Positions 1 to 64,000 of a stretch of DNA of 64,000 bases are shown piece after piece. Positions within the stretch are counted from its first letter, which is position 1. Each line of letters starts with the position of its first letter. This DNA comes from Mobula hypostoma. Taxonomy: Eukaryota. Under the pieces are notes generated by a model that saw only the letters and a program-made list of their open reading frames with translations, did not search any database and was not told the origin of the DNA. The translations under genes were made by a program, and so were the position numbers. Location: contig NC_086101.1 in NCBI RefSeq assembly GCF_963921235.1, forward strand, positions 36,704,001-36,768,000. Direction: 5' to 3'.

Positions 1-385
1 CCACACTCCGACACGCCGCTTCGACAGGTGGGCTAACCTGGGCGAGGGCAGCTGGTGGTCTCATACCCCAGTGAGACAGGGACGTCCCTGTCCGAACATG
101 CAAAGTCAGCTTCGGCAGACTGGGCGGATGAGATCTACAGTGAGACCCAATGGCCAGGAAGGCATTACTGCAATGCTCCATGGAGAGTGAAGGGCACGAC
201 AGGACACAGAAGAAATCATGGTCATCCACTGCAACCAAGGAAGACCCAAGTTTGTACCACTGGACTCAGACTTTTGAGTGCGAGAGAGTAGAACTGCTCC
301 AGTGCAATGGCTTTTCCACTTTAAAAACTCTCTTGCCCAGGTCTCCTGTCATCGTCAGACATGGTGGACAACCAACATTGTCAAC
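1..385. repeat. Unclassified interspersed repeat, possibly RTE-derived and non-autonomous; truncated by the window start
   Basis: GC/CpG-richer block with no recognisable protein; repeat identity is an impression only. Confidence 0.25.
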
Positions 386-1624
386 AACCAATGGCTGGAA
401 AGAGGAGAAGAGACTTGGAAGACTTGCCCGACCTGCTGAGTTCCTCCAGCGTGTTGTGAGTGTTGCTTTGATCCCAGCATCTGCAGATTATTTTGTGTTT
501 GAGACTTGGAAGAAAATCTCCATGATTATCCCTTTGGAAGACACACTACAAACAGCAGGTGGGAACATACATCATAGAACCTTAGGACACCTAATACGAT
601 GAAGTACGTCGTACAAGGTTGTGGTTGAGACATACATGGTTCTGAGAAACTGTGGGGGGGGGGGGGTGGTTTCAGGCTGGAGAGTCCAGAAACAAAGTTT
701 ATACTCTCAGGATCAGAGGTTAGCCATTTAGATCGGAGGCGGGGAGGAAGTACTTTGCCTGTGAATCTTTGTATTTCTCTTTCTCAGGGTACTGAGTATG
801 CTCAGACACAGTATTCAAAACAACATGGTAAATTGCTGGATTTATAAAAATGGAGGGATCTGCAAGAAATGTGGAGCTTACAAAAAGAGATCAGTTTCAG
901 ACTTACTGAACAACATGACAGTCTGAAGGGATTGACTGGCTGTTTCTTGCTATTTAGTTTGAATTGTAGCAGACAAACACATCTTTAACCCAGTTACGTT
1001 CTCTTCCCCTTCATTACAAGGTAGTAAAACCCAGAGATGTTACTATTTCCACTAAGCCTGACCTAACTTCTGTATTCATGTAAGCAGGATTTTATTATTG
1101 GTTGTCAGTCACAGATGGGCAGATGGGTTTGTTTCATCAAATCTTAACAGACAGTTCAAAAATTTAGTCATAAATATATTTCCTTCTTTAATTCGTGAGA
1201 ACAGAGTGGAAATATTTCACGCATTAAGCCTGGAGGTAAAGGAAAAAAAATCACTTCATCACGTGGGGAAACTTTGCAGTTAAACAAATTCCGAATATCT
1301 GTTTAAAAGATGTAGTTAGACAATATAGCAATATAGTAGAAGCTCAATTTTCACTTTTCTTGCAGGAAGTTGACATTGCCACAGAATCTGATAAGTGCAA
1401 TATTTCCGCTTCCATTTTATACCTGCAGCTGAACAGCATTTGGATGGTAAATAAATTGCTTCAGATTTTAACTCATTAAATAACACAAGATATTTGGGTA
1501 CGTTAACCTGCTCTGCTCCCTTTGGGTTTTATTTTCACACTATAGTTCTGAATTTCAATGCCCAGTTTTACAAATCTCAGTACATCCAAGAGAGATTCTG
1601 GTAAAGGATGGAATGAAACACAAG

Positions 1625-2640
1625 ATCATTAGACCATAAGAGATAGGAGCAGAATTAGGCCATTCAGCCCATCGAGTCTGCTAAGCCATTTCATCATGGC
1701 TGATTCATTTTCCTTCTCATCCCCATTCTCCTGCCTTCTCCCCATTACCTTTCATGCCCTGACTAATCAACAAGCTATCAACCTCCACCATAAAGGCACC
1801 CAGTGACTTAACTTTCACAGCCACTTGCGCCAATAAATTCCACAGATTCATCACCATCAGGTTAAAGAAATCCCTCCTCATCTCTGTTCTGAATGGACGT
1901 CCCTCTATTCTGAGGCTGTTCCCTCTGGTCCTAGACTTCCCTACAATAGATCAATAAAATCTCCCTTCAGTCTTCTAAGCTTCAGCACGCACAGGCCCAG
2001 AACCATCAAGCACTCCTCATATGATAACACTTTCATTCCCAGAATCATTCTTGTGAACTTCCTCTGAAACCTCTCCAATATCAGCTCATTGTTTCTTAGA
2101 TAAGGGGCCTAAAACTGCTCACAATACTCTGTGAGGCCTCACCAGTGCCTTACAAAGCCTCAGCATTACATCCTTGCTTTTATATATTGTAGTCCTCTCA
2201 AAATGAATGCCAACATTGCATTTGACTTCCTCACCACCAACCCAACCTGCAAATTAACCTTTAGGGAATCCTGCATGAGGACATTCCAGGCACTTACCAC
2301 CCTCTGTGTAAAAAAACTTACTCCACATACCTCCTTTAAATTTTACCTCTCTCATCTTAAAGCTATTCCTTCTAGTATTTGACTTTTATACCCTGGGATA
2401 AAGATTCTGACTACTGACTCGATCTATGCCTCTCATAAATTTATAAAGCTCTGTCAGGTCTCCATTAGCCTCTGATGCTCCAGAGAAAACAACCAAAGTT
2501 TGTCCAACCTGTCCTTATAATACATGCCCTCTAACCTCGATGGCATCCTGGTAAACCACTTCTGCACCCTCTCCAGAGCTTCCACATTACCTCCTGTAAT
2601 GCAGGGAGAGAAATGCATGCACTACCCCAAATTCAGCTTA
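1625..2640 (-). mobile_element. Two adjacent CR1 LINE 3' fragments
   Basis: Reverse-complement CR1 tail (agaccataagagataggagcagaattaggccattc) followed by degraded RT C-terminal sequence. Confidence 0.8.
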
Positions 2641-2934
2641 ATGCATGCACTACTGCTAAATGTAGCCTACCCATTTTTCAATTCTAGCTTACAACAAGCC
2701 CCAACTGTTCACATCATACTTGCTGCATGAGCCACACAGGCTTCCAGTCCAGTAATGCTTTTATTTAAAAATCTCGTGCTTGTTTTCAAATACTCTTATG
2801 GGTACAGTACACCACACCAAACTCATCTTTATTATTTCCATCAATAGTGTGATTGAATACTCTCCACACCTGGATGGCTGCAGTTCCAGCAACAGTCAAG
2901 AAACTTAATTCATTACAACACAAAGTGGCCCTCC

Positions 2935-3410
2935 AGACTGGCAACCCATCTGCCACTGGCAACTAATCTTCCATTGGTAACCCGTCCGCCACTAGCAACT
3001 CATCTGCCACTGGCAACTAATCTTCTATTGGCAACCCATCCATCACCATCAACACACTCTCTATTGGCAACCCATCCATCACCATCAACACATTCTCTAT
3101 TGGCAACCCATCCATCACCATCAACACATTCTCTATTGGCAACCTATCCATCACCATCAACACATTCTCTATTGGCAACCCATCCATCACCATCAACACA
3201 TTCTCTATTGGTAACCCATCCATCACCATCAACACATTCTCTATTGACAACCCATTCATCACTATCAACACATTCTCTATTGGTAACCCATCCATCACTA
3301 TCAACACATTCTCTATTGGCAACCCATCCATCACCATCAACACATTCTCTATTGGCAACGCATCCATCACCATCAACACATTCTCTATTGATAACCCATC
3401 ACCATGGGCA
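2935..3410. repeat. 36-bp minisatellite, about 10-13 copies
   Basis: Unit ctattggcaacccatccatcaccatcaacacattct, which gives the 12-aa periodicity in ORF 2974..3561. Confidence 0.95.
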
Positions 3411-3544
3411 ACTATATTACTATAAGTTACAGAATAAATATACAGTGCAAAAGACGAATAGCAAAGTAGTGTTCTTGTATTCCTGGACGCTTGGGCCGTT
3501 TAGAAACCTGATGACAGAGCGAAAGACGTTAGAATATAGATCTA

Positions 3545-4160
3545 TAGATGGGAAGAACTAGAATAAAAAAGCAAGGATATAATGGTGAGGCCAATAAGGC
3601 ACTGGTCAGACCACACTTGGAGTTTTGTGATTAGCCTGGGCCCCCTATCTGAGAAAAGATAAGCTGGCATTGGAGAGGGTCCAGAAGAAGTTCACAAGAA
3701 TGATTCCAGGAATGAAAGGGTATGAGGAGCGTCTGAGGCTCTGGGCAGTCTAGAAGACTGAATGGGGACCTCACTGATAACCGTCAAATATTGAAAGGCC
3801 TAAATAGAGTGGAAGAGGAGAAGATGCTTCCTAGAGTAGGGGAGTCCAGGATCAGAGGGCACAGCCTCCGAATAAAGGAATGTCCATTTAGAACAGAGAT
3901 TAGGAGGAATTTCTTTAGCCAGAGAATGGCGAATCTGTGGAATTCATTACTACAGATGGCTGTGGAGGCTGAGTCATTTGGTATGTTTAAAGCAGAGGCT
4001 GATAGATTCTTGCTTATTCGGGGCATCAAAGGTTATGGTGAAAAGGCAGGAGGATGGGATTGAGAGGGATAATAAATCAGTCACGGTGGAATGGTGGTGC
4101 AGACTCCATGGGCCAATTGGCATAATTCTACTCCAATGACTTATGATCTTATGGTCTAAG
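3545..4160 (+). mobile_element. CR1 LINE 3' fragment
   Basis: ESRIRGHSLRIK...FFSQRMANLWNSL in ORF 3791..4063 and a (cttatg)-type tail. Confidence 0.85.
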
Positions 4161-4616
4161 TTGTTCTTAAGTCATTGAGAGGGGGTATTTAGGCTCCTGT
4201 ACCTCTTCCCTGATGGTAGTAACAAGAAGAGGGCATGTCCCAAATGGTGAGGGTCTTTAATGATGGATGACATCTTCTTGAGGCTCCACCTTTTGAAGTG
4301 TTGGTTTTGCTTGTGGTGGAACTGATTGAGTCTACAACCTAATGCAGCCTAATGCAATCCTGGGCATTGGAGTCTCCATACCGGGTGATGCAAAGAGTCA
4401 GGAAGCTATAGGAATTTACAAGAGCCTTTGATGACCTCCCAAATCTCCTCAAATTCCTAATGAAGTAGAGCCACTGGCAAGCCTTCTTCGTGATTGCATC
4501 AATTTGCCCAGAATATTGAGACTCAGAAACTTGAATCTGCTCATCCTTAGTACTGCTGATCTCTCAATGAGGACGTGTATGTTCTCCTGACTGCCTTCCT
4601 GAAGCCCACAATCAAA

Positions 4617-5221
4617 TGGCCACACATTTTAATTCCACATCCCATTCCCATTCTGACATGTCTATCCACGGCCTCCTCTACTGTAAAGATGAAGCCACAC
4701 TCAGGTTGGAGGAACAACACCTTATATTCCGTCTGGGTAGCCTCCAACCTGATGGCATGAACATTGACTTCTCTAACTTCCGCTAATGCCCCAACTCCCC
4801 CTCGTACCCCATCCGTTATTTATTTATATACATACTTCCTTTCTCTCTCTCTCCTTTTTCTCCCTCTGTCCCTCTGACTATACCCCTCGCCCATCCTCTG
4901 GGTTTTTCCCCCCCCTCCCCCTCTTCCTTCTCCCTGGGCCTCCTGTCCCATGATCCTCTCATATCACTTTTGCCAATCACCTGTCCAGCTCTCGGCTCTA
5001 TCCCTCCCCCTCCTGTCTTCTCCTATCATTTTGGATCTCCCCCTCCCCCTCCCACTTTCAAATCCCTTACTCACTCTTCCTTCAGTTAGTCCTGACGAAG
5101 GGTCTCGGCCTGAAACGTCGACTGTACCTCTTCCTAGAGATGCTGCCTGGCCTGTTGCGTTCACCAGCAACTTTGATGTGTGTTGCTTGAATTTCCAGCG
5201 TCTGCAGAATTCCTGGTGTTT
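4617..5221 (+). mobile_element. Penelope-like element, family A: 5'-truncated, ORF C-terminus plus pLTR
   Basis: Translates as ATHFNSTSHSHSDMSIHGLLYCKDEATLRLEEQHLIFRLGSLQPDGMNIDFSNFR*, typical of the PLE GIY-YIG endonuclease C-terminus. It is followed by a pyrimidine-rich pLTR with a hammerhead motif. Confidence 0.85.
5088..5123 (+). ncRNA. Minimal type I hammerhead ribozyme motif
   Basis: agtc-CTGACGA-agggtctcggcct-GAAA-CG-TC-gact. Both catalytic boxes are present, with stem I (agtc/gact), a short stem II and palindromic ACGT in place of stem III. Confidence 0.8.
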
Positions 5222-5404
5222 ATCAATTCCTTGGTCTTGCCAGTATTGAGTACAAGGGTGCTGCTGTGGCATCAGTAAACCAGCAAACCTATCTTACCAC
5301 CTTGGTATGCCACCTTGTTGTAATCTGAGATTCTACCAACAATAGTGATGTCATCGGCAAATTTATAAATTGAATACTTTGCCTGTGAAAATACAAACGT
5401 TTGT

Positions 5405-5580
5405 AGATCCAAGGAGAGAGATAGAACCTCACTTATCACTTCACTTGAAAAGTGACATTGCTGACGACACAGCTGCCTCTCAGTAACGGCAACGTGAGGA
5501 CTGTATGTTTACGTCTCTGGGTTATACCTGGAGATCAAGTCTTGTCTGACTCAGAGATGCAAGCGGTAAGCCAAGGCATC
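5405..5580 (-). mobile_element. Ancient Deu-domain SINE remnant
   Basis: Degenerate reverse match to the Deu core and tRNA-like head (…ctgactcagag…). Similar remnants lie at about 21500-21790 (-), 47320-47430 (-) and 50045-50160 (+). Confidence 0.5.
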
Positions 5581-6061
5581 TAAGTATGTATTAAAGGCAG
5601 GGTAGCAACTCAGTGGTTCCAATGAATACTCTTAGGGTTCTCCTCACTAATCCGGCATTCCCAAACCAGGTGATCCATTTACCAAATGAAAAATATTAAA
5701 AATCACAACAGACGACCCACATAGTATTTCTCGTTATAGCGGAAATGACTTTTAGATAGCCAAAGTTTTTTGAGCCCATTTGCAGTTTTAGAAATTCCTG
5801 GACAGTCCACTCAAGGTCTGATTGTGCAGTCCAACAGGAAGGCAGGTGGCAGCAGAAGGGGTGTCACCAGGGAGTAGCTGTTGACGCTGGAGTATCGCTT
5901 TCCAGGAGTATCAGCCATATGACGGATATCCTCTGTGCAGTCTGGCTGCCTGAAACTCTTCAATTGGCTCGGGAACCCTTCCCACACCTAGCAAAAACAG
6001 CCTGTGATTTCCTACACATTCCTGCCAAAACACGTCGGCCATGGTGTGTATTTGTCGTTGG

Positions 6062-6085
6062 GTGTGTGCGTGTGTGTGTGTGTGC
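6062..6085. repeat. (TG)n microsatellite
   Basis: Seen directly in the sequence. Confidence 0.9.
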
Positions 6086-8239
6086 ATACCTGTGGCGTGG
6101 GTGCGCGCACTTGTAGTCTTGTCTGTGTGCGTTTATTCATCTCTGGATGTGTGTCTGTGGTCAAATTCTTGTGGTGTTTCTGTGTGCTTGAACATCAGCC
6201 ACCTGATAGATTTTCTATGCATAGTTTGTCTGAACCAATATCTGAAGTAGAATTCAGGTCATTACTATCTTATTGTTTGTGAAAGCTTGCAGCGCACAAG
6301 TTCACAACTACATTTCAGAGAATACAGCAACAACAAATAGTGCTTTGGTTGCTGTGCTTTTGGGAGATATTGTAGGGTATATGAAAGGGTCTATGTAAAG
6401 ACAATTCAGAAAAAATATATCAAAATTTGGAGCTTTAGATAACCCAGATATAGTTTATCAAACTGTATTTGCATGCATAAATGCCAGGTGATGCAAATAT
6501 ATTTGCCAAGATACCAAGAAACTTCACCCAACATTAAATGCTTCAAAGATTTTCAGCAAGATATTTATGCATTTTGCTTCACACAGCTTTCCTCATGGCT
6601 TACTGTTTCTGTTGTGGTTGGGAGTGTTACATTAATAACTGTTGTAAGAGTTGTTTAATTACTTCTCTAATTGAGAGCAAAAGTTTTCCTCAGGAGAGCA
6701 CTCTCTTTGTTTCCATTAGAAGTTTGCTTGCGATAACAATCATTAGAGTCAAATAATCTACCATGGCTAGCTTTCTGGGTAAGCAGAGCTGGTAAGCAGA
6801 TCTCCTAGCTGACAATATGTCCTCTCTCTCTGTCCCTTTCTCACCTACTTTTCTCTATCTTCCCACTACTACTTCTCCCCCCCCCGCCTTACTCTCTTTC
6901 CTTTGCCTTTCTCTGACGTTATCTCTCCTCTACCTCTTCTCAAGGCCTCTTTTTCCCCTCGATCTTTCTCCTTTCCCTGCCCCCACCCCCACCCCCACCT
7001 CCTCTTTCCCTCTCTCAAACTCCAAGTGCTTATCACTTGGAGGTGCAGTCATGTGTGATTTTCACTTACAGTTGGTAATAAGAAGGGATTAGGCTGTCAA
7101 TCAAACAACGCTAAGAGAGAAGGAAGCTGTCACTCTGTAGGGCTCCTTTACATAATGAACATTGACTCTGAAAATTTATTTTTTCACCATTGAGTGATTC
7201 CTCAGTAGGCACCTTGAGGCCAATGTGGAAGAAAGGGTGTTTGGGAGGGTTATATGATAGGGAGCTTTAAAATTATGGAAGACAGACAGAACTTGTAGAG
7301 GGTCCAAAATGAAGGGATGTGAGACAGTCATTAATAAATCCAGTAAGGAATTCTGGAAACCTTTTTCTGGGGAGGGGGGGATGTGCCCACAGAGAGGCTG
7401 AGATGCTGAGCAGAGATGGTGTTTAAGGGGAGAGGAATAGTAGGAGGTAGTGATGGGTAAACACACAGGGGAGGAGCGGGGAGAGGGAGGTAGTTGGGGG
7501 GGGGGGTGGTGAGGAGGCAGGAAGCCTGGTTCAGCTTGGTGCTGCGTTGCAAACTCTAAGTACTGAGACTTGATCTGTGAGGCTTTACCTTTCAAGAAGG
7601 GAAGGAATGTTCAGGCTGCCGACAGTTTTAAAATGAAAACAGTTGGTCTATCTTAACTCTATGGTATTCAACCGCTTCTTAAGGTAAAAGAGCACTTCCA
7701 GGTTGTTTTATCTGCTCCAGAGAAAAAAGCCCCAGGAAATTCATATTTCTCTGATAGAAAAAAACATTTAAATCTGGCCACTATATAATCTATGGTCGAC
7801 AGAGTGTAAATCTGTGAGTACATGATCACCTCATCTGATCCTGGGCTGCTCTCCATTATCTTTCTTTTTCAGCCTCTTCGCACTGGAAGCAGTTTCTCCC
7901 TGTCTACTCAGTCAGTGCCCAGTACATCGCCTCAGCTCAGGGATGAACAATCCTGGTGATTGGACATGCTTCAAAATGCTGGAGGTTTTATTTGACCAGG
8001 TTTGTTGTTGGTGAAGTGTTCACCTTGAGGTACACTTTCCAGCTCAAAGTGGCTGCTCAGCCCCTTGTTATTGCTCTGTCCAATAAGATCATGGCTGATC
8101 TTTTACCTCATGACCACTTTCCTAAACTAACCCCATATGCCTCAATTCCCTCAATATCCAAAATCATTTTCTTGAATATGTTGAGCAATTAATATTCCAC
8201 AATCCATTTGAATAGAAAGTTCCAAAGACTCACCGGGTC

Positions 8240-8610
8240 ATGCCATATTTTTACAGCAACCATCGGGCAGGAGGTATAGAAGCCTGAAGACCCACACCAC
8301 CAGGTTCAAAAACAGCTACTTCCCTTCAACCATTTGGTTCTTGAACCAATCAGTAAAGCCCTAATCACTGTAATTTAGCAATGTTATGACCACTTCGATC
8401 ACTTTGCGCTACAAACCGACTTGTTTTTTTTTGTTCTAATGGTTTTCTTGACAAAAAATTATGTATATTTATGTTGAATTTATGCCTTTTTATGAATGCA
8501 GACTATCTAATGCAATGTGCCTGTGATGTTGCTACAATTCAGTTTCATTGCACCTGTGTATTCATGAATTTGTACATATGACAATAAATTCAACTTTGAC
8601 CTTGACTTTG
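8240..8610 (+). mobile_element. Rex1/Babar LINE 3' end
   Basis: ccatcgggcaggaggtatagaagcctgaagacccacacc…aacagctacttccc, then aataaa and a (ctttga)-type tail. Confidence 0.75.
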
Positions 8611-9991
8611 AAGAAATTTCTTTTCATTGCAGTCCTGAATGGCCAATCCTGCATTTTGGTACTTGACAGCTGGTTCTGAACTCTGTACCCACAAGAAACG
8701 TCACCTCAAGTCCTCTAATGTTTTAATGAGGCCACCTTTTATTCTCCTCAACACAATAACAAACAGACTCAATCTGCAAAACCTCTCCTCATGCAACACT
8801 CACTACGAAAGGAGTCAAACTGACAAACTCTTGCTCCAAAATCCATTCTTTCTCCAAGAGGACATGGTCGCGATGGGCTGTGTTTCTCACTACTCTGCTG
8901 AACTCTCACAGGGCCCAAGGAAATAGTCAAAGGGGGAAATAGATGATATATCTAAACTGAAATTTAGGCGTTTCACATTTCACATCAGCTGCAACTCGAG
9001 GAGTGACCCCAGGGAGGTCGGTAGATCTTAACACCTGTTGACACTGAAAAAAGTGCTGTGGTCTTGTCACGCATGAGCCATGCCAGTGGATAGCAAGGGC
9101 AGATGTCACTGAGGAGTTTACTTGGGAGAATGACTGGCCTGGAGCTGAATAATGGCAAAAGTCTCACACGCAATGGTACGATAATTAATAGTGACAGGCG
9201 CTTGGGTGCATGGCATCACTTTGCACGTCTCCTATGAATGAAGCATTTGCATGTCACAAGAAGATTAAACACTGAGCCAGCAGACTCACAGCTCATGGGA
9301 TCCAGAATACCATTCACCCAAGGACAGGGGTTTAAACATCATCACTAAAAGTAACCTAAGGCTCTAAACATGGAATCAGAGCCTGTTTATACAGCAGTGA
9401 TGTTAGAAAGCACAAAACCTGTTGGAAATCTATAAATTTCTCCTTAGAGGGGCTCATGAGGCTGGAGTTCCATCAGAAATTTTCAGACTGAGTTTGACAT
9501 GTATTTGGTTGGAGCTATGGTACAGATCTAACTGAATTTCAGAACAAATTGCAAGAGTCTAGAAGGTATCTTTCTATTCCTGTAGAATTAATTGAATCTC
9601 AAAGATGCAGCCCACAAATACCAAGGGTGTGATAAAGCTGGTTCAATTTAGATAAGGTCCAGTGAGTCACTTTTCTGATGATTAAACCAACAAAGCTGAT
9701 GTAAGTGCTTGACATTTGGGTAGATGATGTAACTAGTGATGAGAAGAAACCTCAGGAGGATTATCATATCAGCAGCACTGTAAAAGATCTGTGGCTATGT
9801 GATTATCACCATTACGTAAATTATAACGTGTCAAAATCCAAAATGCTAATTTGTAGAGTCATCATAGTTAGACAGTTCTGATGGACTCTAATCCACAACT
9901 TTGGGCAAAAGACACAGTACTTCTGCCTAAAACATTAACTCTGTTTGACGAATAAATTCTCGGGCTTCCAGCTGGGTACAAGTATGATTTT

Positions 9992-10036
9992 AACTAACAT
10001 TTCGATGACAAACTCTGCCATCTTCATCAGAGATGA
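9992..10036 (-). ncRNA. Hammerhead motif in the inverted family-B pLTR (partly degenerate)
   Basis: Minus strand reads CTGATGA-agatggcagagtttgtcatc-GAAA-tgtt, with a long stem II. Confidence 0.65.
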
Positions 10037-11057
10037 TGCCTGGGCACGTCCAGTCCGGTGGTATTTATACCCCTCTCATCCATCCCTTCTGATCGGTTAG
10101 TCTTCATCCAATCAGATTTTTGTTGTCCCAATTTGTTTACAATCAAATTCCAGTTCTTACTTAGAGCGAGACTATTCTTCTCCATTTTCATCGTAAGTTG
10201 AATGTTTGAATGTATGCTGATTGGATGGTTGTGGACCTGTTGGAGTCCATGAGGCCACACTACAAAGGTGCAATTGACATATCTGAAGAAGCATTTGGGG
10301 CATGAGGGCGATAAACTCAGAGTCCTCTCCTCAAAATCCTCCATGTAGAAATTATTCAATTTGTGATGGAGATGGAGAAGAATGGTTGCCTCCCATTTCT
10401 GGACATTTTAATATGATGGAAACCAGATGGTAGCCTTGCACATGGCGTCTGTCGGAAACTCATTCACACAGACTTATATCTCAACAATAACAGCCTCATT
10501 CATGCCTCCTAATGTAGACCAGATCTTTCGACTTTGATTAACCATGCATAAACTATTTTGGACATGGACAGTCTCCATGAGGAAATAAGATGATTACGCA
10601 AGACATTCCTACAGAATGGCTGCAAGGTGAAGGAAACCAATCGGGCCCTTTAAAGGACCAATGGAAAAACCAGGAAGCTAAATAACGAGGAGGAACCCAT
10701 CACTACCACCTGTCTTCCCTATATTTCCATGGTTTCTGGAAGGATCACTAGGATCCTGAAGAAATACCATCCACAAATCCGTAAGGAAGATCAAATCACA
10801 GCAGATGACCTGGGGCTCAGGATGGCTGGTGTTTACAGAATTCCCTGTGAATGAGGAGCAACATTTAATGGCCAGATGGGATGAACGATGGAAACCTGCA
10901 TCAATGAGAACAGGAGATGTATCTGTCTGGGTTACCTGCGACACAGGCGGTAGCAGAACCTTGTAATCGCAATAACCATAGGATTGATTTCGATGGCACA
11001 AAACTACTGTGCCATGCCAAAGGCTTTTGGCACTGCCTGGTGAAGAAAGCCATTGAA

Positions 11058-11757
11058 ATTGAATTGAATTTACGTTGTTACTTACATCCTTCATATACAC
11101 AAGGAGTAAAAATCTTTACGTGACACCTCTGTCTAAATGTGCAATGTGCAATTTATAGTAATTTGTAATAAATAGTATGTACACCAGATAGTCAATATAA
11201 CATAGAAATACAGTTGTGTCAGCATGAGTTAAGCAGTCTGATGGCCTGGTGGAAGAAGCTGTCCCGGAGCCTGTTGTTCCTGGCTTTTATGCTGCAGTTC
11301 CGTTTCCTGGATGGAAACAGCTGGAATAGTTTGTGGTTGGGGTGACTCGGGTCCCTAATGATCCTTCGGGCCCTTTTTACACACCTGTCTTTGTAGTGGG
11401 AAGGTCACATCTACAGATGAGCTGGGCTGTCCGTACCACTCTCTGCAGAGTCCTGCGATTGAGGACTCAATTGAGGGAAGTACAGTTCCCATACCAGGCA
11501 GTGATGCAGCCAGTCAGGATGCTCTCAGTTGTGCCCCTGTAGGAAGTTCTTAGATTTGGGGGACAACACCAAACTTCTTCAACTGTCTGAGGTGAAAGAG
11601 GTGCTGTTGTGTCTTTTTCACCACACAGCCAGTATGTACAGACCATGTGAGGTCCTCAGTGATGTTTATGCCAAGGAACAAAGCTATCCACCCTCTCGAC
11701 CCCAAATCCATTGATCCCAACAGGGGTTAGCCTGTCTCCATTCCTCCTGTAGTCCAC
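11058..11757 (-). mobile_element. Rex1/Babar LINE 3' fragment nested in the PLE
   Basis: Near-identical to 58262-58960, with an (attca)n tail. The PLE reading AIEI|KLEEKNF resumes after it. Confidence 0.88.
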
Positions 11758-11932
11758 AATAAACTAGAGGAAAAGAATTTTAGTAAAGACAAAGGTCTCA
11801 CTCTAAGTAAGAACTGGAATTCAATTGCAAACAAGGTGGGACAGCGGAAACCTGATTGGACGAGGACTAACCAATTAGGAGGGATGGACAACGGTTGTAT
11901 AAATACCACCGGACTAGACATGCCCAGACATT

Positions 11933-11975
11933 ATCCGTGATGAAGACAGCAGAGTTTGTCATCGAAACATCGGTT
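11933..11975 (+). ncRNA. Degenerate hammerhead motif in the direct family-B pLTR
   Basis: gTGATGA-agacagcagagtttgtcatc-GAAA-catc, with the first core C mutated. A TATAAATA lies about 30 nt upstream. Confidence 0.55.
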
Positions 11976-14214
11976 AAAATTGATACCTGTACTGGCTAGA
12001 AGCTTGAGAAGAGTTTATTCATCATAGATGCCGGGAAAGAAAGCACTCGATCCTTTTTCATTAACTCTGTTTATTTCTCTGTGGATGCTGGCTGACCTAT
12101 TGAGCAGTTCCTGCATTTAATTTTACTTCAAAGCATTTACTTATCTTACTGTTCTTGCCAATGATGGCCCTCTACCTAACAGGAGGAGTTAATTTATCCC
12201 AATGACACTCCATCGGTCTTGACAGGAAGTTATTCAGTTAATCTCATTATCCTGCTCTTTCCTCGCATCTTTGGAATCCCTTCTCCTTTAAATATTTATC
12301 CAATTTCTTCTTGAGGGCTTCCAGTCATTCTGTCAGGCAATGTATCTCAACTCTCACCCTGCACAGTGTAGGATCTTCTCATCTCCCCTCTGATTCTTTT
12401 GCTAATTACCTTAACTTTGTGACCTCTGATGGTTGAGTGTTCTGTCACTGGAAATAGTTCTTCCTCATTAAGTCTTTACAACTCCTTCATTGACTTTGAA
12501 ACCCATCCATCACATCCCATCTTAAACTTTCTATTCCAGAGGAACAGTACAGCACAGACCCCTTGGCCCATGATGTTGTAAGCGTGATGTTGATGACCTA
12601 TATAAAGCTGCTTCATGAGCAATCTAACCCTGCCCTCCTACACAAGCTACAACCTTCCATTTTGCTTACACCCATGCACGCATCTAATGGTCCTAATGTA
12701 TCTGCCTGTACCACCACTCCCAGCAGTGCATTTCCTAGAGTGATTTTTGGGTTTAGGACATATACATTTAGCAACTGACTGACTATCAGTCTTCACACCT
12801 GAAAATGTACTGTGGATTTAATTTGGAGTGCAGCTCTGAACAATGGTTTCTAAAAGCTGGGAATCCCAGTCTAGAGGATGTTGATTAAAAATCATTTGGA
12901 TGTCTGTGGTGTGGATGCGAATCAGGAGGTGTGAAGGTTGTACGTTAGTTTCAAAGAAAGCATTGTCCATACATTGTAAATATGGTGTTGACCTTTGATG
13001 TTTGGCACATACAATATCGAGCCCCATGTTGGGTTAGCGAGACCTTTCCACTGAAAACCTCTCCATATGATGCCTGCTGCGCCTTGTTTTGTTGAATAAA
13101 GAAGCTGCTTTTTATCTGCCAGTAATGTTCTCTGGTGACTTCATTCACGCAACAACACATTCCAGTCATCTGTGTAAAAAAAAAATCTACCTGTGACATC
13201 TCCCCTATACTTCAATCACTCAGTTAAATGGTATCCTCTGGTATTGGTCATTGCCACCCAGGGAAAAAGATGTTGGTAGCCTCTTCTATATGTGCCTCTC
13301 ATAATCTTATGCAACTCATCAAGTCACCTGTCACCCGCCTTCATTCCATGCCTTGCTCAGCCTTTCCTCACCCCCACTTGGAGTGCGATCCCAGATGAAG
13401 CTGAGGAGGTGGGTACAATTACAATGCTTAAGAAGCATTTGGGCAGGCTCATGGGTAGAAAATTCCCAGAGATGCCTGGGCTAAATGCAGGCAAATGGAA
13501 TTGGCTAGGATAGATATCCTGGACAGCATGGATGAGTTGAGCTGAAGGACCTGCTTCCATGTTCTAACTCTACGACTCTATGACTAGCAACCGCCCCCCC
13601 CACAACTCCAGAAACCATTCTAACAATTTGCCTCTGCACTCTTGCCATGACTTCAACATCCATTCTGAGGTGGTCACTAGAACTGGATACAATACATCAC
13701 TTGGAGGTGACCATCTGATTCATCATACTCAGCAGAATCTCCAGGCATTTGAATTTTTTTTTTCAATAAACCCCAGTATCCAATTGCTTGTAAACAATCC
13801 AGGTTTCAATTCTCATATCACTCTGCACACAAGTGATGCCTGATTGTAAATTTGTAGATTTGGATTATGGAAACCGGCCCTCAGGGAATTGGCAAATTAT
13901 GACCCAAAAATCCAAGATGTGGAATAAAATTCACACATGTATGGGGAAATTAGTGAGGAATTAAATAAATAAATACTAAAACCAAAAGAAATAACAAATG
14001 TTGCCTTTTTTTTTCTTTTCAACTCATATTTATTGACATATGCGCAGATAACATGGCTGTTAATTTAGCGCGATATGTTTATTTTGCTCCACTGCAGTTA
14101 TTTTTTCAACTCTCTACCACATCATTAACTTGAAGGATGTCTGAAACAGGGCCGGCGAGTCTAAGCACAAGTTATGAATCTAAGTGGCAATGTAGGGGGA
14201 AAAACTTGATATTT

Positions 14215-14510
14215 TACAAAGCAACAGACACAAACTGCTGGAGGAACTTGGCAGGGCAGGCAGCGTCTACAGAAATAAATAAACAGTCAACATTTCAGGC
14301 CAAGACTCTTCTTCAGGACTAGAAGGGCAAGGGGAAGGCGCTAGAATAAAAAGGTGGGGGGAGGCAAAGGAGAATAGCTCGAAGGTGATAGGTGAAGCCA
14401 GTTGGGTAGAAAAGATAAAGGGCCGGAGAGGGAAGGAGAGTGGACTGTAGGAGAAAGGAAAGGAGGAGGGGACCCGGGGGGAGGTAGACAGGCTGGTGAG
14501 AAGATATTTG
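14215..14510 (-). mobile_element. Degenerate PLE family-A-type pLTR
   Basis: tgctggaggaact…gcaggcagc…tttcaggccaagactcttcttcaggact followed by a purine-rich tract. Confidence 0.7.
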
Positions 14511-14914
14511 ACAAATGTTGACATTAGAGGATAACTTTGTGCCATTTCTAAAGTTGTGGGACGTTGCAGTATCTGCAAACACTTGTGTCTTGAAACACAG
14601 CTGCTGGCCCTTTAAGAGATTTGCTTTGGAAAACTGACAAGGCAAGTTATTAAGTGGCTCCCCACAACGAGCCAGAAGCTCTGGCACTATCATTACTGTT
14701 AAGAAAAAGAATTGTGTTGAAACACATCTCTTCTTATAACACAGGAACACAGGATTCAATGGGAAATAGAATATTGTGCTGCAGAAAATTGAAATATAAA
14801 TGGAAACACAAATGCTCTATTATGCAAAATCGGAGGGGAGCCCTGATTGAAGTTTATAAAATGATGAGAGGCAGTCCAAGATTTTTCCCAGGATAGAAAT
14901 GTCAAATACTAAAG

Positions 14915-15224
14915 CATCCGTTAGTCTTGCGAGACCATGGATCTGCACCTGGCAAGTCTTCACTCTCTAGGGCGCAGGCCTGGGCAAGGTTTTATGGAAG
15001 ACCAACAGCTGCCCATGCTGCAAGTCTCCCCTTTCCACGACACCGATGTTGTCCAAGGGAAGGGCATTAGGACTCATACAGCTTGGCACCAGTGTCATCG
15101 CAGAGCAATGTGTGATTAAGTGCCTTGCTCAAGGACACAACACATTTCCTCGGCTGGGGCTCGAACTCACAACCTTCAGGTTGCTAGTTCAATGCCTTAA
15201 CCACTTGGCCACGTGCCACACAAT
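14915..15224 (-). mobile_element. tRNA-derived SINE with CORE-like body, inserted in a CR1 fragment
   Basis: Minus strand has A box TGGCCAAGTGG, B box GTTCGAGCC and CORE-like tgtgtccttgagcaaggcacttaa. 10-bp TSD aatactaaag (14905-14914 / 15225-15234). Second copy at 45899-46211. Confidence 0.85.
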
Positions 15225-16594
15225 AATACTAAAGAACATGCACTTAAGATGAAAATGGGAAAAGATGTGTGGGCAAGATTTTTTATGTAGAGAGTGGTGG
15301 GTGCCTGGAACAGGGGTGGTGGTGGAAGCCGATATGACAGTGGTGTTTAACAGGCTGTTAAATAGACACATGAATATGCAGGGGATGGCGGATTATGGGT
15401 CACGGGAAGGCAGAAAAGCTTTAGTTTAATATAGCATGGTGTTCGGTGCAAACATTGTGGGCTGAAGGGCTTATTCCTGCACTACACTGTACTTTGTTGT
15501 ATGCTTCTCAGGTGTGACACAGCCTCAGTTATCAAAGAGAAAGCTTATCTGTCCAATTAACTGAAGTCTTTCACAAACCTTTAATCTTTCTCTGGTGGAT
15601 AACAAGTTGCAGGATGTGGTGAGCTGGAGGCTCTAGTACAAGACATTTTCCAGATTCTACTAATGCAGAAGGTGCATTTAGTAGGAATTCTATGAGCAAT
15701 GGGAGAGAAGCCTCCCATTCCTTATCACTCTTTCTGGTGTTTTCCTGATTATTTCTGAGCAAGTTTTGCTCCAAAGTTCAATCACTGCTTCTTAAAAACA
15801 ATCTGATCACTTATCTCACTGTCATCTGCAAGAGTTTGCTGTACACAAGCTTGGCAGCTGCTCTTCTTGCATTAATGACTGGAGGAAAACTTCAATAAGA
15901 ACTTGTTTCATTACAAAACAATTTCAGACATCCTGGGCATACGAACGTGTTTTACTGAGAACTTTTCTGAGATGGCAACGCAGAGAGATGTCATGCAAAC
16001 ATTTATAATACACATTCTCATCTTCCCATTTTCACACTCTTCCCAATCCACAATCTTAATGGAATTCTTCCTTTTCACCTCTGCTTGGGAATGGGATGAA
16101 TTGAAACATTGGATAAAAAATAAAGCTGTTGGAAATTTTACGCTAAAGCAGAAACCATGGGAAACACTCAGCAGGGCAGACAGGATCTGTAGAGGGAGAA
16201 CCAGAGCTAATATTTCAGGACATCAGAACTGAGAAAAAGAGAAACAAAAGTTAGTTTTAAGTTGCAGTGAATGTGGCGAGAGGGAGAGGTAGATAGGACA
16301 AAGGAATATTGGTGCAACTAGAAAACGTGTGTAAGGAGGTTCTATTTGTTACCAGATATATGATCTATTGAATAATCAATTACATATCCACCAGATCACT
16401 GATAGGGTGATTTTACAGATCTAAGTGAAGTTCAGCTATTAAGAACCCCTGGTTCATATGATCTTCAAGGTGTTGATTCACACCATCATTTAAGCCAGTG
16501 AGCCTGAAAGCACTGTAGGGCTCACAGAATCTATTTTATAGCAAAATGGTCTGTTTACTCAGCAGTGCTCTAGAGCAATGATCCAAAGACTCTA

Positions 16595-18150
16595 GAACAT
16601 GATATAAACAGTACAGAGTCTATTTAAACAGTATACAACATCAAACAGTTGATAGACACTAATTAAATTGTACACCATTGCAAACAGTTGATAGAATCTA
16701 TTTAAACACGACACCACAGCAAACAGTCTACAGAATCTATTTAAACACGACACTACAGCAAACAGTCTACAGAATCTATTTAAACACGACACTACAGCAA
16801 ACAGTCTACAGAATCTATTTAAACACGACACTACAGCAAACAGTCTACAGAATCTATTTAAATATGACACCACAGCAAACAGTCTACAGAATCTATTTAA
16901 GCACGACACCACAGCAAACAGTCTACAGAATCTATTTAAACACGACACTACAGCAAACAGTCTACAGAATCTATTTAAATATGACACCACAGCAAACAGT
17001 CTACAGGATCTATTTAAACACTACACCACAGCAAACAGTCTATAGAATCTATTTAAACACTACACCACAGCAAACAGTCTGCACAAAATCTATTTAAACA
17101 TGACACCACAGCAAACAGTCCATAGAATGTATTTAAACACTACACCACAGCAAACAGTCTACAGAATCTATTTAAGCACGACACTACAGCAAACAGTCTA
17201 CAGAATCAGTTTAAATATGACACCACAGCAAACAGTCTACAGAATCTTGTTAAATACGACACCACAGCAGTCTACAGAATCTATTTAAGCACGACACCAC
17301 AGCAAACAGTCTACAGAATCTATTTAAGCACGACACCACAGCAAACAGTCTACAGAATCTATTTAAATATGACACCACAGCAAACAGTCTACAGAATCTA
17401 GTTAAATACGACACCACAGCAAACAGTCTACAGAATCTATTTAAGCACGACACCACAGCAAAGTCTACAGAATCTATTTAAATATGACACCACAGCAAAC
17501 AGTCTACAGAATCTAGTTAAATACGACACCACAGCAAACAGTCTACAGAATCTATTTAAGCACGACACCACAGCAAACAGTCTACAGAATCTATTTAAGC
17601 ATGACATCACAGCAAACAGTCTACAGAATCTAGTTAAATACGACACCACAGCAAACAGTCTACAGAATCTATTTAAGCACAACACCACAGCAAACAGTCT
17701 ACAGAATCTATTTAAGCATGACATCACAGCAAACAGTCTACAGAATCTAGTTAAATACGACACCACAGCAAACAGTCTACAGAATCTATTTAAGCACAAC
17801 ACCACAGCAAACAGTCTACAGAATCTATTTAAGCATGACATCACAGCAAACAGTCTACAGAATCTAGTTAAACACGACACCACAGCAAACAGTCCATAGA
17901 ATGTATTTAAACATGACATCACAGCAAACAGTCTACAGAATCTATTTAAACATGACATCACAGCAAACAGTCTATAGAATCTATTTAAACAGTATATCAC
18001 AGCAAACAGTCTGCAGATTCTATTTCATCACTATGCATTACCTACAGAACATATTACAAACAGTACACAGGATCTATTTAAATAGCAAGCCGCTACAAAC
18101 GGTCTACAGGATCTATTTTAACAGTACACCAGTTCAAACAGTTGACAGTG
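16595..18150. repeat. 39-bp minisatellite, about 40 copies
   Basis: Unit cagcaaacagtctacagaatctatttaaacacgacacca, homogeneous in the centre and degenerate at the edges. Confidence 0.97.
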
Positions 18151-18420
18151 TCAGAGAAAAATAGAGTCTAGTAATACCTAACAACTTCTCTCAAATGGAA
18201 CAGAATGGTTTCTCTATCAAATTTCTGTGAAAGGAGAATAATTATGCAATGCAAATCACTTGCATAAAATTAACTGGAGAAAATTACAGCACCCCTGGAA
18301 GGCAATTATGAAGAAATCATCTCAATCTCCTGTCGTAACAGTCTCCTCAAATGCACTGAAAAAAGTTAGATCCAAATTCAACCTTAATAAGATCAAGGAA
18401 ATGCCCATTTTAACCCTTTA

Positions 18421-18673
18421 ATTTTTTTAGCCAGAGGGTGGTGAATCTATGGAATTTGTTGCCACGGTCAGCAGTGGAGGCCAAGTGATTGGGTGTATTT
18501 AAGGCAGAGATTGATAAGTATCTGAGTAGCCAGGGCATCAAAGGTTATGGTGAGAAGGCAGGGGATTGGGACTAAATGGGAGAATGGATCAGCTCATGAT
18601 AAAATGGCGGAGCAGACTCGATGGGCCGAATGGCCAACTTCTGCTCCTTTGTCTTATGGTCTTATGGTCTTAT
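18421..18673 (+). mobile_element. CR1 LINE 3' end
   Basis: Encodes FFSQRVVNLWNLLP and ends in a (tcttatgg)n tail; a near-identical inverted copy lies at 50997-51226. Confidence 0.9.
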
Positions 18674-21600
18674 GAATGTTATATGCAGCAGCAGACTGAT
18701 AACATTTTAGATTTCATTTTGACTTTGTGAAAATAACATTCACTTTGGATATAGGTCACACTTTTTCGTTATGATAAAACGTCTGTGTAAATGCAAATTA
18801 GTGAGTTTGCTACATCCAATATAGTTAAATTAATGCAATGACTTACATATTTTACAAGGTTTGACAAGCTGGATGCAGGGAGGATAATTCCTGAGGCCGA
18901 GGAGTCTAGGACCAGGGATCTCAGGATAAGGGTTAGGCTACGCCTTCACACAGAGGGTGGTGAATCTTTGGAATTCTCTGCTCTGAAGGTTGAGGAAGCT
19001 CAGATATGGTTTGTTCTAAACAGGGATGGGTGGATTTCTGTATAATAAAAAAGACTTATGGAGATATTGTGGGAAAAGGTGTTGAGGTAGATGAGCCATG
19101 ACATCTAATGGAGGACAGAAATTTTGGAGGAGCCACTTGGCCTGATCCTGCTGCTTCACTCTAGGTTCTTGTGTTCTGTTCTGATATCTGTACAAGTAAA
19201 GGGCACACATTAGCAGTCACAGAAAAATTCCAGTGCAGATCATTGAAACAATTAGAATGAGGGTGAAAAAGCACTGGTATTCGAATAAGGTCAGACTGAT
19301 GAAAAGATAGAGAGAATTAAATGAATTTTGAGTCAAATATGATCTTATCTGTAGCACGTTAGAATTGAGTCTGCGGATTCTGATTGGTACATTGAACTTC
19401 TGCTGCTCCAGCACAGAAACCAAATCATACAAAGAGATTGAACTGATTGCAATGTTAGAAGAGAGAAGCTTCAGACCTTGTTCACCCTCGTTGTCATCTG
19501 TGGCATCCAAACCCCTCACCGCTCAGCATTGGCATCATTTTGCTGCCAGCTATTCCAAGTCTTAAAGCAGTGCAGTAAAGAGTTCTGTACAGAGGTGAGA
19601 ATTTATGTGGTTAATTATGGCTAAAGGTGTTACTTCTGTTATACACTTCTTGTTGGTTTCCTCAGACATCACACATCTGAGGTACTGAATGCAAATCTGG
19701 TCAACAAAGCTTTGTAATAGCTTTAGAAGGACCAGAGGTGTGAAAAATAAGGAGGAGGGTAACGTCAAGAGTGGAAATTACTGGGGATTTATTTTTGGAC
19801 TTGGAGCAGTTTGAGCTGAGATGTGACCTATAGGAGGTTTGATTGGGTAGACACGACATGCCTGAGTTCAAACGTAGATGTCTTTGACTTTAGATAACAA
19901 TTGTTAATAATTTTTCCAGAAAATTCACTGCTTTCCATTGAGAGTAAGGAGACTGTGGATCTCATTTTCAGGGGAGGTGAAGAGCAGAGAGGGGCTTAAG
20001 GGGGATGCTGGATAAACACACAAAGGAGAGAGGGTCAGATGGAGATGGGATGGGGACAGATAGAGATGGGATGGGGAAAGATGCAGGGTGAGGCGGGGGG
20101 AAGGGGGGAAGGACTGAGCAAGGAGCTGGGGCCTTTCTTTTATTTTATACTGTTTATTGTGAATGTAATTTTGCCTGACCCCTTCTGGATTATGCATGGC
20201 AAGTGGGCAGAGACATTTACAAGCCCGATGGGTGTTCAGCCGTCAGAAGGCGCACGTGGTTTAGATCATGCCGGTGAGCAGTGTGCGTGCTTGGGTAAAA
20301 GAGACTAACATGAGCTGAGAGAAGGGCTGGAAGGCAAGTCCCAAGTGGGTGGATGGGAAGATGCGGTGATGCATTGTCAGCAATTTAAAAGTGTGATATT
20401 TCTGTACGATGTGCAGTAATGTTCTGACTGATGAATTGTCAGGATGCACTCTGAACTGATACACTTTGGCAAAATCCTCACAGTCTTTCCTCTCCTACTC
20501 TCCATGATTCTCCCCGGACCCAAAGCTACTTTCTCCCCCTATTTGACCCTCACTGCTTTTCGCTTGCCAAGACACCAGAAATCCTGTACCCTACCACCCC
20601 TCTAAACATATCTAAACCCACCTCTTTGGTCACTCCTAGTTTGGAGTTCATTTATGATTTCTGGGTAGAGGAGTTGAGGCATCATGTTACAGCTGGTCAG
20701 AGCACACTTGAGGTACTGTGGCCATGCCATAGAAAGGATGTGATTAAGCTAGGGAGGGTACTGAAAAGATTCATGTTGCCTGGACTAGGGGGCTAATGTT
20801 ATAAGGAGAGACTGGACAGACTGGAACTATTTTACCTGGAGCAAAGGAGGCTGGGGAGGATACATTACAGAGGTTTATTAAACCATGAAGAGCATTGATA
20901 GAGTAGATAGTTTAAAGGGTAGCGAGTTTAAAACTAGAACATAGGTTTAAGGTGCAGGGAAAGATTTAAAAGGGTGCTGAGAGGCAAGCTTTTAACACAG
21001 AGGGTGGTGGGCATATGGCAGAGGTGGGTACTAATACAGTATTTAAAATATATTTGGGATAGATGCATAGATAGGAGAGGATTAAAGGGATATGGGCTAA
21101 ACACATAAAAATGGGAACTTTCTGGTGCTGTATTATCCAGAGTTCAAACACCATCCATCTACATGAATCGTACACAGTTCAGTTAATCATCTGCTCTGCA
21201 CTGGTGAGACATAATCCCTTTGCTTGATAGTCTCTATTCCCTCTATGTATATCTACTGAGACACACTTCCCTATTCTGTACTATTGTATACAGGCTAATT
21301 AGGGTTAGTTGATCTGGGAATAACACGCTGAAATTGTACAATATTTTTATGCATTGTGTAGAAAATATTAATAGTTATAAAAAAAGATTCATGTCGCAAT
21401 TTTCATGATTACAGCTGATGAAATATTTTAAAGCTCTTTACAGCTGATGGGATATTTTAGAAGTGCAATCACTATTGGGATGTTGGAACCACGGTATCCA
21501 GTTTGTGCACAGGAAGCTCCCACGAACAGCAGAGATAATGATCAGAATCCATGATGTTGCTACTTGGATAAATATTGAGCCAGGCTCCAGAAAGGATTCC

Positions 21601-23559
21601 AGAACTTTATCACATGATTATTTACAATTACCTGAGCCTAAATTTTCTCAATTTGGCATCTCATCCAAGGACAACCCTCTTAAGGTGCAGCTTTGCCTCA
21701 GGAATATCAGCCTAGATTATGTGCTCACATTGTTGACTCTACAACTTTCTGTCTGAGTGATGAAAAAGCAAGTGAGATAGCCATGACTCTTCATGATACC
21801 TGTATCATACAATGATATGAGTATTGTAGAGTCCAGCTGTAGCAGCACACTCAGACTGACAATCATTATTTGTGATAAAAACTGGTTTAGGAGTCAGAGA
21901 ACAGTGACATAGAATGATTTGTTGTCTTTTACAAGTTCAAGTACATTTATTATCAAAGAATGTATAAATTATACAATCTTGAGGTTTGCTTGCTCACAGG
22001 TAGCCACAGAGCAAGGAACCCAAAAGAACCCAATTAAAGAAAAAAAAGAATAAAAATAAGTCACCAACACCCGATGTGCAAGAGGAAGAGAAAAAAACAA
22101 ATCATGCAAACAATTGAAGCAAACAGCAACATTCCGAACCAGATTGAGTCCTCAGATCCAAAATGAGCTGCTTGATATTAAAAGAATAAAATGCATTTTC
22201 CCATGGATCAGTCATCTGGCAACTTCAGAAAGCCCGAGTTTGATGCAGATGTCTGTCAACCAGTCAACTAACTAGATAAGAGATCCCAAGCATGAACTCA
22301 AGCATCTCAATCACACAAGGAAAATGAAGTCAAAGAGCATGGAGTCATTCAGCATGGAAAGAGGCTCTTCAGGCCAACTTGTCCATGGTGACCACTGAGC
22401 TAGTCCTATCTGCCCTTATTTGGACCACAGCCCTCCAAACCCTCCTATCCATGTACTTGATGGATATCCATATGTCCTGGAGCCTCCCATCTTTCAATGG
22501 AATTCTCAGCAATACGTCTCAGCTGACTTCCACTGATTTCAGAAACGTTACATTCCTGTCTATATCTTTTTTTCCAGAGAGGTTGTTATCGACTGTTACC
22601 TGACTGGATTAGTGCCATCTTTTCAATTCTGTTAACTCTGCATCAAGTCATAAATTTGTAAGATGCTTTAAATATTCTCCTTTAAATCAAAAGAAAATTT
22701 AAGTAGCATAAAATTTCTCCGCACTGCACTAAATATTCACTTGACAGATTCTTGACATTGCATTCAGTTCAACATGGACTCCAGGTTGTGTGATCACTCT
22801 ATGTCCTCATACAAACCCCTCCTTTACCTGAGCACAGACTCTGCACCACCAGTAATTGCTTCCTGTTCAGCAATTTGTAGAAGGCTTTCTAATGATCCAA
22901 AAACTGTTGCTGACAGGTACTACTTTAACTACTTTCTAAAACTGAAGGAGATAGCATAAATGTTAAAATTCTAAATTGTACCTTATCTAGTTTTCAGAAC
23001 GAGAACATACTCACACCACCTTCAGAACTGACTAAATCCTTGCTAGCATTACACTTCATTTAAGTGGCACCTGTGTGACCATTTCTCCCTGTGGAAGCCT
23101 TATGAATTAACTTAAGTCAGTTCTCTTTGGTAATTGCTCTTACTGCTATTAGAAAGAATTTTCCATATTTAATCTATTCAATTTTATGAACCTCATTATT
23201 AAACATCCCCTTATCAAGAACATAAGAAAATAGGAAGAGGAGGAGGCCACTCAGCCCCTCAAGCCTGCCCCTACCATTCAATATGATCGTGGATGATCAA
23301 CACTGACCTCAATTTCTCCTCTATTTCAGGTTCCCATAACCCTCAGCTCCTTTAAAATATTTATCTCTCTCCACCATAAGTATATCTAATAATCTGATCT
23401 CCACCACCTTCAGGAGCAGAAGGAGGATATTTCTGTACAACTCAGGTTTTCATTATTTTGCAATTATTTCTCCTGCCGATGACCTTCCCATGAGTGGAAG
23501 CAGTTCTACAGCTTTCAAAATTTAAAGTAAATTAATTATCAATGTACGTATGTGTCACC

Positions 23560-23834
23560 AACGGTGAAGAAGAGAAAGCTGAGACGGTATGGCCACGTAA
23601 CAAGATCCAGTGGCCTTGCAAAGACCGTTCTACAAGGAATTGTGGAGGGGAAAAGAAGGAGAGGTAGAGAGAGGAAAAGATGGAGGGACAACATTAAAGA
23701 ATGGACAGGGAAAACACTTGCGGTGACCCAGGCTCTGGCACACAACTGTGACAGATGGAACAGACTGGTGCAAAGCTTGTCATGACAGCACCCCGACGAC
23801 TCCACCAGGAGTTAAAGGCGCAAGGAAGGAAGGA
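23560..23834 (+). mobile_element. RTE/RTE-X clade LINE 3' end
   Basis: VKKRKLRRYGHVTRSSGLAKTVLQGIVEGKRRRGRERKRWRDNI, a (ggaa)n tail and an 11-bp TSD tatgtgtcacc (23549-23559 / 23835-23845). Confidence 0.88.
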
Positions 23835-24710
23835 TATGTGTCACCGTATACAATCCTGAGATTCATTTTCTTGTGGGCATACGTAGTAAATCCAAGAAAC
23901 ACAATAGAATCAATGAGCCACACCCAACAGGACGGACAAACAACCAATGTGCAAAAGACAACAAACTGCAAAGACAAGAGAGAAAAAAAGCAATAAATGT
24001 CAGTTTTAATAAATCTTATCCTGTCAAGTGTCATTACAATCTTATAATTTTCAGCACGGTCACCCCCCCCCCCTTAACTTCAAGGAATACGACTCAAATC
24101 ATTCTGCCTGTCTTGACAGGACAACTCTCTCATCCCAGGAATTAGTCTGGTGAATCTCCTTTGGCTTCTCACATGTTACTCTGTTTTTATCTGGGTAAGG
24201 TACTCAAAATTGTGCACTTGTACAGCCTCACAAACTGTGCAACTATATAAAAAAACCCTCCGATTTATTCAACACCTTTGTAATAAAGGCCAACATGCAT
24301 TTGCCTTCCTAACTACTTTTTGGACATGTCTTCTAACGTTTTGTGATTTCTGCACAAGATCTCTTCAAACTTCACTCATTTGCAGTCTCTTTCCACCTAA
24401 TCTGTCTTTTGGTTCCATTTACCCAAATGTAGGACCTCATATTTTCCCCTATTTAATTTTTCTTGGCAGATTTTCACCCATTCACCCTACCTCCCAGTAC
24501 AAAATCACCAGTCCTCTTTACAATATCTCTTCTCACCTATTTTCAGACCCTTGGCAAAATGGCAAATTTGGAAACCTTCCACTTTATTCCCTCTCCCAGG
24601 TCATTAAAGTAAGTAATAAACAGTTGAAAGTCATGAATCAGTGCTGGAGAAATGCATTTGTTATATCCGTCCTGAAAAAGACCCATTCATTTTGCAGAGG
24701 GCTTTTTTTT

Positions 24711-25670
24711 CAGACTGTTAGCCTGCGACCGGTGGTGTGCTGCAGGGAACTGGTGGTGGCCCCCTCTCTAGTTTGTCATTTACATTAATGATTTGGATGA
24801 GAATGTAGATGGCATGGTTAGGAAGTTGGTGGATGACACCAAAATCAAGAATAGAATGGACAGTGAAGATGGTTGTCTAAGCTTACAACAGGTTTGAGAT
24901 CAATTGGGCAAGTGGACTGAGGGATGGCAAATGGGATTTAACATGAACAAGTGCAAAGTGTTACATTTTTGGAAGTTAAAACAAGGCAGGACTTACATAG
25001 TAAATGGAAGAGGAATAGTGTTGTGGAACAGAAAGAGCTAAGGGTATAAGAACATGGTTCATTGAAAGTGTTGACACAGTTGGAAAGGGTGGCAAAGGAG
25101 GTGCTTGGCACACTTGACTTCGTTGATCAGGGTATTGAGTACAAGGGTTGGGATGTTATGTTACAAGACATTGGTGAGACCACACTTGGAGTACTGTGTG
25201 CAGTTTTGTTCACCCAGCTATAGGAAGGATGTCACTAGACTGGAAAGGGTGCAGAAAAGAATTCCTGGACTGGAATAGTTCCTAGTTATAAGGAGAGGCT
25301 GGAAAGACTGGGTCTTTTTTTCCCTGAAGCATAAAAGACTGGCGGGTGGTCTGATAGGGTTTATAAAATTATGAGGGGCATAGAAAGGGTGAATTGTCAC
25401 TGACCTTTTCCAAGAAAGGGGAGTTTAGTACATCAGCAAGGTTAAGTTTGAAGGGGCAAGTATTTCAGAGGGTGGTGGGTATATGGAATGAGCTGCCCGA
25501 GGAAGTGGTAAGAGCGGATACAACTGCTATGTTTAAAGGGTATTTAGACAGGTACCTGGATAGGAAAAGCTTAGAGGGACGTAAGCAGGCATATGGGACT
25601 AGCCCAGGTGGGCATCTGGTTAGTTTTGATGAGTTGGGCTGAGGGGCTGTTTCCATGCTGAAAAACTCTA
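24711..25670 (+). mobile_element. Degraded CR1 LINE (RT and 3' end), nested in an older minus-strand CR1 (about 24000-25800)
   Basis: Degenerate INDLD…[14 protein letters not shown] and QRVVGIWNELP motifs. Confidence 0.8.
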
Positions 25671-26040
25671 CCCCAACTCCCTGTTTTCTATGTGACAACT
25701 AGCTTTTAATCCATGTCAAAGTACCTTTGGACATAGTTTGTACACAGGTTCTTATGTGGCACTTTGTCAAATGCCTTTTGGAAATCTAAAAGCACTGCAG
25801 GTTTCTCTCCATCTCACATCTTCATAGAGTGAACCTTCTCTAAAGTTAGAATAATTGCTGTTTCCCTCCTGTGCAGAGAACAGCCTTCCCTGCTGTAGCT
25901 CCTAAGGACACTGCACTAAATTTCCTTTCAACTCTCATCAATCTCTTGAGCTTGTCTTCTGCCTCTTGAAAGCCCAGGTCATAAAAAAATAAGCTTCTCA
26001 AGTTATGGGTTCTTAGTGAGGAGAGATCATGATGACATTC

Positions 26041-26058
26041 ATTTTGTTTCTTTCACAG
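26041..26058 (+). promoter_or_regulatory. Probable splice acceptor for the GPR183-like coding exon
   Basis: Polypyrimidine tract ttttgtttctttcacAG ending 25 nt upstream of the ATG, which implies a non-coding upstream exon. Confidence 0.7.
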
Positions 26059-26083
26059 AAGAACCACGGCAGTTTAGGGCCAA

Positions 26084-27142
26084 ATGGATTCTGCTCCTTT
26101 CAGCAATAACTTCACCAATGCGACCTGTGATGTGTACATACACTTCAAGGCAGCGAAAATAATCTTCACTTTGTTTTACGTCATTGTTTTCATGGTTGGC
26201 TTATCAGGAAACATATTAGCCCTGTATATAACTATCCAGAAACATCCAAAGATCAACTCGACCACGCTTTATTTAATCCACCTTGCAGTCTCCGATGCCC
26301 TGTTTACACTCGCTCTACCATCTCGGATTGTCTACATAGTCCGAGGGTTTGACTGGCCTCTGGGCGAGGGGCCATGCCGGATTTTTGCAGTTCTCTTCTA
26401 CATCAATACATACGCCAGCATCAATTTCATGACGTGGTTGAGCATTGACCGCTACATTGCCATGGTGCACCCTCTTCGGTTTGCCAGGTTCCGCAAGGTC
26501 CAAAATGTCAAGTATATCTGTGCCACCGTCTGGGTGTTCGTCTTCCTCCAGACTTCTCCCCTGCTCTTCATCTCGATGACAAAAGAGAACAAAGGCTTGA
26601 TAACCTGCATGGAGTACCCAAACTTTGAACGCAATCCCAACCTGCCCAAGATACTGCTCGGTGCCTGTCTCCTGGGCTACTGCCTGCCAGTGGCGATCAT
26701 TATCTTCTGCTACTTTCGAGTCAACGTGAAACTCTGCAGGATTGCGAGGGAGAACCCTTTGACTGAGAAGCTAGGTAGGAACAAGAAAGCTATCACCGTG
26801 ATTCTGATAGTTCTGTTGGCACTCCTGGTCTGCTTTACACCGTATCACATCACCATCATCCAGTACATGATCAGAAAGCTGCTGTCACCACAGAATTGCT
26901 GGCAACAGCAGGCCTTCAAAACAAGCCTGCAGGTCTCTGTTTGCTTCATGAACCTCAACTGCTGCATCGATCCACTCATCTACTTCTTTGCATTCAAGGG
27001 CTACAAGAAGAAGGTTCTGGAAATAATAAGACGCCACATTACGCTGCCTGCATTCTCATCCTCCAAGACCATCTCGGAGAACAACAGCACTCATGCCACC
27101 GTGAGTCAGATCCAAGGCTCGGGATCGGGATCTGCAAACTGA
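26084..27142 (+). CDS. GPR183: GPR183/EBI2-like oxysterol-sensing class A GPCR, 352 aa, single coding exon (orthologue vs paralogue unresolved)
   Basis: Intact ORF with seven hydrophobic segments. It has GN (TM1), LAVSD (TM2), DRY, CFTPYH (TM6) and DPLIY (TM7). GPR183-type motifs KINSTTLY, FYINTY, TCMEYPNFE, ILLGAC, NPLTEK and YFFAxKGYK are present, along with N-terminal glycosylation sequons (NFT, NAT). Confidence 0.93.
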   Translation: MDSAPFSNNFTNATCDVYIHFKAAKIIFTLFYVIVFMVGLSGNILALYITIQKHPKINSTTLYLIHLAVSDALFTLALPSRIVYIVRGFDWPLGEGPCRIFAVLFYINTYASINFMTWLSIDRYIAMVHPLRFARFRKVQNVKYICATVWVFVFLQTSPLLFISMTKENKGLITCMEYPNFERNPNLPKILLGACLLGYCLPVAIIIFCYFRVNVKLCRIARENPLTEKLGRNKKAITVILIVLLALLVCFTPYHITIIQYMIRKLLSPQNCWQQQAFKTSLQVSVCFMNLNCCIDPLIYFFAFKGYKKKVLEIIRRHITLPAFSSSKTISENNSTHATVSQIQGSGSGSAN

Positions 27143-27464
27143 CATTTGCCCAGAGTTAACCCCCAGAATATCACCCCTGGGTCAAGGGTGGCAAAGCCGA
27201 CACTGTAGCTCACTCCTCTCCGGGTGCATGGACAGGCATCTCAGGACACCTTGCTTCACGCGATGAAAGATGAGACTGAATGTATTATTCTTCCCCTCAA
27301 ATCTTGGGTGCATGTCATCCCACAGACTCCTAACCCCCTCCCTCCCATGCACTCTGCTGAAAGGTTCAGTGGGAAGGAGATGTCCTGAGTCAGGAGGTTG
27401 AATCTCTACTCCTGTAGTCCAAACACAAACTTAGGTTTAGGGGCAGTGCCAAGGGAAGGCCACA

Positions 27465-27910
27465 AGGGAGAATCACACTGCTGGTGTCAGGAGGCCAGAA
27501 CTGAGGAGAACAATACTGAAAGAGTACTTCAGTGCAGAAGGGGGAGTACTGAGGGTATGTCAGGCTGATGGAGGGACCATACCGAGGGAATAACACTCTA
27601 CGGGAGGGGTGCTACGAGAGAGAATCACAATGTAGGATGGGCAGTCCTGAGGGCATGTCACACTGTGGGAAGTTTAGTTCTGAGGGAGTTCTACACTGTG
27701 GGAGGGGTGGTACTGAGTGAGCCTCACTCTGTGGGAGGGGCAATACTGAGGGAACACCACACCACGAGAGGGGCGGTACTGTGGGAATGGTGGGATTGAA
27801 TGAGTGTTACACTATGGAGGGAGAGTACTGAGGGAGTGTTACACTGTGGGGTGTGAGTAGTACTGAGGGAGTGTTGCACTGTGGATGGGGTAATACTGAG
27901 GAAGTGTCAA
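27465..27910. repeat. Degenerate ~33-bp G-rich tandem array just downstream of the GPR183-like stop
   Basis: Recurring tactgagggagtgtt(a/g)cactgtgg(g)a(g)ggg, about 13 units. Confidence 0.85.
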
Positions 27911-28924
27911 TTGTGGTTTCTAGGATTTCTGACAGCTCCTCACACTGGTTCTGTTCTGAGACCTCACGCAGCCATTCCTCCTGGTTACCATAAATTTGTC
28001 AGTGTTGGATTTAAGATCACCAGATGATCGGAGGTGTTTTCTGAATCTCTGACTGCAGAAGTGTTACTGAAGTTATCCCAGGCAGCCCAGCTCCCAGATA
28101 CATACAGTTAGTGAATCCTCTCTCCAGACTTCAGTGTGGGCCCTTAGAGTAAACCCTTCCCACCATGGTATCAGCCTTCACCTCCCATTGGTAAAACATG
28201 ATGGACTGACTTGTGTATTTAATTGTCAATGTCTGTTCTCCCTGTGTGCAGTATTTTGTTGCTATTGCTGTGTTACTGATTAATAGAACATCTGTTGCTC
28301 ATTTTTATCTTAAATATGTGTATTGAAGGCTGTGTCTCATGTAAGAAGTAGTGGAAATTTTAGTAGATTGATATGGGACAAATGTAACATTCAAATTATA
28401 AACATTTCAGTTCAGAAGATGTGAACAGAAGTGGCTTGTGATTGTAAATGCAGTGTCAGCATGTTGTATGCGGCTTTATCTATGACATAATCACTGCTGA
28501 TGTTTGTTTCTGGGTACACTAACCGCCACACCTTGAGTGCAGTTCTGCAAAAATATCCTTCTTCTCATTGTACAAGAGTTGGAGGATTACACTGTGTATC
28601 TGTTAGCAAATTGGAAGATGCCATTAAGTGATGCAGGAGGGACACTGGAAATTTTGTCAGCCTTTTTCCCAGCTCCCGCTCTCCTCTTCATGCTGTTGAG
28701 GGATGCGAGCTTCACTGTCAAGGCCAGCGCTAGTTGCCCGTCCACAATTGCAGTTAAGAGGCTGGGCTTGAGCTGAATTCTAGAACCACTGCAGTCCGCC
28801 CTGCATAGATGCTCCGCAGTGCCTTGGGGAAGGAGTTTTCTGGGTTCGTAAGAAACCATAAGATATAGCAGCAAAAGTAGGCCATTTGATATAAGCTTTG
28901 ACACCATTACTAATCAAGATCTTA

Positions 28925-29848
28925 GTCATAGTCATAGTCATACTTCATTGATCCCAAGGGAAATTGGTTTTCATTATAGTTGCACCAACCAAGAATAGAG
29001 TATAAATATAGCAATATAAAGCTATAAATAATTAAATAGTAATATGTAAATTATGCCAGGAAATAAGTCTAGGACCAGCCTATTGGCTCAGGGTGTCTGA
29101 CCCTCCAAGGGAGGAGTTGTAAAGTTTGATGGCCACAGGCAGGAATGACTTCCTATGACGCTCTGTGTTTCATCTCGGTGGAATGAGTCTCTGGCTGAAA
29201 GTACTCCTGTGCCCAACCAGTACATTATGTAGTGGATGGGAGACATTGTCCAAGATGGCATGCAACTTGGACAGCATCCTCTTTTCAGACACCACTGTCA
29301 GAGAGTCCAGTTCCATCCCCACAACATCACTGGCCTTACGAATGAGTTTGTTGATTCTGTTGGTGTCTGCTACCCTCAGCCTGCTGCCCCAGCACACAAC
29401 AGCAAACATGATAGCACTGGCCACCACAGACTCATAGAACATCCTCAGCATCGTCTGGCAGATGTTAAAGGACCTCAGTCTCCTCAGGAAATAGAGACGG
29501 CTCTGACCCTTCTTGTAGACAGCCTCAGTGTTCTTTGACCAGTCCAGTTTATTGTCAATTCGTATCCCCAGGTATTTGTAATCCTCCACCATGTCCACAC
29601 TGACCCCCTGGATGGAAACGGGGGTCACCGGTACCTTAGCTCTCCTCAGGTCTACCACCAGCTCCTTAGTCTTTTTCACATTAAGCTGCAGATAATTCTG
29701 CTCACACCATGTGACGAAGTTTCCTACCGTAGCCCTGTACTCAGCCTCATCTCCCTTGCTAATCCATCCAACTATGGCAGAGTCATCAGAAAACTTCTGA
29801 AGATGACAAGACTCTGTGCAGTAGTTGAAGTCCAAGTTGTAAATGGTG
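28925..29848 (-). mobile_element. Rex1/Babar LINE, 5'-truncated, inserted in a CR1 3' end
   Basis: ORF 29170..29835 has HLQKFSDDSAIVG…LQLNVKKTKELVVD…YKYLG; (ctatga)n tail. Confidence 0.92.
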
Positions 29849-30159
29849 CCTCCACTTTAAATCTACCCATTGACCTGGCCTCCACAGCCATCTGTGGCAG
29901 ATTTCCACAGATCCACCAGCCTCTTTGATCCGGTGACGACGGAGAGCTGGTAATTTAATTCCACATCAGACTTGCAGGCGATGAATACCTATGTGCTTTG
30001 GCAGTAGAGCTTATGCCCCTGGGACCTGCAGTTGAAGAAGCTCTAGTGCGTAACTGAAATGAAGGGAGAAACTGGTTCAGGTGCTGGAGTCTTCAACATC
30101 AAGTACAGATTCCCTGGAGTCCCACGACTTCATTCCTCTCCTCCCTCAGCCAGAATCCC

Positions 30160-31640
30160 TGCGCGTGCACAATGAGCAATACCCGGAAGAAGTAGCAGGG
30201 ACACTCATGGACTCTGGGTGGGGAACTTAGTGACCATCGGCAAGAGTGCATTGGTAGCTGGTCAAGACCTGAAGGACACAAGGGGTTAAACTGGCTCTGT
30301 GGCAGGTAATGAGTGAACCAACACTAGAGGTAAACCTATATGCTGGCGTACGTGTGACCTGTATCGGTCCGCAATGGTACTTGCAAAAGCAGCCACCACA
30401 CAGTCGTTGTGGACACATTGAGGGCATCACATTTGAAGACAGGAAGATTGTGTCTCATGGAGCAGCTGCAGAATAGGTCTGGTTATTCAGACCTGTGTGT
30501 CTTCGAGATGCTGTGGACCTTCGCCAGCAGCAGAAATGCACAACATCTCAGTCTGAAACTTCATGGCCTGGTATACCTTTTCCTTCTGTCAAGCAGGAGA
30601 TCAAGCCTGGTTCATTGAGTGAGGAAGGACACCAGACATACCTAAAGATGAGGAATTAACACATGCTCTCAACAGCTAGATAGTACAGCAGCATTAAGAA
30701 ATCCCATGACCAATGAATGAGATCAAGGGTCTGCCATTCTGTTATACCTGCTGGTGGTGGACAGTTAAAGGTGTTGTTGGAGGAATCGCCAAGAACATCT
30801 CCATTTTCAGTGATGGTGGAGAGGTTGATGAATTGGTTGTTTATCCTGAGCTTCTCAGAGACTGATTGACCTACTCCTGAGACTTCCGCTGTCAGGGAAG
30901 CCCATCCCTAGTCATTTTGATTCACTCCACAAAAAGGGAAAGACTTTGTGATCAGACATTTGGCTATTAGAACACTACTGTCTACCTGCAGTGTGGAATA
31001 TTGAGCACAAATAATCTGCTGGAGGAACTCAGTGGGTCGAGAAGATCTGTTGGGGGGAAAGGAATTGTCAGTGTTTCAGGTTGAAGCCCTGCCCCCAGTC
31101 GGGATGCAGGGTCTTGAACTGGAACATTGACAGGTAATTACCCCCTCCCCCCGCAGATGCTACTTGACCTCTAGTAGATTGCATGTTGCTCCAATTTCCA
31201 ACATCTGCAGTCTCTTGTGTCTCCAATTTAGAATGTTGCCCAGGTAGGCTCCTGGTATCCATGGGCCTTTGCAGTGCCTCGGAGCACAGTCCGGAGTATG
31301 AATGGACCTTCTCCTCTTCCCTGGACATGTGCAGCTCCAACACCATCCAAGACCAAAGTGGAGCACTTGATGTGTTTCCTAGCCGTTTTCCTAATGTTTA
31401 TCCATTCTCTGTATCACTGGCTGCAGTGAGCACTGTCCATGGAATGCGTTGTGGTTACTCACCAAGCCTGAAGTCTTCACCTCACCACCACCCGCATCTT
31501 CCCCTCCAAGCTGCAAACCAGCGTTGTTTGGGCAGGTTGCATTGGCCCTTCATTGTTGCCAGGTCTAAATCCAGGAACTCACTCTTGGAGCATCTTCTCC
31601 ACCGCAGCGAAGACGGCTCACCCTACCCTCTCCAGCGAAA
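30160..31640 (+). mobile_element. Highly degraded ancient CR1/L2-group LINE with an embedded PLE foldback (about 30995-31225)
   Basis: Remnant of an APE-like LWVG(D)…HQ segment near 30210, and a 3' end of the type also seen at 47990-48200. Confidence 0.4.
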
Positions 31641-34099
31641 TTAGGGATGGCCATCGCACCCTGGCTGGGGATTCTGGCTGAGCCAGGCATGCGTTCTACA
31701 GTTGTGGGATGAGTACTCTCATAGGTGGGGAACGTCCAGAGGTTCCTGAAGAACAGTTGGTGTAGGAGGCAGATTCCTTAAGCGTACAGCACAAGGCAGA
31801 AAGCTCTCAGGGATACAAGGGCACGAGTTCCCTCCACTGGAGACAAATGCCCGCAAAAGCCACCCCGACCACTATTCAAGGAGTTCCCATTCTGCTGGTT
31901 GGGCCGCTGTTGGTTTTGGTTTGCACACATTTCTGGTTGTTCTGACATTACATAAACAAATCTGTTATGCAAAACAACTGCTCTGTCTGTTTTATAAGTG
32001 CAGATCTTGTGTAAGAAATGTTTTATATGCCAGCAGCTGTGACCTCTGGTAGAGGTTTTACCCGCCAGGAAATCGTGCTCAGCATTTTAACCCTGTGTGG
32101 GAGACATCTCTCCATCATATTTCGTTCTGGTGATGATGTCACCAGTGTGCCAACTGCTCGTCTCTGACACACTTGTCGAAACTGGATCGCGATCTCACGA
32201 TTATCACTTCTCAGTTGCAGTAGGGCAGGGGCAAGTCACAGAACACGCTGGGGCTGGGTCTCGAATTTGAATGAAAAGCTTTCAGCCGGGGCTCCAGACT
32301 TCATGGAACTGGAGATTGTTAACTCAGTCCAGTCCACCATGCAGACAAACCTCCAATCTACTGACTTTGGCTATGTTTCCTACTTCCCTGGGAAAGTTGT
32401 CTCTGTAATCAGAGATCCCCTCTTGTCCTGGTCATTCTCTCTTCTTCCCTCTGTCAGGCAGAAGATATAAAAACTTGGGAACACGCACCACCAGGTGCAC
32501 TCTCTCTGTAACTGCAACACTTTATTCTGCATTGTTTTCTGTTTACCACCTTGGTGTACTTACATATGGCACAATCTGCTGGATGGCACAGAAACAGAAG
32601 CTTTTCACATGTGATGGTATAAACCAATACCAATGTCAAACCTAAACAGATTCCTCCACATTCATATATAGGAACTGAATGGCAACACCAATAAGGACCA
32701 CAGTGCATCTATATGACCCCAAATGGTTGCTGTGACAACAGCCCGACTGGAATTCTGTCCCCGAATTTCCTTCATCCAGGTTCCCACCAGCCCAGGTTCC
32801 ATCACCCTTCTTGCAACCCTTGTTAACTCACATGGAGTACTGTACTGACATTAACAGTGCCAATCTTTCTCTCAGCCAGCAAGATGGGAATGAGGTGGGG
32901 GGGTGCGTGCTCTATAATCAGCCACCACCCAGAAATTAACACGCCACAGGGGAGGATCCACCAGTGTTTCCTTAATGTGAGGAAGACCCAGTTCCACAGG
33001 TCTCTGATTCAGATTAATTTATAACACACACATTGAAATGCACCATTTGTGTTAGCAACCAACACAGCCTAAGGATATTCTGGGGACAGCCCACAAGTGT
33101 TGTCACACATTCCAGTGCCAAAGTGGCATGTCCACAATGTTCACAGGGAACAATAACAACAACACAATTACTCAACAACGAAACAAAAACAGCAACAGCA
33201 AAACATGTTCCTCGTCCACCCACCCCCTACCCCAATTGCACGCACAGCGGGGTCTCCGATCCCAGACTCTCAATCTCACAGACATTAGCTCTCCAGCCTC
33301 CTGTACCTAGCCTGGAACCCCAGACTTGCAGAACCCCAACGTGCTGACCCAGGAGCTTCAGCCTTCAGGCCTTGACCTCCAGACACATTGATCTGGCCAT
33401 TGTGCTTCCTGTCTGAATGGACCTCAGGCCCCAGGGCTCGGGAACCTGGGGGATCACCAGCCCTTGTGCCTGGGGCCTGATGACCTCGGTTATTAACCAC
33501 AGAGATCGCTGGGGTTAGGACAGCAACGCAGTCTCTAATCAACACTGGCTGAGAAGTTAGTGTCTCAGCCCAAAACATCCGCCATCGCTCTGCTTCCACA
33601 GATGCTGCTTGCCCCACTGTGAGTCCCTCCAGCAGCGTGCCTTCACCCTCCAAACCCGTGTGCGCGTGTTTGACAGCCAGAACCACTCCGCGCACCTCGG
33701 ACCTTTCAAAATGACGCCGCCGCGTCTTCACCCTCCCAAAGGGGTTCACTGCGACTTCTTTCCTCCGGACATCTAACACTTTGATTCACTCCACCAGTCA
33801 TCTTGAAACCTCCAAGCCGGCCCGTCACAACCCACTCCTTTCCCATGGGCTGCGCCGCCTGCAGAGCTCAAATGAAAACGTACTGCACTTACAACCAATA
33901 GACAAAGCTGCAGACCCCAAACTGACCTTGGGGAACACCACTGTAAACCACCAGACAGTGTAAAAACCACTTCCTTCATGGAACCATTTCACTAAATGAT
34001 ATATCTCATTTGTTCTTTTACAGAGCGCTTTCATTCAATAAAGCACAATTGTAAACACAGTCTATGCAAACCGAATCTCCACAGTAACCTAAAATAGAA

Positions 34100-34635
34100 T
34101 CGTGATCGGAATCAGAATCAGGTTTAATATCACTGGTATATGTCATGATATTTGTTGACTTTACAGCAGCCGAACAATGAAATACAATGAGTTACATTAA
34201 GTATGCACACGTCTATTAAATAGTAAGTTAAAATAAGCAGTGCAAAAAAAAAACAAATTAAAAAATGTAGTAAGGTAATGTTCATGGGTTCAACGTCCAT
34301 TTAAAAATCGGATGGCAAAGGGGAAGAAGCTGTTTCTGAGTCACTGAGTGTGTGCCTTCAGGCTTCTGTACCTCCTTCCTGATGGTAACAATGAGAAGAG
34401 GGCATGTCCTGGGTGATAGGGGTCCTTAATAATGGACGCCGCCTTTCTGAGGCACCGCTCCTTGAAGACGTCTTGCATACTATGGAGGCTAGTACCCTTG
34501 ATGGAGCTGACTAACTTTACAACTCCCTGCAACTTAGTTTGAATTTGCGCAGGAGCACCGCACCCCCTCCCTAACAAACAGTGATGCCACCAGTTAGAAT
34601 GTTCTTCACTTTACATTTGCAGAAGTTTGAGTGTT
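34100..34635 (-). mobile_element. Rex1/Babar LINE 3' end
   Basis: RCLRKAASIIKDPYHPGHALFSLLPSGRRYRSL and an (attctg)n tail. Confidence 0.88.
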
Positions 34636-34754
34636 TTACTATGATTATCATATTATCAGAGTAGCAAAATCCTTTGATAAATGCGGAGTTATTATACCAG
34701 TGAAATTTAGGAAGTGGAAGACAATCTCAGTAAACTATATATGAAAAACATCTC

Positions 34755-35280
34755 AAAGTTGCTGGTGAACGCAGCAGGCCAGGCAGCATCTCTAGAAAGA
34801 GGTACAGTCGACGTTTCAGGCCGAGACCCTTCGTCAGGACTAACTGAAGGAAGAGCTAGTAAGAAATTTGAAAGCGGGAGGGGGAGGGGGAGATCCGAAA
34901 TGATAGGAGAAGTCAGGAGGGGGAGGGATGGAGCCAAGAGCTGGACAGGTGATTGGCAAAGGGGATATGAGAGGATCATGGGACAGGAGGTCCGGGGAGA
35001 AAGAAAAGGGGCGGGGGAACCCAGAGGATGGGCAAGGGGTATAGTGAGAGGGACAGAGGGAGAAAAAGGAGAGTGAGAGAAAGAATGTGTGTATAAAAAT
35101 AAATAACGGATGGGGTATGAGGGGGAGGAGGGGCATTAGCGGAAGTTAGAGACTGACGAAGGGTCTCGGCCTGAAACATCGACTGTACCTCTTCCTAGAG
35201 ATGCTGCCTGGCCTGCTGCGTTCACCAGCAACTTTGATGTGTGTTACTTGAATTTCCAGTATCTGCAGACTTCTGTTGTT
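34755..35280. mobile_element. PLE family-A foldback element (inverted long pLTR plus direct short pLTR)
   Basis: 15-bp TSD with one mismatch, tatgaa(a/t)aacatctc (34740-34754 / 35281-35295). Hammerhead motifs at 34806-34841 (-) and 35153-35184 (+). Confidence 0.9.
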
Positions 35281-35639
35281 TATGAATAACATCTCCTGAT
35301 TACCGACAGTAAATGATTTATTGGCTGCTTATTACATCTAATGTTAGCCATGCCTACTATATACCCAATGATCTATCTTCGAGAATCTTTAATTATGGAA
35401 AAAGCAAAGGACTTGGTGGAACTGATAAATAAATGATATCCTCCTGCGCCTCACTGGCGCATCATGAGGCAAACTTGCCTCTTCTTTCACTAACACGAGA
35501 GAATCGTCGGGAAATCCAAACAACACACACGAATGCTGGAGGAACTCAGGAGGCCAGTCAGCATCTATGGAATGCCAGCTCAACACGTCATAGGTGCTGT
35601 CTGGCTTGCTGAGCTCCTCCAGCATTTTGTGTGTGTCGC

Positions 35640-35793
35640 CGTTTCTTTAGCGTTCGTCAGTTTCGCGGGGCCGAGTTGCCAGCTCAACGCTCGACACAGC
35701 ACGGATGGAAAGCACGCAAGGCGCCAGCCATGTTGGAAGCCGGGACCACTTGCCTCGAAGGCCGGGGCACATGCCACTACACCATCAGCAGGC
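35640..35793 (-). mobile_element. tRNA-derived SINE, second family
   Basis: Homologous to 57757-57975 and about 42965-43120 (ggccgagttgctagctcgacgctcaacc…cacggatggaaag), with a tRNA-like head on the minus strand. Confidence 0.7.
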
Positions 35794-36468
35794 TTGGTAG
35801 AACCAATACATCCCTACAACTCTTCACCAGTGAAGCTCAGCTCTGTTGATGGGGTGAGGTGGGCAAGGCCGATGCCTCTGGCCAATGCGCCGCTGCCCCA
35901 GAGAAGGTGAAGGTGAAGTGCAGTCTGTGTGGGGAGCCGCCACAGTCCTAAAGCGTGGTTTCAGGATGTCACAAACACAAAAAATGCTGCAGGAATTCAA
36001 CGGGTCAGGCAGCATCTGTGAAGAGATAGCTGATGTTTCAGGCCGAACCCTGGTACTGGACCCCAAGAAAGGGAGTTTGTGGAGTGCCTCCGAGATGGAT
36101 TCTTAGAGCAGCTTGTACTGGAACCTACCAGGGAGAAGGCAATTCTGGATTTAGTGTTGTGTAATGAACCAGATTTGATAAGGGAACTCGAGGTAAAGGA
36201 GCCATTAGGAGGTAGTGACCATAATATGATAAGTTTTAAACTACAGTTTGAGAGGGAGAAGGGAAGATCGGAAGTGTCAGTATTGCAGTTGAACAAAGGG
36301 GACTATGGAGCCATGAGGGAGGAGCTGGCGAAAGTTGACTGGAAAGATACCCTAGCAGGGATAGAAGTGGAACAACAATGGCAGGTATTTCTGGGAATAA
36401 TACAGAAGGTGAAGGATCAATTCATTCCAAAGAGGAAGAAAGATTCTAAGGGGAGTAACGGGTGACTG

Positions 36469-38347
36469 GAATATAGCCAAGAATATAAAGGAGGATAATA
36501 AAAGCTTCTTTAGGTATGTGAAAAAGAAAAAAATTGTTAAGACCAAAATTGGGCTCTTGAAGACAGAAACGGGTGAATTTATTATGGGGAACAAGGAAAT
36601 AGCAGACGAGTTGAACAGGTACTTTGGATCTGTCTTCACTAGGGAAGACACAAACAATCTCCCAGATGTAATAGTGGCTGGAGGACCTAGGGTAACGGAG
36701 GAACTGAAGGAGATTCACATTAGGCAGAAAATGGTGTTGGATAGACTGATGGGACTGAAAGCTGATAAATCCCTAGGGCCTGATGGTCTGCACCCCAGGG
36801 TACTTAAGGAGGTGGCTCTAGAAATCGTGGACGCATTGGTAATTATTTTCCAATGTTCTATAGATTCAAGATCAGTTCCTGAGGACTGGAGGGTAGCTAA
36901 TGTTATCCCACTTTTTAAGAAAGGAGGGAGAGAGAAAACAGGGAATTATAGACCAGTTAGCCTGACATCAGTGCGGGGGAAGATGCTGGAGTCAATTATA
37001 AAGGATGAAATAGCAGCACATTTTGATAGCAGTAACAGGATCGATCCGAGTCAGCATGGATTTACAAAGGGGAAATCATGCTTGACTAATCTTCTGGAAT
37101 TTTTTGAGAATGTAACTATGAAAATGGGCAAGGGAGAGCCAGTGGATGCAGTGTACCTGGACTTTCAGAAAGCCTTTGATAAAGTCCCACATAGGAGATT
37201 AGTGGGTAAAATTAGGGCACATAGTATTGGGGGCAGAGTACTGACATGGATTGAAAATTGGCTGGCTGACAGAAAACAAAGAGTAGGGATTAACGGGTCC
37301 CTTTCGGAATGGCAGGCGGTGACCAGTGGGGTACCGCAGGGTTCAGTGCTGGGACCGCAGCTGTTTACGATATATATTAATGATTTAGATGAGGGAATTA
37401 AAAGTAACATTAGCAAATTTGCTGATGACACAAAGCTGGGTGGCAGTGTGAAATGTGAGGAGGATTTTATGAGAATGCAGGATGACTTGGACAGGCTGGG
37501 TGAGTGGGCAGATGCATGGCTGATGCAGTTTAATGTGGATAAATGTGAGGTTATCCACTTTGGTGGTAAGAACAGGAAGGCAGATTATTATATAAATGGA
37601 GTCAAGTTAGGAAAAGGGGAAGTACAACGAGATCTAGGTGTTCTTGTACATCAGTCACTGAAAGCAAGCATGCAAGTACAGCAGGCAGTGAAGAAAGCTA
37701 ATGGCATGCTGGCCTTCATAACAAGGGGAATTGAGTATAAGAGCAAAGAGGTCCTTCTGCAGTTGTACAGGGCCCTGGTGAGACCACACCTGGAGTACTG
37801 TGTGCAGTTTTGGTCTCCAAATTTGAGGAAGGACATTCTTGCTAGTGAGGGAGTGCAGTGTAGGTTCACAAGCTTAATTCCCGGGATGGCGGGACTGTCA
37901 TATGTTGAAAGATTGGAGCCACTGGGCTTGTATATTCTGGAATTTAGAAGGCTGAGAGGGGATCTTATTGAAACATATAAGATTATTAAGGGATTGGACA
38001 CGCTGGAGGTAGGAAGCATGTTCCCGCTGATGGGTGAGTCCAGAACCAGAGGCCACAGTTTAAGAATAAGGGGTAGGCCATTTAGAAAGGAGTTGAGGAA
38101 AAACTTTTTCACCCAGAGAGTGGTGGATATATGGAATGCTCTGTCCCAGAAGGCTGTGGAGGCCAAGTCTCTGGATGCTTTCAAGAAAGAGATGGATAGA
38201 GCTGTTAAAGATAGCGGAATCAAAGGTTATGGGGATAAGGCAGGAACTGGATACTGATTGTAGATGATCAGCCATGATCACAGTGAATTGTGGAGCTGGC
38301 TCAAAGGGCCGAATGGCCTACTCCTGCACCTATTGTCTATTGTCTAT
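36469..38347 (+). mobile_element. CR1 LINE of the same family, nested in the host copy
   Basis: Own (ctattgt)n tail; flanked by a tgactg duplication (36463-36468 / 38348-38353). Confidence 0.85.
36518..38257 (+). CDS. CR1 ORF2 fragment: reverse transcriptase plus C-terminal domain, uninterrupted 579 aa, 5'-truncated
   Basis: GPDG, NYRPVSLTS, QHGF, YLDFQKAFDKV, GVPQGSVLGP, FADDTK and RPHLEY motifs. Confidence 0.9.
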   Translation: MKKKKIVKTKIGLLKTETGEFIMGNKEIADELNRYFGSVFTREDTNNLPDVIVAGGPRVTEELKEIHIRQKMVLDRLMGLKADKSLGPDGLHPRVLKEVALEIVDALVIIFQCSIDSRSVPEDWRVANVIPLFKKGGREKTGNYRPVSLTSVRGKMLESIIKDEIAAHFDSSNRIDPSQHGFTKGKSCLTNLLEFFENVTMKMGKGEPVDAVYLDFQKAFDKVPHRRLVGKIRAHSIGGRVLTWIENWLADRKQRVGINGSLSEWQAVTSGVPQGSVLGPQLFTIYINDLDEGIKSNISKFADDTKLGGSVKCEEDFMRMQDDLDRLGEWADAWLMQFNVDKCEVIHFGGKNRKADYYINGVKLGKGEVQRDLGVLVHQSLKASMQVQQAVKKANGMLAFITRGIEYKSKEVLLQLYRALVRPHLEYCVQFWSPNLRKDILASEGVQCRFTSLIPGMAGLSYVERLEPLGLYILEFRRLRGDLIETYKIIKGLDTLEVGSMFPLMGESRTRGHSLRIRGRPFRKELRKNFFTQRVVDIWNALSQKAVEAKSLDAFKKEMDRAVKDSGIKGYGDKAGTGY

Positions 38348-40867
38348 TGACTGTGGCTGACAAGGGAAGTCAAGGACAGTATAAAAATAAAAGAGAAGTA
38401 TAAAATAGCAAAGATGAGCAGGAAGCCAGAAGATTGGGAAACTTTTAAAGAGCAACAGAGGATAACTAAAAAGGCAACACGGGGAGAAAAGATGAGATAC
38501 GAAGGCAAGCTAGCCAAGAATATAAAGGATAGTAAAAGCTTCTTTAGGTATGTGAAGAGGAAAAAATTAGTTAAGACCAAAGTTGGGCCCTTGAAGACAG
38601 AAACGGGTGAATTTATTATGGGGAACAAGGAAATGGCAGACGAGTTGAACAGGTACTTTGAATCTGTCTTCACTAGGGAAGACACAAACAATCTCTCAGA
38701 TGTAATAGTGGCCAGAGGACCTAGGGTAACGGAAGAACTGAAGGAGATTCACATTAGGCAGAAAATGGTGTTGGATAGACTGATGGGACAGAAGGCTGAT
38801 AAATTCCCAGGGCCTGATGGTCTGCATCCCAGAGTACTTAAGGAGGTGGCTCTAGAAATCGTGGACAAATTGCTAATTATTTTCCAATGTTCTATAGATT
38901 CAGGATCAGTTCCTGAGGACTGGAGGTTAGCTAGTGTTATCCCACTTTTTAAGAAAGGAGGGAGAGAGAAAACAGGGAATTATAGACCAGTTAGCCTGAC
39001 ATCAGTGGTGGGGAAGATGCTGGAGTCAATTATAAAGGATGAAATAGCAGCACCTTTGGATAGCAGTAACAGGATCGGTCCGAGTCAGCATGGATTTACA
39101 AAGGGGAAATCATGCTTGACTAATCTTCTGGAATTTTTTGAGGATGTAACTCTGAAAATGGACAAGGGAGAGCCAGTGGATGTAGTGTACCTGGACTTTC
39201 AGAAAGCCTTTGATAAGGTCCCACATAGGAGATTAGTGGGCAAAATTAGAGCACATGGTATTGGGGGTAGGGTACTGACATGGATAGAAAATTGGTTGGC
39301 AGACAGGAAACAAAGAGTAGGGATTAACGGGTCCCTTTCAGAATGGCAGGAGGTGACTAGTGGGGTATCGCAAGGCTCGGTGCTGGGACCACAGCTATTT
39401 ACAATATATATTAATGATTTAGATGAAGGGATTAAAAGTAACATTAGCAAATTCGCAGATGACACAAAGCTGGGTGGCAGTGTGAAATATGCGGAGGATG
39501 TTGAGATAATGCAGGATGACTTGGTGTCCTTGTTCATCAGTCACTGAAAGTAAGCATGCAAGTACAGCAGGCAGTGAAGAAAGCTAATGGCATGTTGGCC
39601 TTCATAACAAGGGGAATTGAGTATAGGAGCAAAGAGGTCCTTCTGAAGTTGTGCAGGGCCCTGGTGAGACCACACCTGGAGTATTGTGTACAGTTTTGGT
39701 CTCCAAATTTGAGGAAGGACATTCTTGCTATTGAGGGAGTGCAGCGGAGGTTCATGAGGTTAATTCCCGGGATGGCGGGACTGTCCTATGTTGAAAGATT
39801 GGAGCAACTGGGCTTGTATACAATGGAATTTAGAAGGATGAGAGGGGATCTGATTGAAACATATAAGATTATTAAGGGATTGGACATGCTAGAGGCAGAA
39901 AACATGCTCCCAATGTTGGGGGAGTCCAGAACCAGAGGCCACAATTTGAGAATAAGGGGTAGGCCATTTAGAATGGAGTTGAGGAAAACTTTTTCACCCA
40001 GAGTTGTGGATCTGTGGAATGCTCTGCCTCAGAAGGCAGTGGAGGCCAATTCTCTGGATGCTTTCAAGAAAGAGATGGATAGAGCTCTTAATGATAGCGG
40101 AGTCAAGGGATATGGGGAGAAGGCAGGAAAAGGGTACTGATTGTGGATGATCAGCCATGATCACAGTGAATGGCGGTGCTGGCTCGAGGGGCCGAATGCA
40201 CCTATTGTCTATTGTCTAAACCTGTCATCACAGTTGGAAAGGAAGTGGGTAGAAGCCAGGAGAAAATGGTGAGTGGAGGGATGGAGAGGTGCAGAGGGCG
40301 GGATGGTGTATGAGTTGGTGCATGTTAGGTCAATGCAGCTGAGAAGGCAAGATGGGTTGGGAGGGGGTGGGGAAGTGGGATTGATGTGAGAAGCTGGGAG
40401 AGGCAAAGGGCTGAATAAAACAGAATCTGATAGGAATGGGCAGCAGAACATGGAGGTGGCAAACCAGAGGGAGGAAGGTGTGGGCGATGGGCAGGTATGA
40501 GGATGGGGGAGAGGAGAAAGAAAGAGTAATGAAGCCAGAGGGATAAGGGGGAAACAAAAGGGAGGGGGGTGTGGGGAATCGGGAACAGAGGGCAGTAGTT
40601 ATCGGCAATGCCGTCATACTGTCTTGACTCCCATGAGGTGCTGTTCCTGTAACATGTGTCTAGCCTCAACTTGGCCGTAGAGGAGGCCATGGACACACAT
40701 GTTGGTGTGGGGTTGGGAAGTGTAATTAAAACAGCTGGCCACCAGGAGATTCTGGCTGCTATGGTGTACGGACCAAAGATGCTTGTAGGTGTTCCTCTCA
40801 CATTTTCTATGTAAGGTTTCAGATTTCCAGCATCTGTAGTCTTTCTTGCAGAATGCCAAACCAGTTA

Positions 40868-42504
40868 CAGTGCCCAGAAAAAGTAATCACCCCCTCCCCA
40901 CTTGGAAGTTTTCATGTTTTGTTGCTTTACAACATTGAACCACAGTGGATTTAATTTGGGCTTTTTTTTTGACACGGATCCAACAGAAAAAGACTCTTTC
41001 ATGTCAAAGTGATGTGAATTAATTACAAATATAAAACACAAAATAACTGATTAACTGATTGCATAGGTATTCACCCCTTTAATATGACACACCAAATCAC
41101 CACTGGTGCAGCCAGTAGGTTTTAGAAGTCACAGAATTAGTTAAATGGAGATCTGTTTTTGGAGACCTGTGTGCAGTCAAGGTGTTTCAACTGATTGCAG
41201 TTAAAATACACCTGTATCTGGAAGGTTCAACTGCTGGTGAGTCAGTATCTTGGCAAAAACTACACCATGAAGACAAAAGAACATTCTAAATAACTCTGTG
41301 AAAAGGTTATTGAAAAGCATAAGTCAGGAGATGAATACAAGAACATTTCCAAGTCACCGAATATCCCTTGGAGTGTAGTTATGTCAAACATCAAGAAATG
41401 GAAAGAATATGGCATAACTGTAAATATGCCTTGAGTAGGCAATTCTCAAAATCTGAGTGACTGTGCAAGAAGGGGACGTGTAAGGGAAGCCACCAAGAGA
41501 CTGATGACAACTCTAGAGGAGTTACAAGCTTCAGTGGCTGAGACGGGAGAGACTGCGCATATAACAACTCAACAACTGTTGCCCAGGTGCTTCACCAGTC
41601 ACAGCTTTATGGGAGAGTGGCAAAGAGAAAGCCACTGTTGGAAAAAACTCACTTGAAATCTCAGCTAGAGTTTGTCAGAAGGCATGTGTGAGACTCCGAA
41701 GTCAGCTGGAAGGAAGTTCTATGGTCTGATGAAACCAAATTTGAGCTTTTTGGTCATCAAACACTATGTTTGGCATAAGCCAAACACCACACATCATCAA
41801 AAACACACCATCCCTACCGTGAAGCATGGTGGTGGCTGCATCATGCTGTGGGGATGCTTCATGCAGCAGGCCCTGGAAAGCTTGTGAAGGTAGAGGGTAA
41901 AATGAACTCAGCAAACTACAGGGAAATCCTTGAGGAAAACCTGATGCAGCCTGCAAGAGAACTGCGACTTGGGAGAGGATTTGTTTTCCAGCAAGATAAT
42001 AACCCCAAGCATAAAGCCAAATCTACACAGGAATGGCTTAAAAACAACAAAGTTAACGCCCTGGAGTGGCCAAGTCAGAGTCCAGACCTCATTCCAATTT
42101 AAAATTTGTGGCTGATCTTGAAAAGGGCTGTTCACTCATAATCCCCATGCAATCTGACAGGTTGAGCAGTTTTGTAAAGAAGAATGGGGAAAAGTTGCAG
42201 TGTCCAGATGAGCAAAGCTGATAGAGACCTAGCCACACAGACTCAAGGCTGTAATTGCTGCCAAAAGTGCATCTACTAAATACTGACTTGAAGGGGGTGA
42301 GTAATTATGCAATCATTTATTTTGTGTTTAATAATTGTAATACAATTAGATCAAATTGTTGAAATTTGTTTTCATTTTGAAAGACAGAGACTTTTCAGTT
42401 GATCAGTGTCAAAAAGTCAAATGAAATCCACTGTGATTCAATGTTGTAAATCAGTAAAACATAAAAACTTCCGGGGGGGGGGTGAATACTTTTGATAGAC
42501 ACTG
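40868..42504 (+). mobile_element. Full-length Tc1/mariner DNA transposon with long IR/DR-type TIRs, inactive
   Basis: TA-CAGTG…CACTG-TA ends, with ~215-bp imperfect TIRs each carrying two copies of a gta(a/t)tcacccc-like motif. Confidence 0.95.
41267..42286 (+). pseudogene. Tc1 transposase (DDE) pseudogene
   Basis: Starts MKTKEHSK; contains [29 protein letters not shown] and WPSQSPDLIPI*NLW. The catalytic Glu codon is a stop, and there are further stops and frameshifts. Confidence 0.93.
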
Positions 42505-43119
42505 TATATATATTTGTGCCTAAGACTTTTGCACAGTACTGTCTATCTTCCTGGTTTGCATTGTGTACTGCTCAGATGCAAACGTACACTGAAATTGTTG
42601 CATCTGGTTAAGTCTAATAAAGGTGGACTCTGACTTAACTGTAAATCAGATGATGTGTGACATAGTGGCTTTAGTACATTTGATGTCGGTGATCTTTTAA
42701 AAGTAAACTATTCACTACATTTAGTCACATTCCATGCACCCACCAACCTTCAGTAGTGTACGATTTAGGGCTTAGTCTTTCTAGAAATGAATGAGGTTCT
42801 CACAGTTTCGGACAATCTTTGCAGCCCTGCAGCAGTGTGGGCATCTGCGGAGGTACATCTGCAAAGTGTGGTGTGCTGTGGCGCTCTTGCTGTGGCTCTG
42901 AAGCTGTTCGCAGATGAAATTAGCGATGTCACCTCTGTTTTGGGATTTACAAGTTACCTTCTCTGTTGTTGCTGTTGTCCTTTTCGCTCCTTTGTGGCAC
43001 ATTGTACGGCACTTTTGCCATTTCCTTCATATTTGTCTGTTTTTTTTTTAAGGAGGCCGAGTTGCTAGCTCGACGTTCAACCCCGCACCGATGGAGAGGG
43101 TGCAAGGAGCCAGCTGGAG

Positions 43120-43200
43120 TCACTCACACACACAGGAAAACACTTGCACAGACACACCCAAACACAGGCACACACAAACAAACTCTGAAAAATACAAACC

Positions 43201-43240
<40 letters not shown>

Positions 43241-43312
43241 GGAAGACAGACAGACACAGGTACACAGAGAGACAAACAAACAGGTGTACAGGCAGGTACA
43301 CACACACACATG
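43120..43312. repeat. (CA)n microsatellite with CA-rich degenerate flanks
   Basis: Pure run at 43202-43237. Confidence 0.95.
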
Positions 43313-43373
43313 GTTTTGGGTGTATCCCCAGCTTAGTACTTGGGTTTCAAGCTTGCTTGTCACAGCACTTAGC

Positions 43374-44207
43374 ATGACCTGGACAGGCTGGGTGAGTGGG
43401 CGGATGTACGGGCAGATGCCGCTTTGGTGGTAAGAACAGGAAGGCAGATTATTATCTAAGTGGCATCAAGTTAGGAAAAGGGGAAGTACAACAAGATCTA
43501 GGTGTTCTTGTACATCAGTCACTGAAAGCAAGCACGTAGGTACAGCAGGCAGTGAAGAAAGCTAATGGCATGCTGGCCTTCATAACAAGGGGAATTGAGT
43601 ATAAGAGCAAAGAGGTCCTTCTGCAGCTGTACAGGGCACTGGTGAGATCACACCTGGAGTATTGTGTGCAGTTTTGGTCTCCAAATTTGAGGAAGGACAT
43701 TCTTGCTATTGAGGGAGTACAGTGTAGGTTCACAAGGTTAATTCCCAGTATGGCGGGACTGTCATATGTTGAAAGATTGGAGCGACTGGGCTTGTATACA
43801 CTGGGATTTAGAAGGACGAGAGGGGATCTGATTGAAACATATAAGATTATTAAGGGATTGGACACGCTGGAGGCAGGAAGCATGTTCCCGCTGATGGGTG
43901 AGTCCAGAACCAGAGGCCACAGTTTAAGAATAAAGGGTAGGCCATTTAGAACGGAGTTGAGGAAAAACTTTTTCACCCAGAGAGTGGTGGATATGTGGAA
44001 TGCTCTGCCCCAGAAGGTCGTGGAGGCCAAGTCTCTGGATGCTTTCAAGAAAGAGGTGGATAGAGCTCTTAAACATAGCGGAATCAAAGGTTATGGGGAT
44101 AAGGCAGGAACTGGATACTGATTGTGGATGATCGGCCATGATCACAGTGAATGGCGGTGCTGGCTCGAAGGGCTGAATGGCCTACGCCTGCACCTATTAT
44201 CTATTGA
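43374..44207 (+). mobile_element. CR1 LINE 3' fragment, same family as 36051-40218
   Basis: ORF 43552..44121 is nearly identical to the C-terminus of 36518..38257; same tail. Confidence 0.93.
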
Positions 44208-44524
44208 CCTTCTTCTGCAATCATGGCACTGGGACAGACCCCTTGTTGGTCTGAAACAGCAGTGAGGGGAGTACCAAGGCCTCAGGTTACAGACTCCGCT
44301 CATTGCTCAGTTCTGTTGCTGCTGTTTCTTTTGAAAAGTGGAAAGGGGTGGAGTGGTAGAGGGGGTTTCAGGGGATGGTCATCAGTGGAGTGACTTCCTC
44401 TCATTTCTTTAGAACACAGGAGGCCATTCTGCCCTTTAGTCATTACCAGCCCTCAGAGTCACTCCTCACTTATTTCTCTGAGACATTTCTCCCTCACGTT
44501 CCCATCGACTTACCTCTCAATTCA

Positions 44525-44692
44525 TAAACACAAGAGACTCTGCAGATACTGAAATCCTGAGCAACACACACAAAATGCTGGAGGAGCTCAGCCAGCCAAG
44601 CAGCATCTATGGAGGGGAATAAATAGTCGGCGTTTTGGGCCAAGACCTTCAATCAGGACTGATGAAGGGTCTCAGCCCAAGACATCGATTAA
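44525..44692. mobile_element. Degenerate PLE pLTR foldback
   Basis: Inverted pLTR joined to CTGATGAagggtctcagcccaagacatcgat. Confidence 0.7.
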
Positions 44693-44709
44693 CCCCTCAA
44701 TTTCCTACC

Positions 44710-44890
44710 ACTCACCTACACTCTCTGGGGATTTTACAGTGGCCAATTATCCCAATAAATCTCACGTCTTTGGAATATGGGAGGGAACCAGAGCATCTGG
44801 GAGTAACAGGAAGATCGTGCAAACTCCACACAGACAACATCTGAGGTTGGGATTGAAGCAGGGTGTCTGGCGCTATCTGCCACACCACCC
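44710..44890 (-). mobile_element. V-SINE-like remnant; related plus-strand copy at about 48975-49170
   Basis: tgcaaactccacacagaca…gggattgaa is the reverse of the V-SINE body tgtctgtgtggagtttgca. Confidence 0.65.
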
Positions 44891-45449
44891 TGAATTATGG
44901 TGAACATCAAGTTGCACCGAAGAGTGAGAAGTAAGAAGTGAAATGGGCGGTGCTGCCTGATTAAAGGACAATGTAGGTCAGAGAGCAAAGGAGGTTGGAA
45001 GAACAAAACCTGCTGCATGTTAGTAAAAGTACAGCAACCATCAACATAATGCAGAGACGGAGATAAGGATCTCTCAGAAGTTGATGCAGCTACTGCTTGC
45101 AAAATTTGGAACTATTTTATATACAGCAACCTACGCAACTGGAAGCCAAATTGTCTCTGGATTGCAGGGTGCAGGTTTAGATCAATGGGCAGAACACTTC
45201 TCAGATCACTTTTTGGATGTTTCAAAGAACTTCAAAGACAACTAAATGCTTTTGAAGACAAGTTTCTGTTGTAATGGAGGAAATGTGGCAGCCATTTTGT
45301 GAACAACATTTTCTCGCAGACAGCAATGTGATCAGGCCAGGGCGTGCTGGTTGAAGAAGATGACAGGGCCGGCTTCTCTGAACTCTTGGAGATATTGTTT
45401 TTGGTGGGGGGGCTTTTATGTTGAAGATAATGGACATGAGACGGCATCT

Positions 45450-46242
45450 CTGACAATTCACAACTTGGAGGAGCCACCGCACAGGATCGGAGAAAGCTGC
45501 AAAGGGTTGCAAACCCATCCAGTTCCACCATGGGCACCAGCCCCCCCAACCATCAAGGGCACCTTCAAAAGGCGATGCCTCAGAGAGACGGCAATAATTG
45601 TAAAGGGCCCCCATCACCCTGGACATGCTCTCTTCTTATTACTACCATCAGTGAGGAGGTACAGGAGCCTGAAGAGACACACGTAATGTTTTAGGAACAA
45701 CTTCTTCCTCTCTGCCATCAGATTTCAGAAGGCACAATGAACCAACCCTTGAATATTACCTCACTACTTTTGCTCTCATTTGGCATTACTTAAATTACTT
45801 TAAATGTAACTATTTATTTACTATTGTAATTTAAAGCACTATTATGTATGGCACTGAGCTGCTGTCACAAAATGACAAACTTCACGACAGAAGTAAAGTA
45901 AAGGCATCCGTTAGTCTTGCGAGACCTTGGATCTGCGCCTGGAAAGTCTTCACTCTCCAGGGCGCAGGCTTGGGCAAGGTTGTATGGAAGACCAGCAGTT
46001 GCCCATGCTGCAAGTCTCCCCTCTCCATGACACCAATGTTGTCCGAGGGAAGGGCATTAGGACCCATACAGCTTGGCACCAGTGTCGTCGCAGAGCAATG
46101 TGTGGTTAAGTGCCTTGCTCAAGGACACAACACATTGCCTCGGCTGGGGCTCAAACTCACGACCTTCAGGTCGCTAGTCCAATGCCTTAACCACTTGGTC
46201 ACGTGCCCACATACGTCAGTGATATTAAACCTGATTCTGAAC
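45450..46242 (+). mobile_element. Rex1/Babar 3' end interrupted by a SINE
   Basis: HPGHALFLLLPSVRRYRSL; the tail resumes after 46211. Confidence 0.8.
45899..46211 (-). mobile_element. tRNA/CORE-like SINE, second copy
   Basis: Collinear with and highly similar to 14915-15224. Confidence 0.88.
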
Positions 46243-49200
46243 TCGGAGTGTTGCAATGGAGTATCAGTTTAGCACTTGGTGTTCAATGCAATAGATGGGC
46301 TTCTGAGCCTGCCTTACCTCTTGTCCAGAGACAAGACAGTGGTCCAATAAGTTGCAGCCCAGGATATAGTGCATGGCATTCTGCCACCTTAGATTTAAAC
46401 CTCTCTTCCTTACTTTAAGGGGCAACTAGAAGGGAAGCAGAGAGGTGGGGTAGGGAGAAAGGGAATTTCAATACTGTCCTGAAGAAGAGCCTTGGCCCAA
46501 AACGTCGACTGTTTATTCTTTTCCATAGATGCTGCCATTCCTGCTGAGTTCCTTCAGCATTTTGTCTGTGCTGCTTTAGATTTCCAGTATCTTCAGAATT
46601 TCTTGTGTTCAATACTTGCGTAGGTCCCAGGTCACTGAAGGTACGGACACCACCAGGGCAGGGATTCAAATTAGACGTCCCAACGGGCCGGAGGTCGAAG
46701 AGGGCAGAGACCTTGGACTTGTACGTGGAATGAAAGTCAGTTAAAAGGGATCAACAATGCAGTAAGTATCATGAGAGGCATTTCACTTCTGCTTTGCAAG
46801 AGCTTTCTAGTCCAGAGACCTTGCCTCCTTTGTCACTGACAGAAACTCCCAAACAGTAATCCAATATTTTGAGCAAAAGGAATAAAAACACAAGCAAGGT
46901 TCTGAATCCAAATGATGCAGGGTGTGTTGTCACTGACTGCCGTTGAACAATCCCCTAGTATGATAAAATGGACACATGACTTCACAATTAACCTCGTTAT
47001 GACCTTGTACCTTCATGTCTACCTGGACTGCACGTTCTCTGCGGCTGCTTCACTTTATTCTCTATTGTTTCTCTTTGTTCTACCTCAATGCATTATGTCA
47101 TGATCTGATCTGCATCAACAGTACACAAGGCAAGTTTTTTTACTACACCATGGTTACATGTGACAATAATAAACCAATTTACCAATTAATTTTACTAGTG
47201 AGGCTGGATTGGGGTTAAACATAGTTAACGACACTAGGTTTAGCCCCCCTGTTTACCCTAGAGATAACGAAATGCAATCTATTTAATCTCCATGAGGAAG
47301 GAGGCAAAACTAAAATCTGGTGTCTTCCCTGGAAGACGTTGCCCTTTTCATGGTAGCAGTGCCTCCATGCTGTGATGGGACTGTCAGCCTGGTCTCTACA
47401 GGACTCACAACCTCATCTGGACTCAAGCCACTTTCATTCCACCAGGAAACATTTCTTTTTCAGATTTGACAAAGAAAACAAAGTTGTACTTGAGTGAAGG
47501 AGGTTGAGACACAGAATACAGATTGTGCAGGAAATACTCATTAATTCAGGAGGATCTGTTGGTAAGAAGACCAGCGGGTGTTGCAAACACTCAGCAGGTC
47601 AGGCAGCATCTGTGGAGGGATAAACACAGGTAACATTTTAGGTTAATGATCCTTAAATCTGTTTGACTTTCCTTAGACGTTGCCTGGCATGCTCACCCTA
47701 TAACCATCAGGAAAGCAGAGAATGGGTGGTGGGGAGAAGGGAAAGATGTTCTTAGTGGATGGATCCCATTGTAGATGGCAGAAGTTATGGAGGCTTGTGG
47801 AGTGATAGGTAAGGACAAGGGAAACCCTCTCCCTGTTATGGAAGTGAGATAATGGGCTGAGGGTGGATGTGTGGCAAATGGAGAAAATGTGGGTGAGGGC
47901 AGCATTGATGGCAGTGGAAGAGAAAATCCATTCTTTGAAGGACAAAGGCAGCAAACGCACGACGAACACCACTCCTTGGTAGATGCCCTCCAAAGCACAT
48001 GCCATCCTGACTTGGAAATACTTCACCATTCCTGGCTCAAAATCCTGAAACTCCCTCTCTAAAACCTCATATACCCCACATCTCAAGGACTGCAGCTGTC
48101 CCAAAAGGCGATTCCCTGTCACCTTCTCAAGGGCAAATGGAGATGGGGCAATTAAGTGCCACCTCGCCCTAGGAAAGCACACGTCCCTAGAAAGAATTTT
48201 AAAAATATGTGCTTGCTGAATCCTTAACCCCAAACTAAGTCCGGTGTACAGCAAAGGAGAAATTCAAAGGAGGAAGTGTAGGTTCTCTGACTCTATCTCC
48301 AAACCATCTGCACACATTTTTGCAACCTTTTGAATTTTTGAAATTTTTGAAGAGTTAGTCACGTGTTACTAAGGTGACAACCTTAGAGTAATAACCACGA
48401 TTGCCTATGGTACGTCATTAACATTTACCCTGGTGTTAAAAGACTGCTGGCTCAGCTGACTGGCAGAGATTCCCCTCTGGTGAGTGCAAAAAGTAATGAT
48501 CACACAAATGCACTAACTTTCCAAACGGACAGAAAGGTCGGTGAGAAACAAGCAATGGACTGACCCGTAGCTCCACTGAACCATCAGGGTGAAGGGCTGT
48601 CACATGTTGTCACAAAATTGTAAAACTTGGTACCACCAGCGAGGTCAGCCACGTCTACGTTCCCTCTTCTCGTTACTACCTTCGGGGTGGAGACTGGGAG
48701 CCTGAGGACCCACACTCAACAATTCAGCTTCTTTCCCTATGCCATCAGATTTCTGAATGGTCCATGAATCCACCTGCATGATCCTGCATATCAGAGTTCT
48801 CTTTTGGAACTAGTTGACGATCAGTATTTCTGATCTGGCTATTGTTCACCATTGCACCTAATGAAAATAAACAATATACAGTACTGTGTAATAATGATAA
48901 ACCTGATTCTGATTGGGAAAGAAGATCCCATTTCTTGTTCAGAAAAACGTTCTTCAAATGCAAGTCAGCAAGATAGCATAATGTTATATTACAGTGCGAG
49001 TTGTAAGATTGGGGTTTGATTCTCGCCCTTGTCTGTAGGGAGTTTCCACTGTATGTCCTCCCCCCAGTCATGCGGTTTTCTGTCCACATTCCAAAGACAT
49101 ACGGGTTAGGGTTAGTGAGTTGTGGGTATGCTTTGTTGGTGCTGGAAAACGTGGCAACACTTGTGGCACTCTTTGCTCTTACCGACAAAGCTCATTCAGT

Positions 49201-49349
49201 GCGAGATTGCTTCCACCCAGGGAAATGACATCACCCTGAGAAGCATCACGTTCAGGACAGGACTGTACAAACAGCTTGCATCTCTTCATCTTAACAACCC
49301 CTGAATATTTAATATCAGGTCATCTCAATGGTTATGCTATCATATTTCC

Positions 49350-50020
49350 CTGAAGGTGGAATCTCATGTGGATAGGGTGGTGAAGAAAGCTTTTGGCATG
49401 CTGGCCTTTATAAATCAAATCATTGAGTATAGGAGTTGAGATGTAATGTTGAAATTGTATAAGGCATTGGTAAGGCCAAATTTTCAGAATTGTGTACAGT
49501 TCTGGTCACCGAATTATAGTAAAGATGTGAATAAAATTGAGAGAGTACAGAGGAGGTTTACTAAAATGTTGCCTGGGTTTCATCTCCTAAGTTACAGAGA
49601 AAGGTTGAACAAGTTGGGTCTTTATTCTTCAGAGTGTAGAAGGTTGAGGGGATAGAGGTGTTTAAAATTATGACGGGGATTAATAGAGTTGACGTGGATA
49701 GGCTTTTTCCATTGAGAGTAGGGGAGATTCAAACAAGAGGACATGAGTTGAGAGTTAAAGGGCAAAAGTTTAGGGGTAACATGAGGGGGAACTTCTTTAC
49801 TCAGAGAGTGGTAGCTGTATGGAACGAGTTCCAGCAGAAGTGGTTGAGGCAGGTTCGATCTTGTCGTTTAAAGTTAAATTGGATAGATATATGGACAGGA
49901 AAGGAATGGAGGGTTATGGGCTGAGTGCAGGTTGGTGGGACTAGGTGAGAGTAAGAGTTCGGCATGGACTAGAAGGGCTGAGATGGCCTGTTTCCGTGCT
50001 GTAATTGTTATATGCTTATA
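49350..50020 (+). mobile_element. CR1 LINE 3' fragment
   Basis: LYKALVRP…CVQFWSP…TRGHELRV…FFTQRVV. Confidence 0.9.
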
Positions 50021-50996
50021 TCATCCTATTTCTGTAACCCAGTGGGATGGTTGAAGGAGTGCTTACCTTCTGGAAGAGCCATTTGTCAGATAGAACATTA
50101 AACCAAGGTTCTGGTGAATGTAAGCGATCAGCTGGAGTTTTCTTAGGTGGCCTGGATAATGTTTAACTTATATCCAACATCAAATAAGAACCACACCTAC
50201 ATTTTTAATCACGTTATTTGTGATATCTTGAGTGAGAAAACTGCTCTCAATGAGTGAGAGAACTGCTCTCAATGGGTCAGGCAGCATCCATGTTAGCAGA
50301 GGGAAGGGCAGGTGACATTACTGATCAAAACACCTTCATTAGGAATGACTCTCAGTCCAAATAAAGGTTCTCAGCCCAGAGCATCAGCTGTCCACTTTCC
50401 CCCAAAGATGCCGCTTGACCTGCCGATCTCCTCCAGCAGTTTATTATTTTATTGCTCCTGATCCCAGCATCTTGCGTCTCCATTTTTGTACATGGGATCT
50501 TGCTGTGTGCAAGCTGTGCCCCATGTTTCCTGCACTAGAGCAGTTTTGAACTGTGTCATTGGCTGTAAGACACTCCATGTTTTACACTTTCCTACAGGCG
50601 TACCATGCAGCGTATTCTGCCTGGTATGGAGGCACCAGTCCGTACCACGGGAACACAAGAAGCTGCAGACGGTTGTTGACTCACTCAGCTCCATCACAGG
50701 CACAACCCTCCCCCTCCACCCCCCACCATCAAGAACATCCTCAAGAGGTAATGCCTCAAGAAGACAGCATCCATCATTGAAGACCCTCACCATCTCTCCT
50801 TATCACTCCCATCAGGGATGAGGTATAGGAGCCTGAAGACCCACACTCACTCTTTCAGGAAACAGCTTCTTCCCCTCTGCCGTCAGATTTCTGAACATTT
50901 TGCGAACGCGTAAACACTGCCTCGTTATTCATCTTTTGCACTATTTATTTTCTACTGTAATTTATAGCAAAGTTTAAAAGTCTTACTTGGATTCTG

Positions 50997-51226
50997 TAAG
51001 ACCATAAGACAAAGGAGCAGAAGTCGGCCATTCGGCCCATCGAGTCTGCTCCGCCATTTTATCATGAGCTGATCCATTCTCCCATTTAGTCCCACTCCCC
51101 CGCCTTCTCACCGTAACCTTTGATGCCCTGGCTACTCAGATACCTATCAATCTCTGCCTTAAATACACCCAATGACTTGGCCTCCACTGCTGCCTGTGGC
51201 AACAAATTCCATAGATTCACCACCCC
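50997..51226 (-). mobile_element. CR1 LINE 3' end, back-to-back with the long CR1
   Basis: Reverse complement of 18421-18673. Confidence 0.9.
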
Positions 51227-54200
51227 GGAGCATCCGCGATGCTGAGAAAGTCATGAATAGCACATTCAGTGAGTTGGCCACACCGCAGGTAAAGGCTACA
51301 CAGGCAGAAAGGGAATGGGTGGCCACTAAACAGCATAGCAGTAGGCAGGTAGTGCAGGAGTCCCCTGAGGTCATCTCCCTCCTAAACAGATATACTGTTG
51401 GGGGAGATTTCTCATCGGGGAAGGCAGCAGCAGTCGAGTTCATGGCACCATGGGTGGCTCTGTGGCACAGGAGGGAAGGAAAAGGAGTGGGAGAGCTATA
51501 GTGATAGGGGATTCAATTGTAAGGGGAATAGATAGGTGTTTCTGTAGCTGCAAACGAGACTCCAGGAGGGTATATTGCCTCCTTGGTGCAAGGGTCAAGG
51601 ATGTCTCTGAGTGGCTGCAGGACATTCTGGAGTGGGAGGGTGAACAGCCAGTGGTCGTGGTGCACATAGGTACCAAAGATATAGTTAAAAAACGGGATGA
51701 GGTCCTACAAGGTGAATTTAGGGAGTTAGGAGATAAACTAAAAAGTAGGACCACAAAGGTAATAATCTCTGGATTAACTACCAGTGGCACGTGCTAGTCA
51801 CAGGAGGATATATCAGATGAATATGTGGCTTGAAAAATGGTGCAAGGGGGAGGGATTCAAATTTCTGGGGCATTGGAACCAGTTCTGGAGGAGGTGGGAC
51901 CGATACAAACAGGATGGTCTGCACCTGGGCTGGACTGGAACCAATGTCCTAGGGCGAGCGTTTCCTACTGTTGTTCAGGAGGATTTAAACTAATGTGGCA
52001 GGGGGATGGGAACAAGGGCAGAGAGACAGAGGGGTGTAAAATGAGGGTAGAAGCAAAAAGTAGTAAGGTGAAAAGTAAAAGTGGCAGGCCGGCAAATCCA
52101 GGGCAAAAATCAAAAAGGGCCACTTTTCAACATAATTGTATAAGGGCTAAGAGTGTTGTAAAAGCAAGCCTGAAGGCTTTGTGTGTCAATGCAAGGAGCA
52201 TTCGTAACAAGGTGGATGATTTGAATGTGCAGATAGTTATTAATGAATATGATATAGTTGGGATCACAGAGACATGGCTCCAGGGTGACCAAGGATGGGA
52301 GCTCAACATTCAGTTATATTCAATATTCAGGAGGAATAGACATGAAAGAGAAGGAGGTGGGGTGGCATTGCTGGTTAGAGAGGAGATTAACGCAATAGAA
52401 AGGAAGGACATTAGCCAGCAGGATGTGGAATCGATATGGGTAGAGTTGCATAACACTAAGGGGCAGAAAACGCTGGTGGGAGATGTGTACAGGCCACCTA
52501 ACAGTAGTAGTGAGGTTGGGGATGGCATTAAACAGGAAATTAGAAATGCGTGCAATAAAGGAACAGCAGTTATAATGGGAGACTTCAATCTGCATATAGA
52601 TTGGGTGAACCAAATTGGTAAGGGTGCTGAGGAAGAGGATTTCTTGGAATGTATGCAGGATGGTTTTCTGAACCACCATGTCGAGGATCCAACTAGAGAG
52701 CAGGCTATTCTAGACTGGGTATTGAGCAATGAGGAAGGGTTAGTTAGCAATCTTGTCGTGCGAGGCCCCCTGGGTAAGAGTGAACATAATATGGTGGAAT
52801 ACTTCATTAAGATGGAGAGTGATATAGTTAATTCAGAAACAAAGGTTCTGAACTTAAAGAAGGGTAACTTTGAAGGGATGAGACGTGAATTAGCTAAGAT
52901 AGACTGGCAAATGATACTTAAAGGCTCGACGGTAGATATGCAATGGCAAGTATTTAAAGATCGCATGGATGAACTACAACAATTGTTCATCCTAGTCTGG
53001 CAAAAGAATAAACCAGGGAAGGGAGTGCACCCATGACTGACAAGGGAAATTAAGGATAGTATCAATTCCAAAGAAGAAACATACAAATTAGCCAGAAAAA
53101 GCGGCACACCTGAGGACTGGGAGAAATTCAGTCTGGCAGAGGAGGACAAAGGGCTTAATTAGGAAAGAGAAAAAAGATTATGAGAGAAAGCTGGCAGGGA
53201 ACATAAAAACTGAATGTAAAAGCTTTTATAGATATGTGAAAAGAAAAAGTTTGGTTAAGACAAATGTAGGTCCCTTACAGTCAGAAACAGGTGAATTGAT
53301 CATGGGGAACAAGAACATGGCAGACCAATTGAATAACTGCTTTGGTTCTGTCTTCACTAAGGAGGACATAAATAATCTTCTGGAAATAGTAGGGGACCGA
53401 GGGTCCAGTGAGATGGAGGAACTGAGGGAAATACATGTTAGTAGGGAAGTGGTGTTTGGTAAATTGAAGGGATTAAAGGTAGATAAATCCCCAGGGCCAG
53501 ATAGTCTGCATCCCAGAGTGCTTAAGGAAGTAGCCCAAGAAATAGTGGATGCATTCGTGATAATTTTTCAAAACTCTTTAGATCCTGGATTAGTTCCTGA
53601 GGATTGGAGGGTGGCTAATGTAACCCCGCTTTTTAAAAAAGGAGGGCGAGAGAAACCAGGGAATTATAGACCGGTTAGCCTGACATCGGTGGTGGGGAAA
53701 TGCTAGAGTCAGTTATCAAAGATGCGGTAACAGCACATTTGGAAAGTGGTGAAATCATCGGACAAAGTCAGCATGGATTTGTGAAAGGAAGATCATGTCT
53801 GACGAATCTCATAGAATTTTTTGAGGATGTAACTAGTAGAGTGGATAGGGGAAAACCAGTGGATGTGGTATATTTGGATTTTCAAAAGGCTTTTGACAAG
53901 GTCCCACACAGGAGATTAGTGTGCAAACTTAAAGCACACAGTATTGGGGGTATAGTATTGATGTGGATAGAGAACTGGTTGGCAGACAGGAAGCAAAGAG
54001 TGGGAATAAATGGGATCTTTTCAGAATGGCAGGCAGTGACTAGTGGGGTACCGCAAGGCTCAGTGCTGGGACCCCAGTTGTTTACAATATAGATTAACGA
54101 TTTAGACGAGGGAATTAAATGCAGCATCTCCAAGTTTGCGGATGACACGAAGCTGGGCGGCAGTGTTAGCTGTGAGGAGGATGCGAAGAGGATGCAGGGT

Positions 54201-54376
54201 GACTTGGATAGGTTAGGTGCATGGGCAAATTCATGGCAGATGCAATTTAATGTGGGTAAATGTGAGGTTATCCACTTTGGTGGCAAGAATAGGAAAACAG
54301 ATTATTATTTGAATAAACACACATCAAAGTTGCTGGTGAACGCAGCAGGCCAAGCAGCATCTGTAGGAAGAGGCGC

Positions 54377-54412
54377 AGTCGACGTTTCAGGCCGAGACCC
54401 TTCGTCAGGACT
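54377..54412 (-). ncRNA. Minimal type I hammerhead motif (mirror copy)
   Basis: Exact reverse complement of 54468-54503. Confidence 0.8.
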
Positions 54413-54467
54413 AACTGAAGGAAGAGTGAGTAAGGGATTAGATCCCTTACTCACTCTTCCTTCAGTT

Positions 54468-54503
54468 AGTCCTGACGAAGGGTCTCGGCCTGAAACGTCG
54501 ACT
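54468..54503 (+). ncRNA. Minimal type I hammerhead motif
   Basis: agtc-CTGACGA-agggtctcggcct-GAAACGTC-gact. Confidence 0.8.
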
Positions 54504-55484
54504 GCGCCTCTTCCTACAGATGCTGCTTGGCCTGCTGCGTTCACCAGCAACTTTGATGTGTGTTGCTTGAATTTCCAGCATCTGCAGAATTCCTGTTGTT
54601 TATTATTTGAATGGTGGCCGATTAGGAAAAGGGGAGGTGCAATGAGACCTGGGTGTCATTGTACACCAGTCATTGAAACTGGGCATGCAGGTACAGCAGG
54701 CGGTGAAAAAGGCGAATGGTATGCTGGCATTCATAGCAAGAGGATTCGAGTACAGGAGCAGGGAGGTACTACTGCAGTTGTACAAGGCCTTGGTGAGACC
54801 ACACTTGGAGTATTGAGTGCAGTTTTGGTCCCCTAATCTGAGGAAAGACATTCTTGCCATAAAGGGAGTACAAAGAAGGTTCAGTAGATTGATTCCTGGG
54901 ATGGCAGGACTTTCATATGATGAAAGATTGGATCGATTAGGCTTATACTGTCTGGAATTTAGAAGATTGAGGGGGGATCTTATTGAAACGTATAAAATTC
55001 TAAAGGGATTGGACAGGCTAGATGCAGGAAGGTTGTTCCTGATGTTGGGGAAGTCCAGAACGAGGGGTCACAGTTTAAGGATAAAGGGGAAGCCTCTTAG
55101 GACCGAGATGAGGAAAAACTTCTTCACACAGAGAGTGGTGAATCTGTGGAATTCTCTGCCACAGGAAACAGTTGAGGCCAGTTCATTAGCCTATATTTAA
55201 GAGGGAGTTAGATATGGCGCTTGTGGCTAAAGGGATCGGGGGGTATGGAGAGAAGGCAGGTACAGGGTTCTGAGTTGGATGATCAGCTATGATCATACTG
55301 AATGGCGGTGCAGGCTCGAAGGGCCGAATGGCCTACTCCTGCGCCTATCTTCTATGTTTCGATGTTTCTATTACTCTGTACTGCGGTCACAAAAACAACC
55401 AAATTCCATGATGTACTCTACTGTATGTCAGTGACAATAAACCTGATTCTGATTCAGTGCAACTTAGAGGGATGTGAAAGGCTC

Positions 55485-56233
55485 GTCATGGACCATTACC
55501 CTGTGGTGGTGAGGGGCCTGTGTATCTCAGTGACACTATGAGCTGTACCATGCAGAGTGACTCAGGCTGGACAGGTCATGGCAGAGAGGTCAGATTAAAT
55601 ATGGTCCACTGGAGTGGGAAATGGCAACCCATTCAAGTAATTTGCCAAGAAAACCATATGGATAAAAGTAACCAGAGAAATATGAGAATGACACTGAAAG
55701 ATGAGCCCTGCGGGTCTGAAGGTGCCCAACATGCTAATGTGGAAGAATGGAGGACAAGTACGAGTAGTATCAGAGCTAATGACTTGGCTGGATTAAAGCC
55801 GAAAGGACGTCAAACAGCTGATATGCCTGGAAATGAAAAGAAGGCCCAATGTTGTAAAGATCGATGCACCATTAGAACCTGGGATGTAAGATCCATGTAT
55901 CAAGGAAATCTAGACATGGTCAAAAACGAGACGGCAAGACTAAACATTGACATACTGGGAATTGGTGCACTAGGAGGCTTGATTATGGGACAAGAGCTCA
56001 AATATTTTGGCCACATCATGAGAAGACAGGATTCCTTGGAGAAGACTTTCATGTTGGGTAAAACAGAAGGTAAAAGAAGGAGAGGATGACAGAAGGTACG
56101 ATGGATAGATAATGTTACTCAGACAATGTGTATGGGGGATCTTAGACAGGGAGTTTCCAACAAGGAGGCTTGGTGTGCAAGAGTCCATGAGGTCACGAAG
56201 AGTCAGACTCGACTTAACGACTGAACAAAAACA
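55485..56233 (+). mobile_element. Internally deleted BovB-like RTE element
   Basis: BovB-type 5' sequence (tggtccactggagtgggaaatggcaaccca). Endonuclease start TWDVRSMYQG…NIDILGI is fused to the C-terminus LKYFGHIMRRQDSLEKTFMLGKTEGKRRRG. Tail gtcacgaagagtcagactcgacttaacgactgaacaa; 8-bp TSD aaaggctc. Confidence 0.88.
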
Positions 56234-56419
56234 AAAGGCTCTAAATTAACCCATTTTTTTCTGGTTGGGACTAAACATTCACCAATCTGTCTTCCCTTCA
56301 CCTTGGGATAATAAGATCTAAGCATCGCTTTTCAATGCCGAAATCTAAGGGAGTGAATGCCAATGTCAATGTCAAAGCCTTATCTGGAGTATTCCATTCA
56401 ACTCTAGTTGTCCCATGAC

Positions 56420-57055
56420 AGAAAGTTAATGAGGCTTTGGAGAGGATGCAGAAGAGATTTACCAGGATGCTGCCTGGATTAGAAAGCATGTGTTCTAAGG
56501 AGAGATTGGACAAACGTGAGTTCTTTTCTCTGGAGCAGTGGAGACTAAGGGGAGGTTTATAAAATTATGACAGGCACAGATTGAGAAGACAGTGTTTTCT
56601 TTTTCCCAGGGTCAATAGCCAGGGCATCAAAGGGTATGGGGTGAAGGCAGGGGAGTGGGGATGACTGGTAGAATTGGATCAGCCCATGATTGGATGGCGG
56701 AGCAGACTCGATGGGCCGAATGGCCTACTTCTGCTCCTATATCTTATGGTCTAATATGTCTAATACTAGAGGACGTATAATTAAGGTGAGAGAAGGTAAC
56801 TTCAGGGAGAGGCAGATGTGTGGGCAAGTTTTTTTTAAGCAGACTGGTGGGTGCCTGGAATGCACTGTCAGGTCTGCTGGTCGAGGCAAATACAATAGAG
56901 GCATCTATATGGCTATGGACATGCAGAGAATGCAGGGAGATGTATATTTAGTAGGCAGAAGGGATTAGTTTAGTTGGGTGTTTAATTACTAGTTCAATTA
57001 GTTTGGCATAGGATCAGGGGCCTGTTCCTGACCTGTACTGTTTTATGTTCTAAAG
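56420..57055 (+). mobile_element. CR1 3' fragment with a second CR1 tail nested at about 56615-56752
   Basis: gaggatgcagaagagatttaccaggatgctgcctgg…; an internal cttatggtct tail. Confidence 0.75.
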
Positions 57056-57756
57056 TCAAAATTGAGTTTCTTTTCACATGCAGAAGTGCAAGGAGAAACT
57101 TCCTTGCAGCAGCATCACAGACACATTGCATGGGTTCATAATATTTGGAGGAAAGATATTAGAATACTCTAAGGGTGTAGATTATTATAATTAGTGGGGT
57201 TATGCTGCAATCAGCAATCATCCTGATAGAACGGTAAGACGCCTCGCCCTCTTCCTACAAGCAACAAAGACAGTCAGTTCTTAACGGTAAATTGCTACTA
57301 GATGATGGATTTATGACTCTCTATTCTTCACTATGACTCCATTTTTGTTACATGGAACAAGCAATGTGAAACCAATAGTTATGATCTCAAGCTTCACTTT
57401 CAGTATTGGTATAAAGTGACCTTTGGGCTGATATGACCATGAGTGCATAACTTAAACAGTTTCACATTGGACTCAAATTTCACTTCACCTATGGTGACAG
57501 AAGGCTGCTTCTGCAGTGCTGGAGCTCACTGTTCTTGGGAGTTAAGATAGGATCAAGCTTTTCTCTCAAAATGGATGCAAAAATTACTTTGCAATTCTGT
57601 GAAACTTTGGTGTATGACATTATCCAAAGTACAACTTCAGCATCATATACAGAATCTATAGTATTGAGAAATTAATATTCATGAGGCATTCAGTGTCCCT
57701 TAATAGTAGAAGTTCTGCATGCTCCAACAAAAGATCAAGATTAGTACAAGAATGAG

Positions 57757-57975
57757 TGAAGAAGAAGAAGAAGACCCTGAACTCCGAGTGGAATCATCGG
57801 GACGCTGTCATGACAGAGTTCTTTTAGCAGGCTTTCTTATTTTTACGAGGCCGAGTTGCTAGCTCGACGCTCAACCCAGCACGGATGGAAAGCATGCAAG
57901 GGAGCCGGCTGGATTTGAACTTGAGAGCCTTCACTCCGAAGTCCGGCACTGATGCCACTACGCCATCAGCCAGCC
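57757..57975 (-). mobile_element. tRNA-derived SINE with (ctt)n tail
   Basis: Minus-strand head ggctgatggcgtagtggcatcag…ttcaaatcc; related copies elsewhere in the window. Confidence 0.75.
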
Positions 57976-58259
57976 ATAAGAACAAGTGTTAGGAACAAAA
58001 GCTGTTGGAAACAAAGACCTTTGGTATCTTCCTGTTTAATTTCATAACATCACAATCAGTGTGAATCGATAACATCTCCTTGCTGATAATCATCAAAGGC
58101 ATACTTCAATGTTGCATGCTTAGCTAACAGCTCTGCCCACTCTATCCTCATGACAGTGTGGCTGGGCACAGCTCACATGCTGTGAATCAATTCACTAACA
58201 ACACCACCATTGCTGGCACAACCTGAGATGGTGTTAGGGAGGTGTACAGGAGTGAGATC

Positions 58260-59400
58260 TTTGGTTTTGAATTGAATTAACTTTATTTCTTACATCCTTC
58301 ACATACATGAGGAGTAAAAATCTTTATGTTACACCTTCATCTAAGTGTGCAACGTGCAATTTGTAGTTATTTGGAATACAGTAAGTAGTAGTAAATAGTA
58401 TGTACAACAATCCAGTCAATATAGCATAGAAGTACAATTGTATCAGCGTGAATTAATCAGTCTGATGGCCTGGTGGAAGAAGCTGTCCTGGAGCCTGTTG
58501 GTCCTGACTCTTCCCAGATGGTAGCAGTTTGTGGTTGGGGTGACTTGGGTTCCCAATGATCCTTTGGCCCTTTTTACACACCTGTCTCTGTAAATGTCCT
58601 GAGTAGTGGGAAGTTCACATCTACAGATGCGCTGGGCTGTCCGCACCACTCTCTGCAGAGTCCTGTGATTGAGGGAAGTACAGTTCCCATACCAGGCAGT
58701 GATGCAGCCAGTCAGGATGCTCTCAATTGTGCCCCTGTAGAAAGTCCTTAGGATTTGGGTGCTCATGCCAAACTTCTTCAACCATCTGAGGTGAAAGAGG
58801 TGCTGTTGTGCTTTTTTCACCACACAGCTGCTGTGTACAGAACATGTGAGATCCTCAGTGATATGTATGCCAAGGATCTTAAAGCTGTTCACCCTCTCAA
58901 CCCCAGATCCATTGATGTCAATAGGAGTTAGCCTGTCTCCATTCCTCCTGTAGTCCACAACCAGCTCCTTTGTTTTTGCAACATTGAGGGAGAGGTTGTT
59001 TTCTTGACATGACTGTATCAGGGTGATGACTTCTTCTCCGTAGAATGCCTCATTATTATTTGAGATTAGGCCAATCAATGTAGTATCATCTGCAAATTTA
59101 ATTAGCAGATTGGAGCTGTGGGAGGCAACACAGTCATGGGTATATAGAGAGTAAAGGAGGGGGCTTAGGACACAGCCCTGAGGCGTTTCTGTGTTGAGAG
59201 TCAGAGGGTTGGAAGTGAGGGAGCCCACTCTTACCACCTGCCGGCGATCTGACAGGAAGTCCGTGATCCATCTGCACAAGGCAGGGTGAAGGCCGAGCTT
59301 CTCGTCGAGCCTGGAGGGAATTATGGAGTTGAATGCTGAACTGTAGTCCAAGAACAGCATTCTCACATAAGCATCCTTCTTCTCCAGATGTGTAAGGACA
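58260..59400 (-). mobile_element. Rex1/Babar LINE (RT) nested in an older plus-strand Rex1 (58130-58259 plus 59401-60100)
   Basis: YVRMLFLDYSSAFN…PQGCVLSPLLYSLYTHDC…KFADDTT; the host resumes at atatcagctggttgag. Confidence 0.92.
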
Positions 59401-61364
59401 ATATCAGCTGGTTGAGTGGTATCACAACAACAACCTTGCGCTCTCAGTATCAGTAAGACCAAGGAGTTAATTGCGGACTTCAGGAAGGGAAAGTCAGGGC
59501 AACACACACCCTTTCCCACTGAGAGCTCAGCGGTGAAAAGGGTGAACAGCTTCATGTTCCTGGGTGTCACCACCTCAGAGAATCCATCTTGGCTCCAACG
59601 TATTGACATCTTCGTGGAAAAGGCATGCGAGTGGCTCTGCTCATTAGGTTTGAGGAGATTTGAAATGTCACCTATGACACTTAGAGAGTTGTTCAGACTG
59701 TACACTGGTGAACATTCTCACTGGTTTCATTATAGCCTGGGATGAAGGCTCAGGTACAGAGGCTGCAGAGAGATATAGACACAGCCAGCTCTACCATGGC
59801 ACAAACTTGCCTCATCATCGACGACCTTTTCAAGAAGGAGCCCTGGGGACCCTCGTCATCCGGGACATACCCACTCCATCATTACTATGATCATGGAGGA
59901 GGTACAGGAATCTGAAGACGCACTCTCACGTTTTGGGAAAAGCTTTTCCCCTCCGCTATCAGACTTCTGAACAGTACATGAACCTCATTATTCCCCTTCT
60001 GCTCTAGTTATTTATTTATAGCAATTTTTATGCCTTGTCCTGCACTGCTGCACAAAACAACAAAGTTCATATCGCATGTCAGTGATAAAAATCCAATTCT
60101 GACCCTGTGTTAATACAGTGTCTTTGAGGTAGTAAAATTTCCAAGGTTTTTCACAGGAGCCTCATTAATCAGAGATCAAAAGCTGCTCAGAGATGCAGAT
60201 ACTAAGTGGCACGTTAATGAGAGAAGGAAGAGAATTTGAGGACTCAAGACCTATTGCGGAGATGGGATTATGGGAACCAGAGGAGGAGAAAAACAATCTT
60301 GTCCATCACATCACAGGAATCAGCTTCCCCACCATGTCTATATTTTTCGCAGCCTCTTTGAAACAGCCAGCGTGATGAAAGACCCCACACACCCCAGGCG
60401 TTCTCTCTGCTCCCCACTCTAATTGGGCAGAAGATACAGAAGCCTGAAAGCACAACCCACCGGGCTCAAAGGCAGTTTCCACCCTGCTGTTATAAAACTA
60501 CCAGAATTCCCCTAGAACAATAAGATGTTCTCTTGACCTCATAATCTACCCTGTCCTGGTCCTGCACCTTAATGTCTGCCTGCACTACAGCTTCTCTGTA
60601 ACTGTAACAGTTCATTCTGCATTCTGCTTTTGTTTTATCTTGTACTACCTTAATGTATTGATGTGATGAAATGACCTGCGTGGGTGGAGTGCAAAACAAT
60701 ACTTCTCACTCTGTCTTGGTACATGTGACAACAATAAACCAGTTCAGTGGTTGAGCTGCAGAAATGGGAAGTGGTAAGGCTGTGGAGACAAGGATCAACT
60801 GAAAACAAGGGTAGAGGTTTTTCAATGTGCACCGGAGTACCAAGAGCAGGGGCAGTTTCAGAGGGTAGGAACTGAAGACATGGGCAGGGAACTTTGGATT
60901 CATGGAGAGTGTGTGGTTGATTAAGAGATTTCTAGAATGGCTGAAGCTTCTAGTAACAAAGGGATGAAGGACAACCATGCAGATCTAGCATATACCAACA
61001 CTACACTACACTAGAAAATGCGCAGAGTGCAATTTTCTGTGTGAATCATTATCTAAGCTCTCTGATAACATCTCATCAGCACACAGAAACACAGAGGAGC
61101 TATGCACGTAGAACAAAGGAAAATAGCAAGCAGTAACACTTGCACAATTAGCTCATATTTTATCAGGTTTCCACCCATAATAAATTACCCCCACCCAGTG
61201 CTGCGAATCTGCTGTTAAAATAAGAGAACTATGTCAAGGGGCTAAGCTGGAAGCTGTAAATGAATAATACATTATTTGGAATGAGACGAATACATGGCTG
61301 TACCATTCACAGGTTTATTTGACATATTACTTATTATTTTTCATTAAAATTGCTAAAATAGTCA

Positions 61365-64000
61365 GAAACATAGAAACATAGAAAACCTACAGCACAATAC
61401 AGGCCCTTCAGCACACAAAGCTGTGCCGAACATGTCCTTACCTGAGAAATTATCTAGGATTACCCATAGCCCTCTATTTTTCTGAGCTCCATGTACCTGT
61501 CCAGGAATCTCTTAAAAGACCCTATTGTATCCGCCTTCACCACCGTCGCTGGCAGCCCATTCCACGCACTCACCACTCCCTGCGTAAAAAAACTTACCTC
61601 TGACATCTCTTCTGTACCTGCTTCCAAGCACCTTAAAACTGTGCCCTCCCGTGCTAGCCATTTCAGCCCTGGGAAAAAGCCTCTGACTATCCACACGACC
61701 AATGCCTCTCATCATCTTATACACCTCTATCAGGTCACCTCTCATCCTCCGTTGCTCCAAGGAGAAAAGGCCGAGTTCACTCAGCCTATTCTCATAAGGC
61801 ATGCTCCCCAATCCAGGCAACAGACTTGTAAATCTCCTCTGCACCCTTTCTATGGTTTCCACATCCTTCCTATAGTGAAGCGACCAGATCTGAGCACAGT
61901 ACTCCAAGTGGGGTCTGACCAGGGTCCTATATAGCTGCAACATTACCTCTCGGCTCCTAAACTCAATACCATGATTGATGAAGGCCAATGCACCGTATGC
62001 TTTCTTAACCACAGAATCAACCTGCGCAGCAGCCTTGAGTGTCCTATGGACTTGGACCCCAAGATCCCTCTGATCCTCCACACTGCCAAGAGTCTTACCA
62101 TTAATACTATATTCTGCCATCATATTTGACCTACCAGAATGAACCACTTCACACTTATCTGGGTTGAACTCCATCTGTCACTTCTCAGCCCAGTTTTGCA
62201 TCCTATCAATGTCCCACTGTAACCTCTGACAGCCCTCCTCACTATCCAGAACACCTCCAACCTTTGTGTCATCAACAAATTTACTAACCCATTCCTCCAC
62301 ATCTTCATCCAGGTCATTTATAAAAATCACGAAAAGTAGGGGTCCCAGAACAGATCCCTGTGGCACACCACTGGTCGCTGACCTCTATGCAGAATATGAC
62401 CCGTCTACAACCACTCTTTGCCTTCTGTGGGCAAGCTAGTTCTGGATCCTCAAAGCAATGTCCCCTTGGACCCAATACCTCCTTACTTTCTCAATAAGCC
62501 TTGCATGGGGTACCTTGTCAAATGCCTTGCTGAAATCCATATACACTACATCTACTGCTCTTCCTTCATCAATGTGTTTAGTCACATCCTCAAAAAATTC
62601 AATCAGGGTCGTAAGGCATGACCTGCCTTTGACAAAGCCATGGTGACTATTCCTGATCATATTATGCCTCTCCAAATGTTCATAAATCCTGCCTCTCAGG
62701 ATCTTCTCCATCAACTTACCAACCACTGAAGTAAGACTCACTGGTTTATAATTTCCAGGGCTATCCCTACTCACTTTCTTGAATAAGAACCTCCCTCTGT
62801 AATTGGATCCTCGACCTCCTAACCCGAAGACCACGATCTGTGCAGATTGGTGATAACATACCCTCTTTGCTGACGATCAACACTGACGCACCTCAGGTGT
62901 GTGTGCTTAGCCCACTGCTCTACTCTCTGTATACACATGACTGTGTGGCTAGGCATGGCTCAAATACCATATACAAATTTGTTGATGATACAACCATCCT
63001 TGGTAGAATCTCAGGTGGTGACGAGACGGTGTACAGGAGCGAGATATGCCAACTAGTGAAATGGTGCTGCAGCAACAACCTGGCACTCAACGTCAGTAAG
63101 ACGAAAGAGCTGATTGTGGACTCAGGAAGGGTAAGACGAAGGAGCACATACCAATCATCATAGAGGGATCAGAAGTGGAGGGGGTGAGCAGTTTCAAGTT
63201 CGTGGATGTCAACACATCCGAGGATTTAGCCTGGTCCCAGCATATTGATGTGGTCACAAAGAAGACAAGACAGTGGCTATATTTTATTAGGAGTTAAAAG
63301 AGATTTGGCATGTCAACAAATATGCTCAAAAGCTTCTATAGATGTACTGTGGAGAGCATTCTGACAGGCTGCATCACTGTCTGGTATGGAAGGGCCACTG
63401 CACAGGACTGAAACAAGCTGCAGAAGGTTGTAAATCTAGTCAGCTCCATCTTGGGTACCAGCCTACAAAGTACCCAGGACATCTTTAGGCAGTGGTGTTT
63501 CAGAAAGGCAGCGTCCATTATTAAGGACCTCCAGCACCCAGGGCAGGCCCTTTTCTCACTGTTACCATCAGGTAGGAGGTACAGAAGCCTGAAGGTACAC
63601 TCTCAGCGATTCAGGAACAGCTTCTTCCTTCTGCCATCCAATTCCTAAATGGACATTGAACCTTTAGACACCACCTCACTTTTTTAATATACAGTTTCTG
63701 TTTTTGCACATTTTTTAATAATCTATTCAATATACATAATTGATTTACTTGTTTATTTATTATTATGTTTTATTTTATTTTATTTTTTTCTCTCTCTGCT
63801 AGATTATGTATTGCATTGAACCGCTGTTGCTAAGTTAGCAAATTTCATGTCACATGCTGGTGATAATAAACCTGATTCTGATATCCGCAACCCTCCAGTC
63901 CTCTGGAACCTCTCCCGTCCTCATTGATGATGCAAGGATCATCATCAGAGGCTCAGCCATCTCCTCCCTCGCCTTTCACAGTAGCCTGGGGTACATCTCG
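61365..64000 (-). mobile_element. CR1 LINE, interrupted by a Rex1 at 62788-63880 and continuing past the window end
   Basis: RT ORFs 61512..62174, 62178..62366 and 62436..62834; (tatgtttc)n tail; CR1 sequence resumes at 63881. Confidence 0.92.
62788..63880 (+). mobile_element. Rex1/Babar LINE, 5'-truncated
   Basis: PQVCVLSPLLYSLYTHDC…KFVDDTT…LNVSKTKEL; ends in aataaacctgattctg. Confidence 0.92.

What the first reader, a model, noticed from the sequence alone, without database searches (positions are those of the whole stretch)
54302..54612. 285-bp non-coding mobile hairpin with a hammerhead motif on each strand, freshly inserted with a 13-bp TSD
Seen: a perfect 123-bp inverted repeat with a 3-nt loop and a 35-nt tail, flanked by an exact 13-bp TSD, interrupting the CR1 codons DYYLN|GG. 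Both arms share substitutions (gcgcag, tgtagg, ccaag) absent from the copies at 5088 and 34806, so the two arms came from one template. It encodes no protein. Established: PLE pLTRs carry minimal hammerheads and PLEs often show inverted 5' pLTRs. Inference: transcription in either direction gives a long dsRNA hairpin that sequesters the ribozyme. It could be a by-product of fold-back priming during PLE insertion, or a member of a MITE-like, ribozyme-bearing retro-parasite family.
Basis: partly seen in the sequence, partly recalled or inferred. Interest (0 to 1): 0.8.

Follow-up and report, generated by a model that had tools for sequence, protein, structure and literature searches.

The report
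Mini palindromic Penelope retrotransposon insertion
This 285-bp DNA palindrome is a real, very young but dead-on-arrival insertion of the tail end of a Penelope-like jumping gene in a devil-ray genome, built in the head-to-head, one-tailed style already published for this transposon class, so it is sound but ordinary.

Summary
There are two perfect 123-nt inverted arms (54316-54438, 54442-54564), a 3-nt centre and a 35-nt one-sided tail (54565-54599). An exact 13-bp direct repeat flanks the insert. It interrupts a dead CR1/L2-type LINE reverse-transcriptase ORF at DYYLN|GG. A paralogous LINE copy at 37184-37984 carries the 13-mer once, which serves as an empty-site proxy.

Arm plus tail is the last 158 nt of a Penelope-like element (PLE). 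A longer copy at 5062-5219 follows a GIY-YIG-type ORF end. Each arm carries a minimal hammerhead core that Rfam does not detect; it matches the published min-HHR layout except for a G.U at 10.1-11.1.

A second tails-out pair at 34755-35280 has its own 15-bp TSD and a different inner junction (-450/-128, against -158/-158 here). Its tailless arm starts 10 nt upstream of this one's start, inside the same GU run. The junction 21-mer is unique in the window.

Inverted 5'-truncated copies, the one-sided 30-40 bp tail, nicking and priming of both strands, two internal RT start sites, and opposite-strand hammerhead pairs are all published. The best reading is a one-off integration by-product, not a MITE-like family. 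Earlier notes of this scan describe similar palindromes of other sizes elsewhere in this genome. Interest is low.

The parts
54302..54314 (.). Left target-site duplication TTATTATTTGAAT
   Evidence: Exact direct repeat with 54600-54612. It is present once in the paralogous LINE copy at 37585-37597.
54315..54315 (.). Single junction base (A) between the TSD and the inverted arm. It is either untemplated or part of an imperfect microhomology (TTGAAT in the target versus TTGAAT in the tail).
   Evidence: Alignment A1. The repeat finder extends the arms to 54309 at 98%.
54316..54438 (-). Inverted, tailless arm: element positions -158 to -36, with the sense strand on the minus strand
   Evidence: 100% reverse-complementary to 54442-54564. 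95% identical to 5058-5184.
54381..54408 (-). Minimal hammerhead core on the minus strand (CUGACGA...GAAAC GUC)
   Evidence: Pattern scan; annotation.
54439..54441 (.). 3-nt centre (TAG) of the palindrome, the turn-around junction
   Evidence: The junction 21-mer is unique in the window.
54442..54564 (+). Direct arm: element positions -158 to -36
   Evidence: 95.6% identical to 5062-5219 over arm plus tail.
54472..54499 (+). Minimal hammerhead core on the plus strand: AGUC CUGACGA A GGGU-CUCG-GCCU GAAA C GUC|GACU
   Evidence: The layout follows Cervera & de la Pena 2014 (PMC4209133).
54565..54599 (+). 35-nt one-sided 'tail', the last 35 nt of the element, present only on the direct arm
   Evidence: Alignment A1. 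It matches the published 30-40 bp PLE tail (PMC8557442; PMC11167929).
54600..54612 (.). Right target-site duplication
53775..54314 (+). Host: a dead CR1/L2-type LINE reverse-transcriptase ORF, left of the insertion (in-frame stop at 54090-92)
   Evidence: RVT_1 4.3e-14 and 3.9e-4; translation.
54613..55300 (+). Host LINE ORF continuing right of the insertion in the same frame once the insert is removed. It has further in-frame stops.
   Evidence: 81% identical to the paralogue at 37585-37984.
4571..5219 (+). Reference copy of the same PLE family: ORF remnant ending ...FRLGSLQPDGMNIDFSNFR* at 4783, CT-rich 3' UTR, hammerhead at 5092, tail at 5185-5219. It has no inverted arm.
   Evidence: Relatives of the ORF end carry YIDD and GIY-YIG motifs.
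34740..35295 (.). Second tails-out inverted pair of the same family. The inverted arm is 34755-35152 (about -450 to -45) and the direct arm plus tail is 35153-35280 (-128 to the end). The 15-bp TSD TATGAA[A/T]AACATCTC lies at 34740-54 and 35281-95.
37585..37597 (+). Empty-site proxy: a single copy of the target 13-mer (TTATTATATAAAT) in a paralogous LINE copy

Best explanation
The feature is one very recent, extremely 5'-truncated insertion of the 3' end (pLTR segment) of a Penelope-like retroelement into a dead LINE copy. It is laid down in the class-typical head-to-head ('tails-out') inverted form.

Inferred mechanism: the PLE ribonucleoprotein nicked both strands of an AT-rich target 9-13 bp apart. 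The bottom-strand 3' OH primed reverse transcription at the terminal start site, so the direct arm keeps the 35-nt tail. The arm attached to the top-strand 3' OH begins at the second, internal start site 35 nt upstream, inside a GU run (GAUGUGUGUU), so it lacks the tail. Synthesis turned round 158 nt from the element's end, either by snap-back self-priming or by a template jump between the two nascent cDNAs. That turn gave two arms copied from one template and a 3-nt centre. Gap filling then produced the TSD.

The product has no ORF and holds one sense hammerhead per strand. It is a by-product with no function of its own. If it were transcribed, it would fold into a 123-bp RNA hairpin that locks up the ribozyme.

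Shown here: the anatomy, the single TSD, the empty-site proxy, PLE parentage, arms from a single source, and a different junction in the sister insertion. Inferred from the literature: nicking and priming of both strands and the two start sites. Inferred only: the turn-around step.
For: - **Anatomy and TSD:**
- **Empty-site proxy and restored LINE frame:**
- **Homology:** arm plus tail equals the last 158 nt of the copy at 5062-5219, which follows an ORF end. Database relatives of that ORF end carry YIDD plus GIY-YIG.
- **Single source:** the arms are identical and share 4 private substitutions.
- **Sister insertion:** the pair at 34755-35280 has its own 15-bp TSD. Its tailless arm starts within 10 nt of the same internal site, but its inner junction differs.
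- **Unique junction:** the junction 21-mer occurs once in the window.
- **Published class features:** an adjacent inverted 5'-truncated copy and a 30-40 bp tail at one end (PMC8557442); a 31-bp tail on one inverted pLTR and junction palindromes read as self-priming (PMC3846280); PLE protein that cleaves and extends both strands, starts RT at two internal sites with the tail between them, and prefers AT-rich targets (PMC11167929); dual min-HHRs 100-700 bp apart on opposite strands (PMC4209133).
Against: - The exactly symmetric junction, with both arms ending at -158, is not predicted by two independent primings. It needs either a turn-around step or a template with a defined 5' end, and neither was shown.
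- Only three family copies lie in the window, so 'unique junction' is tested on a very small sample. The genome could not be searched.
- The published in vitro work used a lizard PLE whose start sites lie in an AC-rich RNA stem-loop. Here the RNA is GU-rich at that site.
Confidence: 0.85

Rival explanations
1. The feature is a member of a propagating, non-autonomous, MITE-like or retrozyme-like family. Either the 285-bp hairpin or a defined 158-nt pLTR transcript (for example one started at a pLTR promoter) is repeatedly copied by PLE reverse transcriptase in trans, so many copies share the same junction.
For: The arm plus tail keeps the 3' end and both presumed RT start sites. PLE pLTR sequences can mobilise foreign inserts in trans (PMC3846280). 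Non-LTR retrozymes are thought to be PLE-dependent (bioRxiv 10.64898/2026.07.22.740005). An earlier scan note lists three ~220-bp palindromes of similar size (unchecked).
Against: The junction is unique in the window. The sister pair has another junction. Scan notes describe sizes from 146 bp to 3 kb. Each transcript would carry only one sense hammerhead, so no ribozyme-delimited unit can be released. A 123-bp perfect hairpin (-269.7 kcal/mol) would be a poor RT template.
Confidence: 0.07
2. The feature results from two independent 5'-truncated PLE insertions in opposite orientation, one landing beside or inside the other.
For: PLEs are abundant here, and PLE protein can target its own pLTR (PMC11167929). 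At 35519-35688 a 12-bp direct repeat flanks only one arm of a small hairpin, which may be such a case.
Against: A single TSD encloses both arms, and the paralogue shows one undivided target. The arms are 100% identical with 4 shared private substitutions and end at the same nucleotide.
Confidence: 0.03
3. The feature is an assembly or sequencing artefact, such as a fold-back chimeric read, or a post-insertion inverted duplication.
For: Perfect palindromes with tiny spacers are a known artefact class and are unstable in vivo. PLE repeats are reported to trouble assemblies (PMC8557442).
Against: The asymmetric 35-nt tail, the exact TSD and the precise LINE empty site are what a biological PLE insertion predicts, not what a read chimera predicts. 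An older sister pair with the same architecture has accumulated mutations.
Confidence: 0.03

Closest known systems
Penelope-like element (PLE) insertions with an inverted 5'-truncated copy and a one-sided 30-40 bp tail (Evgen'ev & Arkhipova 2005; Arkhipova et al. 2013, PMC3846280; Craig et al. 2021, PMC8557442)
   Same: Head-to-head inverted arms, one TSD around the whole unit, a tail on one end only (35 nt here), a hammerhead in the pLTR segment, an AT-rich target and strong 5' truncation.
   Different: This is an extreme miniature. It has no ORF and no direct pLTR pair, only 158 + 123 nt, and a perfectly symmetric junction with a 3-nt centre.
In vitro PLE integration by the Anolis Poseidon protein (Frangieh et al. 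2024, PMC11167929)
   Same: Both target strands are nicked and extended. There are two RT start sites one tail-length apart, and the cleavage sites are AT-rich. Together these predict one tailed and one tailless arm.
   Different: The family and start-site sequence differ (GU-rich RNA here). The turn-around that joins the arms was not studied in vitro.
Minimal hammerhead ribozymes of metazoan PLEs (Cervera & de la Pena 2014, PMC4209133)
   Same: CUGANGA and GAAA boxes, an extra nucleotide after A9, no helix III, a palindromic ACGU at 15.1-16.1, and a 4-bp helix I. Dual motifs on opposite strands 100-700 bp apart were already reported.
   Different: G10.1.U11.1 wobble instead of G-C. Diverged copies suggest CpG decay of an ancestral CCCGAAAC. 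Activity is untested.
L1 twin priming (Ostertag & Kazazian 2001; from my own knowledge)
   Same: The top-strand 3' OH primes a second cDNA, giving a 5'-inverted / 3'-direct insertion within one TSD.
   Different: Twin priming inverts a more 5' segment with little overlap. Here the inverted arm fully duplicates the direct arm and starts at a fixed internal site.
Non-LTR retrozymes (Cervera & de la Pena 2020, PMC7229834; Li et al. 2026 preprint)
   Same: Short, non-coding, hammerhead-bearing and PLE-related.
   Different: Retrozymes are direct tandem repeats whose same-sense hammerheads release a unit. This element has inverted arms and one sense hammerhead per transcript.

Membership tests
Penelope-like element insertion | Sequence derived from an element encoding a PLE-type RT plus a GIY-YIG endonuclease | tested here: met
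   Arm plus tail is 95.6% identical to 5062-5219, which lies 3' of an ORF remnant ending at 4783. phmmer relatives of that ORF end are P0003 (YIDD ... LLYIGET) and P0006/P0147 (Pfam GIY-YIG E~2e-3, below the gathering score). The window copy itself is degenerate and gives no Pfam hit.
Penelope-like element insertion | Inverted 5'-truncated copy adjacent to the direct copy, head-to-head | tested here: met
   Arms 54316-54438 (-) and 54442-54564 (+), with the 5' ends at the centre.
Penelope-like element insertion | 30-40 bp 'tail' present at one end only | tested here: met
   A 35-nt tail at 54565-54599 on the direct arm only. The sister pair has the same asymmetry, with its tailless arm starting 45 nt from the end.
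Penelope-like element insertion | Target-site duplication of variable length around the whole unit; AT-rich target | tested here: met
   13-bp (9-13) TSD TTATTATTTGAAT; a single copy in the paralogue; 15-bp TSD in the sister pair.
Minimal hammerhead ribozyme (min-HHR) of PLEs | Conserved core boxes CUGANGA and GAAA, and a cleavage triplet | tested here: met
   CUGACGA ... GAAA C GUC on both strands.
Minimal hammerhead ribozyme (min-HHR) of PLEs | [quoted passage not shown] | tested here: met
   Extra A after CUGACGA; ACGU palindrome; AGUC/GACU helix I. Features as listed in PMC4209133.
Minimal hammerhead ribozyme (min-HHR) of PLEs | G10.1-C11.1 base pair | tested here: not met
   Position 11.1 is U (GGCCU|GAAA), giving a G.U wobble in all copies of the young family. 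Diverged copies have CCC|AAAA instead.
Minimal hammerhead ribozyme (min-HHR) of PLEs | Self-cleavage | not testable with these tools
   Published PLE min-HHRs cleave poorly, and only as dimers or with protein (PMC4209133; PMC11167929).
Rfam hammerhead families | Match to a curated hammerhead covariance model | tested here: not met
   No hammerhead hit at gathering score or at E<10 on the hairpin or on a single copy. This is expected for motifs that lack helix III.
Non-LTR retrozyme | Direct tandem repeats with same-sense hammerheads flanking a unit | tested here: not met
   The two motifs lie on opposite strands, and there is no tandem structure.
MITE-like or propagating non-autonomous family | Multiple copies with identical internal structure and junction at different sites | tested here: inconclusive
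   There is one copy in the 64-kb window, and the sister pair has a different junction. The genome itself could not be searched with the tools available.
L1-type twin priming | Inverted segment comes from RNA 5' of the direct segment, with little overlap | tested here: not met
   The inverted arm duplicates the direct arm completely, -158 to -36 in both.

The most novel reading that the evidence does not exclude
The perfectly symmetric mini-palindromes may not be random accidents. They could be recurrent products of a defined short pLTR RNA or of an obligatory snap-back step. Once transcribed, for example from host genes or LINEs, they would act as hairpin-RNA genes that feed small-RNA silencing of the parent Penelope family.
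Probability: 0.06. Interest if true: 0.5.

Novelty: new member of a known kind. Interest (0 to 1): 0.18.

Why it matters
The element is a clean, mutation-free natural example of the PLE integration product. It has one TSD, one tail, a tailless arm that starts at the internal initiation site, and a 3-nt turn-around. It could therefore help test models of the still unresolved second half of PLE integration. By itself it adds no new kind of element or mechanism. For annotation, such hairpins should be labelled as truncated PLE insertions, not as MITEs, miRNA precursors or new ribozyme elements; Rfam miRNA models give spurious sub-threshold hits here.

Tried and rejected
- **Rfam.** The scans found no hammerhead family. 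They gave only sub-threshold miRNA-hairpin and PrrB/RsmZ matches caused by the palindrome, which I rejected as spurious.
- **Pfam.** The window's own PLE ORF remnant gave nothing, so I confirmed parentage through relatives found by phmmer. Several of those relatives are chimeric gene models (a GPCR, RecQ5-like, NYAP) that merely contain a PLE fragment.
- **Protein search for other junction copies.** I searched the protein collection with the 81-aa mechanical ORF that spans the junction. It returned only a one-arm match in a Mobula hypostoma Tim8A isoform. That collection is not a six-frame genome, so this says nothing about copy number.
- **Consensus fold of the tail region.** RNAalifold gave only a weak structure with no compensatory changes. 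I make no claim of a conserved initiation stem-loop.
- **Dimer energy.** My hand-written dimer constraint for the hammerhead was malformed. No dimer energy is claimed.
- **TSD of the copy at 5219.** An alignment gave only a gapped, weak match, so this remains unsettled.
- **ORFs at 58.4-63.2 kb.** These are other LINE reverse transcriptases, not the parent PLE.

Full report
**Observation**

- The repeat finder gives inverted arms 54309-54438 / 54442-54571 with 3 nt between them, and the exact direct repeat TTATTATTTGAAT at 54302-14 and 54600-12.
- The perfect core is 123 nt per arm (54316-54438 and 54442-54564) with 0 mismatches and 6 CpGs per arm, all intact.
- The direct arm runs on into a 35-nt tail (54565-54599) that the inverted arm lacks.

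**Is the insertion real?**

Deleting 54315-54612 gives one continuous reading frame...FNVGKCEVIHFGGKNRKTDYYLN|GGRLGKGEVQ..., in a LINE reverse transcriptase. That LINE copy has several other in-frame stops, so it is dead. Its flank hits Pfam RVT_1 at 4.3e-14.

A paralogous LINE copy at 37184-37984 (about 82% identical) aligns to both flanks. The two alignments overlap by exactly 13 nt at 37585-37597, where the paralogue has the target once (TTATTATATAAAT). This acts as an empty-site proxy and makes chance or artefact very unlikely.

One refinement applies. All three family copies end in ...GTTTAT. The first four bases of the repeat may therefore belong to the element, and the duplication is 9-13 bp.

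**What was inserted?**

The arm plus tail is 95.6% identical to 5062-5219. That copy sits at the 3' end of a longer fragment:
- an ORF remnant ending ...EEQHLIFRLGSLQPDGMNIDFSNFR* at 4783;
- a CT-rich 3' UTR;
- the hammerhead-like motif at 5092;
- the same 35-nt end.

The remnant itself has no Pfam hit. A phmmer search of 1.84 billion proteins found 178 relatives. Among them, P0003 carries YIDD followed by ...GVVYCVRC..LLYIGET. P0006 and P0147 give weak GIY-YIG hits just N-terminal of the matched stretch. This is the RT plus C-terminal GIY-YIG layout of canonical Penelope-like elements (PLEs).

The best named relative of the arm's mechanical translation comes from Mobula hypostoma. That agrees with earlier scan notes calling this a devil-ray genome.

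**Hammerhead**

No Rfam hammerhead model matches, either at gathering score or at E<10. The hairpin draws only spurious sub-threshold miRNA matches.

By pattern and by hand, each arm reads AGUC CUGACGA A GGGU-CUCG-GCCU GAAA C GUC|GACU. This is the min-HHR layout of Cervera & de la Pena 2014:
- both core boxes are present;
- there is an extra base after A9;
- there is no helix III;
- ACGU forms a palindrome at 15.1-16.1;
- helix I is 4 bp.

The one departure is U at 11.1, giving a G.U wobble instead of G10.1-C11.1. Diverged copies in the window read CCCAAAAC where this family reads CCUGAAAC. That pattern fits CpG decay of an ancestral CCCGAAAC. Cleavage is untested. Published PLE min-HHRs cleave poorly and need dimers or protein.

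**One template**

The two arms are identical. They share four substitutions (TA>CG, G>C, C>T) that are absent from the copies at 5062, 35153 and 34745 (alignment A1). Strictly, though, it shows a single source sequence, not necessarily a single RNA molecule.

**Family or one-off?**

The junction 21-mer occurs once.

The only other inverted pair of this family, 34755-35280, has these features:
- its own 15-bp TSD (TATGAA[A/T]AACATCTC, one mismatch);
- a tail on the direct arm only;
- a tailless arm that starts within 10 nt of the same internal position;
- a different inner junction, with the inverted arm reaching about -450 and the direct arm starting at -128.

Its arms differ at 5 of 93 overlapping positions, so it is older. 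The copy at 5062-5219 has no inverted arm at all.

Earlier, mostly unchecked notes of this scan list Penelope palindromes of 146 bp, ~220 bp, 857 bp, 1 kb, 1.5 kb, 2.2 kb and 3 kb in this genome, with 11-15 bp TSDs and a one-sided ~36-nt tail. Two follow-up agents judged them to be published-type PLE products. All of this points to one-off products with variable breakpoints. The sample I could test myself is three copies.

**Mechanism**

The published record covers most of the anatomy.
- Craig et al. 2021 describe frequent 5' truncation, an inverted 5'-truncated copy adjacent to the unit, and a 30-40 bp tail often present at one end only.
- Arkhipova et al. 2013 describe a 31-bp tail on one of the inverted pLTRs. 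[quoted passage not shown]
- Frangieh et al. 2024 show in vitro that a PLE protein cleaves and extends both target strands and prefers AT-rich sites. It starts reverse transcription at two internal sites, and the sequence between them is the tail.
- Cervera & de la Pena already saw dual min-HHRs 100-700 bp apart on opposite strands.

Applied here, the steps would be as follows.
1. Staggered nicks are made 9-13 bp apart in TTATTATTTGAAT.
2. The bottom-strand end primes at the terminal site, giving the tailed direct arm.
3. The arm joined to the top-strand end begins 35 nt upstream, inside GAUGUGUGUU, giving the tailless inverted arm.
4. The two are joined at -158.

Independent primings do not explain why both arms end at the same nucleotide. 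A snap-back of the nascent cDNA, or a jump from one cDNA end to the other, would explain it. So would a template whose 5' end lay at -158. That step is inference only. The breakpoint lies at the edge of the CT-rich tract, which may or may not matter.

**Consequences**

A transcript of either strand folds into a 123-bp perfect hairpin, at -269.7 kcal/mol against -39.4 for a single arm plus tail. Each transcript also holds only one sense hammerhead, so no ribozyme-bounded unit can be released. This separates the element from retrozymes. Nothing here shows transcription, small RNAs or any function.

**Verdict**

The 'by-product of PLE insertion' reading is supported, and the 'MITE-like retro-parasite' reading is not. 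The kind of structure and most of its mechanism are already published. This is a particularly small and pristine example in a ray genome. Interest is low (0.18).

Noticed in passing
window 35519-35688: There is a small hairpin from a diverged PLE family: arms 35532-35569 / 35589-35626 at 87%, with a 19-nt spacer, truncated before the hammerhead. The right arm carries a tail. A 12-bp exact direct repeat TGCCAGCTCAAC (35573-84, 35677-88) flanks only the right arm, which suggests a second insertion beside an older inverted copy rather than one event.
   Followed up: partly
window 44539-44688 and 46476-46608: Two diverged (~74%) PLE 3' ends lie tails-out 1.8 kb apart, and both carry tails. Their hammerhead core reads CCCAAAAC (G12>A) where the young family reads CCUGAAAC, a pattern expected from CpG decay of CCCGAAAC on either strand. 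44648-44688 also forms a short extra palindrome centred on the hammerhead box.
   Followed up: partly
protein P0151 (Mobula hypostoma Tim8 A isoform X2, NCBI): The annotated isoform contains ...CWKFKQHTSKLLVNAAGQAASIGRGAVDVSGRDPSSGLTEGRES... This stretch is 91% identical to the antisense translation of this PLE 3' end, tail included. A PLE fragment has either been exonised or been swept into a gene model.
   Followed up: partly
window 54514-54525 / 54576-54587: A 12-nt inverted repeat CTACAGATGCTG / CAGCATCTGCAG pairs the region upstream of the internal start site with the tail. The core AGAUGCUG/CAGYAUCU is kept in seven copies of several families, but no compensatory change was seen, so a structural role is unproven.
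   Followed up: partly
window 35133-35160: At the junction of the second inverted pair, the end of the inverted arm reads ...GGAAGTTAGAGA|CTGACGA, while the element normally reads ...TCAGTTAGTC|CTGACGA. This is a 6-nt AGTTAG microhomology close to the join, which could mark a template switch or could be chance.
   Followed up: no
window 4497-4525 vs 5220-5249: The direct-only PLE copy ending at 5219 may have a long imperfect TSD (CAATT..TGCCAG.ATATTGAG). The alignment is gapped and weak.
   Followed up: partly
window ~2900-3560: A tandem repeat of about 36 nt translates as repeated ...HPSPSTHSLLAT... units in one frame. It lies between LINE fragments.
   Followed up: no
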